A stretch of DNA of 64,000 nt, taken from the NCBI RefSeq assembly GCF_964188315.1, contig NC_135662.1, positions 17,484,001-17,548,000 on the forward strand, read 5' to 3'. The notes under the pieces are model-generated. The model was not told the DNA's origin, searched no databases, and saw only the letters and a list, made by a program, of their open reading frames with translations. Numbering within the stretch: position 1 is the first letter of the stretch; each line of letters begins with the position of its first letter. The translations under genes were made by a program, and so were the position numbers. The stretch comes from Podarcis muralis (lineage: Eukaryota). Below, piece after piece: positions 1 through 64,000 of the stretch.

Positions 1-1919
1 TAGGCTATTTTGCATTATTCATAAAAGGCAAAGCCGCAGATGAATAATAAATGTTGTCGCCAGTCCTTTTGTAATGCTTTATGAATTCATTCCTTAAAAA
101 AAATATTTGGTGACTTTACTTGAATATTTTTTCTTGCATGTTTGTAATAATGGTCTCCATTTTTCGGGGCGGGAGCTACTTAGTGGGTTCTGAACCATTC
201 TGAAGATGTCAAGCTTTTTAGTTGCAGTTTGTCATTTTTGGTATCGCTATAACTTACCTATTTGATATAATCTTCTTGCAATGGGATGCACTGTTCAGGT
301 GTCAATGAGTAGAATATCAAGTGAAAGAGGATGTTGAGCAGTCTCACATACAGTATTACAGAAATCTCAGCGTGCTCTAAGACAGCGTCGCTTTATTGGC
401 TTATTGAGTAGCTGCAACTTCTAGGCTTATTCATGAACTTCATACCTCAACATTCCCCAAAGAACTAATTGTTGTTCCTTGAGTTCCAATGTGATTATTA
501 TTTTTTACTTGAGTATGATGCACTAAGAAGAAAATTAATTGCTTGAATTGTTTTAATAAAAGTAGCCAGTGTTTTGTGTGGCATTTGAAAATGGGACATA
601 ACTCCAGATGAGTGTGGGGGCTATAAGTTAACGTTGATTGGCTCATCACCATTCAGGATGGTGTGATTTAACCTCAACCAACAGGTGTGTGATTGACTGC
701 CCCTGGATTTAGTTGCTATCTTGCCTCATATTTGCCAAGTTCTTCTCATCTTCTTAACTAAATCAGCTGAATAATCCGTAAACTGAGTTTTTATATCTGC
801 AGGACATTCAAAGCTTATTTTTTTACACAGGTAGCAACATTACTTCAAAGGTGGTTATGTTTTAGCCAGTGCACATAACACATAACTTGAAGGCCTTTTC
901 AAGACTTGTTTCTGCCAGGAAAGTATAGTAGATGCTTTGCTTCTAAGATGTGGTTTAAGAAAACAAAACAACTTCTGGATTTTATCAGTCCAATGGATCC
1001 ACTCCACAGCATTGTGTAGGTCAGAATTGGAAGGAAGGTGGCATTGGTGAATGAGACTGGGACATTGGTGGGAAAAAAAGGACCAAGATTCTTAATCTAA
1101 TATAATTCAACATAATTATGAATGAGACAATGGAGAAAATGAAAGCTCTTGATCCACCATGGCTACAAATGGTTTCTTCCAGTGATCCAAATGACTTTCT
1201 TCAAATGATTAAATTGATTTTTAAATGGTTTTTCTTATGTGAGTGTTTTTCCCCCTTTTGTGTTCTAATTAGTGATTAATGATTTCTGTTTGAATGTTCT
1301 GTATTTGTTGCTACTTTCCATTTGATGATTATGTACTTTGTAGTGGCTTAGTAGTATTTAGATGAAAACATATTTGAGTTTCACAAACACCCGAGTCTGG
1401 AAACATTGTTATGTGTTTTATTAAACTTGGCAGATTCTCAGGCTTTAAATCAAATTATGAATATGAATGGTAGAGGCTGATGGGAGGAATGTGGCATTGC
1501 CCCATCATACAGCCCCCCACACTCAACAATGAAGTCCAACAAAACATAAGAAAATGTCTGTCAAGAACTAATTTCAAAATATTATGAAGTTCAGTTATAA
1601 CATACATTGAAATCAATGTAGGGGGTAGGCAGAAACGAAGTGTAATCTGCTCCTCTCAACATCTTGGTTATAAGCAATGGCTTCACTAGAATGTAGATGC
1701 ATTCTTTGGGGGAAAACAATTTTGTGGACTGCGCCTCATGTTGCTTGCATTAGCTTAATGGTCTGATCCTTGGAGCACTGCACGGGCATTTAAATGTACG
1801 GTTAGCATTTCTCCCCTGCATGAGCCCTTCTAGTCTCAAGAGATAGACAGAGCATCCTCTTTGGCAGTTCTCTTGAGAAAGAGTCAACTGGTGGAGTTTT
1901 CTGTGCTTGTCTTTCCTTT

Positions 1920-2156
1920 CCTCCTCCACATGCAGCTGCTGGGTGACCTTGGGCTAGTCATACTTCTTTGAAGTCTCTCAGCCCCACTCACCTCACAGAG
2001 TGTTTGTTGTGGGGAAGGAAGGGAAAGGAGATTGTTAGCCGTTTTGAAACTCCTTCGGGTAGTGATAAAGGGGGATATCAATCCAAACTACTATTCCGCC
2101 TCCTCCTCCTCCTCCTCCTCCTCCTCCTCCTCCTCCTCCTCCTCCTCTTCTTCTTC
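1920..2156 (+). mobile_element. Squam3-type (MIR/Ther1-derived) SINE, 5'-truncated, (CTC)n(TTC)n tail
   Basis: Core ctccacatgcagctgctgggtgaccttgggctagtca...gatatcaatccaaact, near-identical to 6692 and 14942. Confidence 0.82.
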
Positions 2157-3863
2157 AGATCAGCTTTAGCTTCTGTTGTTGCTAATCTTTTGATTGTATT
2201 TTTTAGTGATTTTTTTAAAAAGTGAACCACAGTTAACAGAGAATAAGAAATGGAAAATGGATGAGATAGTTCCTCGACTATCTGCTGGTATTGGAGGAAG
2301 CTGGCTTTGGAATTACTTGGAGCTCTTCAGCAGCAGAACACAAAAGTAATTCATCCTTGGATTAACAGTCAAGGGTACTTACATTCAGAGTAGATTCACT
2401 GAAATCAGTAACTAAAATAATTTTAATGGGTCTGCTCTTTGTAGGATTTAGTTGTGTGCTGCTGTAAATATTTTACCACTGATGGGTAATGGTCTAAAAA
2501 CAACTATTGCACAAACAATGCTCTGACGATTTTGGGAGAAGTCTCCCAACATAGGCGGACTACTATAAAACAGGGTTTGGGAGCAAACATATGTCAGTTG
2601 AGGTAGCATATCTCTCTGCCTGGGTGCAAACAATATGGGAGAGTATATTGTCATTATGCCCTGCTACTTGGCTTCCCAGAGGCACTTTGCTGGCTTGGGA
2701 TGGACAAAATGGATGCTTAATCTGATTCAACAAGGCACATATTGCTTTAAAAAATCCATACTGTACTTAATCCTTACAGTATTAGCAGCCTTAGATCCAC
2801 TTCTTTCTTCACAAACCAATCTTTTCTGTGAATCCTTTGGCTTAACTCATGAGTTTCTATTTATACGAGCCCAAATATCTCTTAACTTGAGGATGGGGCA
2901 CCAGATTCTGCTGGACTCCAACTTACATTAGTCCTAACCAGCTTGGGCCATGGTTAGGGATGATGGGACTTGGAGTCCAGCAATATCCGGAGGGCCACGG
3001 GTACCTCACCCTTACTCTGACTAAATCAAATGCACATGTTTCCCTTTGGCCTCACCCCCATCATCTTGTTTGTAAAATGCCGTGCACATCGATGACACAG
3101 TATACAAAACTGATTATTTATGTAACTCTATATAACTTAACAGCCACCACCGTCTCTTGAATGTTGTAGCATTTCACATAAAATATCTATAAAGCTTAAA
3201 CATGCCGTGACCAAAGTTCATAACAACTTGGTGTGTGGTTAGTTGTCTGATACTTTTGAATTTTCTGAATGAGCTTTGGTTTTGAAGATTAAAGCCTTAT
3301 AGGATGAGTTTGGAAGTTTAATAGAACGGATGGGGTGCAATAAATATTACAGAACACTGTTAGACGAGAAACCACATGTTTCCTTGAGAAATTAGTAAGT
3401 TTGGTTGCCATGTGATGTGCCTGATAATGAAATTGGGGAGGGGGGAATGTGAGTTTGTGTGATAATGTGGATTCTAAATGCTAGATAATTAATGAGTGTG
3501 TTGGCTAGCGTTCATATTCAGCTCTAGCCAGAACACTCCAGTTTCTGAATTGTGTCCAAGTTTTCCTATATATGTGCTGCTTGTGTAGGAAACACACAGT
3601 CCACTCTTTTGTTGCTGCTGTACTCCTACACTTGTGCCTGATAGAGAGTGGCAGCAGTTGTGTGTGGGGAAGTAACAACACTTTAGAAATATGGTAGATT
3701 TAGGAATGCTGGAGGATTCCGTCAGAAATGGAAACTGGATCAGAAATCACAGCAATTTTTGTGTTCATTAGAGGTCTGGAATAGGACTCAATCAAGTGAA
3801 TACGCATGGTATTTGCTATCATTTTTAAGTTCATGAACATTATGTAAATAATTACATGATAAA

Positions 3864-4083
3864 ATCATAGAATCATAGAGTTGGAATAGACCACAAGGGC
3901 CATCGAGTCCAACCCCCTGCCAAGCAGGAAACACCATCAAAGCACTCCTGACATATGGTTGTCAAGCCTCTGCTTAAAGACCTCCAAAGAAGGAGACTCC
4001 ACCACACTCCTTGGCAGCAAATTCCACTGTCGAACAGCTCTTACTGTCAGGAAGTTCTTCCTAATGTTTAGGTGGAATCTTCT
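3864..4083 (-). mobile_element. CR1 LINE 3' end, 5'-truncated
   Basis: atcatagaatcatagagttggaa is the reverse complement of the CR1 (ATTCTATG)n tail, followed by a typical CR1 3' region. Confidence 0.85.
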
Positions 4084-6691
4084 TACTTTCTTCCTTATTC
4101 TCTGCGTTGTTTTTGTTGTTCCATGGAAATTGAATGTGTAATTGATTACAGAATTATATTTATTAGATAATTAATTACATTCATTTTGGCCATAGCAAAG
4201 CGTGAGAAGAACAACATAGGTTTTAGTGGAAGCTGAGAGAGATTATCCCGCTGCTTCTCAGATGGTTATGGGACATTGTGCAAGACCTGATCTTGGTGAT
4301 GTAAGCATTCATTTTAAGTTCATATGGGGAGAAGCAGTTCTTTTAGTTATCTGTGTCCCAGTATATGTTAGCCCAGTACTTATGCTATCTTCTAGTTGTG
4401 TTTCCTGTCCTTGCTTAGGGATCAAGGAATCAACAATATTGTAGTTTGTCAAAAGGCATAATGATACCTGAGTCCACTGCCTTTTAGATTCTTTAAGATT
4501 ATATTGTTTCATATGAATGCCACTAAGCTGGAACCACGTAGAATAATGATTGTGTGACTCTACCCTCTGGCTCATGCATTAGTGCAGGCTTGCATGAGTG
4601 CAGGTTGACGTTGTTGAACTACAACTCCCAGTATCCTTAGCCAGTTTCATCTTCAGATTTGCAATCTTGAATAAGTGGCAAAAGTAAGGTGCACATCTAG
4701 GATGATCAAGAATTATCCTTAGTGAATACTTTTATAAATTAGAAAATTGGAACAGAGTTGCTGCTTCTAATTCTGGCAAGTGATAGGTCCTTCTTTCGCA
4801 ATATGTGAACTAGGCAGTTGAGTGAAGCTTTCGTTGGCTAGTAATTCTGAAGTCATGCCTTGTAAGGCTGGATTGTTTCGTCACAGGACCATAGTTTAGC
4901 AACTTAGAATTATTTTAGGAGACATCATAGATCACAAATTACGTATTACTTTGTAATTGGATAAAAATGAAATTTTGCTCATATCTTGGGCAGGCCAACA
5001 TATTAGGTATTAAACCCCGAGGGGGTAGAGTGGGTTACAGATACCGCTTTTGAACACACACCCTATGTAAAAGAATCTCTGTAAATCTGGAGTAGTCAGT
5101 GTGGTGCCGTCTAGATCACAACTCTGATACGGCTATGTTGAGTAGTAATGACAGAAATTGTTGTCGAAGAACGTCTAGAGGGTACATCTGCTATAAGTAA
5201 AAACAACAATTCTAGCACATCACTTAGATATGTCTTGAAATATAAATGCTTTTATATAAGATTAGGCTCCAGCCAACCTCCCACCTCTGTGGTTGTGGTT
5301 GGTTTTTTGTAGTGTTTTATTTCTAGGTAGGGAAACTTAGAAATGTGATTCCCTACCTGTAATTTTCCCTACTTGGGCAGACCAATCCTGTTGCTTGCTT
5401 TAATGAAGTTCGAAGCAAGAACAAACAAGCAAAGATGAAAAAAAAAAACCTATTGTTTTGTTCTAAATATGGCATTTCATGTGCGTTCTTGGACAAAGGC
5501 AACAATACAGTCTTCTGTTTAGTGATCGTTTATTACAAATATATATTTATTAAAACATTTCAATCTCGTTGAACTCAAGTGAGTTAAAACAACAGACGTT
5601 GCCAGACCTGTAATGCTAGCATCTTTTCTGATTATTTTTTAAAGGCATTGAAACTATTGACCGCTGCTATTGTTGCGATAGTACATGCCATGGAATAGTC
5701 TGTGTGAATAAACATTTCCCTTTGTCTGTCCTGAAGCTATTTCATTGAGGGACTCTACCACTCTGTTCATTGTATCTATTTTCAATTCTGTATCTCCTTT
5801 CTCGAGTAGAAAACTAGTCCAATATCCCGTAGGTTTTCACACCCAAAAAATGTCATGGGGGGATGTGCAGGGCTCTCCATTCAGGAGTAGGGAGTGCAGC
5901 ATACAATCATATGAATTTGAAAGGTTCAGGGAAACTCTGGTGCTACCCTGGATGATTTTTACCTTTCTAAACTCTTTCTAATCTTTATAAACTCCAGTGC
6001 TACTACATGCATCTTCTTATTTAGTATTCTTAAAAATGTATTATTTGTATTTATTTCCTGAAATTTATACACTACTTTATTGAAAAACAACAGGTCAAAG
6101 CAGTTTATTAAACAAAATGGAACAATAAAATTATCAATAAGAATTAATAACAATAATTTAAGACTTTCAGAAAGTTAAATGAACAATAGATTGAAAGCTG
6201 CCTCCGTTCCCAGTTTTAAACATTGCATGTTCGGGTGAATTCCTAAACATAGCTCCTGAATTTGGGCAGTTTCATCCCATGAGATACCACCAGGCCACTG
6301 TGCTCTGTCTGAATGGATCACTGCTCCTGCTCTCAATCTATGTACTCACTGTTCGCGGAAAGCTGACTTCAGCATGCAAAGCTGGTTTTATACCTCTTCA
6401 GAACTATCAAACAGAGGTACAGTCTCCAAAAACTGTGGCTGTGTTTTCTTGAGTTAACAAGTAGAATTAAAGTGTTAATACAGTACAAGACTTTTGGCCT
6501 TTTGCCCAATATGGCATTGATGTGCCTTGCATATAAGCACAACTCAGAAAACAGAGCACGGAAGTAAAAGAGACAATGATTCTGGTCTTGCATCTTGTTG
6601 TATCCTTATAACTGCAGTGCCCAGGACAAGATGCAAAACAGCTGTTGCTGTTCATATGCACGTGGTTTAAAATGGTTCAGATAGCTTCAGA

Positions 6692-6960
6692 GAGCCAGTG
6701 TAGTGTAGTGGTTAAGAGCGTAATCTGGTGAACCGGGTTCGCTTCCCCGCTCCTCCACATGCAGCTGCTGGGTGACCTTGGGCTAGTCACACTTCTCTGA
6801 ATTCTCTCAGCCCCACTCACCTCACAGAGTGTTTGTTGTGGGGGAGGAAGGGAAAGGAGAATGTTAGCCGCTTTGAGACTCCTTCAGGTAGTGATAAAGT
6901 GGGATATCAAATCCAAACTACTCCTCCTCCTCCTCTTCTTCTTCTTCTTCTTCTTCTTCT
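6692..6960 (+). mobile_element. Squam3-type SINE
   Basis: tRNA-like head gtagtgtagtggttaagagc...ccgggttcgct, shared core and (CTC)(TTC)n tail. Confidence 0.85.
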
Positions 6961-7851
6961 GAGGAGACAATTATAGACCTCCAAAGCTGAACCAAAATTT
7001 CTGTTTTGTATAGAGAAAAGGTGGCTGTTCTTGGTTCTGGACTCAACACATCAAGAAGCCAGTCCTGGCTTCCTGTGAATCCATGTAGTGGAAGAGATGT
7101 GAGTGGTGGGTTTGGACAGATTAAATTCCATGCACAGCCATGAAGCACACTAGGTGGCTTTGAGCACACCACAATCTCTCGGCCTGACACCTCTTAGGAT
7201 AGTTATTCAGTTAAATCGTTCAGTTCTGCTTCCAAATTAGAGAGGACCTTACTGACTGTTTAGAGGTTGCCATAGAGCTGGTTGGCTAACGACAAAAGGT
7301 TGGCTTTTATGCTAGTTACGGCAACAGTATGGTAGTAATTTTCCTTGAGGTTTACTCCCGAAGCCTTTCTCTCTGGAAAATAGGGACACTTTGAGGGTCT
7401 GGTCTTGTGGTCTGGGCAACTGAGGATCTCCATACACACTGCCCAGGCTTGCATCCCGGAGAGGCAGCAGTTACTGGACTCTGCAACCACAGCAGGTGCT
7501 GTGATTCTCCAGTGCTTTGACTTCACCCCTAGGGGCACACTCCATTGTCTCTCAAGACAGATGGATGCCAACAATGGTAGCAAAACTTGAAGACACTGCT
7601 TTTCATTTTAAAATGTAATTGTAAATTGGAGTACTGTATTATGCAAATCATAAATTTGGTATTAAACATAGTTACTGTGAAGTATCTCTCATCCTTTTTT
7701 GGAAGTATTTCTGTTTTTCTGTTTCTACCTCTAAAATATCTCCCTTTGCTTTCAGTGGGAATTATATTTCTCCAAGCAATTATTTAGACCTGTATTTGAA
7801 ACCTACTCTCTTAAAAGCCTAATTCAGCCATTATTGCGGAAGCTAGGCATC

Positions 7852-8607
7852 TGTCAGGGTTGCTTCAAGATCCTAGCTCACAGAGGATCACGCTAGCCAA
7901 CGGTCATTAAGTAAAAGTCTTTATTGAGTTACAGTTTCCATTCTCAAACTGCTGCGTGCAACCCTACGTCTAGTAGCTAGATCGGCGAAGCTCCGTCTGA
8001 ATCTCCGCCCCTCGTACACCAACTTAATATCCTAGCCCTGCTCCACGTTTTCCGCCTGACTGTTCTTCTCTGGGTCCCTCTGCCCCCCTGGGTCTCTTCC
8101 TTCCGGGATTCTTCGGACGCTGACCCCCCGGACTCTCCTGTCTCCTTGCGCCGGGCTTTAGGACCCGGCTCTCTTTCCGGGCTGCCTACTGCGCCTCCTT
8201 CCTGTGCATTTGAACTTGGCGCGCGCGCCCAACCTTCCACCTTCCGTCTAACCGTTTCTTCGCTCCCAGATGGAGGTGTGGCCACCCCTGACTCGTGCCC
8301 TCCCTCCTGCTGTGAGCTGCCAGCGCTTGCCCCCTGGCTCCTTTCCTCTTCCCTGTTCTCTGGCGGTGACGCTGGACCCGATCTCCAACTGCTCTCCTCT
8401 GATTCCCCTCTGGCTCTATCTCCCTGGGGTGCCCCCCTAAACTCCCCCCTTGCCTTGGCCACTGGTGCTCCTTTCTGTGAATCCTCCGACTCACTGGAGA
8501 GACTCGGAGATCTCGGGTCGTCGTCATCGCTCATCCTTTCTTCTGCCTCCTCCCCTTCGCTCTCTGTTTCCTTCCTTGCCCTTGCCTCTGCTCCTGAACC
8601 CCTGACA
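7852..8607 (-). mobile_element. Solo LTR (756 bp) of an LTR retrotransposon/ERV; superfamily not determined
   Basis: TG...CA termini with 8-bp inverted ends TGTCAGGG / CCCTGACA. Perfect 5-bp TSD gcatc (7847-7851 and 8608-8612). Minus-strand AATAAA at 7920-7925 and a TATA-like ATATTAA at 8024-8030. Confidence 0.88.
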
Positions 8608-9349
8608 GCATCTATTAATTTGTCTAGCTCTCGCAAGCATATGCTTGCTTAATTTGATGTGAATTAATAAGAGATTTATTTTATGAGATCTGTTTGAAGG
8701 AGACAACACTATATCTCTGAAGGATTTAAGGTGTCTTATTATTTAAAGGATTGGGAATAGTTAATGCTTGGGGAGTTAATTTAAACGCAAATGGACAAGG
8801 CACGACAGAATGTGCTTTTCTTTTCTACAAAGGTTGAAGCACTCTGGTTAAAAAATTTGCATGTCTTTTTAGTTTATAATGGTCTAAGAAGTCTTCAGAA
8901 AAAGTTCCTGCAAAATGTCTAGAGTGGTGTTTTAAGGTTTGTTTACTTTGGTGTATATGCATGGTAGGCTGTGGTTTCTGTTGTATGTAAGTTCTTGAAT
9001 GTATGATAACGTTGCACAAACTTTTACTCTTCTGTTATCATTTATCAGCTGCTGATACCATTTCTGCTGCTACATGCATAAACAGAAACCGCAGGACTGC
9101 AAATATACTATGCATTTACTCCAGTCTAAACATGAACTTAAGACTTTCCCCAGACACTGCTTTCCAGGACTCTGCACACCTATTCCAGCACAAAGTGTAA
9201 TTACTTTCCTAAGAGACATCAGCAAATTGATAAAATAATTAATTACCAGTATTGTAATGCTTTAGTACAAATCTGTGGTGTGGTTCCTCTTGTAATACTG
9301 TGAGCTCTTAATCACATTGCAGAAAGGATTATACAACGTTCATTATGCT

Positions 9350-10318
9350 CAAAAACATGGCTGACAATGGCAACCAAAACAGTCAGTGGGCTGGAGCAGC
9401 TCCCCTATGAGAAAAGACTGTAACATGGGAAGCTGTTTAGTTTAGGGAGGACAGCTAGCAATATCATAGGTAAAGGTAAAGGGACCTCTGACCATTAGGT
9501 CCAGTCGTGGCCGACTCTGGGGTTGCTGAGCTCATCTCGCTTTATTGGCCGAGGGAGCCGGCGTACAGCTTCCGGGTCATGGGGCCAGCATGACTAAGCC
9601 GCTTCTGGCGAAGCAGAGCAGCACACGGAAACGCCATTTACCTTCCCGCCGGAGCGGTACCTATTTATCTACTTGCACTTTGACGTGCTTTCGAACTGCT
9701 AGGTTGGCAGGAGCAGGGACCGAGCAATGGGAGCTCACCCCGTCGTGGGTGATTCGAACGGCCGACCTTCTGATCAGCAAGTCCTAGGCTCTGTGGTTTA
9801 ACCCACAGCGCCACCCGCATCCCTCAGCAATATCATAGAAGCATAGAATTGTAGATTTGGAAGGGATCCCAAGGGCCATCCAGTCTAATTCCTGCAGTGT
9901 AGGACATATGAGATATGTTGAATTATGTAAAATTATGCATGTTGTGGAGAAAGTGACTAGGGGAAAGTTTGCTTCCTCTCTCAGAATGCTCAAACTCTGT
10001 CTATTGAAGCTGTTTAGCCGGGGAATCTTAATGAGTTCAATGTCACAAGATTTGATGATAGCCATTAGCTTAGATAGCTTCAAGATGGGATTGGACAAAT
10101 TTGTGGAAGATGCAAAGCTGTCAGTGACTACAAGTCATGATGTTTATATGCTGCTTCCGCATTTCATATGTCTCTCAACTACCAGTTCCTGGGAGACAAT
10201 AATGAGAGAGGACTATTTCTTTAGTGCCCTTCTTATGTGCTTCCTGGTGGCATCTGTTTAGCCACTGTGAAAAACAGGATGCTGGACTAGACATGATTTT
10301 GGTCTTATGCTCTTATGA
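9350..10318 (+). mobile_element. Decayed CR1 3' portion interrupted by an inverted CR1 tail and a Sauria SINE
   Basis: gggctggagcagctcccctatgag... resumes as aaaattatgcatgttgtggagaaagtg...agatgggattggacaaatttgtgga...caggatgctggactaga...tcttatgctcttatg. Confidence 0.7.
9470..9825 (-). mobile_element. Sauria SINE (Squam1), full length
   Basis: tRNA-like head with A/B boxes on the minus strand and an (ACCTTT)n tail. 13-bp TSD agcaatatcatag (9457-9469 and 9826-9838). Confidence 0.93.
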
Positions 10319-10406
10319 GTGACACCTTCACCCAAGTGTTTAAGCCTTCGTTTTAAAAGGAGCTATATTCTGAAGTTGCCAGCTGCTGGTGCTGCTTCCC
10401 ACTATA

Positions 10407-10761
10407 AAGGTAAAGGTACCCCTGCCCGTACGGGCCAGTCATGTCCGACTCTAGGGTTGTGCGCCCATCTCACTTAAGAGGCCAGGGGCCAGCGCTGTCC
10501 GGAGACACTTCCGGGTCACGTGGCCAGTGTGACAAGCTGCATCTGGCGAGCCAGAGCCACACATGGAACGCCATTTACCTTCCCGCTAGTAAGCGGTCCC
10601 TATTTATCTACTTGCACCTGGGGGTGCTTTTGAACTGCTAGGTTGGCAGGCGCTGGGACCGAACAACGGGAGCGCACCCCGCCGCGGGGATTCGAACCGC
10701 CGACCTTTCGATCGGCAAGTCCTAGGCACTGAGACTTTTACCCACAGCGCCACCCGCGTCC
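10407..10761 (-). mobile_element. Sauria SINE, divergent subfamily
   Basis: Same head and tail as the other copies but a different 3' body. 15-bp TSD ctgcttcccactata (10392-10406 and 10762-10776). Confidence 0.9.
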
Positions 10762-12810
10762 CTGCTTCCCACTATACCACTATAATAAAACATAAGCAAA
10801 AGTGGTGATGTTGCCTGTGTGTTCTGCTATGTTGGCGTATCTAGTCCTTTCATACCTTCTTCTGGATGCTGGGTTATAGCCAATGCTTGTCCTACTTGGA
10901 GTAGACCAATTGAAATGAATAGATGATGAATTTGTCTTCTCTGTTGTCTTCTCAAAGGCACCTTGAAGCATTTTTCTCTTCTTAGTTAAAATTTATGTCT
11001 AGCGCAAACCCTGGGTAACTCCTTTGCATACCACATACGCCGTTAAGACTGTGGTAGCAAAGGAAGTTGAGAGAACACAACTTGGGCACAGCAGCACGGA
11101 CAACAAAATGTATGCAGCCCTCACCCCCTTCCCTGTGATTTGACTTTAGGCTCCTAAACCGGGGAGCAAGCAGCATGGATGCGGGCAGGGCTGCAAGCCT
11201 GATTGCTCTGCAGTCCTCTGTGGCATGGGGTGGTCAACCATGCTGTGCATGACTCGCCTGAAAAAAGCCCTTAGGAGATATTTAGCCATGGTTCTGCCCA
11301 CAAAACGGATAAAGCCACAAACCACCTTGCATTATCTCAGTCCATTAAACAGGTGCATTGAGAATGTTGAACATCGGAGCATGTTGTGGCCAGATTACAT
11401 TTTAGCGTAGGATTCCTAGGCTAGTCAGTGAATCTCAAAGGGCTTTGTGGCTACAGAAGAATTAACCATCTAAAGCATGCGAAGAAGAAGAAGAAAAGAA
11501 AGCAGTTATGATGTTGAATAGTTGACTGTTTGTGTTGTGGCTCCATTACTTCATCAGACTCCCCAAAGCAGGGTCAGCGCAAACCTACTCTGGACCCACT
11601 GTGAACATTTCACATCCTTGCTAATAGTAATTGATACATCTCTCTGCTGTGAAATTCATCCAATGCTTTTAAAAAGCTCTCTGAGGTAGTGGCCATCACT
11701 GCATCTTATGCTAAGAAATTCAGTGAGTTAAGTGTTGAAGGAAGCAAGCTTTTTTCCCCTTTGGGTTGAAAATGAATGTTTCATAGGGATATCTGAGTTT
11801 TGGTGGAGGTGGGAGAGGTTTTTCGATTATTATTTTTTTAAGTAATGTTTCGGGACCTAGGAAGCTGCAATATACTGAGTCCATCTAGTTCAGTATTGTC
11901 TACCATGATTGGCAGAATTCTCAAGGATTTCAGACAGGAGCTTTTCCCAGTCCTAGATACCAGGATCTGCCAAAAGAGTCCTTCAGTATAGTTATGTAGA
12001 GATGGATGAATTATTTATTTCTTTAATTGCATCCTTTTCCATTTCTCTATTTACCAGGGGTTGTTTTTTTAAAAACCACCCTTTACATAGTATAGAAATA
12101 CATATTTCAATGTGTATTTTCACCCAAAACACATAATTAAATGGGTATTTTATTTCAAGATAATATTTCAACGCATGTTTTGATAAGTTTAAGATTTTTG
12201 CAAGATTTTGAGCAGTAAAAAATATGGTGGATAATTAAATTCTGATCTGTGGATTAGTCTGAGAAGTGGGGAATCCGTCTTATTTTGTATAGGAACTCAC
12301 CGTTTTCTTCAAGCATCCCTAATCATAGAGACTGAACTGTTAATGTTGCATCCAATATTCAAATATTTCTCTTTTCCCTCTAGCTTTGTGTTTTGAAAGA
12401 GAAGTTAAAAAGTAATTTTTAATTTTTTTAAAAAATATTAAACATATTTACATTGTAAATCTGCAGAAAGGACATATAATTTTAGGAGCAGTCATCATAA
12501 TAGCTACCATATACTAAACCCCACCTCCGTCAGTGGAAAAAGATGCTCTCAGCAAAGCAGATTTCTTAGGGTGGAATTCAGCGTCCCAATATTGCGAGCA
12601 TTTTAGCTCGCCAGTTGGAATGATGCCCCTCCCCTGCCCCTTTGGGCTGTTCTGGGTGTTCTCCTAATACTCTGAGCATGTTTCAGGAAGCATGGGGGAA
12701 AGAAGTTGCAGCCCTTACATTTTATAGGTAAGTCCAGTCCTTAATTTACAGTCACTGGTAGTTCGGAAATTATGTCATCATTATTAAAAGTTCAGAGTGC
12801 TTGCCACCTA

Positions 12811-13165
12811 CAGTGGTACCTCGCAAGACGAATGCCTCACAAGACAAAAAACTCGCTAGACGAAAGGGTTTTTTGTCTTTTGAGCTGCTTCGCAAGACGA
12901 TTTTCCCTATGGGCTTGCTTCGCAAGACAGAAACGTCTTGCAAGTTTGTTTCCTTTTTCTTAACACCATTAATACAGTTGCGACTTGACTTTGAGAAGCA
13001 ACTCATAGAACGCGGTGTGGTAGCCTTTTTTGAGGTTTTTAAAGACTTTGGTGATTTTTGAAGCTTTTCCAAAACTTTCCCGACACCGTGCTTCGCAAGA
13101 CGGAAAAAATTGCAAGACCACAAAACTCACGGAACGAATTAATTTCGTCTTGCGAGGCACCACTG
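12811..13165. mobile_element. Tigger/pogo-type MITE (355 bp)
   Basis: TA-flanked TIR cagtggtacctcgcaagacgaa ... ttcgtcttgcgaggcaccactg, with repeated internal gcaagac motifs. Confidence 0.88.
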
Positions 13166-14483
13166 TATAATGTTGGGAAGAACTGAACCAGCAAGATGCA
13201 AAAATCTGTTTTTATAGATACCATCTCTCCCCCTGGTGTTGATGGACTTTGGTAGATGGTGATGATTAGGAGGAGGATTGCCTCTAAAATTGCCTGGTGC
13301 TGTTCTATTAAACAACAACAACATAAGCCCCGCCTGCAGACTTAGTCTAAAGATGGTTGTTTGTTTTATATTTGATAAGTATAAGTATTAAACTTTTAAC
13401 ATAAGCCAAAAAGACAACTTCCCCGAATGTTCTTACATATTTTCCGGTATTTTTGCTTTTAGATACAAACATCTGTCAATAAAAATGTAAGATTGCTGTA
13501 AATTAGGTGAACCTAATTAATTATCCAATAAGAAACTGCCACGCATGGAGTGGAGAGACAGCCTGCCATTCAGTGCTGATTAAATCTCCCCTCATTTAGT
13601 GTGGCAGTGTGGGATCTAGCCCAAGTCCTATTTAAATGAGTGCTCACTATTCCAAAGCTACACTAAAGAAGTATGTGATTAATTTTTTCCTAACTTTGCA
13701 TAAGCTTAATGTAAAAAAAAGAAGAAGTTTGTGATCCTCTAGCAGGTATTTCTCTCCTCTGGAGGGAGAATAATATGAAATTACACCTTGGTTGCTTTGT
13801 TTTAACATGAAGCTGACTCCTACACCCTCTGCCAGATTCAGTAGGCTGAAAATAATTTTGGTTCCAGTTGTTATAATAACATTGCACCATATAAAGCCGT
13901 TTCATCAGATGATCTCAAAGTTCTCTGCAGTCTATTAATTAATTAAAGTTTACTCCCTAGAGTGGTAGGAAAGTATTAATAGGTATGCATTATGTAGAGC
14001 CTCTGAGAACTCAGTTCAGTGGCGGCGGCTGCATTGTTCTTGTCTTGCCCCAGTGAGATTTGGACTTGCATCGCTCCGTATCTATGAAAAATCTCAGGAA
14101 AATTAGGAGAACTTGGCTTGCAGTTAGTTGAAACCATTTGCACCTCTTTAGTCGGTGTGCCTACACTTTAATATCACTATGTGCCTTGTCTTGGACTTAT
14201 GATAGTGAACCCCACCCACTTAGAATTTGCAGTGACATTACTTTGCACCATGAACCGCGCTTGCAGTCCAGCTAGGTTTCTTGCCATTGCTACGCAGCAT
14301 AACGTTTATGTAGCTTTCCAGGTGCGAAGGGCCTCTAGCTAAGGAATTCAGCATGGTGTATGTTGAGGAAGGGAAGGATGACGTAATGCATAGCTAGTGA
14401 CTTGCTACTTCCAACTTGAGATACACATGTTATTTCCATGTATTGTGGCATTGAAACTTTAGGTTTCTATGTAACCTTAGCCA

Positions 14484-14742
14484 CCTTATTTTTCGCTCTA
14501 TAAGACGCACCAGACCACAAGACGCACCTAGTTTTTGGAGGAGGAAAACAAGAAAAAAAATATTCTGAATCTCAGAAGCCAGAACAACAAGAGGGATCGC
14601 GGCGCAGTGAAAGCAGCAATCCCTCTTGCTGTTCTGGCTTCTGTGATAGCTGCGCAGCCTGCATTCGCTCCATAAGATGCACACACATTTCCCCTTACTT
14701 TTTAGGAGGGAAAAAGTGAGTCTTATAGAGCAAAAAATACGG
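14484..14742. mobile_element. Tc2/pogo-type MITE with an internal 25-bp-arm hairpin
   Basis: TIR ccttatttttcgctctataagac / gtcttatagagcaaaaaatacgg + ta; shares its arms with 40208. Confidence 0.8.
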
Positions 14743-14941
14743 TAATTTTGGAGGAGCTTGGTAGGTTGCACTAGAGCTGAACTGAATTTTTGTGAGGCTT
14801 TACTTGTTCTTTTCTATTAACATAGCCTCTGATATTGGTTACTGATCTGGAGCTAGATGGTCCTTCATCACTGTGTTCCACTGAGTTTGTAGTATTCTAG
14901 TATTGTGCAACGTAAATAATAGAACTGGGTGGCCAGAAAAT

Positions 14942-15201
14942 GAGAACTAGTGGTGTAGTGGTTAAGAGCGGTAGTCTCGTAATCTGGGGAACCGGGTTTG
15001 CGTCTCCGCTCCTCCACATGCAGCTGCTGGGTGACCTTGGGCCAGTCACACTTCTTTGAAGTCTCTCAGCCTCACTCACCTCACAGAGTGTTTGTTGTGG
15101 GGGAGGAAGGGAAAGGAGATTGTTAGCCGCTTTGAGACTCCTTAAAAGGGAGTGAAAGGCGGGATATCAAATCCAAACTCCTCTTCTTCTTCTTCTTCTT
15201 C
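14942..15201 (+). mobile_element. Squam3-type SINE
   Basis: Head tggtgtagtggttaagagcggtagtctcgtaatctgg, shared core and (CTT)n tail. Confidence 0.85.
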
Positions 15202-15929
15202 AGGTAATGAACCACTTGCCATTGCTTTTGAGCAATTTTCTTCCATGAAATCTAGAACTAATTCCTAGAGCTGTTGGAGTTTTACTGCGCGACGTGCCCA
15301 CTTGCTTTCAAAAATGAGTTTCACATAACTTTGTGAAAGATTATCAGCGTTGTTAGGGGCCGTTGCTTGGGAAATTATACAGCATTTGACTGGACCAGAT
15401 GACAGAACATCACTTGGTGCTACAAGCTTTCCCATTCCATCCTACACATGACTATGCTTCTTTGCTACTAGGCAGACCATAGGAACAATTCCTTCCTTTC
15501 TCCATTGGTCTGAGTGACTCCCAAGACTGTATTCTGACACCTGAGTTGCATTTGGTTTATCTTAGCGTCACACATGGTCAGGTTTGGATATAAAATGGGT
15601 CTGGAGGGTTAATTTTTAACGCATAAAAGGAGCGGGCAGATAATGAGAAAATAACTAGCCCCTAGTCTAACTTACCTTTCCGTGTTCCACTGTTTTAATA
15701 CCAAAGCTGTCTCACTTCCGGTCTTAGAGCTGAGCTCTAGGATTTTGGGGGATTGTTAAAGACGTGGAATGCATTCATTTTAGTGCTTAAAAGTCTTTTA
15801 TCTGTTTTGTAGCTGACTTGATAAGCATATGTGTAATAAATATGTATATGCCTGGCTGTATTGTTTAAAAAAGTACTATTAACTCTCCAGAAAGGACTAC
15901 CCTTACTACAAATCTATCCTAGACATCAG

Positions 15930-15930
<1 letters not shown>

Positions 15931-15970
<40 letters not shown>
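15931..15970. repeat. (TG)20 microsatellite
   Basis: Read directly from the sequence. Confidence 0.95.
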
Positions 15971-15973
<3 letters not shown>

Positions 15974-16488
15974 GTAAGTAAGTAAGCTGAAGAGAGTAGC
16001 TTTTCTGATTGTGGTACACTGGGAGATCCCATCAGGGTCTATCATGTCACAGGGTGAGTGGGGCTGATACAGGAGGGATTGGGGTTGGAGTTTGAGAAGC
16101 AAAAGAGAAGTATTGTGATTTTGTGATGTAGTTATTGGAAGGTAGTAGTGATGCTTCAATTTTGAATTAAGCTATGGCACTAAAGTTTCCTGATACTGCC
16201 CTCTTGATGGGCCAAAATTGGTTGCCATACAGCTGGATACCTACAAAATATTGGGATCAGAATTTGCGAGAATGTCTATGCAAGAAGGAGTGCATATGGA
16301 AAAGGACAAAGCATGCTGAATGCTGTGTATTTTTCTAAACTGAGAACTGTTTGCCGCAGCCACCATTTGCTGTAGTAGATCTAATGCTGCATAGAAAGCA
16401 GACATAATCATGTTTTTAAGTAAGGAAAAACCCCAACTGATCGTGAATGCATAATTTAGGAAGGAAATCTTTTTTCTTTCTTTTGCAG

Positions 16489-16625
16489 ATGTGCAGATCA
16501 GCTCTCAAAATGTCTTCTGTGTCTTCCGTGTACCTCCTAAGCCAGTTGCGTTAGCCCTCCTGCTAGCTGACTAATAGAATTAATAACTGTAAAAGCAAAA
16601 AAACAAAAAAGCATTCTAGAGCCAC
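16489..16625 (+). other. TRPS1: 5'UTR portion of the first TRPS1 coding exon
   Basis: Polypyrimidine tract and acceptor tctttttctttcttttgcAG (AG at 16487-16488) lie upstream of the MPYEVNAGYDF start codon. Confidence 0.75.
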
Positions 16626-16662
16626 ATGCCTTATGAAGTCAATGCTGGGTATGATTTTAAAA
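16626..16662 (+). CDS. TRPS1: TRPS1 first coding exon (37 nt, MPYEVNAGYDFK + 1 nt)
   Basis: ATG CCT TAT GAA GTC AAT GCT GGG TAT GAT TTT AAA A|gtatgt. Matches the recalled N-terminal extension MPYEVNAGYDFTN of the long TRPS1 isoform. The last A joins AT at 18300-18301 to give Asn in frame with MVRKKNPP. Too short for the ORF track. Confidence 0.92.
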
Positions 16663-18299
16663 GTATGTAATCTATTTTTTTTTTCCAAGTGGAAATGTTA
16701 ACTGGAAAACTTCTTGGCACGCTATAAAGCATTGTGCAATCTGTTATTTGTCTTACAGATAATAATTGCAGAATGCTTATATGCTTTCTCTGTATTCTCA
16801 CTCTGTCTAACATGACTTGCCAGTAGATAGTTTCTTCCATTTAGAAGTACTGCAAATGGGCTTTTATTTAGATAATATGTCTTTTTGAAAAATGATATTG
16901 ATAGTGTACAAGCCAGAGGAAAAGCATATCTTTCTTTAAGGGTAGAGTATCATAGATACAGTCCAATGAAACTGAAGTTTTTAGGAGAAAAAAATAATAG
17001 GAGGGGGTGGTGGAAGGGTGATGCGCCTAATATTAGCTTCACAAATTCTTCTTCTCATACGAAAATATTGGCAATTATTTTGAGATTTTAGTAAGGGTGG
17101 GGGGAACTTCAAAAAAGCTTTTGTGTATTTTGCCTCACCCAGCCCATGGCCCAGCCATCTGTTTCAGCTCTTCCTAAGCTCCCTTCTTCTCAAATCACAT
17201 TGGGATGATGGTACCCAAGGGGTGTGGCTAGCTTCAGAAATCCAGTATAGATCAGGAGGTATCTTCAGCAAGGCGATATTCAGCCCACCCAGTTATTGAA
17301 CAATGTGGTGGTACTGTGCTTACCATAAAATCCTCTTTCTTTGTAGGGGTTGACTCATTTCCCCCGTTTTGAGACCCTAGGCCGGCCAACGTGGTGCCCT
17401 TCAGATATTGTCAGACTACACTTCCCATCATCCATAACCAATGGCCATGCTGGTTGAGGGTGATGGGAGCTGGAGTCCAGCAACATCTGGAAGGGAGCAC
17501 TACGTTGGCTACGCCTGCTCTAGCCAGTAAAGTTATAACATTTTACAGTACTGTAAAATTATAGCATGGAAGTTACTGATAAGTATAAGATTCTCATTCG
17601 AACATTATGTTTGCTTGATAACTATGAGATTAGACCCAGACCATGCAAAATATGAAAGAGTGCATAGTTTATTGTTTGTTTTAAGAAATTCTGGATCTCT
17701 TATGTGAGCAACACTCATCTCAAAACATAGCTCATATAGCCTATAGTAGCATATATATTTTTCAGTTCTATATCTGTTTTCACAATTAAGGGGCTTTCTT
17801 ATCTTAAAGCAAAGAGTGGCATAGGGTTCAGCAGTAGGAAGGGAGGAGCCAATGCCACCCCCCCAAAAAAAATCTGGTGTGTGTGAGTGCATGCATGTGT
17901 GAGGCTAAATACTGATCTCAGTATGACACATCAATAATTATTTATTCTAATAAGAATTTTTTTAAAAAAGAATTTAGCATGGCATTACTGGGATTCTTTT
18001 ACAGAGATGTCAAGCTACTAACTGATGCACAGAACTGGAGATTACCAGTGATATTTTAAAATTTATTTAAATTACATTTTGAAATGTTGCTATTTCTGTA
18101 AGATTTAAGTCAAAATGAGTGTGCCAGCATTGTAACTGTGCCCAAGTAAGTGTGCCACTGATAGTATCCAGTGTTTTATAAAAGCTTGCGGGTATTTTGT
18201 ATCTGGCAGAAACTGCACCTTTATGTTTAAGGGTGAGGGGTGTCATAAATTGACTGCGTAGTTTAAGCAGTCTAATTGTTTTTCTTTTTCTGCTTTCAG

Positions 18300-19228
18300 A
18301 TATGGTCCGGAAAAAGAACCCCCCTCTAAGAAACGTTGCTAGTGAAGGTGAACCCGAGACTCTCAAGTCGCCGGGTCCTGAAAGTGACACTGTTGAAAGG
18401 CAACGAGAATTTTCTGCCGGTCCGATGCAAGGGAACACTGAGCAGAGTGAGGCTGCGGAGCAAACTGACAAGGAGGGGTTTTGCACGCATGTCCCAGAGT
18501 CATCTCCCAGCACTAAAAAGGACTTTAAAAGCTCCGCAGCAAGCGAAAAGGCTGGCTTTAATTATGAAAGCCACAATAAGGGAGGAAATGTTCCATCCTT
18601 CCCTCATGATGAGGTGACAGACAGAAATATGCAGGGCTTCTCATCTCCAGCTGTTGGGGGAATCTCAGAGTCCTTGAAGTCTCCTCTCAGATCAGATGCA
18701 GATGACACCCAAGATGTGATCTGCACCCCGCCAGGAGATCTGTCGGAGAAAAGCGATGAGCATCGCACATCACCAAAATCTACGGACGAAACAGTGCATG
18801 TGCAAAGTGGTCAAGCCGAGGGCCGGGGTTCGAGCCCGGGTTCGGTGGCCTCAAAAAACCCACAAGTGCCTTCAGATGGGGACGCAAGGCCAAGCAAATT
18901 GAAAGCAGATTTGCTGGCAAACGAGAACCCTGATATGGCGCCTCTGTCTCCAGAGCTTCAGGACTTCAAATGCAACATCTGTGGCTATGGTTACTATGGG
19001 AATGACCCCACAGATCTCATCAAACACTTCCGCAAGTACCACCTCGGGCTGCACAACCGCACCAGGCAGGATGCTGAGCTTGACACTAAAATTTTGGCTC
19101 TCCACAACATGGTGCAGTTCAGCCACTCCAAAGACTTCCAGAAAGTCAATTGTTCTGTGCTGTCAGGGGTCCTGCAGGATATCAATTCCCAAAGGCCTGT
19201 CCTGCTAAACGGGACTTATGATGTGCAG
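18300..19228 (+). CDS. TRPS1: TRPS1 coding exon (929 nt), [17 protein letters not shown]...GTYDVQ, with first C2H2 finger CNIC...HFRKYH
   Basis: ORF 18302-19270 translates to recognisable TRPS1. Acceptor ttttctgctttcAG at 18298-18299 and donor CAG|gtttgt at 19229. Ends in phase 0. Confidence 0.97.
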
Positions 19229-20290
19229 GTTTGTATCTCGTACTTCCATACCTCCCTGTGCGCTTCTTAACAAGAAAAACATGGGGACACAATTTTAAGC
19301 CTGCGTAATGAATCTCATGTGAGCTGCTACAGCCACATCAATGCCACTTAAGTTACTGCTTTTCAAGTTTGGTCTGCATGAATTCATCGTTCATTTCACA
19401 CATTATTCAGAAGCAGACTTAGGTTTAGCACTAAGTGTGTACCTAACAAGAAGCTGCTCAGTGAGTGACTCCATGGTTAAGTTTGGATATAATGCTAAGC
19501 CACAGTTTCACTTTACAAAAGTGAGCTGCTTGACTAATTACTTTACCTCTTCTGGTGTGTACCAGAGGAGGAGATCGGAAGCACCTAGGCCCTGATATAA
19601 AGTAAGTAGAGTTTGTTGTTACTCCCAAAATGAGCTAAACTGTGGTTAGTTTGTAAACAGCCATGATAAAAAAGGCATTTTGATTTGGGCTTGTTTCAAT
19701 AAACTGTAGTCTAAATTAACTACAGTTTGTCCTTATTGGATGAAACAGAAATTAAAAGGGAAAAGACCTTTAGGTGCACAGAAAAGGGTTTATTAGGCCC
19801 AGCATACAAATTCTTCTTTGGGGCACTCCTAATAGTTATTTATCTGATTTGTAAAATGCTGTTTAAGCTTGCTGGAGGAAGAGAGCAGAGGAAGAAGCTT
19901 TCGAACCTAAGGCCTTAGCATTCTCATCCCCATAACAGTATACTGCGGTTTAATGTTATGTTCAAGCCAGGTCACATGTTTGCAAAAACTTGCTTGCTGC
20001 ATTAGCACATTAAATTTTTAATTCTCTGCTTAACTGAGTCGGGGATAGTACATTTTAAGTTAGTCAGGACTGAATCCCAGATGAATCAGATCAGATAGTG
20101 ATGACTTTCCATTTGGTTTCAATGGGACTCAGTCATGACTAACTATTCCTGGATTCAGGGCTCATAGTAATGGGTAATGACTGAAGGAATCTTCAAATCA
20201 TGCTTCCCTTAAGGATAGGGCTGCTCATATTATTTGGTGGTGAAAGTATCCAAATTCCTCAAGATAAATTATGTAAACAGATGCAGTGCA

Positions 20291-20433
20291 GAGAATCACA
20301 GAGTTTGGAAGGTATCACAAGGGCTCAGCTAGTCCAATCCCCTGCAATTCAGGAACCTTTTTACCCAATGTAGGGCTGGAACCCATGACCATGAGATTAA
20401 GAGTCTCATGCTCTTATTGGATGAGCTATCCTG
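20291..20433 (-). mobile_element. tRNA-Lys(CTT)-derived SINE with a CR1-type 3' tail, decayed
   Basis: Minus strand reads gatagctc...gagcatgagactcttaatctcatggtcatgggttccagccctacattggg, which resembles tRNA-Lys-CTT. It is followed by ttgcaggggattggactag...ccttccaaactctgtgattctc. Confidence 0.65.
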
Positions 20434-20583
20434 CTTGGTTTGATGGGTCATAGAAAAATATCTAGTCCAGCCTCTCGCTCAATGCACAATCTATTGCGCA
20501 GTATGATGCAGGGCTTCTTACATTGCATTCTGCGTCTGATAGTTGATTTTGATTTTTTTACGGGGCGGGGGGAGAACTTAGAA

Positions 20584-20718
20584 CAGGCATGGGCAAACTC
20601 TGGCCCTCCAGATGTTTGGGACTACAATTCCCACCATCCCTAGCTAATAGGACCAGTGGTCAGGGTTGATGGGAATTGCAGTCCCAAACATCTGGAGGGC
20701 CGGAGTTTGCCTATGCCT
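20584..20718. mobile_element. Hairpin hAT MITE (~135 bp)
   Basis: caggcatgggcaaactc ... gagtttgcctatgcct with internal inverted gggactacaattccca / tgggaattgcagtccc. Confidence 0.75.
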
Positions 20719-20732
20719 AGAAGCCATAAATT

Positions 20733-20845
20733 TGTATCCAATGCTAGTTCTACTCAGAGCAGATCTATTTAAATCAATGAACCTTTGTTAGCCATATCTA
20801 TTAACTTCAATGGGCCTACTCTGAGTAGGACTAGCATTGGATACA
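20733..20845. mobile_element. Palindromic MITE-like element; a related decayed copy lies near 50060-50150
   Basis: Long inverted arms tgtatccaatgctagttctactcagag / ctctgagtaggactagcattggataca. Confidence 0.65.
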
Positions 20846-23377
20846 GTCCGGAATCAAGAGGGTGGTATGATAGGGCTCCTTAGCCCTTCTTCCAACCATG
20901 GAATGGGGAAAATGTGGCTCTCCATATGTCTCTGGACTACGACTCTGGACTAGCACTATGATGGGGCCCCAGACGATTTGTGGGATAGCAACAGTTGTCA
21001 GGTCAACCTCTTGCCTGGTATAAATGGGCCTTTTGTGGTATGGACTTGATGGGGTCATGATTGTACCCTTATGTGGCACCCTAATGGTTGCTGGCCCAAC
21101 TCTTGTCTTTCTTGCATAGATATAATAATCTGTGTGGTAGGATGGGTATGGGGAGGCTTAGGGATGCTTAAATGGCAGACAGCCAAATGTGCCATGGCTT
21201 TATCGGCAAGGGAATGGGATGTGCCTTCAGCAGTTTCGGCATGTGAGTCTCGCTTCGTGCCATGTGATTCTAAAAATGGGAAACATGCAGGTTTGGTAGA
21301 TCATATCTTGGGGGAAATACAGTCCTATGGGAAATAACTCTCTTGAAATAATGTAGCAGAAAATTAGTATCTGGATTATTTTAAATGAACAATCTGATCT
21401 CTGCTGGTTGCTGGAAGCCATGGCTTTTCTTATTGATTTTTGATGGAGCAAGGAACATTAAGTCTTGAGGACAAGGAGTGTAACTGATCTGGTGCCAGGC
21501 CTATAAGGCTTACATTTCCGGACAACAGAAAGCCATCTGAGCATTATGAGAGTAATATTCCATAATAAATCCTAGCACACTTCATCATCATAGTAGTATG
21601 CATGGAGAAGCAGGCCTGTATTTTTTCTTAGGCACTGTGTCTATTCTTTTCAGTTTTGCTTCTGCATACTCTGCAGGGTATGTTATGGGTGGAGGTGGGT
21701 GGTGCATAATTCCGTAAGTTATGTACTCTGCAACTTTATACTAATTTGCCTAAATTCCCAGCTGAATTCCTCTCATCTCCAGACACTGTGCCTGGCTGGA
21801 GTCTCCACATGTCACAATGAGGTTTTTAATTTTCATTGCGCTGGCTTTGCCTTAGAATTCTGTTATCATTCACAACCACCTTGTTATGTAGGCTAATAAT
21901 AAATATTATTTTGCCATCATGGTACAGTGTGTGGCTTTCTGCTCTTCCACCATGTACCCTTTAATGCTTTTTAAAAAGGGTTTTGTTTTTGTTTAAATGG
22001 CATTCCCTCTCCAGTAAGCAGGACAAAAGAGAGCACGTATCGCTAACCACAAATGAAGCAGTCCAATTAAGTGCAGTCAGGCCAGTTGGAAACAATAATA
22101 CAAATTTACTAATTTATTAGTGACAAAATTAAATGATCTTCTACCTGGTACTTTATCTAGAGATAGTTTTATTATAAATAATGAGCACTATTTTTTCTCA
22201 GTTAGACTCAATCACGCCACATCCTCCCCAACTACTTTACTTTTTTGGGTCTGGATGTTTGCTGTCTAAATGGCATAATTTGGTTAAAGAGAAACCTCAC
22301 CAATAGTGATATAATTAAAGTCACATATTTCACAGACATTTCACTAAAAACATCAAAGTAATATAGAAAACTTGAATTTTTGCTTGCTGGAAACTTCAGG
22401 TTAATTCTATAAAGCCCGTTGAATTAATCTATTGCGTCTTTTGACAGTTTCAGTTCTGTAGAAAAAGGCTGGCTCTGTTTGTAGCTTGTTAAAACTGCAA
22501 TGTGACACACATTTGGTTTATTTCAGCACCTGATGACAGGGCTGTAGGGAGATTCTGTGAACCCTTTCACAAGAATTTATCCTGTAAAGGTTTCTTATGA
22601 AATGACTGTCTGGAATATCTGCTGGGTTGCAAAAACTGCTAGTACTCTTGCAAGTAACGTGCAAAACAAATAATAAGCTAAACCTATGGCTTGTAAATAA
22701 TATTGGCATGATGTGTTAAACAAGACACAGCAGTTTTTAATTACAGTGATAGTTCCTGGGAATGCCAATATTTAATGATGGATCCAGCAGTAAAGATGGT
22801 AGGAACGTATGATTAAGGGGCACAGAAACATTAACCTCCGAGCAGGCATAATGGTGTGAACATTAACTGGGAGATGTGGGCAATCCAGAAACTGATTCTG
22901 TGTTTCTTTAGAACGTAGTATTTAACTAACTGACTCAGGCTTTCAAAAAGATTGTGATAGTCAATATACAGGAATTTGATTTTTTTTTTTTTTTTTTTTA
23001 GCATTCTCTTACATCTTCCTAACAGTGATATTGTTAGGTTCTTTGTTATTTACGGGCAAGTTTGTTCTTGATTAGATTGGACGGGATGCTTTTTCTGGGC
23101 GGCATTTTCTGAAATAAACCAGATGTGCGTGATATCTCAGATTGAACAAATAGAACTAGAAATAAAACAGATCAATGAAGACCGTACTCGTTTAATAAGG
23201 CTTGGCAACAAAATGCTGTAAGGAAGACAAAAAAGGGGTAGGAAACAGCACACAGATAATCTAGTTAAGATCAGTTCTTTCCTCCAACCAGAAATATAGT
23301 CTAAAATAGACCAGACACTCCTATACGAAGCTAGTAATTATTTGATAGAAACAGTTGGCTCTGGAATCTTCTTTCAT

Positions 23378-23380
<3 letters not shown>

Positions 23381-23428
<48 letters not shown>

Positions 23429-23440
23429 CATATATATATG
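23381..23440. repeat. Compound (TG)16 + (TA)n microsatellite
   Basis: Read directly from the sequence. Confidence 0.93.
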
Positions 23441-23879
23441 CATGCTAACTTTTCCTGGTGAGTTTGGGGGAAAAGAGCATTAAATATTCACTCATTCCAA
23501 ATGTTAGACTTCACCACTTGTGCATACACCAGATGTTGATGCCAAACATGTAAGAAGATAAATAACTGATTAATATTTTCATGCTTCGCAGTAAATACTG
23601 AACAGATTTTATAAACATGCAGTAAAAGGATTGCTGAAATTCCCTCCAGTGCCCACACATTTGTCTTGCGACCTTGCCTATTCTGGAAGTTCTTTCCACC
23701 CCCACTTCAACGCTGTTTCATTTGAAATGGATTGCGATTCAGTAACTCCCAGTCTTGGGGGAGGAATAACTAAAGCTTCAAACTTGAGCATGCTTAACGA
23801 ATGGTAGAACTTAATTACTAGTATATTTAATGCTTCTAATTTATATGTTGCATTTCAAGTGTCACTTACTTCATCTTAA

Positions 23880-24055
23880 TGCTTTTCCCAACAACCTGGA
23901 CAATGTCATTACTTCCATATTGTAGATGGAGGCTGACATCGAAGAGATGGGATTAAATAAGGGTACCTAATTAAATTTTGGTTGTTGTGAGATGTAAATG
24001 ATGGACGTCTGTCTCATAGCTCACACGCTTTAACTAGCACACTACAGAAGCTTCT
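23880..24055 (-). mobile_element. Old MIR-like SINE remnant
   Basis: aacaacct...cattacttccatattgtagatggaggctga...ctttaactagcacactaca resembles the reverse complement of a MIR core and head. Confidence 0.45.
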
Positions 24056-24465
24056 GTGTGTCTAGTAATATATGGATATACTTATTCACTTAAAGTATTC
24101 GTATCCTGCTCTTTAGCCAGAAAAGGCCCCCAGGCTTGCAGTCTAAAAGACATGACACAATAGGAATAGGCATTCGGAAGGGGGGTGGGATGCCACCAAC
24201 AAGGCTGCCCCTAAGTGCTCTCTCCAGCATTGAGGTCTAGAGTGCACATTTGGATAAGGAAGCAAACAGCAGTTAGAATACAAGTAACACAAATCTGATA
24301 GTGAGGTCAGTATATAAGCACTATAGCATGTGCTTATCATGGCAGTGAATTGCATATCCAAACAGCTACCATCAGTGCTTTTCAGAGTGCTTAAAGGACA
24401 AGTGTGTTCTGGTCACAGACAGTAACATCTGAACCACCTGTCACCTGCTCGGACATATTTGCTTA

Positions 24466-24800
24466 GCGGGTGGCGCTGCGGGTTAAACCACAGAGCCCAG
24501 GACCTGCCGTTCAGAAGGTCGGCGGTTCAAATCCCCGCGACGGGGTGAGCTCCCGTTGCTTGGTCCCTGCTCCTGCCAACCTAGCACGTCAAAGTGCAAG
24601 TAGATAAATAGGGACCGCTCTGGCGGGAAGGTAAATGGCGTTTCCGTGCACTGCTCTGGTTCGCCAGAAGTCGCTTAGTCATGCTGGCCACATGACCCGG
24701 AAGCTGTACGCTGGCTCCCTCGGCCAATAAAGCGAGATGAGCGCCGCAACCCCAGAGTCGGTCACGATTGGACCTAATGGTCAGGGGTCCCTTACCTTTA
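24466..24800 (+). mobile_element. Sauria SINE, slightly 5'-truncated
   Basis: gcgggtggcgctg...ggttcaaatcc...ggtcaggggtcccttaccttta; high identity to the other copies. Confidence 0.9.
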
Positions 24801-26028
24801 TGAAGATACAATTGCTTGCCTCCACTTCAGCCTTGGTGGCGCTAGTGGTTATGATTTCAGAGGAGGTCCAAAGAACTGACTGACCCTTTTTGGAAGGATC
24901 AGTTTCAGTTAATGTAGCCTGTAGATGTGGACAAGAAGCTTGAGTGAATATGACCAACTACTTGACCCTTGCTCTTCATGGCTGCTTACAGCTAGCTGGA
25001 GGGATTTGGCGGAGTAGGTCCAGTGGGTAGTTAATGTCTCATTGTAGGGAAGGGTGTGGTCCCCACTACTTTGAAAGAGGAAGTGATGCATCCCCTTCTT
25101 AGGAGGAAATGAATTCCACAGGGCTACATGATCCATAATGAACCAATTGGCTAATCAAGATTTATATGTTCTCCCGGGGTTATGGCAGTCTGGGCTTAAA
25201 TCTGCTCTGAATCATGGGGTAGTATTATGTTGTAGTACTGAAATGATTGTATGGTTGTGTTGATTTTGTGATATTTTATTTGCTGTACTGTTTAAATGCT
25301 TTATTGTTTTAATGAAATGTTTTTACTAACTACAGTGAAACCATTTTGTGGACACTTTGTGATGGAAAGTGGTATATAAATGTTGATTATACATTTTTTT
25401 TTAAAAAAAAACTGCATAAAAACAGTCTTGGCAGTGAAAAAACATTCTACAATGAAGGTCTACCATGTAAAAATCATATTCCCAGTGAGACAAATACTTT
25501 CCAGAACGGGGAAGTTTAGACCAGTCAGTGACAAACTGTGAAGGATGGTGTGCAGTGGAGCTCATGAACTAAGTTAATTCCACAATCTGAGTGTAGCCAC
25601 TGAGAAGGTGGTCTTTTGTCCTGACCGATTGTGCCTCAGCCATGGATGGGACATGGAGATTTGATCGAGATTTATGTGCCCTAGAATTTACCCTGAACTA
25701 TCTGCAGTGCACAGAGGTTCCTTCAAACTATCCTGAAAAAATGTTCCCTTGAAGGTTGAATGTTTTTCTTCATTAGTTTATGAAAAAAAGAACAATTAAC
25801 ATCTGGACTATACTTTCAGTAATGTAATCTATCATCTTCAATTTCTACATTGTTCTGTAAACTTGGACCACAATCCATATACCTTCTAATGGTGTGTGCC
25901 TTGTGGCTTTCATGCTTGATGGCAGCCACTCCTCAAAGTGCACCACACATTGCATTTCGGATGTTGTTGCATTTCAGATTGCAATGTTTGGGGTGGAAAA
26001 AAAGGATTGCTAAAAGTAATAAAAAAGT

Positions 26029-26351
26029 ATAATAATAATTTATTATTTATACCCCGCCCATCTGGCTGGGTTTCCCCAGCCACTCTGTGCGGCTTCCAAC
26101 AAAATATTAAAATACAATAATCTATTAAACTTTAAAAGCTTCTCTAAACAGGACTGCCTTCAGATGTCTTCTAAATGTCAGGTGGTTGTTTATTTCCTTG
26201 ACATCTGATGGGAGGGCGTTCCACAGGGCGGGCGCCACCACCGAGAAGGCCCTCTGCCTGGTTCCCTGTAACTTGGCTTCTCGCAGCGAGGGAACTGCCA
26301 AAAGGCCCTCGGCGCTGGACCTCAGTATCTGGGCAGAACGATGGGGGTGGA
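26029..26351 (-). mobile_element. L2-clade LINE 3' end, relatively young, 5'-truncated
   Basis: (TAA)n tail, then ttattatttataccccgcccatctggctgggtttccccagccactctg...gggagggcgttccacagggcgggcgccaccaccgagaaggccct; CpGs retained. Confidence 0.72.
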
Positions 26352-27320
26352 TACTGAGTATACTGAGTCAGCATCAACTCTAGATTATAAGCCCCTATTT
26401 ATGAATTTGATGGTCATTTTCAAATTTAATGACCGTGCACTTCAAGTAGAGACTATATGCAAAATTGTTTCCTTGTGGTGTTGCCAAGACATCTTTTTTG
26501 TTTTGATCTGTTAATTAGGACTTGCCTATTAATTTATCAGCTAATTAAGGATTTACATACTGATTTCAGGTATATAGCCTCCCAGCCATTATCTGCATTC
26601 GGGTGCTGTATTTCCTTGACTCACTTCCATAGGAACCAAAATACGTTGTCACATTTGTCGAAATATGAATCTCATTTGCAAGCTGGATGCAAACTTATTT
26701 CTGAAACTCATTAGCCTCTTGATTTGTTTCTCTGTCATGGTCTGCAGCATCAGTCGTAAGAAGCTTGGCAGCCTCCGGGTACTGATTTATACAGATCCAG
26801 TTTCCAAGGAACAGCCAAGATCGATCCTTCTCCCCCTCTCCTCTTCTTCTTCTCTCCCTTTTCATTTCAAAGATTAACATTGAGTAAAAATACTTAACAT
26901 TGTTTAGAATGGAACAAATTCCTTTTGGCCACCATCCTGCTTTGAGTTTTTATAGCGGTGGACCTGCAGGGTATATGGCACTTGGCGTGGATGCAGGAAT
27001 TCGTTCACATGAAATAATTGTAGGATTGGGGTCTTTGTTTGAAAGTTTTAACAGACCAACCCTGGAAAGATGTTTACATCAGGGTGGAATAAGCATGAAC
27101 CTAATTGGAGGGTTTAATATGCATGAACCTAATTGGAGGGGCTGAGAGCAGAGTAAGAGTTTCACTACTTTCCCCTTCCTCTGTAATGTTTCAGTGGATG
27201 GTAACATCTTGTACATTCACTCTGATTTATCTATATTAACAACACCCCATTATTCTGGGCTAGCTAATCTGATATAGATTCTATTTTGATTCCATATTCA
27301 AAGCACTGCTGTAATCTAGA

Positions 27321-27668
27321 GGGACGCGGGTGGCGCTGTGGGTTAAACCACAGAACCTAGGACTTGCTGATCAGAAGGTTGGCGGTTCGAATCCCCGCGA
27401 CGGGGTGAGCTCCTGTTGCTCGGTCCCTGCTCCTGCCAACCTAGCAGTTCGAAAGCACGTCAAAGTGCAAGTAGATAAATAGGTACCGCCCCGGCGGGAA
27501 GGTAAATGGCGTTTCCATGCGCTGCTCTGGTTCGCCAGAAGTGGCTTAGTCATGCTGGCCACATGACCCGGAAGCTGTACGCCGGCTCTCTTGGCCAATA
27601 AAGTGAGATGAGTGCCACAACCCCAGAGTCAGTCACGACTGGACCTAATGGTCAGGGGTCCCTTTACC
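27321..27668 (+). mobile_element. Sauria SINE, full length
   Basis: Starts gggacgcgggtggcgc, B box ggttcgaatcc. TSD taatctaga (27312-27320 and 27669-27677). Confidence 0.93.
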
Positions 27669-27734
27669 TAATCTAGAAGTATTCGTAAATAAACTTGCAC
27701 AAAAGAGAGAGGCAGAGAGAGAACTGATCTCCAT

Positions 27735-28345
27735 ATAGTCACTGAAGACTTGATAATGGTGTGGCTGCATTCAGAGTCCTTTGTACAGTTCTGTCACCTT
27801 GTTTTAAAAAGGTAGACAGTAAAATTGGAAAAAAGTGCCTCAAAGAGTAACCAGAATGATGAAAGAGTTCAGGCACCTGCCTTTCATTAAAGGCTAAAGC
27901 AGGAATACTAAATGCGATGCCTTCCAGGGGTTATTGGACTCCCAACTCTTTATCAGGTCCAGCCAGCAAGACTAGTGGTCAGGGATAATGGAAGCTATAG
28001 TCCAACAACATCTGGAGGACCCAAGATACCCAACCCCAATTGATGAAATTTGCTGCCGGAACATGCACTACCAGAACATGCCACTGGTTTGGCTGTCATT
28101 AAAAGGGGATTAGACAAATTAATGAAGGCTAGGCCCATCAACTACTGTTATCCACAACAGCTAACTGGAACTTCCAATAATGTGCAACTGAAAACAAGTT
28201 GCAAGGAGAAGAAATTGGGGCAGGTATTGCTTTATTGCCTACTTGGGCATTCTCCAGAGGCAACTGGCTTGACTACTGTAATCATCATGGTGCTTTACTA
28301 AATGGACCCTTGCTCCGATCCAACAGGACTCTTCATGTTCTCATG
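27735..28345 (+). mobile_element. Decayed CR1 3' portion interrupted by a small hairpin hAT MITE (~27920-28040)
   Basis: tttgtacagttctgtcaccttgttttaaaaagg...agtaaccagaatgatgaaagag and aaggggattagacaaattaatgaagg. Confidence 0.55.
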
Positions 28346-29645
28346 GCAAGGTTAAGTGAACTTGAGTGCTGTACTGACTACTATCCTAATTTATGTTTTT
28401 ACTTATAATACATGTTCAGTCTTTTTCAGTTCTTTCAATGCTGTTAGTTTGAAGCCATGATCACTGGAGGCATTTGAAATGATTGTCCACAGGTTGACTG
28501 GGCTGGTCTCTATCAGTCATGTAGATTGCTGTGGGCCAGTTTGGTCTGATTCTCCCAGTGTGCAGGAATTGCAAACCCAGGAACATCTCAAATTAGGAAA
28601 TCCTGATGGGTCCACAATAATTCTCATAAGATACGGTGAAGCTCTTCCCAGTCTTCTGGAAGAAGTAAAATATTTCAGAGACCTTCATCATATTGACATG
28701 TTATATTCACACTGTGGCTTGAAATCCTAAGAACAGTGTGGCCACCAGTTCTCTTTTATCTGCAGCCCACTGCCCCATATCCCAAGACCCAGGAACATGT
28801 TTAGAGGGACACAGGAGACTTCAGATGGAAGTGAAATTGGGAGAACCTATTGCTGTGTATATGAACTCTGTTCCATTCACAGAAGACAGCTATAACACAA
28901 AAGCACTCTCTGTTATCAAAGCTGAAGGCGGTGCTACAGGGTGGTGCTACAAATCTTGCTACAAATCTTAGCATCTGTTCTGACCTGCATAACACGGTGA
29001 ACTTTGTTAATTCTGGGATAGTTAATGCCATTCTGAATGCTGTATTGCACAAAGTGAGCGGATAAGCAAGAGTGTTGTGTGTGGCGGGGGGGGGGGGACT
29101 TTCAGGATTAGAAGATTAAATGTAATAGGCAGGCGGGAGACTGGGTGACTCAGGGGATTGGTAAAGGATCTCAAGCCTTTCACTTCCTGATTAAAGGTTG
29201 AAAATTGTGACCTAAGTAATTGGAAGGTTTGCTGCCATTTGATTTTGCAACTTCATTTAGTTGGATTAATTCTTAGCTGATGGAAAGAATTTTTAAAAAT
29301 GGAAATCTCCATCAGTTTGTCCAACTCAGAGTGATTCATAACCTGTTTTCTTCCAGAAAGCCAGGCATTCATTGCACTCCTAGGAGCCACTCCAATTATT
29401 CTCTCTGTGTGTGCATTAAACAGTATCTTCACACCCCTGAAGATTTCCGACATTCACATGCCCTACAGGGCTATACTCTAAAAGACCTTCCCTACAAGAG
29501 AGAGAAATTCATCTAAGGAGGAAGGTCTTTTACTTCTTGAGCCCTGCCCACCTGTCCTGGAGGAAGTCTGTTGCCCATAAAAAGTCAAACTGATCTTAGC
29601 AATGTGACAATCAGTGCTTGGAGACCTTCAGGCTTCTGATATGGA

Positions 29646-29960
29646 CTTATTTATTTATTTATTTATTTAATGACATTTTTATGCCTCTTAATTCATAATA
29701 GAGTTCTCTGGGCATCTCACAATAAATGGGGAGATTTAAATATGGAAGAAATAGAATAGGCTCAAAATAAGACTCTTTCTGGCAATTAACTTCCTCATTT
29801 GTTTGGTGGAGGCACCTAGGGCCTCCTAAAATAATCTTAAGGTTTGGATAGATAAGGTTGAAGACAGTCTTCTGGGTTCCGTGCCATTCAGTGCTCTAAG
29901 GATTAAATCTACCACTTTAAATTGGGCCCGGAAATTTGCAGTTAATAAAGCACAGGCATA
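29646..29960 (-). mobile_element. Decayed L2-like LINE 3' end with (ATTT)n tail
   Basis: (TTAT)n tail and gtgctctaaggattaaatctaccactttaaattgggcccggaaa. Confidence 0.5.
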
Positions 29961-30710
29961 ATATGGTCAGATTGCCCATCCGGTAGCCAACCTAATGTTC
30001 CCTCCTAGAATTTGGACTGAATCAGAAGTTACAGCTTTCACATAGAGACTGCTGGCAATGTGTCTGCATGGTACATCCATAGCATTTAGAAGGTCCTGAG
30101 TATGTGGGTTTCCAGTGTTTCCTATTGCAAAGCTATAAAGAAAGTTTGAATGGGACCCTAAGATGTTTGAGCCATGCTGAAAACAAACCCATTCTGTAGA
30201 CATGTCTGCATATAACCTTCCCCTAAATTGACTGTACCTCCACCTTTGGCTGTGTCTTCATGGCAGTGAAAGGGAGACTTGGGTGAGATTTATTGCGTCA
30301 TATGCTGATCTCCTACAGGTCAAGGCTGCCATTTTTTTTAAAAAAGGATGCCACATGGCAAGTTCAAAGAATGAGAGGCTGTGCGTTATTCATTAAATTG
30401 CATATGCACACTCCCACTTGGTCTTGGTGCAATTTAGCCTTCAGACTTCTAAGGCAGAGAGCTTGCAAAAGTGTAAGGTTTGAATCTGTTCTGTGCCACA
30501 GATAGACCCATGGGCCTTCCCCTCCTACACTTCTGTTTCTGCCACTTACAGAATACTGTAGGTTTCTTTAAAAAAAATTAACTGTGTACATTCTGTGGTA
30601 GTTAAGAGTGGTCTACAAATTGGAGTAAGTGATTTTTAGATAGTGTGGTGAGATACAAGAGATGTATGGCAGGGTATGAATTGGCTAGTCACTTGAGATC
30701 TCCAGGAATT

Positions 30711-31065
30711 AGGGCTGGTGCTGTGGTCTAAACCACAGAACCTAGGGCTTCCCAATTGGAAGGTCGGCAGTTCGAATCCCCGCGACGGGGTGAGCTCCCG
30801 TTGCTTGGTCCCTGCTCCTGCCCACCTAGCAGTTCAAAAGCACGTCAAAGTGCAAGTAGATAAATAGGTACCGCTCCGGTGAGAAGGTAAACAGTGTTTC
30901 TGTGCGCTGCTCTGGTTCGCCAGAAGCAGCTTAGTCATGCTGGCCACATGACCAGGAAGCTGTCTGCTGACAAACGGCGGATTCCTCAGTCTAAAGAGCG
31001 AGATGAGTGCTCAACCGCAGAGTCGTCCGCGACTGGACCTAACTGTCAGGGGTACCTTTGCCTTT
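30711..31065 (+). mobile_element. Sauria SINE, older variant subfamily
   Basis: B box agttcgaatcc and shared body. Extra segment ctgctgacaaacggcgg and tail ggtacctttgccttt. Confidence 0.87.
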
Positions 31066-31620
31066 TTATTTAGCCAGTAAATGGGTGGTAAGGAGAGTAT
31101 ATTGGGGAATATGATGGTATTTGGTGAGTGATTTGTCCTTGGGACTAGCAAGGGAGTCAAATAATTTATAGAGTCATATATGTCTGTCTCTCTAGGTTTT
31201 CTATATACTCGAACACTGTCCTTTTACTGATCTGTGCCATATTGATCCAGATAATGTTGAAAATGTGCATTTGACCAGAATAAACCCAAGTGGATCTTGG
31301 TATTCATGCTACTTTTGTGCTTCTGCTAATCATTTTGCATTGAAGCTGGTTTCTTTCTCTCTCTTTTTAACTTGATTGTTTTTTAAGTATAGTTTATACT
31401 GCATGAAAAATTGCTTTTTTGCATAACGATTACTACCTTCCACGAATGGGTACATTCTTTTTAAATGGAAACGATGAAATGTAATACTAATTGCTCATAG
31501 TGCATTGCACCCCAGAATTCATCTAGGTTTTCAGTTAATTTTGTTGTAACAGTCAAGAACAGGACATACTGTAAACAAGTTTTTTCTAATCCTGACAATA
31601 ATGTTGTTGTTGTTGTCGTC

Positions 31621-31663
<43 letters not shown>
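31621..31663. repeat. (ATA)n microsatellite, probably the tail of a tiny minus-strand L2 remnant
   Basis: Followed by ttattatttatatgccgcccatct, similar to the start of the L2 end at 26029. Confidence 0.85.
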
Positions 31664-31664
<1 letters not shown>

Positions 31665-32094
31665 TTTATTATTTATATGCCGCCCATCTAATTGGGTCTT
31701 TTCTGCTTTCATCTCTGTTGCAGTGAGGCATCACCAGTTCTGCTGGCTAGAGAAGTATGCAGTAGCCACTGCTTTGGTAGATAGCAGGTGACACAAGGGG
31801 ACTAAAAGGGTTCCACTTGACTATAAATCCTAAGACACTGGCCTAGCACTTCATTTTGAGAAACTAGTTATTGAAGTAGAACTATGCAGCTCATAGACGA
31901 TTCATACCTGCTTGACTGGTGACTCGGTACTGTACTTGCTTTGTTTCCCGATCACTAGCCTAGAATGCCAGCAGCTGCTACTGTCAGTTAGGGAAGATTT
32001 GCACTACTAACTTTAAGCTAGTTTTAAGGTAGTTTAGCTACCAGGATTTGCTGTTCTCAGCCCCTCCTCTCCAAGAATCCTGAGAGTTCCAGTA

Positions 32095-32309
32095 CAGTGG
32101 TACCTTGGGTTACAGACGCTTCAGGTTACAGACTCCGTTAACCCAGAAATAGTACCTTGGGTTAAGAACTTTTCTTCAGGATGAGAACAGAAATCGCGTG
32201 GCGGCAGCGGGAGGCCCCATTAGCTAAAGTGGTACCTCAGGTTAAGGACAGTTTCAGGTTAAGAACGGACCTCCAGAACGAATTAAGTTCTTCACCCAAG
32301 GTACCACTG
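32095..32309. mobile_element. Tigger-type MITE (215 bp)
   Basis: TA TSD and TIR cagtggtaccttgggtta / tcacccaaggtaccactg; same family as 50623 and 58227. Confidence 0.88.
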
Positions 32310-35034
32310 TATTTTAAAGCAGTGTTCTAGAAGCCTTCAAAGCTAACTTCCAGGGTTTCTTGAATGGCAGAGCCACAGCATTTCTGATCTGTTTCTTTTT
32401 CTCTTGTAAATGTGTCTTTAGGCAGATCAAATGTTTCTCAGGGTGGTGTTTGCAGGAAAAGGCAGCACTTATCCAAATGGAGAGCAGCACAACACAAGTT
32501 TGTACTAACTTAGAAATCAGCGAAAATGCTCTTTCCTCTAAATTTCGAAAAGGGAGCCTTTTGGTTGGAAACTTGAGCTGAGATGTCTGGTTTATAGAGT
32601 GGTATGCGAATGTTAATAAGTAAATGGCACATAATAAAGGAAAAGTCACCCTCACTGTGCGGCCATCTCACAGGGTTATGAAAAGTGTACATTGAGATAG
32701 TGGCTACATTATCGTTCACCTGAATCCTTTGGTATAGGGGACAAAATAGATCATCTTATTTTGTGAAAGGCAATTTCAGTAGGACTAACATCAGTGCCAG
32801 CTCAAAGTTTTTGCTGGCTCTTGGAAAATCTCACTTTTAACTTCTCCAGATATAGCCAGGCAAATCTGTTGACTGGCTGGTTGGTGGGAAAGCATTCACC
32901 AAAGAGGAATAGCCTAATGCAACCTCCCTCAGTAACAGGTTGCTAAGACTAAGTGCATAATGCAGATCTGAAGACTTTGTGGTATTCACTGGCATGGCAT
33001 AGACTCTCTGTTATCTAGGACTTGAAGGATTTTGGTATGGCACGAGTGTCTCTGCATAAACTACTTACTGCTCTCACATCCTATTAGTGTTTCCAGGTTT
33101 CCTAGTGGCACCTGACTTTGGATTGAGCAGTAGCAAAGGGTGAGTAAATAATATAAATTTCAAGGAGCCAGCCACCAAATATTTAGTCACCCGGAATTAT
33201 TTAAATCCCTTGGCGCCAGCTTCCTATTTTTAAGAGTCCAGGCTCCCTGGCACCTGGTTTATTCCATTCCCAGTGATTGTTTCTAGCCATTATTTAGGAT
33301 GCCTTTATTAACTTCACAATGGAAAAAAGGAGTCTTAACCAGTCTTTTTGAAATCGTGTTTACTTAAATAGAGAGGGCCAAAATCAACTCATTTTTTTGC
33401 AATGCCATTTAGCAATTTATTGACTCACCACACGAGCTCTGCTTAGCTCTGCAGCATAAGAAGAAGTGCCGTCTTTTCTCCAGCTAAATAGCTAAAAGGC
33501 GTTTATATTATATGCATTTTAAAATGTTTACATTGCATGCTCTTCATGCATCTGAATCTTTCCGTATGGTGCAGTTCTGTAATGAACAGGGATCACGTGG
33601 CTCCTTTGTGGCACAGCTGTCAAAGGGGTGGGGGAGCATATCTTTATTTGCCTAATGTAGTATGAGAGAATCACCCAGAAAAGTAGTAATTTACTTTGCA
33701 GTTGGGGAAATTAAAATCTGTTCTTCCATTACAGAGTGTTTGCTGAAAATTTATAGTCTTTCGGTAAGGGATCAAAATCCAAAGAGGTACACTGCTGAAT
33801 CCCAGCCTCCCGTTATGAGTGTAGTTATTAAGGGGAAAAGTGGAGTTGGCTGGTGGGTGGATTCCAGTGTGTATAGAGTGTTTCTGAAGGATTAATTTCT
33901 GAAATATGGATAGCATGCACATTTTCACAGTCTCAGCACAAGAAGTAAAGCAATGATGACATTGTAGTTATGAAGCCAGCTTCTCCTTCTCACTTTCCAT
34001 TCACACTTTCTTCCTCCCCTTTGGCTTTCTAAACAGGCTATAATCCTACTGTGAGTATTTTCCCATTGATGAGAATAGGATTTTCTGATTAATAGACATT
34101 GGAGGTTTGCAGTTTAGATGTCAAGGAGCAACAAGGGCTGTTCCAGTGTCACAAGGCAGCTGGGGCACACTCATGGGAAGGGGCTGGACAATTTGGTACG
34201 AAAGTGTAAGAGTTTATTAACAGAAGCCTGAAGAAGCTGTGCTCTTTTCCTTCCATGATACATGATCATCAGATCATAAGAACGCTGGAGGCTTAACTAT
34301 GAAGCAATGTGTTCTTAGAGATCTCATGATTTCTGGACATCGGAAAAGTTCTTTGTGCTTTCCTTCTGTGCTTTTGTTGTATTGTGACGTTCTTGAGGGA
34401 ACTCTACATTAAGAAAAACCTAGTCCTTGAACACACCTTGTGTACCATTCTCTGTAGACTAAAATTAGTTTTAGCTTCTTTCCTTTAACTTGCAGTGGGC
34501 TGAAGATAGCTTCTGCCAGAGTCTCTCTTACTAGGGATTTGACTTGAGCCACCTCACCTTTGTGACATGTGTATATCAAAGGGTAAATGTAGACATCAAT
34601 TCAGCAGCCAATGAGCAAAACATACTTTTTATGCCCTCCAAAACAGCCCTTTTCAGGCCTACCCTTCAACACAGTGTAGTCTAGCAAAAGGACCGAACCT
34701 AGTTGACAAGAGTGCAGTTTGATGCTGGCTACACTTTATGGAGAGGCACAAAAGGAAACTAAAGGCTAGTGTTGAGATAACTTGGGTTGGTGTTTTGGTG
34801 AAATATTTTATTTCCATTACTTTGGGGGTTAATAAAGCTCCTAGTGCAGCTGGCTACTCCTCATGTAACCATCTTGGCGATGCGCCTTGCTGACTGCCTT
34901 CAATCTCCTATGCTTTCATCCATGCTCTGCTTCTCAGTGCTTCCTGGTAAATCCAGTCCACGAGACACTAGGAGTGACGGCTCTTCACACATCTGCTTCT
35001 CATGCTTTGTTTCCTGGTCACCTTGCACTGCGTA

Positions 35035-35304
35035 GATAAGCTCTGGAATTCATTCCCGCAAGAAGCAGTGATGGCCGCCAACTTGGATGGCTTTGAATGA
35101 GTAATAGACAAATTCATGGGGGGATAAGGCTATGTTTTGCCTCTGCTGTCACAGGAAGTATGCCTTAATGCCAGTTGATGGGACTCACAAGGGGTCCTGC
35201 AGGTCCTGTTTTCAGTCTTCCCATGGGCATTTAGTTGGCTACTGCAAGAACAGGATGCTGGCCCAAATGGACACTGAACCAGCAGGCTCTTTTATGATAT
35301 TATG
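35035..35304 (+). mobile_element. CR1 3' end
   Basis: ctctggaattcattcccgcaagaagcagtgatggcc...atagacaaattcatgggggataaggct...caggatgctgg...gctcttttatgatattatg. Confidence 0.7.
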
Positions 35305-35364
35305 CTGCTAAGTTTCTTATATTCTTCTAGCATGGTTTAATATTGCTACAGGGTGGCATACATG

Positions 35365-35505
35365 ATTTCCCCCTCATTCTTTTTTATCCTCATTAGTAAC
35401 CCTGCAGGCTCAGAGACTGACTGCACCCACCTAGTGCGTTTCATGGCCAAGTGGGTATTTGAAGCCTGGTTTTCCAGGTTCCAGTCCATCACTCTTAACT
35501 ATTCC
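35365..35505 (-). mobile_element. Old MIR/Squam3-like SINE remnant
   Basis: tcctcattagtaaccctg...gttccagtccatcactcttaacta resembles the reverse complement of a tRNA head and MIR-like core. Confidence 0.45.
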
Positions 35506-35824
35506 TTCCTTTGCCCCCTGCTATTTTCCCCCTCGCTTGAATAGATGCACTTAAGGCAGCACCAACTTATTCAATAAAAATGTTATTCCATGCAAGTGTT
35601 ATCTGAGACATCTGCCTAGGCTTGCCTAGTAAGTGGTAACTGTAATTTGGGGATGAAAGAACAACATGAATTTTGTGTGTGCGTGTTTCACAGTGATTTG
35701 TAATACAGCATGCACAGATTAATATTCTTAACTATTACTTTGGTTTTTCCCTCTTTTTGTATCCTTCCTAGGAAACAAAAAACACGCAATGGTTAATGAA
35801 CATTCTCCTTTTCATCTTTCATAG

Positions 35825-36948
35825 GTGACTTTAGGTGGGACCTTTATTGGCATTGGACGCAAAACTCCAGATTGCCAGGGGAACACCAAGTATTTCCGCT
35901 GCAAGTTCTGCAATTTCACCTACATGGGCAATTCATCGACAGAGCTGGAGCAACACTTCTTGCAGACCCACCCAAACAAGATAAAATCCACCGTTCCTGC
36001 CTCTGAATCCAGCAAAGCCTCAGACAGGAACTTGAGCAAATCCAGTCCTACTGTTCGATCATGTGAGGCTGCAGATTTGGGGAAGTGGCAGGACAAGATC
36101 ACCATTAAAGCAGGAGATGACACTCCAGTTGGTTACTCAGTTCCCATCAAACCTCTCGAATCCTCAAGACAAAACGGTACGGATGCCTCCAGTTACTACT
36201 GGTGCAAATTCTGCAGCTTTAGTTGTGAATCATCCAGCTCACTGAAACTGTTAGAACATTACAGCAAGCACCATGGGGGGAGCCAGGCAGGGGGCCCTCA
36301 CCCAGATCGGAATGACAAGCTCTCAAGGGGGTCGGTCATTAATCATAATGACTTAGCCAAAAATTCAGATGGAGAGTTAGCAACAAAGACTGAGAAGGGC
36401 TCTAGCGTGGCCAAAAAGAAAGACTTTTCCAGCTCAGGAGTGGAGGACAACATGGTGACAAGCTACAATTGTCAGTTTTGTGATTTTAGATACTCTAAGA
36501 GCCATGGCCCAGATGTAATAGTGGTGGGGCCTCTTCTTCGTCATTATCAGCAGCTACACAACATTCACAAGTGTACCATTAAGCACTGTCAGTTTTGTCC
36601 CCGAGGCCTCTGTAGTCCAGAAAAGCACCTTGGAGAAATTACTTATCCTTTTGCTTGCAGGAAAAGTAATTGTTCCCACTGTGCTCTCTTGCTCTTGTCC
36701 CCTGGGATGCCAGGAGGCTCCAGAGTCAAGCACCAGTGTCACCAGTGCTCTTTCTCCACCCCCGATGTAGACGTTCTCCTGCTTCACTATGAAACCACAC
36801 ATGAAGCCCAGGCGACTGAAGTCAAGCAAGAAGCTAATGCCCCGCAAGGGTTGGATGGGCTGCTGAGTGTCAAAGAAAGCAAAGACCACACGTGCACCAA
36901 ATGTGACTTTGTCACTCAGGTAGAAGAGGAGATTTCTCGACACTACAG
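35825..36948 (+). CDS. TRPS1: TRPS1 coding exon (1124 nt), [29 protein letters not shown]...EEISRHYR, several C2H2 fingers
   Basis: ORF 35825-36952. Acceptor tttcatctttcatAG, donor AG|gtaaaa at 36949. Finger motifs CKFC..HFLQTH, CKFC..HYSKHH, CQFC..HYQQLH, CHQC..HYETTH. Phase 0 start, phase 2 end. Confidence 0.97.
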
Positions 36949-37371
36949 GTAAAAAAAGAGAAGTGATTGTGTGTGCTATTTAGCATTAAGGTTTAAATGT
37001 GGGAGCTTAAGGTTTAAATATGGGAGCTTGCCTACACATAGGACCCGTTCAGATGCTTATCCAGCTTTTGATCCCTTCAGACAATTGCAAGCATTCATGC
37101 CTTTCCATGTGGAAATAAGGTAACAACTGATGTGAGGCCTCTGTTTGTGTAATTTCTCTCTCCTCCCTTTTGGGTGAGAAGACACCAAGGAGCCGCAAGC
37201 CGGGAGTATTTGCACTGTAGGTTCTCAAGAGCTACTGCCCTCAAATATGATTGCCAAGGGCTAGCCATTGTGGTGCCCTCTAGTGATTGTTGGGTTGCAG
37301 CTCCCATCAGCCCCAGCCACTGTGGCCAATGGTCAGCAGTGATGGGAGTTGTAATCCAACAGCATCTTGAG

Positions 37372-37605
37372 CAGGGGTCAGCAAACTTTTTCAGCAGGGG
37401 CCGGTTCACTGTCCCTCAGGCCTTGTGGGGGACCGGACTACATTTTGAAAAGAAAAATGAACGAATTCCTATTCCCCACAAATAACCCAGAGGTGCGTTT
37501 TAAATAAAAGGACACATTCTACTCATGTAAAAACAGGTCCACAGGCTGGATTTAGAAGGGGATTGGGTTGGCTCCGGCTCCCGGGCCTTAGTTTGCCTAC
37601 CCATG
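37372..37605. mobile_element. hAT MITE (234 bp) nested in an older hairpin hAT MITE (~37255-37635)
   Basis: TIR caggggtcagcaaact / agtttgcctacccatg. 8-bp TSD atcttgag / atctagag. Confidence 0.85.
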
Positions 37606-40207
37606 ATCTAGAGAGCACTACATTGACTGCCTTTGATGTAGCGCAATTTTCATATCAAAAAAAGGACAACTTGTAGAATACACTAGTTAACCCATAGGTC
37701 TATGAAAGTGAAGGAAGCAACCGTTTTCCTAAAACGTGAGAGCCTCATGAAAGAAGAAAAACTTCAGAAAGAAATGGAATAGCCCCTCTGTTCCCCAGAT
37801 CTGCTAATCCTGATTACCTAAAGCACTGCTTCATCCAGGATAGATCTGGCCAGGCTTTAGGATAAGCTTCAGAGGCCTTGCCTTAAGTGCCATCATCTCA
37901 AGCCATTTTGTGAGTAAGCCTGAGAGACAAGATTTGCCCTCCAGCAACATCTGGAGAGCGGCATGTTGTCTACCCCTGCGCTACAGAAAACGAAACTTGG
38001 GCATCTTGAGAACACGCTGAATAGGCTTCATGAAATGAAAAAGGAGGGATCTACACTATAATAGAACCATTCAGTTGAGATAAAAGAGGAAAGTACCTGG
38101 ACATTGCTCAACTGTCAGCTGTATTGACTAGATCTGAGGAGCCCATAAATTAATGGCGCCTGTTACTCATATGTAACTAACAGCTGTGGCCCACACAAGT
38201 TACAGGCTCCAGCATGTATTTCCCCCTTTCGATGCAAGTGGGCCGTAGGGGTGCTGTTCGGATTAATTGGTTAACAACTGTAAACAGCTTTGAAGATGAA
38301 AAGTTGTTTCTGTGTCTTAGGTGGTATTATAATTTATTTTTATTAGTGCAGCTCTGGGCCATATTGGAAAACTTGACTACACAGCACTTTGACCACGCTT
38401 TGAACGGCCTTTCTTAAGTCTTAAGATCTTTCAGGTGACTGAGAATACTCTTCTGCAGAGAAAGCTTTAGCTGATGTTTTTGTCTGCTTAAATTAAGATG
38501 TCCCTTCCCAGGAAAAGATAATAGTTTTTTATTCCCCAAAGTGGATTTTTATATTTAGACCTTTTGATTATTGGCCTAGTTTTCAAAAGAACCGAGTGTC
38601 ATATAGTTCCCGTTGACGTCAATGGTACATAATACTGTTGGAAAAAAAATCACACCACTTATTTAGGTGACTAAATATGCTTTTGGGAACCTAAAATTAG
38701 GCTCTTGAGCTTCAAAAAATCTTGGCTAGAATTCTACAAACCTTCTGGCACAACAACCCAGCATTTATTCTGTATATATATTTACGTATACTTTACCCAA
38801 AAAACCCCCATATGATCTCCTTTTTTAGATGGTTGCTCTGTAAAATATATATGATCAAAGTTTTCATTGTTCTTTCTATTCCTTTTTACTATATTTATTA
38901 ATTTTCAAAAAAAAGTTTATACCAGATTCTGCAAAATACTATATTTCTCTATATACAAGCTTGTCAGCTTTAAAACTTTGGTTTTAAGATAAAGCTTTAA
39001 AAATGTTAAACTGGGTTAAATGTATTATAATCAGTTCACAATTTCATTTTTAATCGTTAATTTGAATCGTATGTCTGTGACACCAGGTTATACCAACACT
39101 GTGTGGACAGAGTCCTGCTTGTGAAACAAGATTTCCATTTCCTCTCTTTCCTTAAATCCCCTCCTATCTGCTCCAGCCACACCCCCTCTTCCAATCTGAT
39201 TTTCAGGGTTTATGAGAGGGTTGGTAGGGACGGGAGAGGAAGGGAAGCTTCGTTGCACACACAGAAATCTGTTGCATGAGCACTGAATGAGCACAATCTG
39301 CAGCACTGAATACAGCCCAGGGCATCTGGGATTGTTAAACATTTGTCCAAGTGAGCCTCCTGAAAATGGTTCCTTTAGTATAAATCATCAAGGTGCAGGC
39401 TGAATTCATATGGAATGCTAAGCCATTGTTTAGCCTTCTTGTGGCTTGCCTGCACGTCCAAGCCCACTCTGAGCAACCAACCATGGTTTAGTTTATTACA
39501 ACAAGCCATGGTTTATTGTTGGCTTACGAATCTTGGTGTGTTTTAATAAACAAAAAACAAATTCCAGGTTTTTGTGGGGGTGATCTGAGTTGGCATCCTA
39601 ATGTGGAGGTTAGGGGGCGTTAGCCCTTGGTCACCCACTTTGGTCCTGGTGTAGGTTCCATGGCTATTTTCAACAGGAAAGAAATGCCTATCGGGTGTGT
39701 ATTGCTGATTCTGTGAATAGCATTTTTGCCCTAATTTCCATTAAATTTGGGGTGTTAATGTTGAACCAAAGACTGATGTCAATGTACTCTTAGCTGTAAC
39801 AAATTATTGCGGGTTCTAGTATTTTCAATTTAGGTGTTTGATTTAAATCAAAATATTTAGGTCACCTTCCAATTTTTCTAACGCTTTCATACATTAAATG
39901 AAACCTTTGAAATCTTGTATAATCCATATTGCAAATCTTAACTGATTGGAAAAATGCTTAATCGTCATTGTGCTCTTCACAAAATCCTAGGAACTGTAAT
40001 GTTGCAGATCTCAGCAAATGGATAATGCTACCCTCTCACACAATTCATTTGTTTGGAATTATTATAATTCATACTACTTTAATATGTAGACAAAACCTTA
40101 CACCAGAAGAATTTGCACTGTCTAATTGGTGTATGAATATCCACCTTTCCCCCCCATAAATGTCATAATTTCGCCCTAAGATCTGGGCTAGAGAAAGGGG
40201 TACAGTA

Positions 40208-40760
40208 CCGTATTTTTCGCCCTATAAGACGCACTGGCCCATAGGACACACCTAGTTTTTTGGGGGGGAAATAAAGGAATTTTTTTTTATTCCCCCCCCC
40301 CCAGGTGCGCTGTGCTAAACCCGAAGCTTGGGGCGTGCGGAGCTCAGCGCCCCCAAGCTTCTGGGTGCCGGCAAGTTCTCCACTAGCCCTGGGAGAGCCG
40401 CGCGGCTCTCCCAGGGCTAGCGGAGCACTGTGCTAATCCCGAAGCTTGGGGCGTGCAGAGCTCAGCGTGCCCCAAGCTTCTGGGTGCCGGCAAGGTCTCC
40501 GCTAGCCATGGGAGAGCCCTGCGACGTCGCGCGGCTCTCCCACGGCTAGCGGACCGCTGTGCTAATCCCGAAGCTTGGGGCGTGCGGAGCGGCTAGCGGC
40601 TAGCTTCCTGAAGCCTGGAGAGCGAGAGGGGTCGGTGCGCACCGACCCCCCTCGCTCTCCAGGCTTCAGCGAAAGCCTGCATTCGCCCCATAGGACGCAC
40701 ACACATTTCCCCTTCATTTTTGGAGGGGGAAAAGTGCGTCTTATAGGGCGAAAAATACGG
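40208..40760. mobile_element. Tc2/pogo-type MITE (553 bp) with a palindromic tandem-repeat interior
   Basis: TA TSD and TIR ccgtatttttcgccctataagacgcac / gtgcgtcttatagggcgaaaaatacgg. Internal units start at 40310, 40428 and 40557. Confidence 0.9.
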
Positions 40761-42777
40761 TAATTTGATGCACACTTTTTTGGTTGGATGAAGCAAGACA
40801 CAAACCAGGAGCTCAACAGACACAGCACCAACTTCCTACATCCTGTATCATTAGGCACCCTCTTTACAGTAGCAAACCTCTGGCAGTTTAGGACAATTGA
40901 GCTTTTTTTGGGGGGGTGGGGCAAACCCTATAGTTCAAACCACTATACAGCTTTTCTAAACCAAGGGTAGCCAGTGTGGGGTAGTGAAACATGGATTTGA
41001 TGTAGCAGTTTAGATATAGACTACAGCCCCAGATAGCCATTTATTAAGGATAATGGGAGTTGTAGTCCCAAACACCTAGACTCTACTACATTAGCTACTT
41101 TGGTCCTTGATTACAGCATTCCAAATATTGAAATCTTGTGATCCCAGAGAGCCAATCCAATGTCTTTGCCTGCTACTAAGTTGCAGAGGTTGCTGAGCAA
41201 ATTACTGCTATGGAAAGCTTTCAGCGCATTTCTTCCAGACTCTTCCTTATTGCCTGTCTGCCTATTTCCTTACTTCCAGACCTACCTTCTAGTAGGTTTC
41301 CTGCCTTTGCTGTGCACTTAAAACCCAGGAACTATGACACTATCTGAGCTTCCTTTCTAGGATGTGAACTGCATCTTGGCATGCCTCATCTACTTTCAGT
41401 TTGCACTATCTAAAAACTCCCTAGTATATTATAATATACAGGAGGAAAAAGATCGGCTCTTGTTAAAAGGATGGGTGTGCTTGTGAGCCAAATGCAGTTC
41501 TTAATGAAGACAGTAGGAGCCTAGCCACTGGCTTTAGTTGGACTAGATTTCCCCATTCATTTTTCCAGCAACTAGTGTTGCTATGGCAATAACACATTTC
41601 TTACAAGTGTTTGGCCCTGTATAACAAAGTCCAGGGCTCATTTACTCTACTCTCCCAGTCCACTTAATTTGGCCGGGTTTGCTTTATATGTGGCATTTCC
41701 CCCCCACAAAAAATTATGTATGGGAGAAAGCACATATGTTCACACATTCATATGTATTTTGCCATTTTAAGTACGCAGTTTGGGAAAGCTGTTGAAACTG
41801 CGCTGTATTTGTGGCAAAATTGTATGCATTGTGAATTTATGTGCTTGTTTAGTGACAATATTTCCTTATCCAGATATGATCCTTGCATAGGAACATAGGC
41901 GTACACATCCCTTAGTATTGTTGAACTCCAATACATAAGATGTGTTTCTACATGTGCATTTTTGGAATAAGGATTTGGTTGCAGACTTGTGCATGTTTTG
42001 GTACAGGACAGAGCCCTTTTTGGAAAGAAAAAAAAGTAAATTCATTTTATTACAAATCCTCTCACTCCGGGGTCCTGATCCTGACTGGGAAGTCTGTGTG
42101 CTACTGTAATGCTAATAAAACAGTATCATGTTAGCTCATAAAACGTGTTCTGTTACTATGGCATACACAGGAAATTGGCAACATATTGTTCCAATGTGGG
42201 AACATATGTTTTACATAGTTCAGTAATACAGTACTTTGCATGGTCTGCTTGAATGAAAATAGGCATGTGTGTTATTCTAAGGTATATAAGACACTTATAT
42301 TGCCTGTACTGGAGATTGCATATTAGGTAATTCCCCTGCTTTTCTAGTTGAAGTTTTATGATTGATCCAAGTTTCTCTCAACCCCCCCGCCCCTGCCCCA
42401 CATTTCACAGCACCGTGTAATACTCTACCACATAATCTGGTCTCTTGCTTTTAAAAAGACAAGTCTCTTAAATAAAAACCTTGATAATTTCCATAAAAGA
42501 AAAAACATTATTTGTTTCTTGCAAAAAGCAATTGCATTTGAATTAATCAGTTTTAGTTCCAATTGCTCCCTGTGCTCTGATTTGTTTTTAATGAACTATA
42601 TATTGTTGAAGGAAGCAAAGTTATCAAATACAATTGGACAATTTAAGTGAAACTCCATGCAGCATATTACGTGTATATCACAGATTCACAATCTGTTTGC
42701 CATTTTATCATTAAATCCAAACCCTGTAGTTGCAAAATAAATTGAATCACAATAAAGACAATGATTTTGAAGTATTA

Positions 42778-42988
42778 CAGTCAAACTTTGGTTGCCGAAC
42801 GTAATCTGTTCTGGAAGACCGTTTGACTTCCGAAACGTTTGATAAACCGAGGTGTGGCTTTTTGCACTCAAGCGGAAGCCACGTCAGACGTTCGGGTTCC
42901 GAAAAACGTTCAAAAACTGGAGCATTTTCCTCTGGGTTTTTGGCGTTTGGTACGATAACGGAGGCAGTCGGGAACCGAGGTTTGACTG
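42778..42988. mobile_element. Tigger-type MITE (211 bp)
   Basis: TA TSD and TIR cagtcaaactttggtt / aaccgaggtttgactg. Confidence 0.82.
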
Positions 42989-43301
42989 TATTCCTGTGGA
43001 AAGAAAATCCAACAAAAATAAACATTGGTTTCCAGTTTTCATGATATGCATCCAGTTTTTGCCTATGCACACATATGGTAATAAAACAAGGGAGTTTCCA
43101 TAATTTTGCACAATTCTCATGCGTTCTAACAGCCATTTGTTAAAAAATAAAACTATTTTTGGTTTCCAAAGCTCACTATTTCCATTGCTGATGTGAACAC
43201 CTTTTTTATAGCTGCTCCGATAAGACTTCAAACACATTTAATTAAACCAGGAAATAACAACAAAAGCCCGTAACAGGTGTCAGGGGCAGAACAGGTAACT
43301 T

Positions 43302-43500
43302 AAGAACCTAAGAAATGTCTGCTGGATCAATCCAGAGACTCATCTAGTCCTGCACTGCTTTCACACTGGCCAACCAGATACCCATGGGAAGCCTGAGAGC
43401 AGCAGCATTTTCACCATTTGTGATTCCCAGGAAATGGTATTTAGAATCATAGTGTCTCAGACAGTGAAGGTAGAATATGGGGCACATGTTCTCTGTGACA
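43302..43500 (-). mobile_element. CR1 3' end, decayed
   Basis: taagaacctaagaaatgtctgctggatcaatccagagactcatctagtcc is the reverse complement of the ttcttatg-type CR1 tail seen at 10318. Confidence 0.6.
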
Positions 43501-43649
43501 GTGGAGGTAGAGCACACCCGTAGCAATTACTTTAGTACCAGTCTAAAACTGTACATAGAGCATGGAGATAGGAGTGTCTGTATCTCTGGGAGTGAGTGGG
43601 AAACGAGTTGCAGGGGACATTGAGATGCTAGGTTTATAAATTAGAGACT

Positions 43650-43974
43650 CAGGGGTCATTAAACCTTTTCAGCAGGGGGCCGGTCCACTGTCCCTCAGTC
43701 CTTGTGGGGGGCTGGACTATATTTTGAAAAAAATAATAATGAATGAATTCCTATGCCCCACAAATAACCCAGAGATGCATTTTAAATAAAAGCACACATT
43801 CTACTCATGTAAAAACACCAGGCAGGCCCCACAAATAACCCAGAGATGCATTTTAAATAAAGTGACACATTCTACTCGTGTAAAAAAAATGTTGATTCCT
43901 GAACTGTCCGCGGGCCGGATTTGGAAGGCGAGCGGGCCGGATCCAGCCCCCGGGCCTTAGTTTGCCTACACATG
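43650..43974. mobile_element. hAT MITE, same family as 37372, with an internal ~71-bp tandem duplication
   Basis: Ends caggggtc... / agtttgcctacacatg. Unit ccccacaaataacccagagatgcattttaaataaaag starts at 43756 and 43827. Confidence 0.85.
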
Positions 43975-45301
43975 AATTAGACCCTGCAAGCTTCTGCCAG
44001 ATGTGGCTTCTGCTGTCACTGCATTGCTTTCTGCTGTCTCTCTCAATTAATATGTTCTGACCACAAATTATTATAAATCTATACCACTACATGTTGAGAT
44101 ATTAGGTTCTTCATATGCTGCGTTTTTAACTCTTCATCTAAAAAAGAACCTTGGTATTGAGATTTCGGGAAGTGGCAGAGATGGACTGAAATAATATAAT
44201 CTCTAGAGGGGTAGCTATGCTAGCATGTGGTTACAACAGTTTTGTGGCACCTTAAATACTATAAACAAAACTTCTGTCATAAACCAGGGTAGCTTATATA
44301 GTACCCTACATATGTTTTTGGTTCCCAACTTCCCATGATTCCTGACCATTGGCCATACATATTGAGGCTGACAGGAATTGTAGACTAGCAATATTTGGAG
44401 GGGGCGATGTTGACTACCTCTGGTCTAAGCTTTTGTACTTTAGTCCGTTAAAGCTTTTTTCCAAAATAAATGTAGGCTATTCTTTAAGATGCCACAAGAC
44501 TAACACAGTGAGTAGCAGAGACTATCCTGTAATTTGGTTCTCCTCAATTTGCAGCAGTTTAAAATTAAGTGTCGAAATTTTTTTTATTCCACGGTACGTT
44601 CTAAATACAGATTCTTTTCAAAGCTTGTATTACCTGTTGTAATTTTTCCTCTTTATCAATAGAAATTTAATTCACACTTTATTATTATTATTGTTGTTGT
44701 TGTTAGTATTATTATTAGTAGTAGTATTATTAGTATTATTTTCAAGACTTTAGCCTTGACCCTCACATTGCTGGATCCTGTCCCAGTGCCTTTGTGTACA
44801 GTGCAAATATCTGTGAGGAGTGGGACTTTGCACATGAAGACTTGCATGAGAATTGGAACCCTAGTCATTCGTGCTTCCAGATCACTCGGATTGCAATTCA
44901 CACATGTAACTATACACTTGAAGGCCACTCACAACAGATGTTTGCAGTGTATGGGGAGACATCTGGAAAGCAACCTGTGAGATTGAGGGCAGGGCCCCCT
45001 TTCTCGCTCTTGGGTTTTGTCAGTATGGGACCAATAGTGCCTGCATAGGATTAGGGAAGGAGATGGAAAGGAGACATAGAGTGAAGAACAGAATAATGGT
45101 AGATATATAATGAGAGATATAATGAAGATAAATAATGAAGAGTAGATATGATTTAGCATGTTGGGTTTAAAGGTGGAACCTAGTGCTGGAATGGTTAAAA
45201 GCTACTGGAACAGGAAATATTTGTTTCTATGCATTTTTGAGGAAATAAATGGATATAGGTTATACAATATTAATTTTGCTTTCATTTCTCTCTCTTATCA
45301 G

Positions 45302-45908
45302 GAGAGTCCATAATTGTTACAAATGTCGTCAGTGCAGCTTTACAGCTGTTGATACTCAAACCCTACTGGAGCACTTCAACACTGTGCACTGCCAAGAGGT
45401 GGACATCACCACAGCCAATGGGGAAGATAGCCATGGGGTGGCTGCTGCTCTCAAGGAAGAGCCCAAAGTTGACCTAAAGGTCTATAGCCTGATCAGTGCA
45501 GACCCCAAACTGGGAGAGCCCGTCTCTGAAACTATAGTAAAGAGGGAAAAGCTGGACGAGAAGGAAGTACTGAAGGAGAAATGTTGGCCTGATGGGTCCA
45601 GTGACGATCACCGTGGTGCACCTTGGAGAGGAGTGGACATTTTGAGGGGGAGCCCTTCCTTTACCCAAACAAGCTTGGGCCTTCTGACCACAGTGTCTGT
45701 GGGCCAAGAGCAGCCAAAGCCCTTAAGGGATAGTCCAAACGTAGAAGCTGCCCATCTTGCACGGCCTGTTTATGGCTTGCCTGTCGAGACCAAGGGGTTC
45801 CTGCAAGGGGTGCCCCAAGGAAGCGGAGAGAAAGCTGGACCACTTCCTCAGCCATATCCTGGATCTGGTGATAACAAGGCGAAGGATGAATCTCAGTCCC
45901 TCCTACGG
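45302..45908 (+). CDS. TRPS1: TRPS1 coding exon (607 nt), (R)[11 protein letters not shown]...KDESQSLLR; last exon before the GATA-finger exon
   Basis: Acceptor tctctctcttatcAG at 45300-45301. The first G completes AGG with the previous exon. Donor CGG|gtagga at 45909. The four exons total 2697 nt = 899 codons with no stop. Confidence 0.96.
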
Positions 45909-47488
45909 GTAGGAAATTCTATTTTTATTTTTGTCTGTGCATGTTTATGGTTCATTTATTCCGAGCTGATTCTCGGCAATCAAGCACACATTACTGATGT
46001 TGGCACTTGAAGCAATTCAGACTTACATGAGTAGATTGTAAAGGAATCGTTTTAAGAGCATTTGTACAAAGCTATAGTAAGTGATCTTTGTTTGCCTTTG
46101 CCATTAAATTTGGTTGTACTGCGATAATCATTCCTGCTGATTTTGCAAGATGATGTTACATTTGGAAAAGAAAAGCACAGAACCCCAGAAGGCTGCACAT
46201 CTGTTGCAGTAAAGCATCTAATCACCTTCTAAATTTTAAGGTGGTTTGACAGTACACAGTTAAGCAAATCGTCACTGGATCAAATAGCTGAAAATGTGAA
46301 ACCTGAATCAAATAATAATAAAAAGTAGGTCTGGGATTTTATTTTATTAAAAGTACAACACATGGCGTAATTAAATATAACATTTGGCGCTTGTTTGGTT
46401 GTGTTGGGAACTAGGAATTGTGGAGGTGAAACTTTTGTACTCTGTACTGCATAAGCATCTTTGTTGAATCTTCAGAAACAAACCCATACCTATTACAGGC
46501 CTACCCTTAAATATATATATATATATCAGAAGCTGTGGGCTCCTATAAATTTTATGTGTTTTATAACATATTACCTTCCTGCCAGTGTTATCTTGGAAGA
46601 AGGGCAGTGGCTCGGTGTACCAGGGAACCTTATGCTTTCATAAGGTTTTAGTCCAATCCCTTCCATCTCCATGTGAAGCTGGGGAGACCCCCTTCTGAAA
46701 CCCTGGAGAGCCATTGCCAGTTGATGTAGACAACACTGAACTATGTAGATTAATAGCCCAAGTCTGAATAAGGCAACTTCCTATGTTTCTAAGAACTCAT
46801 AAACAGTCACATATCCAGGCTTAATATTACCCATTTTGGGATCTAATGAAGTCCGTATTTCATGGTATGCTCACTATTGAGTTCAGCAATGACCCATAAG
46901 CTGAAAGGTCCTGGTCCTTTTTTTTTTAAAGTTACATGTACCACAGTTTTTTAACAGATTAACTTTAGATGGTGCAAGTATTCTTTTCCCCATTGCCACC
47001 ATCAACAGTTTTTTGCTGTAGCATTGCCAGGAAGTAGACATTACAGATCTGGCTCAAAATGATCCCACCGTGGAGATACCAAGAACTGGTTGCATAATGA
47101 ATGAGTCCAGTAAGCATTATTCAGTGTGGTTTGGCACTGAAAGGGTAGTTTGGTTTGCTCCAATGAAGTACGGAGTGGGTCTAATCTTTGCTTACCTGTT
47201 GGGCTTGCTCTGTGTGTATGAAATGCTCACATCACAAAGTTCAACCTCAACATACTTCATTTTGGTTTATTTGGGAAACATACCGAGGGAGAGCTTTGTT
47301 CAGAGAAAAAGAAGCATTTGAGAAAGCTAACTGAGAATAGCTGACCTATTTTCTCTCGAAAGAAAAACAAAACAAAAATAAGAGTTCTATTGTTAGAGCA
47401 GCTAGCCTTCCAATCTAAAATCAAAATATTCAGAATAAACCGAGCAATGTCAATTATGCAGTATGTTTTATTAATTCTTACCACTCAC

Positions 47489-47667
47489 CAGGGCCGGCCC
47501 ACCCATGAGGCAAGGTGAGGCAACCTCAGGGGGCATGATCTACAGGGGCAGAGATACCAATGTATTCTCCCCTTGTTCATGATGTACGTCTTCTTCACTA
47601 ACCCCTTCTTCCCTGCAGGGGAGGGGGTGTCATTCTATGGTTCACCTCAGGTACTGGGACAGCCCTG
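47489..47667. mobile_element. hAT MITE (179 bp)
   Basis: Ends cagggc... / ...gccctg. 8-bp TSD ccactcac / ctactcac. Confidence 0.7.
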
Positions 47668-48264
47668 CTACTCACTAATATTGCAATGTTGTGGAGAGGG
47701 TTGTAGCATTCTTGCATATTTTTATATGGATTAGAGTGGTATAAAATATTATATTTTGCCAGTGAGCAAGGAGGAAAGGGGATTTTTTTGCCTTAAGTGT
47801 CAAAATAACTTGACCAGCCATAGGTACCTTGACTTGCAGGAGGTTGCCAATGGCAGCTCTGCGTCAGGCTGCAAAAAGTATTGTGTTGGCCTTGGGAAGA
47901 AGCAGGAGGTCTTTAAATAAAATATCTTCAGCTAGCAAACCTCTTCAGTTTTACAAGATTAGAATGAAAGGAACGAGAACATTGCATGTTAAGGAGCAAA
48001 ACTTTTTCCTTCCAGAAAAGCTTGCTGTTCGCTATTCTGGTGTGTGGGCAAACTTCTGGGGAGTTTCAAATAAACAAATCTATCTTTTTTCATGTTGGTT
48101 GTTTGCTTGTTTGTTTAAAGTATCTAAATGAAGTTGGTAACCATGTAATTAGTGGTGTGGGGATAAGAGACATAGCTTTTTGTTTTACCTTTAGATATCA
48201 AAGATTTCTAAAGATGGGCAAAGCAGAAACACATGAACATTTTAGCAGGTGCTATAAATGCACC

Positions 48265-48616
48265 GGGACGTGGGTGGCGCTGTGGGTTAAACCACAGAGC
48301 CTAGGACTTGCCGATCAAAAGGTCGGTGGTTCAAATCCCCGCGACGGGGTGAGCTCCTGTTGCTTGGTCCCAGCTCCTGCCCACCTAGCAGTTCGAAAGC
48401 ACGTCAAAGTGCAAGTAGATAAATAGGTACCTCTCCGGCGGGAAGGTAAACGGCGTTTCTGTGCGCTGCTCTGGTTCACCAGAAGCGGCTTAGTCATGCT
48501 GGCCACATGACCCGGAAGCTGTACGCCGGCTCCCTTGGCCAATAAAGCGAGATGAGCGCCACAACCCCAGAGTCAGCCACGACTGGACCTAATGGTCAGG
48601 GGTCCCTTTACCTTTA
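48265..48616 (+). mobile_element. Sauria SINE, full length
   Basis: 13-bp TSD ctataaatgcacc (48252-48264 and 48617-48629); tail ccctttacctttta-like. Confidence 0.93.
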
Positions 48617-49414
48617 CTATAAATGCACCAAAGAAAGTCAAAAAGCAGATCAGTGTCAAAATAGGAACCAGATCCTTGATTTTTTTGCCTTCTCTGCAGA
48701 GCCGTGCATCTCCTGGCTATGGGGTTGTCTAGCATTTAAGTGAGCATTTGCGTGCATTTAGGTGCAGATACTCCAGTGTGCGATTGACTTGTGGCATTTT
48801 CACTGCTAGAGCTGAGGCTAATTTTTGGGAGGGATGGACACATTGGAATGGCATTCATCTTTATTTAGGAAATTCAGCAGACAGGGACTTTAGGAAGGCT
48901 TATTCTACTTCCTTTCCAGCTATAGGAAAACCCCGCAGCTAGATGCAGGTAGGTAGATAAATATACACAATTTATTCACGTTATTATTCATCAGCATACA
49001 CAGGGGCATGAATTCTGCTATTACTTTGGGTAAATGAATTCTTCATGCAGCAGGCTTGTGTGTGTGTTTTTGTGTGGTGATCAACGTCTAGAGCCAATTT
49101 TTAAAATGCTGGTTTGTGCAAAGTTGTGTCCAACCATAAGGTTCAGAAACATGTTTCTGCTTCATATCTTAGACTACAAAAATGAGGCAAGGGGATTACA
49201 GGCATTTTTTTTTGGTATGGCATAACACCTGGTGGGGGGGGGGGCAGGGATGGCATCAGTTACCTTAATTGACTTTAACATGCAAATATGTTCTTATTTC
49301 AACTGAAACCATGGTTTCAAATCCTGCTTTGTGACCAATCCTTAACTAAGGTGCTGGTATTGAAAAATAATAACTTACCATGTCAAAGGAGAACAATCAA
49401 TGCTTAGGCATTAT

Positions 49415-49577
49415 CGGTGCTTTTTTCTTTAAAAATGTTTAGGGGTACTCTCATTTTGACCCCGGAAAATCAACATTTTATAGTTCAAATTGGGAAAAAT
49501 AAATACAGTGAATGGACAAATGGACAAAGATTCACAAAATGTTTAGTGGTATGCATCCCTCCATAAAAAAAGCACCG
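49415..49577. mobile_element. hAT MITE (163 bp)
   Basis: TIR cggtgctttttt / aaaaaagcaccg. 8-bp TSD ggcattat / gacattat. Confidence 0.72.
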
Positions 49578-50622
49578 GACATTATGCCAGTGTAGAGATT
49601 TTTCAAGATTTTCAACTGTGTAGAAAGTGAACATATACCAGAAAGTTGTTATAGAATATTGGGTAGAATTACTTCATTTTAGTTAGCATTTTCCCCACTG
49701 TTTCCCTAGAACGTTTTTACATTTTAGAAAACCAAGCACAAAAATATCTTCCAGCGCACTACAATGTCGATATTTCTATCCCTTTCTTCTTTAGCCTGGC
49801 TGCAATTTATCTTTTAAAGGTTTGTTGATACAGGATGAGTCTATTGATATGCAAAAATGTTCTTTTGAGTGGTAGGGGAAGCTTTGGCTGCTGTTTTAGT
49901 AGCTACTGAGTGAAGCAACCTTGTTTACTGCTTTGAGAACTCTTTTTTTCTGGGCAAGCATGCTAAATTGATTTCAAATAAAGCAAGTTGCCTGGTTAAT
50001 TATATTTAGTATTTTATATAATGCCTTTTCTCAGTGCTCAAAGCATTTTAACGTATAGGGGCATATCCAACTGAGTTGTACTCAGAGTAGACCAGTTGAA
50101 ATCAATGGACTCGATGATTTCAGTGGGTCTACTCCGAGTTTGGCTAACAGTGTGTAGCACATAAATCATCTCAGTTATACAAAGAAACTGTAAGGTAGGT
50201 TGGCTTTATTATTCCCATATTGCATATGTGGGAAGAAGGGTTGAGGCTGAGAAATGGTTGCCTCCATCAGGTAATGATTGTATCGGGGACTCCTTAGCTC
50301 ATTTTATTTAACCAGTACAGTATGCAAACACATACCTTGCAAGTCTCTGGGTTCTGGGGTAGCTGTTTTCCCGCACAGTAGTGACATAGGTAGCTGTAGG
50401 TTGCCTGAGGGGGAGGTAGTGGGCAGACGCAAGCCCCAGGCTGTCATTTCAGGCAGTGCGAAACCTGCAGACGCCTCTGCTGCACACAGAAGTACTGGAG
50501 GAAACTATGGAATTGCAAACTTGTCTCCTTGCCATTCAGCAGGATACATCATTGGGGGGGGGGGAACATTTGAAGAAAAGGATGTCCTCAGCCATATCAA
50601 AAACATCACTTATTTTGATGTA

Positions 50623-50848
50623 CAGTGGTACCTCGGGTTAAGTACTTAATTCGTTCCGGAGGTTCGTACTTAACCTGAAGCTGTTCTTAACCTGAAGCAC
50701 CACTTTAGCTAATGGGGCTTCCTGCTGCTGCCATGCCACCGGAGCATGATTTCTGTTCTTATCCTGAAGCAAAGTTCTTAACCTGAAGCACTATTTCTGG
50801 ATTAGCGGAGTCTGTAACCTGAAGCGTATGTAACCCGAGCTACCACTG
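50623..50848. mobile_element. Tigger-type MITE (226 bp), opposite orientation to 32095 and 58227
   Basis: TA TSD and TIR cagtggtacctcgggtta / taacccgagctaccactg. Confidence 0.88.
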
Positions 50849-53674
50849 TATTTTTGAACGTGGCATGAAATAATGACCTGTAGGAAATCACTGGCACAAG
50901 AAAAAGGAACAAGAACTATAGAGTTCTAACTTACCGTATTCAATCTGATTTTTTTTTTTGGGGGGGGGGTGAGACCAAGTTGCAGTTTAAGGATCATTTA
51001 TTATTCACTATCTTCTTGCCCTGTGCAATACCTTTCTCCAGTCTTGCTTCACATCCTCCCTGGATGTTTTTGCCAGGGTGGAATGTGTCCTTGAACTCTT
51101 GCTTCCCTGGATCGAGGATAGAAAGAAATATGTGTAGAAACTAGGCTAATGTACAAAGTTAAAATTTATATTCATTTCTGTGTCCACTTTTCACTCGGGT
51201 CCCTCCCTCATGCCTTTCTGTTGCCCAGAAAGGGTATATGTGTCCTTTAGGCTAAAAAAAAGGTTCCCTGCCTTTGGCTTGTATAAAGGAATATGGATAC
51301 AGCAAACAGAAAATAACATCTCCTTTAACGTCCCGTTGATTGTAAATGGGAAAATTTTAAGAAAGCAGTTCACACTTTGAAATCAGTAGGAAAGAGACTT
51401 CAATCCTATGCACACTTAGCTAGTAGACTTTCCATTGGAAACCAATAGAATTAAGAAGTATTTTAACGAATGCCCTAATTTTGTGCATATTATTTCTGTG
51501 CTAGCTTTTGGTTTCTCTGAAAGATCTTGCACAATGTAACCCAGGCCTCGGTATCCTCAAAATCATAGCTTGTTGAAAGGAGGAACATCTGAAATAGTTT
51601 CCCTTTAGCTGCATTTCATTTCCCCCTCATTTCCTTTGACTCTGTTAGGGATCTTTCAGGAAGTATTTATAGTCAAGGCTATTCCTTGCCATACGGGTTC
51701 TCTAATTAACTGAAGGAAACTCAGCGGGTGCTGTGTCTTACTAATGCACATAGCTATGTTGGGTCAAAGCACTGCCGAACTCCTCTGGCTTTGTTAGAAG
51801 CACCTGTTTCCACAATTCAGTGTTTGGGGATGTGGAGAACTTAACTTCTAAGTATAAACTGCATCCTGGGGGAGGGGGGGGGGACGGACAACCACCCTAA
51901 AATAATCGCCGAACCAGGAAAGTGTTAAAGAAACTGATTGGAAACATTTGGTGTCAGATGCTAGATGGATGACCCCCCCAATTTAAAAAGAAAAGGGGGC
52001 AACCGTGCTGTTGAATTGCCAAAACTTGAAAATCCTGTTATGTTTTAAACTAGTTTAGGCAGAACTTCAGAAGTACTGGGTTGAATTTGCGTGCAAGTGG
52101 AGATAACTCTTTGTGACTGAGTAATGAAAGTTCAGCAGAAAGCAAGGTTTAAAATGTTAAGCCAGCCCATCTTAAGTGGCTGTATCTGCATTGTGTGAAT
52201 CAAGCTCATACATTATCGGGTAGGGAGGTAACCTCACCCTCTGGATATTTACTCAGCCACAGCTAGGTATGTTTCAGGAAGAAATGCCTAGAAATGTATT
52301 GGGTGGTAAAATCATTATTCGGGTGTGGTGATATAATCATATAGTGCCTGGATGTTACATCAAAAACCTTGAGGAAAAAGTGAATCAGTTTGCAGAACAA
52401 AGAATGTGAGCGGTACTGTATACCAAAGTTGCTAAGGGGTTGGGAACAAATAAGATTCTGCTGAGAACATCAGTTTGAATGCTTATTCAAAATTAGCTAG
52501 ATAAATTGAGTTGTTGCAGAGCCAGTCAGAAAAGTCTTTAACCATGCCCTATTCGATAAGAAAGCCTAGTGATGTGGGCAGTGTATCAGGTTTGTAACTG
52601 TACCTCATATGCGTTATGCTGCAATACCACAGCATTTGGTTACCTTTCCTGAAGCTGCTTCTATTGAAATAAATGTAAGAAACCAATACTGGTTTAGAAA
52701 ATCATTACCCTTGTGTATTCCATTTCTGTTCTTTAGGCACTTTACACTTCAAAAGCAATGTGTTAGTTATGTTTTACCTTCACTCACCTTTTCTTGCATG
52801 TTGCCAGGAGAAGAGAAACAATCAACTCATTAACTTTTATTTAATCTAGCCTTCCCTAACCTGGCACCTTCCAGACATTTCAAACTAAAATTCCCACCAT
52901 CCCTCACATTTGACCATGCTAGCTAGAACTGATGGGAGTTTTAGTCCAAAACATATGGAGGGCACCAGGTTGGGGAATGGTGGTTTAGCCTACACATTCC
53001 AGCCACTTTGTCTACATTCCGCTGTGGCCAAAATACCACCCTGAATATGTCATGTTTGATTGCATTATATTGATATTTCTTCATATAAAATCTTAAAACA
53101 TGCTTTCTGGTGAGAGGGAACTTTTAGTTTAGAAGACACAAACTTTGTGGAAATAAGATTTTGATTAATGTGTTGTTTTCAAGAGCCCACAAATTTCTCT
53201 TGTGTGAGAAAATGCCATTTTTATTAAAATAAAAATGGAGCAGTCATATGTTCAGATGAGAAGTTTGGTTACTTCAAACTAATTTTAGTTAGGTGGGGTG
53301 CAAATCTCTGCTGTTGCTGTTCCTGCAAATAGCATCTGATCACAGCTGTTTTGGAGCAAAAAAAATCCAAACACCCAACAAACCCTATCATGACTCATTT
53401 GCGCTATATTTGCCGGGAGTGAGGAAACTATCACACAGAAAAGGAAATCGAAAATAACACTACATCTTTATATGCATGTGTGTTTGTGTGTGCATGTGTG
53501 TGGAGTTTATCATTTGTTTAAGAGACTTGTGAGGGTTCAAGTGGACCATGTGGTGCTTCCCCAACTTCTCACCCTATAAATTATTATAAGAAAATTGAAT
53601 CTGACTGGTCTGTAGCTCATGCAAGCTTATGCCATAATAAACACCTTAGTATTTAAGGTGCCACTGGACATTTA

Positions 53675-53915
53675 CAGTGGAACCTCAGTTTTCAAGCGTC
53701 TTGGAAGCTGAACGATTCGGAACCCAAACAGCGAAAACCCAGAAGTAATTGCTTCCATTTTCGAACACGCCTCGGAAGTCGAATGGCTTCCGAGGCGTGT
53801 TTCTCCATTTTTTCAATGGATTTTGCCGGCCGCCCATTGAACCTCGGTTTTCAAACGTTTCGGAAGTCGAACGGTCTTCCGGAACGAATTATGTTCGAAA
53901 ACCGAGGTTCCACTG
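53675..53915. mobile_element. Tigger-type MITE (241 bp)
   Basis: TA TSD and TIR cagtggaacctcagtttt / aaaaccgaggttccactg. Confidence 0.85.
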
Positions 53916-54423
53916 TACTTGTTTGTTTGTTTGTTTTACAGAAATCTAGTCTTTGTTCAGTTGAACGACCTCCGCATTTTTTTTACAAAGCAGCCTTGAA
54001 GTTACATTGAATCTTTGAGCTTGCTCTAAAGTTGCAGCAAATCACATGCGAAACCCCTTCAGACTTAATCATAATAATAACAACAATAAAAAGGAATATT
54101 TGCTGCCGCTTGGGCACTTCAAAGCTATCACCTCTCCCGTCTGTACATGACTAAAAGGCTTTAAGGCAGATAGTAGAAGGGGAAAAACAATGAAATCAAA
54201 GACAGTCTTAATATACAACTATTATAGGCTGCATAAGACATTTGAAGAATATCTCAAAATATTTATAGGTTCTTCTGATGCATGCACATTACCAGCTGCC
54301 TTTCATGTTTGTGGTGTAAGGCGCTTGAAATACATCTTGGGGGGGGGGGCGGGGGGAGAGGAGAAAGTTGTATTTCCTGCATGCTGTTTATGTGTGTTTA
54401 CCGTGTGGTGTATCCATCTAGAG

Positions 54424-54927
54424 AAGGGTTTCCCAAACTTGGATCTCCAGCTGTTTTGGGACTAGTAAAGGCAAAGGGACCCCTGACCATTAGGTCCAGT
54501 CGTGACCGACTCTGGGGTTGCGGCGCTCATCTCGCTTTATTGGCCGAGGGAGCCGGCGTACAGCTTCCGGGTCATGTGGCCAGCATGACTAAGCCGCTTC
54601 TGGCGAATCAGAGCAGTGCACGGAAACGCCGTTTACCTTCCCGCCGGAGTGGTACCTATTTATCTACTTGCACTTTGATGTGCTTTCGAACTGCTAGGTT
54701 GGCAGGAGCAGGGACCGAGCAACGGAAGCTCACCCCGTCGCGGGGATTTGAACCGCCGACCTTCTGATCGGCAAGTCCTAGGCTCTTTGGTTTAACCCAC
54801 AGCGCCACCCGTGTCCCGTGTTTTGAGACTACAGTTCCCATAATCCTGAGCTAGCAAGACCAGTGGTCAGGGATGATGGGAATAGTAGTCCAAAAACAGC
54901 TGGAGACCAAAGTTTGGGAAACCCTTG
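54424..54927. mobile_element. Hairpin hAT MITE carrying the nested Sauria SINE
   Basis: TIR aagggtttcccaaact / agtttgggaaacccttg, preceded by atctagag (54416-54423). Confidence 0.8.
54465..54817 (-). mobile_element. Sauria SINE nested in a hAT MITE
   Basis: Full body on the minus strand. TSD tgttttgggacta / tgttttgagacta (54452-54464 and 54819-54831). Confidence 0.92.
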
Positions 54928-55178
54928 AACAAGCAAACTTTTTCAGCAGGGGGCCGGTCCACTGTCCCTCAGACCTTGTGCGGGGCCAGACTACATTTTG
55001 AAGGGGGGGGGGAAATGAATGAATTCCTATGCCCCACAAATAACCCAGAGATGCATTTTTAACAAAAGCACACATTCTACTCATGTAAAAACACACTGAT
55101 TCCTGGACCGTCCACAGGCCGGATTTAGAAGGCGATTGGGCTGGATCTGCCCCCCAGGCCTTAGTTTGCCTACTCATG
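54928..55178. mobile_element. hAT MITE of the 37372 family, left end damaged
   Basis: agcaaactttttcagcagggggccggtccactgtccctcag ... ggccttagtttgcctactcatg, followed by gtctagag. Confidence 0.82.
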
Positions 55179-55401
55179 GTCTAGAGCAGTGTTTCCCAAC
55201 CGGTGTTCCGCGGCACACTAGTGTGCCGCGAGACGTTGCCTGGTGTGCCGTGGGAGGGAGGCGGGCAAGTCGGGCGGCGAGAGGCGGGGCGGCGGCGGCG
55301 AGGATCCGCGTCGACCCGGGGGCAGCTCCGCGGTGGTGGTGCCGAGGTTTCTCTCTCCATTCTCCCCTCACACACACACACAGGATCAGCTGACAGGACT
55401 C

Positions 55402-55410
55402 GGCCAATGG
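55402..55410 (+). promoter_or_regulatory. CCAAT (NF-Y-type) box upstream of the captured ATG
   Basis: GGCCAATGG, with CCAAT at 55404-55408, about 70 bp upstream of ATG 55476 in CpG-island-like sequence. Motif only; function untested. Confidence 0.5.
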
Positions 55411-55475
55411 GGCGGCGGCGGGGCAGCGCGCGCAAAAGGGAGGAGCGCGAGACAGCGGACGAGGAGGAGGCCGGC

Positions 55476-55754
55476 ATGTCCGGGCAGCAGCAGCAACAAC
55501 AGCAGCAGCAACTCCCGGCGACGGCTCCTCAAGCCCCGGGCAACCCTACTCCCTCACCGGCCTCGGCCGCCCTCCTGCTCCACCCGCCGCCGCCTCCCCC
55601 GCCGCCGCCGGCCACCTCGGCCCCGCCGCCGCCCCCTCCTCCGCCCGCTATCGCCGCCACCACCACAACAGCCGCCGCCGCCTCAGCTGGGCCCATGCCT
55701 GCTGGGAGCGGCGGCGGCGGCAGCAGCAGCAGCAGCGCCCCGGCGCCCTTCCCT
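55476..55754 (+). pseudogene. RANBP9: Captured 5' fragment of RANBP9 (N-terminal Q/P/A-rich region) inside the hAT element
   Basis: Translation MSGQQQQQQQQQLPAT...SAALLLHPPPPPPPPPATSAPPPPPPPP...SSSSSAPAPFP. It has the same ordered motifs as recalled human RANBP9 (MSGQ..QQQQQQQQL..AAALLLHPPPPPPPATAAPPPPPPP..SSAAAPFPHGDS). Low-complexity sequence and identification from memory. Confidence 0.8.
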
Positions 55755-55774
55755 CCCGGCGTGACGCTGCGCGC

Positions 55775-55782
55775 TGACGTCA
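55775..55782. promoter_or_regulatory. Perfect CRE palindrome TGACGTCA in the hAT arm
   Basis: gcTGACGTCAcgggg, conserved in both copies of the element. Motif only. Confidence 0.4.
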
Positions 55783-55871
55783 CGGGGCTGTAATGGTGGT
55801 GTGCCTCAAGATTTTTTTCATCAAACAAGTGTGCCTTTGCCCAAAAAAGGTTGGGAAACACTGGTCTAGAG

Positions 55872-56025
55872 AGCCAACATGGAACAGTGGTTAGAGTGTC
55901 AAGCTTATTTATTGGCAGACCAGGTTCAAATCGCTACTCAGGGTGACCTTGGACCATTGTCTCACAGCCTTGGACCATTGTCTCACAGCCTAACCTACCT
56001 TTCAGTGTTATTGTGAGGAAAAAAT
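55872..56025 (+). mobile_element. Old MIR/Squam3-like SINE remnant with a 21-bp internal tandem duplication
   Basis: cagtggttagagtgtc...caggttcaaatc...gggtgaccttggacca...cagcctaacctacct...gttattgtgagga; duplicated unit at 55947-55988. Confidence 0.55.
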
Positions 56026-56355
56026 TGGAAACAGTTACCTCAGAATTCCCCCATGCCAGTATTTGGGTATATCCTGGTAGCCGCTGACTCATGGCGAGAC
56101 AGTGAACTTCCGACAACTCATCTCGCTGTAATGTATTATTTGACGCAGCGCTTCTAATGTACTCAGTTCAAGTACTTAGATTTAAGCCAATTTAATCTAT
56201 TTGGAATTCAATTGCACTAAAATGTCTGAAACTTAAGAATTTCAATTTCATAGGGATGTAGATTGAGCCGTAAAGTCTTTCATGTCACATGGTCCACTGG
56301 CATACAAATTAGCATAGATCCCTCCAACCCTTCATTAAAAAGGTTTTTACTTAAC

Positions 56356-56364
<9 letters not shown>

Positions 56365-56392
<28 letters not shown>
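56365..56392. repeat. (CA)n microsatellite
   Basis: Read directly from the sequence. Confidence 0.9.
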
Positions 56393-56395
<3 letters not shown>

Positions 56396-57249
56396 CATTG
56401 TACACGTCACACTTTACATCTGGAGCTTAATGTCAGCTAAAATGTTGCAGGCTTCTGATTCTTCTAAGTGACTTGGCACTTGCTTGGGGTGTGTGTGTGT
56501 ATGCATGTGTGCACATTTGTTTATTAGCTGCAAAGAACCAAAATGGAAAGGAAGGGGGGAGTATTCTTAATTAAAATTCTAAACTCCATTCCTCCCCTTT
56601 TTTCATCAGGCACTGATCAGAGATATTAGTCACATGTTTTATAGACTCGATCGTAATGGTTTTAAAAGCAAAAGAGCATGTGTTGAGCCTACTGATTTTT
56701 CCATAATGGAAAACTATATTAGGCTTTGCAGAAGTTTTAAATTTGGGCTTATTTTGAAATCCTTTGATGCCTTCAAGGACTGAAAACTTCACCACCCCTT
56801 AATCAGTTTGGCTTTGCCTCCCAAAAGCTGCCTCTGATGGTGTAGAATTGGGGAGGGGGGTCTCAAAAATGGCTGTGCATGGCAACTTTCAGGTTAGGTG
56901 TTTTATGCACAGGTATACATTTGTTTTTGTGACGGGTGTAGATTTGGAAACAGAGCAGTTGCTATGCTCGGTTGTTGTCTTACATAAACATTCCCTTCAG
57001 CCTCAGAGATAAGGAAGGATACAAAGGCAGAGCCACACCGAGTATGCTTCATGCACATCTATGTTGCGTCAATGCTTCCTGGAGTGAACACACCCATCTA
57101 ACATGCTTCTTTAATCACCTGTGTGCGTGCATTAGACTGGGAAGTTTAAACTCCAAAGCTTGAGGCTGGGACCTGCATGGTGAGCTACCATGGACTGTGT
57201 TTTAATTCAGACTTTGGATTCCTCTTCAGGCAAAGAGGGACGGGAATAG

Positions 57250-57500
57250 TTTCACTCTTTGGGGAGAATGTTCCACAACTGAGGCACTGCCACCCGCCAA
57301 ACCTCAGATGGCAATGATGCCTACAGGAGGTATTCCACAGGAGACCTGAATATAGAAGAAGGTACATAGGGAGACAGGTGGTCCTAAAAGTTCCCTGATC
57401 CTAAAGGCTTTCCAGGTCAAAATCAGCACTTTTAATTGGGCCCCAAAATGGATTGTGAGTTGGCAATAACACAAGTGCAATGTGAAGATAGCATCCAGTT
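57250..57500 (-). mobile_element. Decayed L2-like LINE fragment
   Basis: gaatgttccacaactgaggcactgccac...ggctttccaggtcaaaatcagcacttttaattgggccccaaaatgg. Confidence 0.5.
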
Positions 57501-58141
57501 CCATGTGTTGCAGAATATATCTGTTAGATTACTAACTTCAGTTTCGAAATAGTCTTCAAATACATTCACACTTATAGCACATTAAAGCAATGTAAATGGA
57601 GGTTACCAGAGCCCAGGATAACGAAGGCCAGGCTATTTCTGCCCAGGTAAGTTTGCAGCTGGTATAATTGTAGACATTGTGTATATGATGAACTATTCTA
57701 TCCATGTGATAGAATGAAATATAAATAAAAGGCATAAGCTAGAGACAGCAACTCAGCATTACTTAGAATCTCCTTTATTGGAATACATTATACTTTAAAG
57801 TGCTTAACTTTTGAACAAATGGGAAAGAGCATTGAAAGACATTGAATCCGGACTCTTGACCACAAAAAATATTTTTCAGCTTTCCTCTGGCGTCTAAGAT
57901 GTCATATGTGATTGCCCAAGCATAGATTCTCATGAATAAGGAATCTAATATTGTTTTTTTTTTAATAAATTACACTTTTAATGAAGCTTTATTAAAGAGG
58001 ATAAACAAATTAAACCAACAGGTAGGACGCTTCATCCACTCCATTCCAGCAATGGTAATTGTAAAAACATAGGTTTATGGATAAACTGACATTCTTTTCT
58101 TCTGTTTGTTTAAATGAAAGTCGGGATTCTGTTAACCAGAA

Positions 58142-58208
58142 TGAATTGCAGGGGCTTGGATGAACCTTGGGGTCCTTTCCAACCCTACAATTCTACTATT
58201 CAATAATC
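58142..58208 (+). mobile_element. Short CR1-type 3' tail fragment
   Basis: ttgcaggggcttggatgaaccttggggtcctttccaaccctacaattcta. Confidence 0.55.
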
Positions 58209-58226
58209 TGAATTAAATGCTCGGTA

Positions 58227-58455
58227 CAGTGGTACCTCGGGTTACAGATGCTTCAGGTTACAGACTCCACTAACCCAGAAATAGTACCTCGGGTTAAGAA
58301 CTTTGCTTCAGGATGAGAACAGAAATCATGCAGTGGCGGCGCAGCGGCAGCAGCAGGAAGCCCCATTAGCTAAAGTGGTGCTTCAGGTTAAGAACAGTTT
58401 CAGGTTAAGAACGGACCTCCAGAACTAATTAAGTTCTTAACCCGAGGTACCACTG
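58227..58455. mobile_element. Tigger-type MITE (229 bp)
   Basis: TA TSD and TIR cagtggtacctcgggtta / taacccgaggtaccactg. Confidence 0.88.
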
Positions 58456-59834
58456 TATAATAATCTGCCCTTTTTCTTCTCTTGCAAAGTATTAAAGCGC
58501 GCGCACAAAACGTTGTTGTTGTTGCTAAATGAAATAAATGTTACCCTTGCTCTGTTTTGCCGTTTGGACAGGTTTTTAAAATGTTTCTTCCCTGACACGC
58601 TGTTAAGCAAAGATTAGAGTGAATGCTTGCAATTGCTCTTTGCAAGCGAAGAGATCTAAACTTAAATGTTTCATGAAGAATGTGATGTGCTTCAGCTAGC
58701 ATTAGAGCTGCGAGTGCTAATAGCTGTTCATGAATAGCCGTGCACATTTTTGCAACCTGAAGGGCTATAATTTATTAGATTGAAAACAAAGTGTGATCAA
58801 TATAGCCTTTAATGCAATCAATAACGAGAACTGCCAAAAGGCATTTTACCATATTTCAGACTGAAAAAAAGTGTTTTCTGTCATTTTTTAAAAATAAAAA
58901 AAAAACAGCATTCCACTTTCAGTTTATCAGCAGATGGCAAGAAATGTTTCAACGGAGCCCATCTGCCTATCCATTCTTGATAGCGTACAAACTGAAAATT
59001 AGATTTCTTGGCCAGGTTGCAAGGGAAAATGAGGATACAACCCAGTCCCATTTGTACTAGTTCTGGCAATCATGTCCATTCAGGGGTTTTCTTCTCCTTC
59101 AAAGCAACAGGCTGTTTTGTAGGCTCCAGAATTGCTACATCACTCAGTGGCCTTTTCTGAGGTGTGTATGTGTTTCAGCAGCCTTCGTGTTGTCACTTGT
59201 TTCTTGTATGAGGCCCATCCTTGAATTTGTGGGACAAGAAAACCCAATACCCATACTTGGGTTTGTTGAGTGATTAGGCAGGGCATCTGTGTGAATGCTG
59301 CACACACAAAGTTTCTGTTAATGGGTGTTAAAAAATGTGTGCTGCATCGTTCGGAGTGTTTGGCACAGCTTCCGGGTACTTTATATATAAACTTACAGAA
59401 ATATCAGGAACTGTATAACTAACTAAACTCAGTTATTAAAGCACAAAGAAGTCCTTTGAACTCAGTGTGCATTAATTCTGAGCATGTATGTTTAGATCAC
59501 GCTATAACACAGCATATAAAACCAATAATAGTAACCATCCCTGGTGACCAGTCTAACAGTAATAGCAACATGACATGCATTGCTACAGTGACTACTGTTA
59601 GGAGCTTGTGTGTTGGAAATCACAGCCATTTTTGTGGGCAGCCGTGCCTTTTAAAGGGCTTTCCTTGACCTTCTGGTACAGCTCTGTCGGCGTGGAGGCC
59701 ATGAACAAGCATGTGGTGGGCAAACAGGAGCTTAGAGTAGAAACAGCCTGCTTCCTTGATCACCTGGGGCAGCTGGTTAACTGGGAGCTGAACATTTCTG
59801 CTCCTTTTCAAATAACCTCACCAATATACTAAAC

Positions 59835-59969
59835 CAGTGATGGCCAAACTTGGCCCTCCAGTTGTTTTGGGACTACAATTCCCATCCTTCCTGACCACTG
59901 GTCCTGTTAGCTAGGGGTGATGGGAGTTGCAGTCCCAAAACAGCTGGAGGGCCAAGTTGGGCATCACTG
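59835..59969. mobile_element. Hairpin hAT MITE (135 bp)
   Basis: TIR cagtgatggccaaacttgg / ccaagttgggcatcactg. Perfect 8-bp TSD tactaaac. Confidence 0.88.
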
Positions 59970-60090
59970 TACTAAACAGTATCCCCATCAAGTTTTGGGA
60001 GAAACGATACATCTAAGAACCCAACTGGCAACATTCCCAAGGAGACAACATAGTGGGCTTCATAGGTATACAATCTTGCTTCTAAATATT

Positions 60091-60225
60091 CATAGCACCA
60101 TAGAATTGTAGAGTTGGAAGGAACCCCGAGGGTAATCTAATCCCACCCCCTTGCAGTGCAGGAATCTCAACTAAAACATCCATGACAGATGGCCATCTAA
60201 CCTCTGAACAAAAACTTCCAGTGAA
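60091..60225 (-). mobile_element. CR1 3' end
   Basis: catagaattgtagagttggaaggaaccccgagggtaatctaatccc...gatggccatctaacctctg. Confidence 0.65.
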
Positions 60226-61647
60226 TGGCATCTGTTTGGTAACTGTGGAATTAGGATGCTGGACTTGGTGGGTTAATGGCATGATCTGCTAGCAAGACTT
60301 TTCTTATATCGTGTTTAAGGTTTCACGAGCAAAACCCAGTCGAGCCAACTCACTTCCTTAGAGGGAACCCCAGAAGCACAAGGGTAAGAATCAGGCCCCT
60401 ACAACTAGTCCTTCTGTAACAAGAAAGGACTGAGGAATACAGCTCTGGATACAGCTTTTAGGGACCATAGAAGCCGTAGGGTGTCTGTCTTCAAGCCCTG
60501 GATGTTGCCACAACATGTATGAATGTTGTAGAATACTAAGTTGTGGAAGTGGGACACACGCACATACCCCGGCTCCCAGTGTATGGATGTTGTTGGCACA
60601 CAGAGGAGCCTGAAGCCTGAAACTCCTACTGCTGAAATCCTAATCAGGAATTAGAAGGAAAGGTGGGAGGTAGAGAAAGAGAATTGAGCAGTGTGAGAGG
60701 GATATGTCTGTAGTCTGAAAAAGCATTTTATTCATAATGACTCAAACCAAATGTTCAATAAACACTGATTTCTTCATTATTTTTTATTTTAATCCAGTCT
60801 TTTAACACTGCGACATCTGTGGCTTACTGAGCTGTGATGACACTTTTGACACAAACAAATGGATTTACAACTAGTCATGTTAGGTCAGGATGGTGTGAAT
60901 AGCCTATGGAAATAAGGTTGGAACTGGAAAAACAACATGCCTGTAATGCTGGTCTAGCGAAATGACAGTGTCACTTCTCAGTGTTTTAACGTTTGTCAAC
61001 TGCATGTTACTCTCTTTGTCCCTCAGGATGGCAGAATTTCCTGCATCCATTCATTTCCAAAATAGAGATGATCTTTTCTTGATATCTCTCCCCCCCCCAA
61101 ACCCCTCCACACACATACACAGCCTTCACTAGGTCTTATTAACAGATTGTATGCGTGAACACTTCAGGGTCTTGAATATTATTTCATTTTTCAGGCTCTT
61201 GCATTCTGTGCCTTCTTAGAAATAACAGAAAGGGGTGGGAGAGATTTCTGTCACTAAGTTGACTGCAAATTCCACAGCCAATGACAAGATGAAAAAGAAG
61301 CATTGAATGAGTGTAGAACACCCGTTTTTAAAAAATAGTGATGGTTTCTTGAAATGTGTTTGACATGTCCTCAGCTGAAGACAAGTGGATGTGGCAATTT
61401 TATTCAGCCTTTGTAAACTCCCACAAAAATGAGTTTGGAGTCCGATGCCTTTGAGGATTGTTATTAATTACAATTACACAATGCTGTTCAGTTTTTATAT
61501 AGGTTCGAATTCTGTGGAAATCAATGGCATTAAGCAGCCACACTGTCTCTCAGCATTGCTGCTTTGATCTTTTTTCACATCATTCCCCATGAGGTGGATA
61601 TGTAAAGCTGGGAGACCTGATGGTTGAGCAGGATCATGAACCTAGAC

Positions 61648-62341
61648 CAGTGTTTCCCAAATGTTTTTGGGCAACGGCACACCTGTTTACTAAAAAAAAA
61701 TCTCGCGGCACACCACCATTAAAGCCCCGCCCCGTGACGTCAGCGCGCAGCGTCACGCCGGGAGGGACGCACAAAAGTGAAAGTTTTTTCCCTCCCCCTT
61801 GCTGGGGAACCTCCAAGCTTTGGGGGTGGGAGGAGGCAGCAGAGCGAGGGACTGAGGGACGGCGGCAACTGAGGCGGCGGCGGCTGAGGCAGAGCTGGGA
61901 AGGGGGTTTCCAGGGGACACGGCAGCTCCTCGAAAGGCTTCTCTCAGCTGCGCTCAATCCGCCTCGGAGAGGATTTCCCCTCCGGTCCCATGCGTTCGTT
62001 TGGGGCATCGCTCCGGCTGCTCCCTCTCCCGCCGCGCAGGAGCGATGCCTCTCTCTGGCTTTCCCTCCGCGCAGGCTGAGGGAGGGAGGGAGGGGCGCGT
62101 GTGACCCGTCTCTGCTGGGAGACCAAACCCAGCGAGGCAGAGTCGCGCGGAGGCGCCCAGGCAGCGCTTCCGGCTGCGAGGAGGAGCGCCAGGCAACAGC
62201 AGGAGGCGCGGCCTCTCCTCGCCGCCGCCGCCCCGCCTCTCGCCGCCCGACTCGCCCGCCTCCCTCCAGGCATCTCGCGGCACACGAGGCAACGTCTCAC
62301 GGCACACTCGTGTGCCGCGGAACACCGGTTGGGAAACACTG
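61648..62341 (-). mobile_element. Non-autonomous hAT element (Pack-type), copy 2 with a different cargo (694 bp), inverted relative to copy 1
   Basis: TIR cagtgtttcccaa ... ttgggaaacactg. Perfect 8-bp TSD acctagac (61640-61647 and 62342-62349). Arms 61648-61767 and 62216-62341 match the copy 1 arms in reverse complement. Confidence 0.92.
61724..61742. promoter_or_regulatory. GC box plus CRE in the hAT arm
   Basis: gccccgcccc (61724-61733; reverse complement GGGGCGGGGC) is adjacent to TGACGTCA (61735-61742). Motif only. Confidence 0.4.
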
Positions 62342-62804
62342 ACCTAGACCTCTCAAGTCTTATCTCCAGAAATTCCAAGAAGAAGGATGATAACTGCAGC
62401 TGCAACCATCTGTTTGGACTTGAATAGGCTTTGAAAATGATGTGGGTAGCATTCAACTAAGCTTCACATAGTGCGGACCGATTGAAATTAATTAACGTAG
62501 CCAAGTTATGTCCTTTAATTTCAATTGATCTACTCCCCCATGATTTCCAGCTTATATTGTGAGATGCTCTAGTTAATTTTGCCAAACATTTCACTTGGCT
62601 CTTGGAATTGAATGCTGACTCAGGTGATTGACTCAGGGCTTTTACAGGCCCTCTGTCTGGTCTCCCTGTAGTTTTGGTGGAGTTTCTGGCAGTGAGACCA
62701 GGGATAACCGACATATTATCTGTGATATGGCAATATCCTCCTTCGATCCCCATAAATTGTGAGATTACAGTTCAGTATATTCATTGCTTTTTTTTTACCC
62801 AAGC

Positions 62805-62965
62805 CACTCAACCATGAAAACTCACTTGGGTGACTTGGGGTCAATCACCATCTGCCAGCCTAACCTACCTCACAAGGTTGTTGTAAAGAAGGCAAAAGCT
62901 AGAGAAAGAACCGTATGTACTGCCTTGGGCTCATTGGAGTATAGGTGAGAGATAAATGTGAAAAA
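62805..62965 (+). mobile_element. Old MIR/Squam3-like SINE remnant
   Basis: gggtgacttggggtcaatcacc...cagcctaacctacctcacaaggttgttgt...gccttgggctc; similar to 55872. Confidence 0.55.
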
Positions 62966-64000
62966 AGTAAAAGAAAGTGACCCTGTGACCACCTGAAGGT
63001 AAGGAGAATTTGACTCCAGTATTCTAGAGCGCAGAGTGGTCCTCTAGGTGGTTTTGTACTCCAACTCTCATCAGCGCCAGCCACATTGAACAACAGTTGG
63101 GAAAGATGATGTTGTGGGGCACAGGATAGCCATCCCTGCAACACTACACCAAACCGAACGTTAGCCTCCTTCTTTTAACTTGTAGTTGTTAAAAAACAAC
63201 AACAACACAAATGATACATAATGCATGATGTGGTTTAAACTAATAGCACCCCCAAATCAATCAAAGGGCACATTTTCTTTGTTTGGGAAATCTGTTGTTA
63301 CAAGTCGTCAAACTATTTTCCTCTTGCAACGCAACAAGGAATCTTTCTGAGGTAACTGCTAATGAACATCAGATATTCCTATCTAACACAACAAAGGGGA
63401 GCATCTGGAGTCAACATAAAACATTATATATAAATATTTCAAAAAGCCCTTTGGAACCACGTAAATATAGGATATATTATGTCTGCCCCAGGCTTCCCTT
63501 AATGTGATGTACATGGTAATAAACTTACTGGAAATAGACTTTTCCCCACTTGCAGTGAATTCAGCTATACTTTTAAAATGCGAATTTCATTTAGAATGGC
63601 CTTGCCCCAAGAACCTCTGAGGTATGTTTGATGAATTTCTCACGGATGCTCAGCATCCATGCAGTTATGAAACAGAAACTATCAGTGAGGTCTTAAGGCT
63701 AATTGGTGTTGGATAAGTGTTGGGTGTGGACAGCAGTTAAAGGAGTATGAAGAGCTTCAAAAGAAGGACCCAAACAGCTACGTGACTGTCTTGGTGTGAC
63801 TCACAGCGCAACCCTAACCAAGGCTACTCAGAAGCAAGTCTTTGTTCCCAGGTAAGTGCAGTTAGGACGGCAGCCTAAGTCGTTTTGATCTGGGATGTAG
63901 AAGGAATGCCCCACCACCACTTCAGTATGGGAGAACTGAACATTAAGTGTGTGTTTGGGAGCGGGGATGGGGGAGCACATAAATTCCCTGCCCTGGGTTG

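What the first reader, a model, noticed from the sequence alone, without database searches (positions are those of the whole stretch)
55187..55863. Pack-hAT transposon that has captured the 5' end of RANBP9
SEEN: a 677-bp element with hAT-style TIRs and a perfect 8-bp TSD (gtctagag) sits in an AT-rich TRPS1 intron. Its CpG-rich interior (55305-55749) contains a CCAAT box, a GA-rich leader and an ATG in good context (gccggcATG, 55476). That ATG opens MSGQ-polyQ-L...AALLLHPPPPPPPPPATSAPPPPPPPP...SSSSSAPAPFP. KNOWLEDGE (recalled): human RANBP9/RanBPM, a CTLH-complex scaffold, begins with the same motifs in the same order and continues APFPHGDSALNEQE towards its SPRY domain. Gene-fragment capture by non-autonomous DNA transposons is well known in plants (Pack-MULE, Pack-CACTA) and reported much less often in animals. 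INFERENCE: the fragment was captured at the DNA level, since it keeps upstream promoter-like sequence and has no poly(A). It was then mobilised as a unit, since it has its own TSD.
Basis: partly seen in the sequence, partly recalled or inferred. Interest (0 to 1): 0.92.

Follow-up and report, generated by a model that had tools for sequence, protein, structure and literature searches.

The report
hAT transposon carrying RANBP9 gene start
A 677-bp cut-and-paste (hAT) transposon in a wall-lizard-like genome has had its middle replaced by the start of the host gene RANBP9, a rare vertebrate example of the gene-fragment "Pack" transposons best known from plants.

Summary
Window 55187-55863 is bounded by perfect 15-bp inverted repeats (CAGTG...) and a perfect 8-bp target duplication (GTCTAGAG). 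These are typical hAT features.

The ORF from 55476 matches the first 93 residues of Podarcis RANBP9 almost exactly. The differences are three substitutions and a few repeat-length changes. After ...APFP it leaves the gene and reads into the transposon arm. At DNA level, 55451-55755 aligns to RANBP9 exon 1 of three distant squamates at 74-78% identity.

A second element at 61648-62341 has the same arms (86-90% identical) and its own duplication. Its 448-bp GC-rich middle is unrelated, so this is a family with exchangeable cargo.

Three Podarcis muralis database proteins read RANBP9 exon 1 straight into the same inverted repeat. They end on three different nTCTAG targets, so RANBP9-hAT chimeras sit at other loci too.

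Not shown:
- Whether the 146 bp upstream of 55451 comes from RANBP9.
- Whether capture was at DNA level.
- The copy number of this exact structure.

This scan had already noted the same element type on other DNA of this genome (at least 12 RANBP9 notes, two followed up).

Pack-hAT elements in animals were described in 2021. This is a new member of a known kind, notable for being multicopy.

The parts
55179..55186 (.). Left copy of the 8-bp target-site duplication, GTCTAGAG
   Evidence: family D14. It is identical to 55864-55871 and fits the hAT nTnnnnAn / central CTAG target.
55187..55201 (+). 5' terminal inverted repeat, CAGTGTTTCCCAACC, with terminal motif CAGTG (YARNG)
   Evidence: 0 mismatches; I5.
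55187..55304 (+). 5' arm (118 bp), shared with the second element. It holds GTGTGCC/GGCACAC subterminal motifs, a 22-nt perfect palindrome at 55209-55230, and a GC-rich inner part at 55256-55304.
   Evidence: 89.7% identical to 62216-62341 on the opposite strand.
55305..55450 (+). Upstream part of the cargo, origin not established. It is CpG-rich and holds a CA repeat and a CCAAT motif.
   Evidence: No significant alignment to the RANBP9 upstream regions of L001, L003 or L004 on either strand. It is absent from the second element.
55451..55755 (+). RANBP9-derived cargo: at least 25 nt of 5' UTR plus codons 1-93
   Evidence: BLASTN to Lerista RANBP9 (L003): 78%, E=6e-61. Sphaerodactylus (L004): 77%, E=1e-51. 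L001: 74-76%, E=1e-50.
55476..55793 (+). Chimeric ORF of 105 codons plus stop. Residues 1-93 are RANBP9. Residues 94-105 (PGVTLRADVTGL) are read from the 3' arm.
55750..55755 (+). 3' junction: TCCCTC belongs both to RANBP9 (codons F-P-H) and to the arm, a 6-bp microhomology. With one mismatch the shared stretch extends to 55761.
   Evidence: One search compares copy 1, copy 2 and three squamate RANBP9 genes. The lacertid gene DNA itself was not available, so this is inferred.
55750..55863 (+). 3' arm (114 bp), shared with the second element. It holds a TGACGTCA palindrome and two GTGTGCC motifs.
   Evidence: (85.8% identical to 61648-61767 on the opposite strand).
55849..55863 (-). 3' terminal inverted repeat, the exact reverse complement of the 5' one
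55864..55871 (.). Right copy of the target-site duplication, GTCTAGAG
61648..62341 (-). Second family member (694 bp, opposite orientation). It has the same arms, an unrelated ~448-bp GC-rich cargo (about 61768-62215), and its own 8-bp duplication ACCTAGAC at 61640-61647 and 62342-62349.

Best explanation
This is a non-autonomous hAT DNA transposon of the 'Pack' type.

- Its two arms (118 and 114 bp) carry everything a hAT transposase needs: a 15-bp inverted repeat starting CAGTG and repeated GTGTGCC subterminal motifs.
- Its interior has been replaced by about 445 bp of host CpG-island DNA.
- The downstream 305 bp of that cargo are the 5' UTR end and the first 93 codons of RANBP9.

The most likely route (inferred, not shown) has three steps.

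1. During repair or replication of a family member, DNA synthesis switched template from the element to the RANBP9 CpG island and back.
2. The switch was guided by short GC-rich homology. The 3' junction lies in a 6-bp stretch, TCCCTC, shared by gene and arm.
3. A hAT transposase supplied in trans then cut and pasted the loaded element into a CTAG-centred target here, in a repeat cluster of what looks like a TRPS1 intron, making the 8-bp duplication.

The fragment lacks the SPRY, LisH and CTLH domains. It is a disordered N-terminal stub, not a gene copy. Any effect would come from the dispersed CpG-island DNA, not from the protein.
For: - hAT hallmarks: perfect inverted repeat and 8-bp duplication, terminal CAGTG, five GTGTGCC/GGCACAC motifs confined to the arms.
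- A sibling element 5.8 kb away has the same arms, its own duplication and different cargo. The arm/cargo borders are at 55304/55305 and 55749/55750.
- RANBP9 origin, protein level: near-identity to Podarcis RANBP9.
- RANBP9 origin, reference check: the squamate exon-1 ORF P0001 hits human RANBP9 chain 7nsc_A at E=1e-41.
- RANBP9 origin, DNA level: alignment to three squamate RANBP9 loci.
- Microhomology at the 3' junction.
- Other loci: three P. muralis UniProt models (P0273, P0275, P0276) end ...HYKG-WETL-V/F/I. This is RANBP9 exon 1 read into GGTTGGGAAACACTG and then G/T/A-TCTAG.
- Youth: CpG observed/expected is 0.86 in the cargo against 0.37 in the window, with intact repeats and duplication.
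- Precedent: PMC8277862 reports 208 Pack-hAT in animals with microhomology at breakpoints.
Against: - No second copy with this exact cargo could be fetched as DNA. Mobilisation after capture therefore rests on the related P. muralis chimeras and on unchecked notes of this scan.
- 146 bp of cargo (55305-55450) could not be assigned to RANBP9 or to anything else.
- The lacertid RANBP9 locus DNA was not obtainable. The junction microhomology is therefore inferred from the Podarcis protein plus gecko and skink DNA.
- No autonomous hAT partner is in the window. The four ORFs scanned against Pfam gave no transposase domain.
- A 23-nt exact match between the inner 5' arm and the RANBP9 upstream region of a distant squamate is unexplained. 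It hints that part of the 'arm' is itself old cargo.
Confidence: 0.85

Rival explanations
1. Filling in place. An ordinary member of this hAT family inserted here first and made the duplication. Later a break inside it was repaired by copying a piece of RANBP9. In that case the cargo was never mobilised.
For: Tan et al. found that most animal Pack-TIRs are single-copy and arise this way. A TSD alone cannot tell the two routes apart.
Against: - RANBP9-TIR chimeras occur at three or more other P. muralis loci with different targets.
- A Logan contig holds a slightly different copy of the same RANBP9 piece.
- Earlier scan notes report many copies of similar size (unchecked).
- TRPS1 and RANBP9 are not known neighbours, whereas filling in place favours nearby donors.
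Confidence: 0.07
2. This copy is a secondary deletion derivative. A longer ancestor carried a larger RANBP9 segment (promoter, whole exon 1, perhaps intron). The present 3' junction would then be an internal deletion between cargo and arm, not the original capture junction.
For: - The P. muralis models carry RANBP9 exon 1 right up to the splice donor, joined directly to the terminal repeat. So there are at least two 3' breakpoints for one gene.
- Scan notes mention copies with 121 codons and a 4-kb copy (unchecked).
- Abortive gap repair commonly shortens hAT elements (PMC3014272).
Against: The unrelated cargo of the second element meets the 3' arm at the very same base. That fits a preferred switching point in the arm better than a chance deletion.
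Confidence: 0.3
3. RNA-templated capture. The repair polymerase copied the 5' end of RANBP9 mRNA or pre-mRNA, not chromosomal DNA.
For: - All demonstrable RANBP9 sequence (from -25 to codon 93) lies inside exon 1.
- The other chimeras end within 2 nt of the exon 1 splice donor.
Against: - No spliced junction is present to prove an RNA template.
- The GT after ...AAAG in those chimeras could be intronic.
- The established models for Pack-TIRs are DNA-templated.
Confidence: 0.08
4. The resemblance to RANBP9 is low-complexity convergence (polyQ, polyP, polyA, polyS).
For: - Much of the ORF is homopolymeric.
- PDB and Atlas searches with the ORF alone found nothing.
Against: - A 28/28 match in the non-repetitive segment with composition-adjusted E=5e-12.
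- Collinear order of all motifs, and identity that falls with phylogenetic distance.
- DNA alignments with E from 1e-51 to 6e-61, including the 5' UTR.
Confidence: 0.01

Closest known systems
Pack-TIR / Pack-hAT elements of animals (Tan et al. 2021, Nat Commun, PMC8277862), e.g. Pack-hAT-N8_XT of Xenopus tropicalis carrying 291 bp of the CAPSL 5' UTR
   Same: - A non-autonomous hAT with the interior replaced by a few hundred bp from the 5' end of a host gene.
- Microhomology at a breakpoint.
- Distinct TSDs at different loci.
- GC-rich cargo.
   Different: - That survey found only 4 multicopy cases in 100 genomes (3 frog, 1 alligator).
- It found none in its only lizard (anoCar2: 0 Pack-TIRs, 77 TIR elements considered).
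- Here one window holds two family members with different cargo joined at the same arm positions. Other loci carry the same gene with other breakpoints.
Pack-MULEs of rice and other grasses
   Same: - TIR transposons that copy gene fragments, preferentially GC-rich ones (PMC5861414), and amplify them.
- They produce chimeric ORFs.
   Different: - They belong to a different superfamily (Mutator, 9-11 bp TSD, long TIRs).
- They occur in plants, in thousands of elements, and often hold several gene pieces.
hobo_AC and other hAT families of Anolis carolinensis (Novick et al. 2011, PMC3014272)
   Same: - Young lizard hAT families with 8-bp TSD and YARNG termini.
- Many non-autonomous derivatives.
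- Documented incorporation of extraneous 'filler' DNA.
   Different: - The Anolis filler is mostly other repeats, and those elements are 1.3-3.4 kb.
- No capture of gene 5' ends is reported there.
- No sequence relationship to this family was tested.
Helitron gene and promoter capture in vespertilionid bats (PMC4224331)
   Same: A vertebrate DNA transposon that picks up promoters and first exons and spreads them.
   Different: Rolling-circle mechanism, no TIRs, no 8-bp TSD.

Membership tests
hAT superfamily (non-autonomous member) | 8-bp target-site duplication | tested here: met
   GTCTAGAG on both sides. The sibling element has ACCTAGAC on both sides.
hAT superfamily (non-autonomous member) | Short terminal inverted repeats with terminal motif YARNG (PMC3014272) | tested here: met
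   15-bp perfect repeat starting CAGTG.
hAT superfamily (non-autonomous member) | Target preference nTnnnnAn, with a CTAG core in Charlie-like elements (the latter from my own knowledge) | tested here: met
   GTCTAGAG here and GTCTAGGT for the sibling read in the same orientation. Three P. muralis chimeras end on G/T/A-TCTAG. The sample is small.
hAT superfamily (non-autonomous member) | Mobilised by a transposase with a DDE core and hAT dimerisation domain that recognises these ends | not testable with these tools
   No autonomous copy is in the window. No lizard genome collection can be searched.
Pack-TIR / Pack-hAT (sense of PMC8277862) | TIR-transposon ends on both sides of an interior that is not transposon sequence | tested here: met
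   Arms are shared with a second element and the interiors are unrelated.
Pack-TIR / Pack-hAT (sense of PMC8277862) | Interior duplicated from an identifiable parental host locus that still exists | tested here: met
   Residues 1-93 match full-length Podarcis RANBP9 (P0274, 693 aa; P0180). DNA matches squamate RANBP9 exon 1. Only 305 of 445 bp of cargo are assigned.
Pack-TIR / Pack-hAT (sense of PMC8277862) | Multicopy class: the same chimera at several loci with distinct TSDs | tested here: inconclusive
   Related RANBP9-TIR chimeras occur at 3 loci, but with another 3' breakpoint. Exact look-ups of this copy's ORFs found nothing. Earlier scan notes claim many copies (unchecked).
RANBP9 gene duplicate (functional paralogue) | SPRY, LisH and CTLH domains | tested here: not met
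   The ORF leaves RANBP9 after codon 93, before the LNEQEKEL...SPRY region, and stops 12 codons later.
Processed retrocopy | Poly(A) tail, 3'-biased cDNA, L1-type flanking repeats | tested here: not met
   It is a 5' fragment only, has no A-run, and is bounded by hAT repeats with an 8-bp TSD.

The most novel reading that the evidence does not exclude
The element belongs to a lacertid hAT family that works as a serial shuffler of CpG islands and first exons.

- Its GC-rich inner arms act as fixed landing pads for template switching into open, GC-rich gene starts.
- Different 5' ends (RANBP9 here, an unidentified island in the sibling, others noted elsewhere in this genome) are therefore loaded at the same arm positions as cassettes of about 450 bp.
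- The loaded elements are then amplified to high copy number.
- This would scatter promoter-competent CpG islands (CCAAT, CRE-like TGACGTCA) through introns such as this one. It would be a vertebrate counterpart of Pack-MULEs on a scale not reported in animals.
Probability: 0.35. Interest if true: 0.85.

Novelty: new member of a known kind. Interest (0 to 1): 0.62.

Why it matters
- Transposons that copy pieces of genes and spread them are a recognised source of new exons, promoters and small-RNA targets in plants. In animals they were catalogued only in 2021.
- That survey found almost all of them single-copy and immobile. A young, mobile lizard family that repeatedly loads gene starts would be a natural system to study how capture happens. 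It would allow tests of fixed junctions, microhomology and GC bias.
- It would also allow a test of whether dispersed CpG islands create new transcription start sites in host genes.
- There is a practical point for annotation. At least three UniProt/Ensembl 'proteins' of Podarcis muralis, one of them named RANBP10, are readings of such elements, not genes.

Tried and rejected
Searches that found nothing useful:
- PDB phmmer with the ORF alone gave only a chance hit.
- The ESM Atlas search with the ORF gave low-scoring low-complexity look-alikes.
- Rfam and tRNA scans of 54.3-62.5 kb found nothing above threshold in the element.
- Pfam on four of the window's largest ORFs found no transposase.
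- ORFs of the sibling's cargo show no recognisable gene start.
- Literature search for the terminal repeat and for the two run accessions gave no papers.

Attempts to fetch the lacertid RANBP9 locus or other copies as DNA:
- The look-up of encoding contigs failed for P0180, P0272 and P0273.
- Exact look-ups of five window ORFs were all absent from the collection.
- The third protein search found no further lacertid RANBP9.

Tests of whether 55305-55467 is the RANBP9 promoter:
- Local alignment against the L001 island on both strands, with shuffles, gave z of about 0.
- BLASTN and MAFFT against skink and gecko showed no convincing homology beyond -25.

Readings rejected:
- That the window holds the real RANBP9 exon 1. 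The ORF runs into the arm and no exon follows.
- That this is a retrocopy.
- That the match is low-complexity coincidence.

Full report
**Observation**

The sequence is as described.
- CAGTGTTTCCCAACC lies at 55187-55201, and its exact reverse complement lies at 55849-55863.
- These repeats are flanked by GTCTAGAG at 55179-55186 and 55864-55871.
- The terminal CAGTG fits the YARNG motif. The 8-bp duplication fits the hAT superfamily as defined for lizard elements in PMC3014272.
- Five copies of GTGTGCC/GGCACAC lie only in the outer ~60 bp at each end, like hAT subterminal transposase-binding repeats.
- The interior is 75% G+C with CpG observed/expected 0.86. The window averages 42% and 0.37. 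The element has therefore not undergone the CpG decay of its surroundings.

**Limits of the cargo**

A second element lies 5.8 kb downstream at 61648-62341, in the opposite orientation.
- It has its own 8-bp duplication, ACCTAGAC.
- Aligned to the first element, it shares 118-126 bp at one end (89.7% identical) and about 115-120 bp at the other (85.8% identical).
- Between the arms the two elements are unrelated: about 445 bp in the first and about 448 bp in the second.
- Two different cargoes of nearly equal length meet the arms at the same bases. This argues for preferred switching points in the arms.

**Is the cargo RANBP9?**

The ORF from 55476 has 105 codons. A word-indexed search with it found a 153-aa ORF, P0001, on a 2.2-kb Logan contig, L001.
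- P0001 continues ...APFPHCGDPALNEQEKELKRRLKRLYP... and matches human RANBP9 chain 7nsc_A at E=1e-41.
- L001 therefore holds a genuine RANBP9 exon 1 with a splice donor and 1.5 kb of upstream DNA.

A profile search then recovered RANBP9 of Podarcis lilfordi (P0180). Its cluster also holds RANBP9 of P. muralis (P0274, 693 aa).
- The window ORF is identical to P0274 at 90 of 93 residues and to P0180 at 87. The differences are mostly one or two units in the Q, A/T and G/S runs.
- Composition-adjusted BLASTP gives 28/28 identities in the non-repetitive stretch LPATAPQAPGNPTPSPASAALLLHPPPP, E=5e-12.
- Identity falls in phylogenetic order: Podarcis 0.88-0.89, Pogona and Lerista 0.71-0.73, Sphaerodactylus 0.66, kiwi 0.57.
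- At DNA level, 55451-55713 aligns to Lerista RANBP9 (L003) at 78% (E=6e-61). 55458-55695 aligns to Sphaerodactylus (L004) at 77% (E=1e-51). 55468-55761 aligns to L001 at 74%.

Low-complexity coincidence is excluded. The genes continue APFP-H-G-G-D, whereas the element reads APFP-P-G-V-T from the arm and stops 12 codons later. No SPRY, LisH or CTLH region is present.

**Junctions**

At the 3' junction the gene reads TTCCCTCAC-GGCG (gecko; similar in skink and L001). The arm, as seen in the sibling element, reads GTCCCTCCC-GGCG.
- The stretch 55750-55755 (TCCCTC) is therefore common to both, and after one mismatch five more bases agree.
- This is the kind of microhomology reported at about two thirds of animal Pack-TIR breakpoints (PMC8277862).
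- The source of the sequence at the 5' junction is unknown.

**What could not be shown**

RANBP9 homology is demonstrable only from 25 nt upstream of the ATG, in the block GCGGACGAGGAGG..CCGGCATG shared with Lerista.
- The remaining 146 bp of cargo (55305-55450), with the CA repeat and CCAAT motif, gave no alignment better than shuffled controls. This holds against any of the three squamate upstream regions on either strand.
- Those promoters also do not align with each other beyond about -107, so the negative result is weak.
- Capture at the DNA level is the standard model, but it is not demonstrated here.

**Was the loaded element mobile?**

A TSD does not settle this, because filling of a resident element in place leaves the old TSD (PMC8277862). 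The evidence found here is indirect but independent.

The cluster of Podarcis RANBP9 contains three short P. muralis UniProt entries: P0273, P0275 (named RANBP10) and P0276.
- They read RANBP9 exon 1 to its last codons ...LRVHYKG, then WETL, then V, F or I, then stop.
- GGT TGG GAA ACA CTG is exactly the 3' terminal repeat of this family read outward. GTC/TTC/ATC followed by TAG is an nTCTAG target.
- These are therefore three further insertions at different sites. They carry RANBP9 exon 1 with a different 3' breakpoint, at the splice donor and joined to the terminal repeat itself.

A Logan contig (L002) also carries the same RANBP9 piece with a 12-bp deletion and one substitution, in another context. 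It may be an assembly chimera.

Exact look-ups for this copy's own ORFs found nothing. I could not reach any lizard genome by DNA search, so the copy number of this exact structure is untested here.

This scan had already noted the same kind of element on other DNA of this genome. There are at least 12 notes naming RANBP9, and others naming PPAT, SIX5, SPR and CRPPA. Two were followed up, with claims of tens to hundreds of copies. I treat those as leads only.

**An unexplained detail**

The GC-rich inner part of the 5' arm is shared by both elements. It contains 23 nt that match L001 exactly (22/23 in the first element).
- The match is on the opposite strand, about 300 bp upstream of the RANBP9 ATG.
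- No dinucleotide shuffle of 1000 exceeded 15 nt.
- The 23-mer is absent from the skink and gecko loci.
- Either the inner 'arm' is itself a remnant of an older, inverted RANBP9-promoter capture, so the sibling's cargo replaced an earlier RANBP9 cargo, or the L001 species carries a related remnant.
- I cannot decide between these without the lacertid locus.

**Context**

- An ORF at 35825-36949 (+) looks like the TRPS1 zinc-finger exon (Atlas score 0.95, 177 shared features). Pfam gave only weak C2H2 hits.
- The element therefore probably lies in a TRPS1 intron, with the RANBP9 fragment in the same orientation as the gene.
- It sits inside a cluster of other repeats, not in plain intron.

**Comparison with what is known**

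Tan et al. (PMC8277862) found 370 Pack-TIRs in 100 animal genomes.
- 208 of them had hAT ends, and only four were multicopy.
- One multicopy case is a Xenopus hAT carrying 291 bp of the CAPSL 5' UTR.
- Their only lizard yielded none, because hardly any TIR elements were considered there.
- Anolis hAT elements are known to take up filler DNA (PMC3014272).
- Pack-MULEs prefer GC-rich gene sequence (PMC5861414).

No paper in the searched library describes gene-carrying hAT elements in lacertids. The element is thus a new member of a known kind.

The points of interest are mobility after loading, recurrence of one gene with several breakpoints, and different cargoes joined at identical arm positions.

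**Verdict**

Confidence in the Pack-hAT/RANBP9 reading is 0.85.

Noticed in passing
window 61648-62341 (TSD 61640-61647 and 62342-62349): A second member of the same hAT family in opposite orientation. The arms are 86-90% identical, and the unrelated ~448-bp GC-rich cargo has no recognisable gene start.
   Followed up: partly
proteins P0273, P0275, P0276 (Podarcis muralis UniProt A0A670JJD6, A0A670HZA3, A0A670IIJ6): Three annotated 'proteins', one named RANBP10, are RANBP9 exon 1 read into the hAT terminal repeat (…HYKG-WETL) and stopped by the TAG of an nTCTAG target. They look like transposon copies mis-annotated as genes.
   Followed up: partly
window 55256-55278 and 62242-62264; L001 1219-1241: A 23-nt exact match (22/23 in copy 1) between the inner 5' arm and the antisense strand ~300 bp upstream of RANBP9 in a distant squamate contig. 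0 of 1000 shuffles reach it. It is absent from the skink and gecko RANBP9 loci.
   Followed up: partly
L002 1-1751 (Logan ERR14042001): The contig starts 15 nt before the RANBP9-type ATG and matches the cargo to codon ~49, with a 12-bp deletion. It then continues into a different CpG island with a first-exon-like ATG and GT donor, followed by 1.2 kb of unique AT-rich DNA without hAT arms. It is either a rearranged copy or an assembly chimera.
   Followed up: partly
window 54424-54926: A ~500-bp GC-rich block bounded by inverted AAGGGTTTCCCAAAC repeats (3 mismatches to the hAT repeat). By eye, its interior looks like a squamate tRNA-derived SINE on the minus strand. ARAGORN finds no tRNA.
   Followed up: no
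window 55947-55988: A perfect tandem duplication of a 21-bp unit (CCTTGGACCATTGTCTCACAG) just downstream of the element, inside what looks like another short repeat.
   Followed up: no
window 59860-59945 and 56362-56514: Near-palindromic hairpins with sub-threshold matches on both strands to microRNA families (mir-5408 at 49 bits against a cutoff of 90; mir-3149 at 41 against 100). They are probably hairpin-forming miniature transposons.
   Followed up: no
window 35825-36949 (+): A 375-codon ORF whose nearest Atlas cluster carries the TRPS1 zinc-finger Pfam families. It is probably the large TRPS1 exon, which places the element in a downstream intron in the same orientation.
   Followed up: partly
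window 55209-55230: A 22-nt perfect palindrome (GCGGCACACTAGTGTGCCGC) in the 5' arm, made of two opposed GTGTGCC motifs around CTAG.
   Followed up: no

Follow-up and report, generated by a model that had tools for sequence, protein, structure and literature searches.

A young non-autonomous hAT element of Podarcis muralis with a CpG-island-like interior of probably mosaic, repair-built origin

Results

Two inverted elements with common ends

This study analyzed a 64-kb window of the Podarcis muralis genome, that is, the whole stretch of 64,000 nucleotides in which all positions below are numbered, and identified two related transposable elements near its right-hand end, designated copy 1 and copy 2 (Table 1). 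The initial annotation had described copy 2 as a second, inverted element with its own TSD about 5.8 kb from the first, and this description was confirmed. The sequence ACCTAGAC stood on both sides of copy 2, copy 1 was flanked on both sides by CTCTAGAC (in element orientation), and the two copies lay 5,785 bp apart in opposite orientations. The TIR sequence CAGTGTTTCCCAA matched at four places in the window, all of them ends of copies 1 and 2, against 0.21 matches expected by chance.

Table 1. Coordinates of copy 2, its parts, and related features in the window. Depths are multiples of the single-copy level, summed over short contigs.
Feature	Position	Strand	Remarks
Copy 2, non-autonomous hAT element	61648..62341	+	694 bp, insertion polymorphic
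Left TSD of copy 2	61640..61647	.	identical to 62342-62349
Right TSD of copy 2	62342..62349	.	8 bp, perfect
Left TIR of copy 2	61648..61660	+	13 bp, perfect
Right TIR of copy 2	62329-62341		within right arm
Left arm	61648..61767	+	120 nt; outer part with TIR and GGCACAC motifs at 61676 and 61707; depth ~4,000-19,500x single-copy flank
Right arm	62216..62341	+	126 nt; inner 52 nt (GCC)n-rich, outer part holds TIR
Arms, overall			depth ~4,000-21,000x single-copy flank; up to 33,000x with copy 1 as reference
Cargo 2, segment A	61768..61891	+	adjoins left arm; 900-7,600x single copy; common to many members
Cargo 2, segment B	61892..62014	+	central and rarest; 144-1,093x single copy; absent from deletion variants
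Cargo 2, segment C	62015..62215	+	adjoins right arm; 800-2,700x single copy
Filler source	61842..61856	+	first 15 nt of filler are its exact reverse complement; chance ~2e-5
Left-arm continuation	from 61721		AT-rich; 54 RNA reads
Left-arm continuation	from 61733		GC-rich; directly after CRE
Left-arm continuation	from 61768		AT-rich
Right-arm continuation	ends at 62208		15 X7 contigs; GC-rich
Right-arm continuation	ends at 62218		GC-rich
Copy 1, element with the same arms as copy 2	55187..55863	-	677 bp; TSD at 55179-55186 and 55864-55871
Copy-1 interior, measurable part	55300-55499		460-7,000x single copy

Each copy consists of two arms and an interior, here called the cargo. GGCACAC/GTGTGCC motifs were also found in the outer part of the right arm, at 62279, 62301, and 62310; the motifs resemble hAT subterminal repeats and may represent putative transposase-binding sites. 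The inner part of the left arm is GC-rich and contains a GC box and the full CRE palindrome TGACGTCA at 61735. On the strand that new synthesis from either flank would produce, both arms end G-rich (left ...GGGAGGGA, right ...GGCGGCGAGGA), and DNA folding of these inner ends yielded hairpins no better than those of shuffled sequences, with z-scores ranging from -1.5 to +0.4.

The TIRs of hAT elements start with a YARNG-type motif (CAG/TAG), and all four ends of copies 1 and 2 carry a perfect 13-bp TIR beginning with CAGTG. Both copies show the 8-bp TSD of the hAT superfamily, one copy of which is kept in the empty site described below. In other copies of the family, the consensus flank, read from a contig loose end at 62341, is CTCTAGAG, a target of the CTAG-centred type. 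Copy 2 is also MITE-like, being 694 bp long and bounded by TIR and TSD, with no protein-like ORF and with an arm depth of roughly 10^4 times the single-copy level. The transposase of the superfamily has a DDE/RNase-H fold and a hAT dimerisation domain; the ORFs of copy 2 had no Pfam hit, the hAT transposase domain included, and no autonomous partner was seen within the window. A bacterial promoter and terminator scan, of a type inapplicable to vertebrate DNA, returned nothing.

Other repeats surround the two copies. Copy 1 is inserted at the extreme end of a different repeat (54940-55178), whose depth in these runs is approximately 10^5 times single copy, far above that of the hAT family. A frequent internal joint in this repeat, going back by 61-64, indicates a duplicated variant. 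Two further hAT-like MITEs occupy 59836-59969 and 54418-54926; one of them has the TIR CAGTGATGGCCAAACTTGG and the 8-bp TSD TACTAAAC, and the other has a TIR reading ...GGGTTTCCCAAACTTGG and encloses a tRNA-derived, SINE-like insert.

An exact empty site in other individuals

Contigs of two DNA runs (X1 and X7) and one RNA run (X15), together with the raw reads of a further RNA run (X23), were aligned to copy 2 at 80% likeness. One long contig in each of X1, X7, and X15 joined 61639 exactly to 62342, thereby skipping 702 bp, which corresponds to the element plus one TSD. These empty-site contigs were footprint-free and had 0-3 differences in the flanks. Their depth was 15.9 in X1 and 51.9 in X7, compared with 16.9 and 44.1, respectively, for other single-copy contigs of the respective runs; because the empty site was thus present at single-copy depth, the X1 and X7 individuals appear to be homozygous for it. 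A left-junction query of six sampled words scored no higher than 0.50 in any of the runs listed, the known-empty X1 also scoring 0.50, which is weak evidence consistent with a rare insertion. The exact empty site in other individuals indicates that copy 2 is young and polymorphic and that the family was mobile recently.

Common arms around unrelated interiors

The arms of the two copies matched up to sharp breakpoints, as had been claimed for arms of 120 and 126 bp. The left arm of copy 2 was 85.8% identical (103 of 120 columns) to 55750-55863 on the opposite strand, and the right arm was 90.5% identical (114 of 126) to 55187-55304; the BLAST E-values of the arm matches ranged from 1e-34 to 1e-46. 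Identity was highest near the cargo in the left arm, where 40 of the 41 inner nucleotides agreed and the outer part was 85% identical; in the right arm, 51 of the 52 inner nucleotides and 63 of 66 outer positions agreed, the outer part having 8 additional indel columns.

At these junctions the similarity stopped in both arms, and the interiors between them are unrelated. A BLAST comparison of the two cargos at word size 9 revealed no similarity, and local alignment found a single common stretch, an 18-nt (GGC)n run that we regard as a low-complexity coincidence. The cargo is 448 bp long in copy 2 and 445 bp long in copy 1 (55305-55749). The earlier description of unrelated, CpG-island-like interiors of these lengths therefore held for sequence and, as reported below, for composition. 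Chance similarity or an assembly artefact as the source of this arrangement was refuted by the arm E-values, the perfect TSDs, and the identical contigs and empty site in independent runs. Independent contigs of other runs matched cargo 2 with 0 differences, so cargo 2 itself is not an assembly artefact.

The interior of copy 1 contains a CCAAT box and a 91-codon ORF (ATG at 55476) that starts with MSGQ followed by poly-Q. This start agrees with the N-terminus of human RANBP9, and the cargo is a candidate 5' end of that gene. A phmmer search of the ORF against 1.84 billion representatives returned only one unnamed Logan ORF and two low-complexity matches, and a PDB search returned only a spurious proline-rich match. 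A Logan contig reached through that unnamed ORF (L001:1-1751, ERR14042001) was 92.6% identical over its first 163 nt to 55461-55635 of the copy-1 cargo, including the same MSGQ-polyQ start, and continued directly into a different CpG island of approximately 740 nt and then into AT-rich unique DNA. It contained no arms and no TIR and was rejected both as a family copy and as the intact donor; it represents another product of the mosaic process or else a host locus into which sequence from the element was patched.

Copy number and mosaic structure of the interior

By summed short-contig depth, a rough proxy of copy number in which GC-rich DNA is under-sampled, the arms are present in approximately 10^4 copies, a value to be read as an order of magnitude. 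Individual interior types reached 10^2-10^3 copies by depth, and cargo 2 is itself a multicopy subfamily, with roughly 150-400 copies at its centre and 1,000-7,000 at its sides. The cargo-2 segments adjoining the arms occurred on roughly 15-40% of the arms by depth. A contig that matched 61902-62031 with 0 differences had about 144 times the single-copy depth.

The initial annotation had described the interior as a swappable cassette. The three segments of cargo 2 speak against a discrete cassette, because their depths differ 10- to 30-fold; the interior is thus a nested mosaic, and its segments do not travel as one unit. Most other copies of segment A differ from copy 2 at 61773 and 61803. 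At these two positions, as at 61662, 61692, 62061, 62169, and 62196, copy 2 has a base that is absent from nearly all other members, which indicates that its source copy was a minor variant of the subfamily.

RNA reads of X23 over 62097-62342 and 55180-55299, which cover the right arm and the adjoining interior, showed a 3- to 7-fold strand bias, which in copies 1 and 2 alike favoured one and the same strand of the element. The bias hints at element-driven or orientation-biased transcription.

Further interiors, deletion variants, and filler

The proposal that interiors other than these two occur between the arms was upheld. At least five further interior continuations were found on them as loose ends of contigs and reads, each 22-30 nt long (Table 1), and cargo-2-type and copy-1-type interiors together explained only about one-third to two-thirds of the depth of the inner right arm. 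The copy-1-type junction at 62216 was also present among the loose ends. Compared with the window, the five further continuations matched nothing beyond 11-12 nt.

The right-hand breakpoints clustered within some 10 bp, and the left-hand ones covered a range of about 50 bp. Recurrent breakpoints had been named earlier as a feature that would support the family; two copies cannot by themselves show recurrence, since any single replacement yields two sharp breakpoints. With the additional types, the positions clustered and proved not to be fixed, a pattern that fits a soft hotspot and not fixed sites.

The family also includes multicopy internal-deletion variants, with joints from 61786 to 62025 (238 bp missing) and from 61798 to 61996 (197 bp missing). 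These shorter variants spoke against the constraint on cargo length at which copies 1 and 2 had seemed to hint, and the near-equal lengths of their cargos are a coincidence. The 61798 to 61996 joint holds 23-25 nt of filler, and its contig has a depth of 792, approximately 50 times single copy. The source of the first part of the filler lies inside the stretch deleted at this joint and was copied in inverted orientation (Table 1). Filler of this kind, copied in reverse from close by into a deletion joint, is a classical mark of template switching in repair synthesis. The filler therefore carries a template-switch signature, in agreement with the earlier suggestion that template switching in repair acts in this family.

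A dedicated cassette exchange, in which recombination at fixed sites on the inner borders of the arms would swap interiors of constrained length, would account for the base-exact breakpoints that copies 1 and 2 share and for interiors of nearly equal length (448 and 445 bp); the divergence point of one further type is likewise 61768, and those of two others lie no more than 8 bp from 62216. However, other breakpoints lie at 61721, 61733, 62208, and 62218, the multicopy variants have lost 197 and 238 bp, one of them with filler, and the copy numbers of the interior segments are very unequal. No recombinase ORF and no repeated motif at the junctions were found. Instead of the fixed border sites and dedicated recombinase of integron-like systems, the family thus has variable breakpoints, filler at joints, and no recombinase ORF, and we consider cassette exchange very improbable.

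A joint from 62343 to 61642, which leads from the right end of the element to its left end with an 8-nt spacer, was observed in 16 RNA reads, which began at 15 distinct positions and all ran the same way, and one DNA contig of X7 contained the same kind of end-to-end joint. Such a joint indicates that head-to-tail dimers exist somewhere in the genome. Insertion of a second element into the CTAG-type TSD of the first would explain these dimers; an excised circle is a less likely source.

Composition and possible origin of cargo 2

We compared the composition of both cargos with that of the window by using the CpG-island thresholds of Gardiner-Garden and Frommer (at least 200 bp, GC of at least 0.5, and CpG observed/expected ratio of at least 0.6). 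Cargo 2 has a GC content of 0.676 and a CpG ratio of 0.73, and cargo 1 has values of 0.746 and 0.86, against a background of 0.423 and 0.37 in the 64-kb window; both cargos are CpG islands by these thresholds. Cargo 2 carries promoter-type motifs, such as the ETS-like CTTCCGG at 62167. The ORFs found in it are read-throughs rich in arginine, proline, and serine, none of them protein-like, and it has no recognisable first coding exon. Because these ORFs contain no Pfam or hAT transposase domain, cargo 2 does not represent the coding region of an autonomous element.

Searches for a source of the sequence covered the window and several collections. No donor of cargo 2 was found in the 64-kb window. 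In protein collections, the 240-aa read-through ORF of copy 2 had no match, no candidates emerged for the ORF that starts in the left-arm TIR, and exact look-up of two internal ORFs found nothing on record. An exact scan of JGI metagenome contigs for the conserved 34-nt inner left arm gave 0 matches. Copy 2 is a candidate Pack-TIR or Pack-hAT element, with intact TIRs and a TSD around a CpG-island-like, itself multicopy interior without transposase similarity. Cargo 2 may be a captured host CpG island, such as the gene 5' end proposed in the initial annotation, or an older sequence internal to the family.

The latter possibility leads to an ordinary subfamily structure, in which the cargo-2 interior, or at least segments A and C, would be native non-coding sequence, left over when an autonomous hAT lost internal parts. 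Captured host DNA would then be confined to copy 1, and the two sharp breakpoints would record that one replacement event. Several findings agree with this explanation: judged by depth, some 30-39% of left arms adjoin segment A, coverage declines steadily towards the centre of the cargo, multicopy internal-deletion variants exist, cargo 2 has neither a gene-like ORF nor a Pfam match, and two copies define only one pair of breakpoints. However, cargo 2 is CpG-island-like (GC 0.68, ratio 0.73) in a window with a ratio of 0.37, and it has no similarity to transposase. That no fewer than five additional interiors join these arms further argues that replacement was not a one-off event. We regard a native origin of the cargo-2 interior as unlikely, with a probability that is still appreciable.

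Discussion

A repair-based model of the family

The explanation that we favor, and hold to be probable, is that copy 2 is a recent member of an abundant lacertid family of non-autonomous hAT elements whose interiors are a mosaic built by repair. The anatomy and TSDs of copy 2, the common arms around unrelated interiors, the multicopy status of cargo 2, the polymorphic insertion, the additional interiors, and the template-switch filler were all observed directly.

According to this model, the mobile core would consist of the two arms of approximately 120 nt, each with its 13-bp TIR, GGCACAC motifs, and GC-rich inner end. A transposase, presumably supplied in trans, would move any DNA placed between the arms and would generate the 8-bp duplications at CTAG-centred targets. 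After excision or an internal break, copying from a sister or ectopic element may stall or dissociate near the GC-rich inner ends of the arms. Synthesis could then switch to other templates, CpG-island DNA among them, and rejoin, leaving replacements, deletions, and filler. The gap left by excision might be repaired abortively, or a break inside an element might be closed by gap filling, and products that keep both arms would remain mobile and be amplified. Four parts of the model are inferred: that a transposase acts in trans, that synthesis stalls where the arms end GC-rich, that cargo 2 derives from a host CpG island, and that promoters are preferred.

Some observations weigh against the repair-based model. 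The searches described above found no donor of cargo 2; its arm-adjoining segments occur on about 15-40% of the arms by depth, so that cargo 2, or parts of it, could be an older native interior. The extra interior types are known solely from loose ends of at most 30 nt, the window contains no autonomous partner, and the folding analysis gave no support to stalling at the arm ends. A broader version of the model is more tentative, and we judge it possible but slightly more likely to be wrong than right: an active lacertid hAT of approximately 10^4 copies, the G-rich arm ends of which would steer repair into CpG-island promoters, may have repeatedly picked up promoter and first-exon pieces of many host genes and spread each of them to hundreds or thousands of sites.

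Comparison with known systems

In plants, cut-and-paste transposons are well known to capture gene fragments. Animal cases have so far appeared rare and nearly always single-copy: a survey of Pack-TIRs in 100 animal genomes recorded 208 Pack-hATs and 4 multicopy Pack-TIRs, the example having three copies, and gap filling and template switching are published routes to such elements (PMC8277862). The lizard family would differ in being still active, in reaching about 10^4 copies, and in carrying several CpG-island-like interiors on its arms. No description of such a lacertid family was found in the library of papers searched.

If the broader version is true, the family would be a vertebrate counterpart of the rice Pack-MULEs, seeding portable CpG-island promoters throughout the genome. 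It would also provide a natural system for studying repair template switching as a builder of such elements and would permit tests of whether mobile CpG islands give rise to new promoters, chimeric transcripts, or methylation boundaries in a vertebrate. Because insertions such as copy 2 are polymorphic, such effects would be testable within populations.

Among animal elements, the multicopy Pack-hAT-N8_XT of Xenopus tropicalis (Tan et al. 2021, PMC8277862) resembles the lizard family in being a non-autonomous hAT with an interior replaced by non-TE host DNA of the 5'-UTR type, in having distinct TSDs that show transposition after capture, and in its microhomology and template-switch models of origin. 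The lizard family differs in having approximately 10^4 arm copies with several interiors, the interior types standing at 10^2-10^3 by depth, and in that its cargo 2 is only a candidate for host origin.

Rice Pack-MULEs (e.g., PMC5861414; Jiang et al. 2011) reportedly carry many different GC-rich gene fragments between conserved arms, with a preference for the GC-rich 5' parts of genes. They share with the lizard family mosaic interiors and, presumably, amplification by a trans-acting transposase. They differ in belonging to the Mutator superfamily, with long TIRs and 9-10-bp TSDs, and in their plant host; a corresponding 5'-end origin of lizard cargo 2 is putative. Maize Ds elements, compared with Ac, are said to arise by abortive gap repair and to contain filler DNA (Rubin and Levy 1997; Yan et al. 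1999). They are hAT elements that have only their termini in common with the autonomous element, and, as proposed for the lizard family, their interiors reportedly come from interrupted repair with template switches and filler, whereas these interiors are mostly derived from Ac or of unknown origin and not CpG islands, and their copies are far fewer.

Mammalian hATs of the MER1 type, which are related to Charlie, reportedly have CAGTG-type TIRs, 8-bp TSDs, and a TCTAGA-like target (Smit and Riggs 1996). As in the lizard family, their ends are shared and their interiors are not. The MER1-type elements are ancient fossils with short shared ends, whereas the lizard family is distinguished by arms of approximately 120 nt, sharp junctions, and polymorphic insertions.
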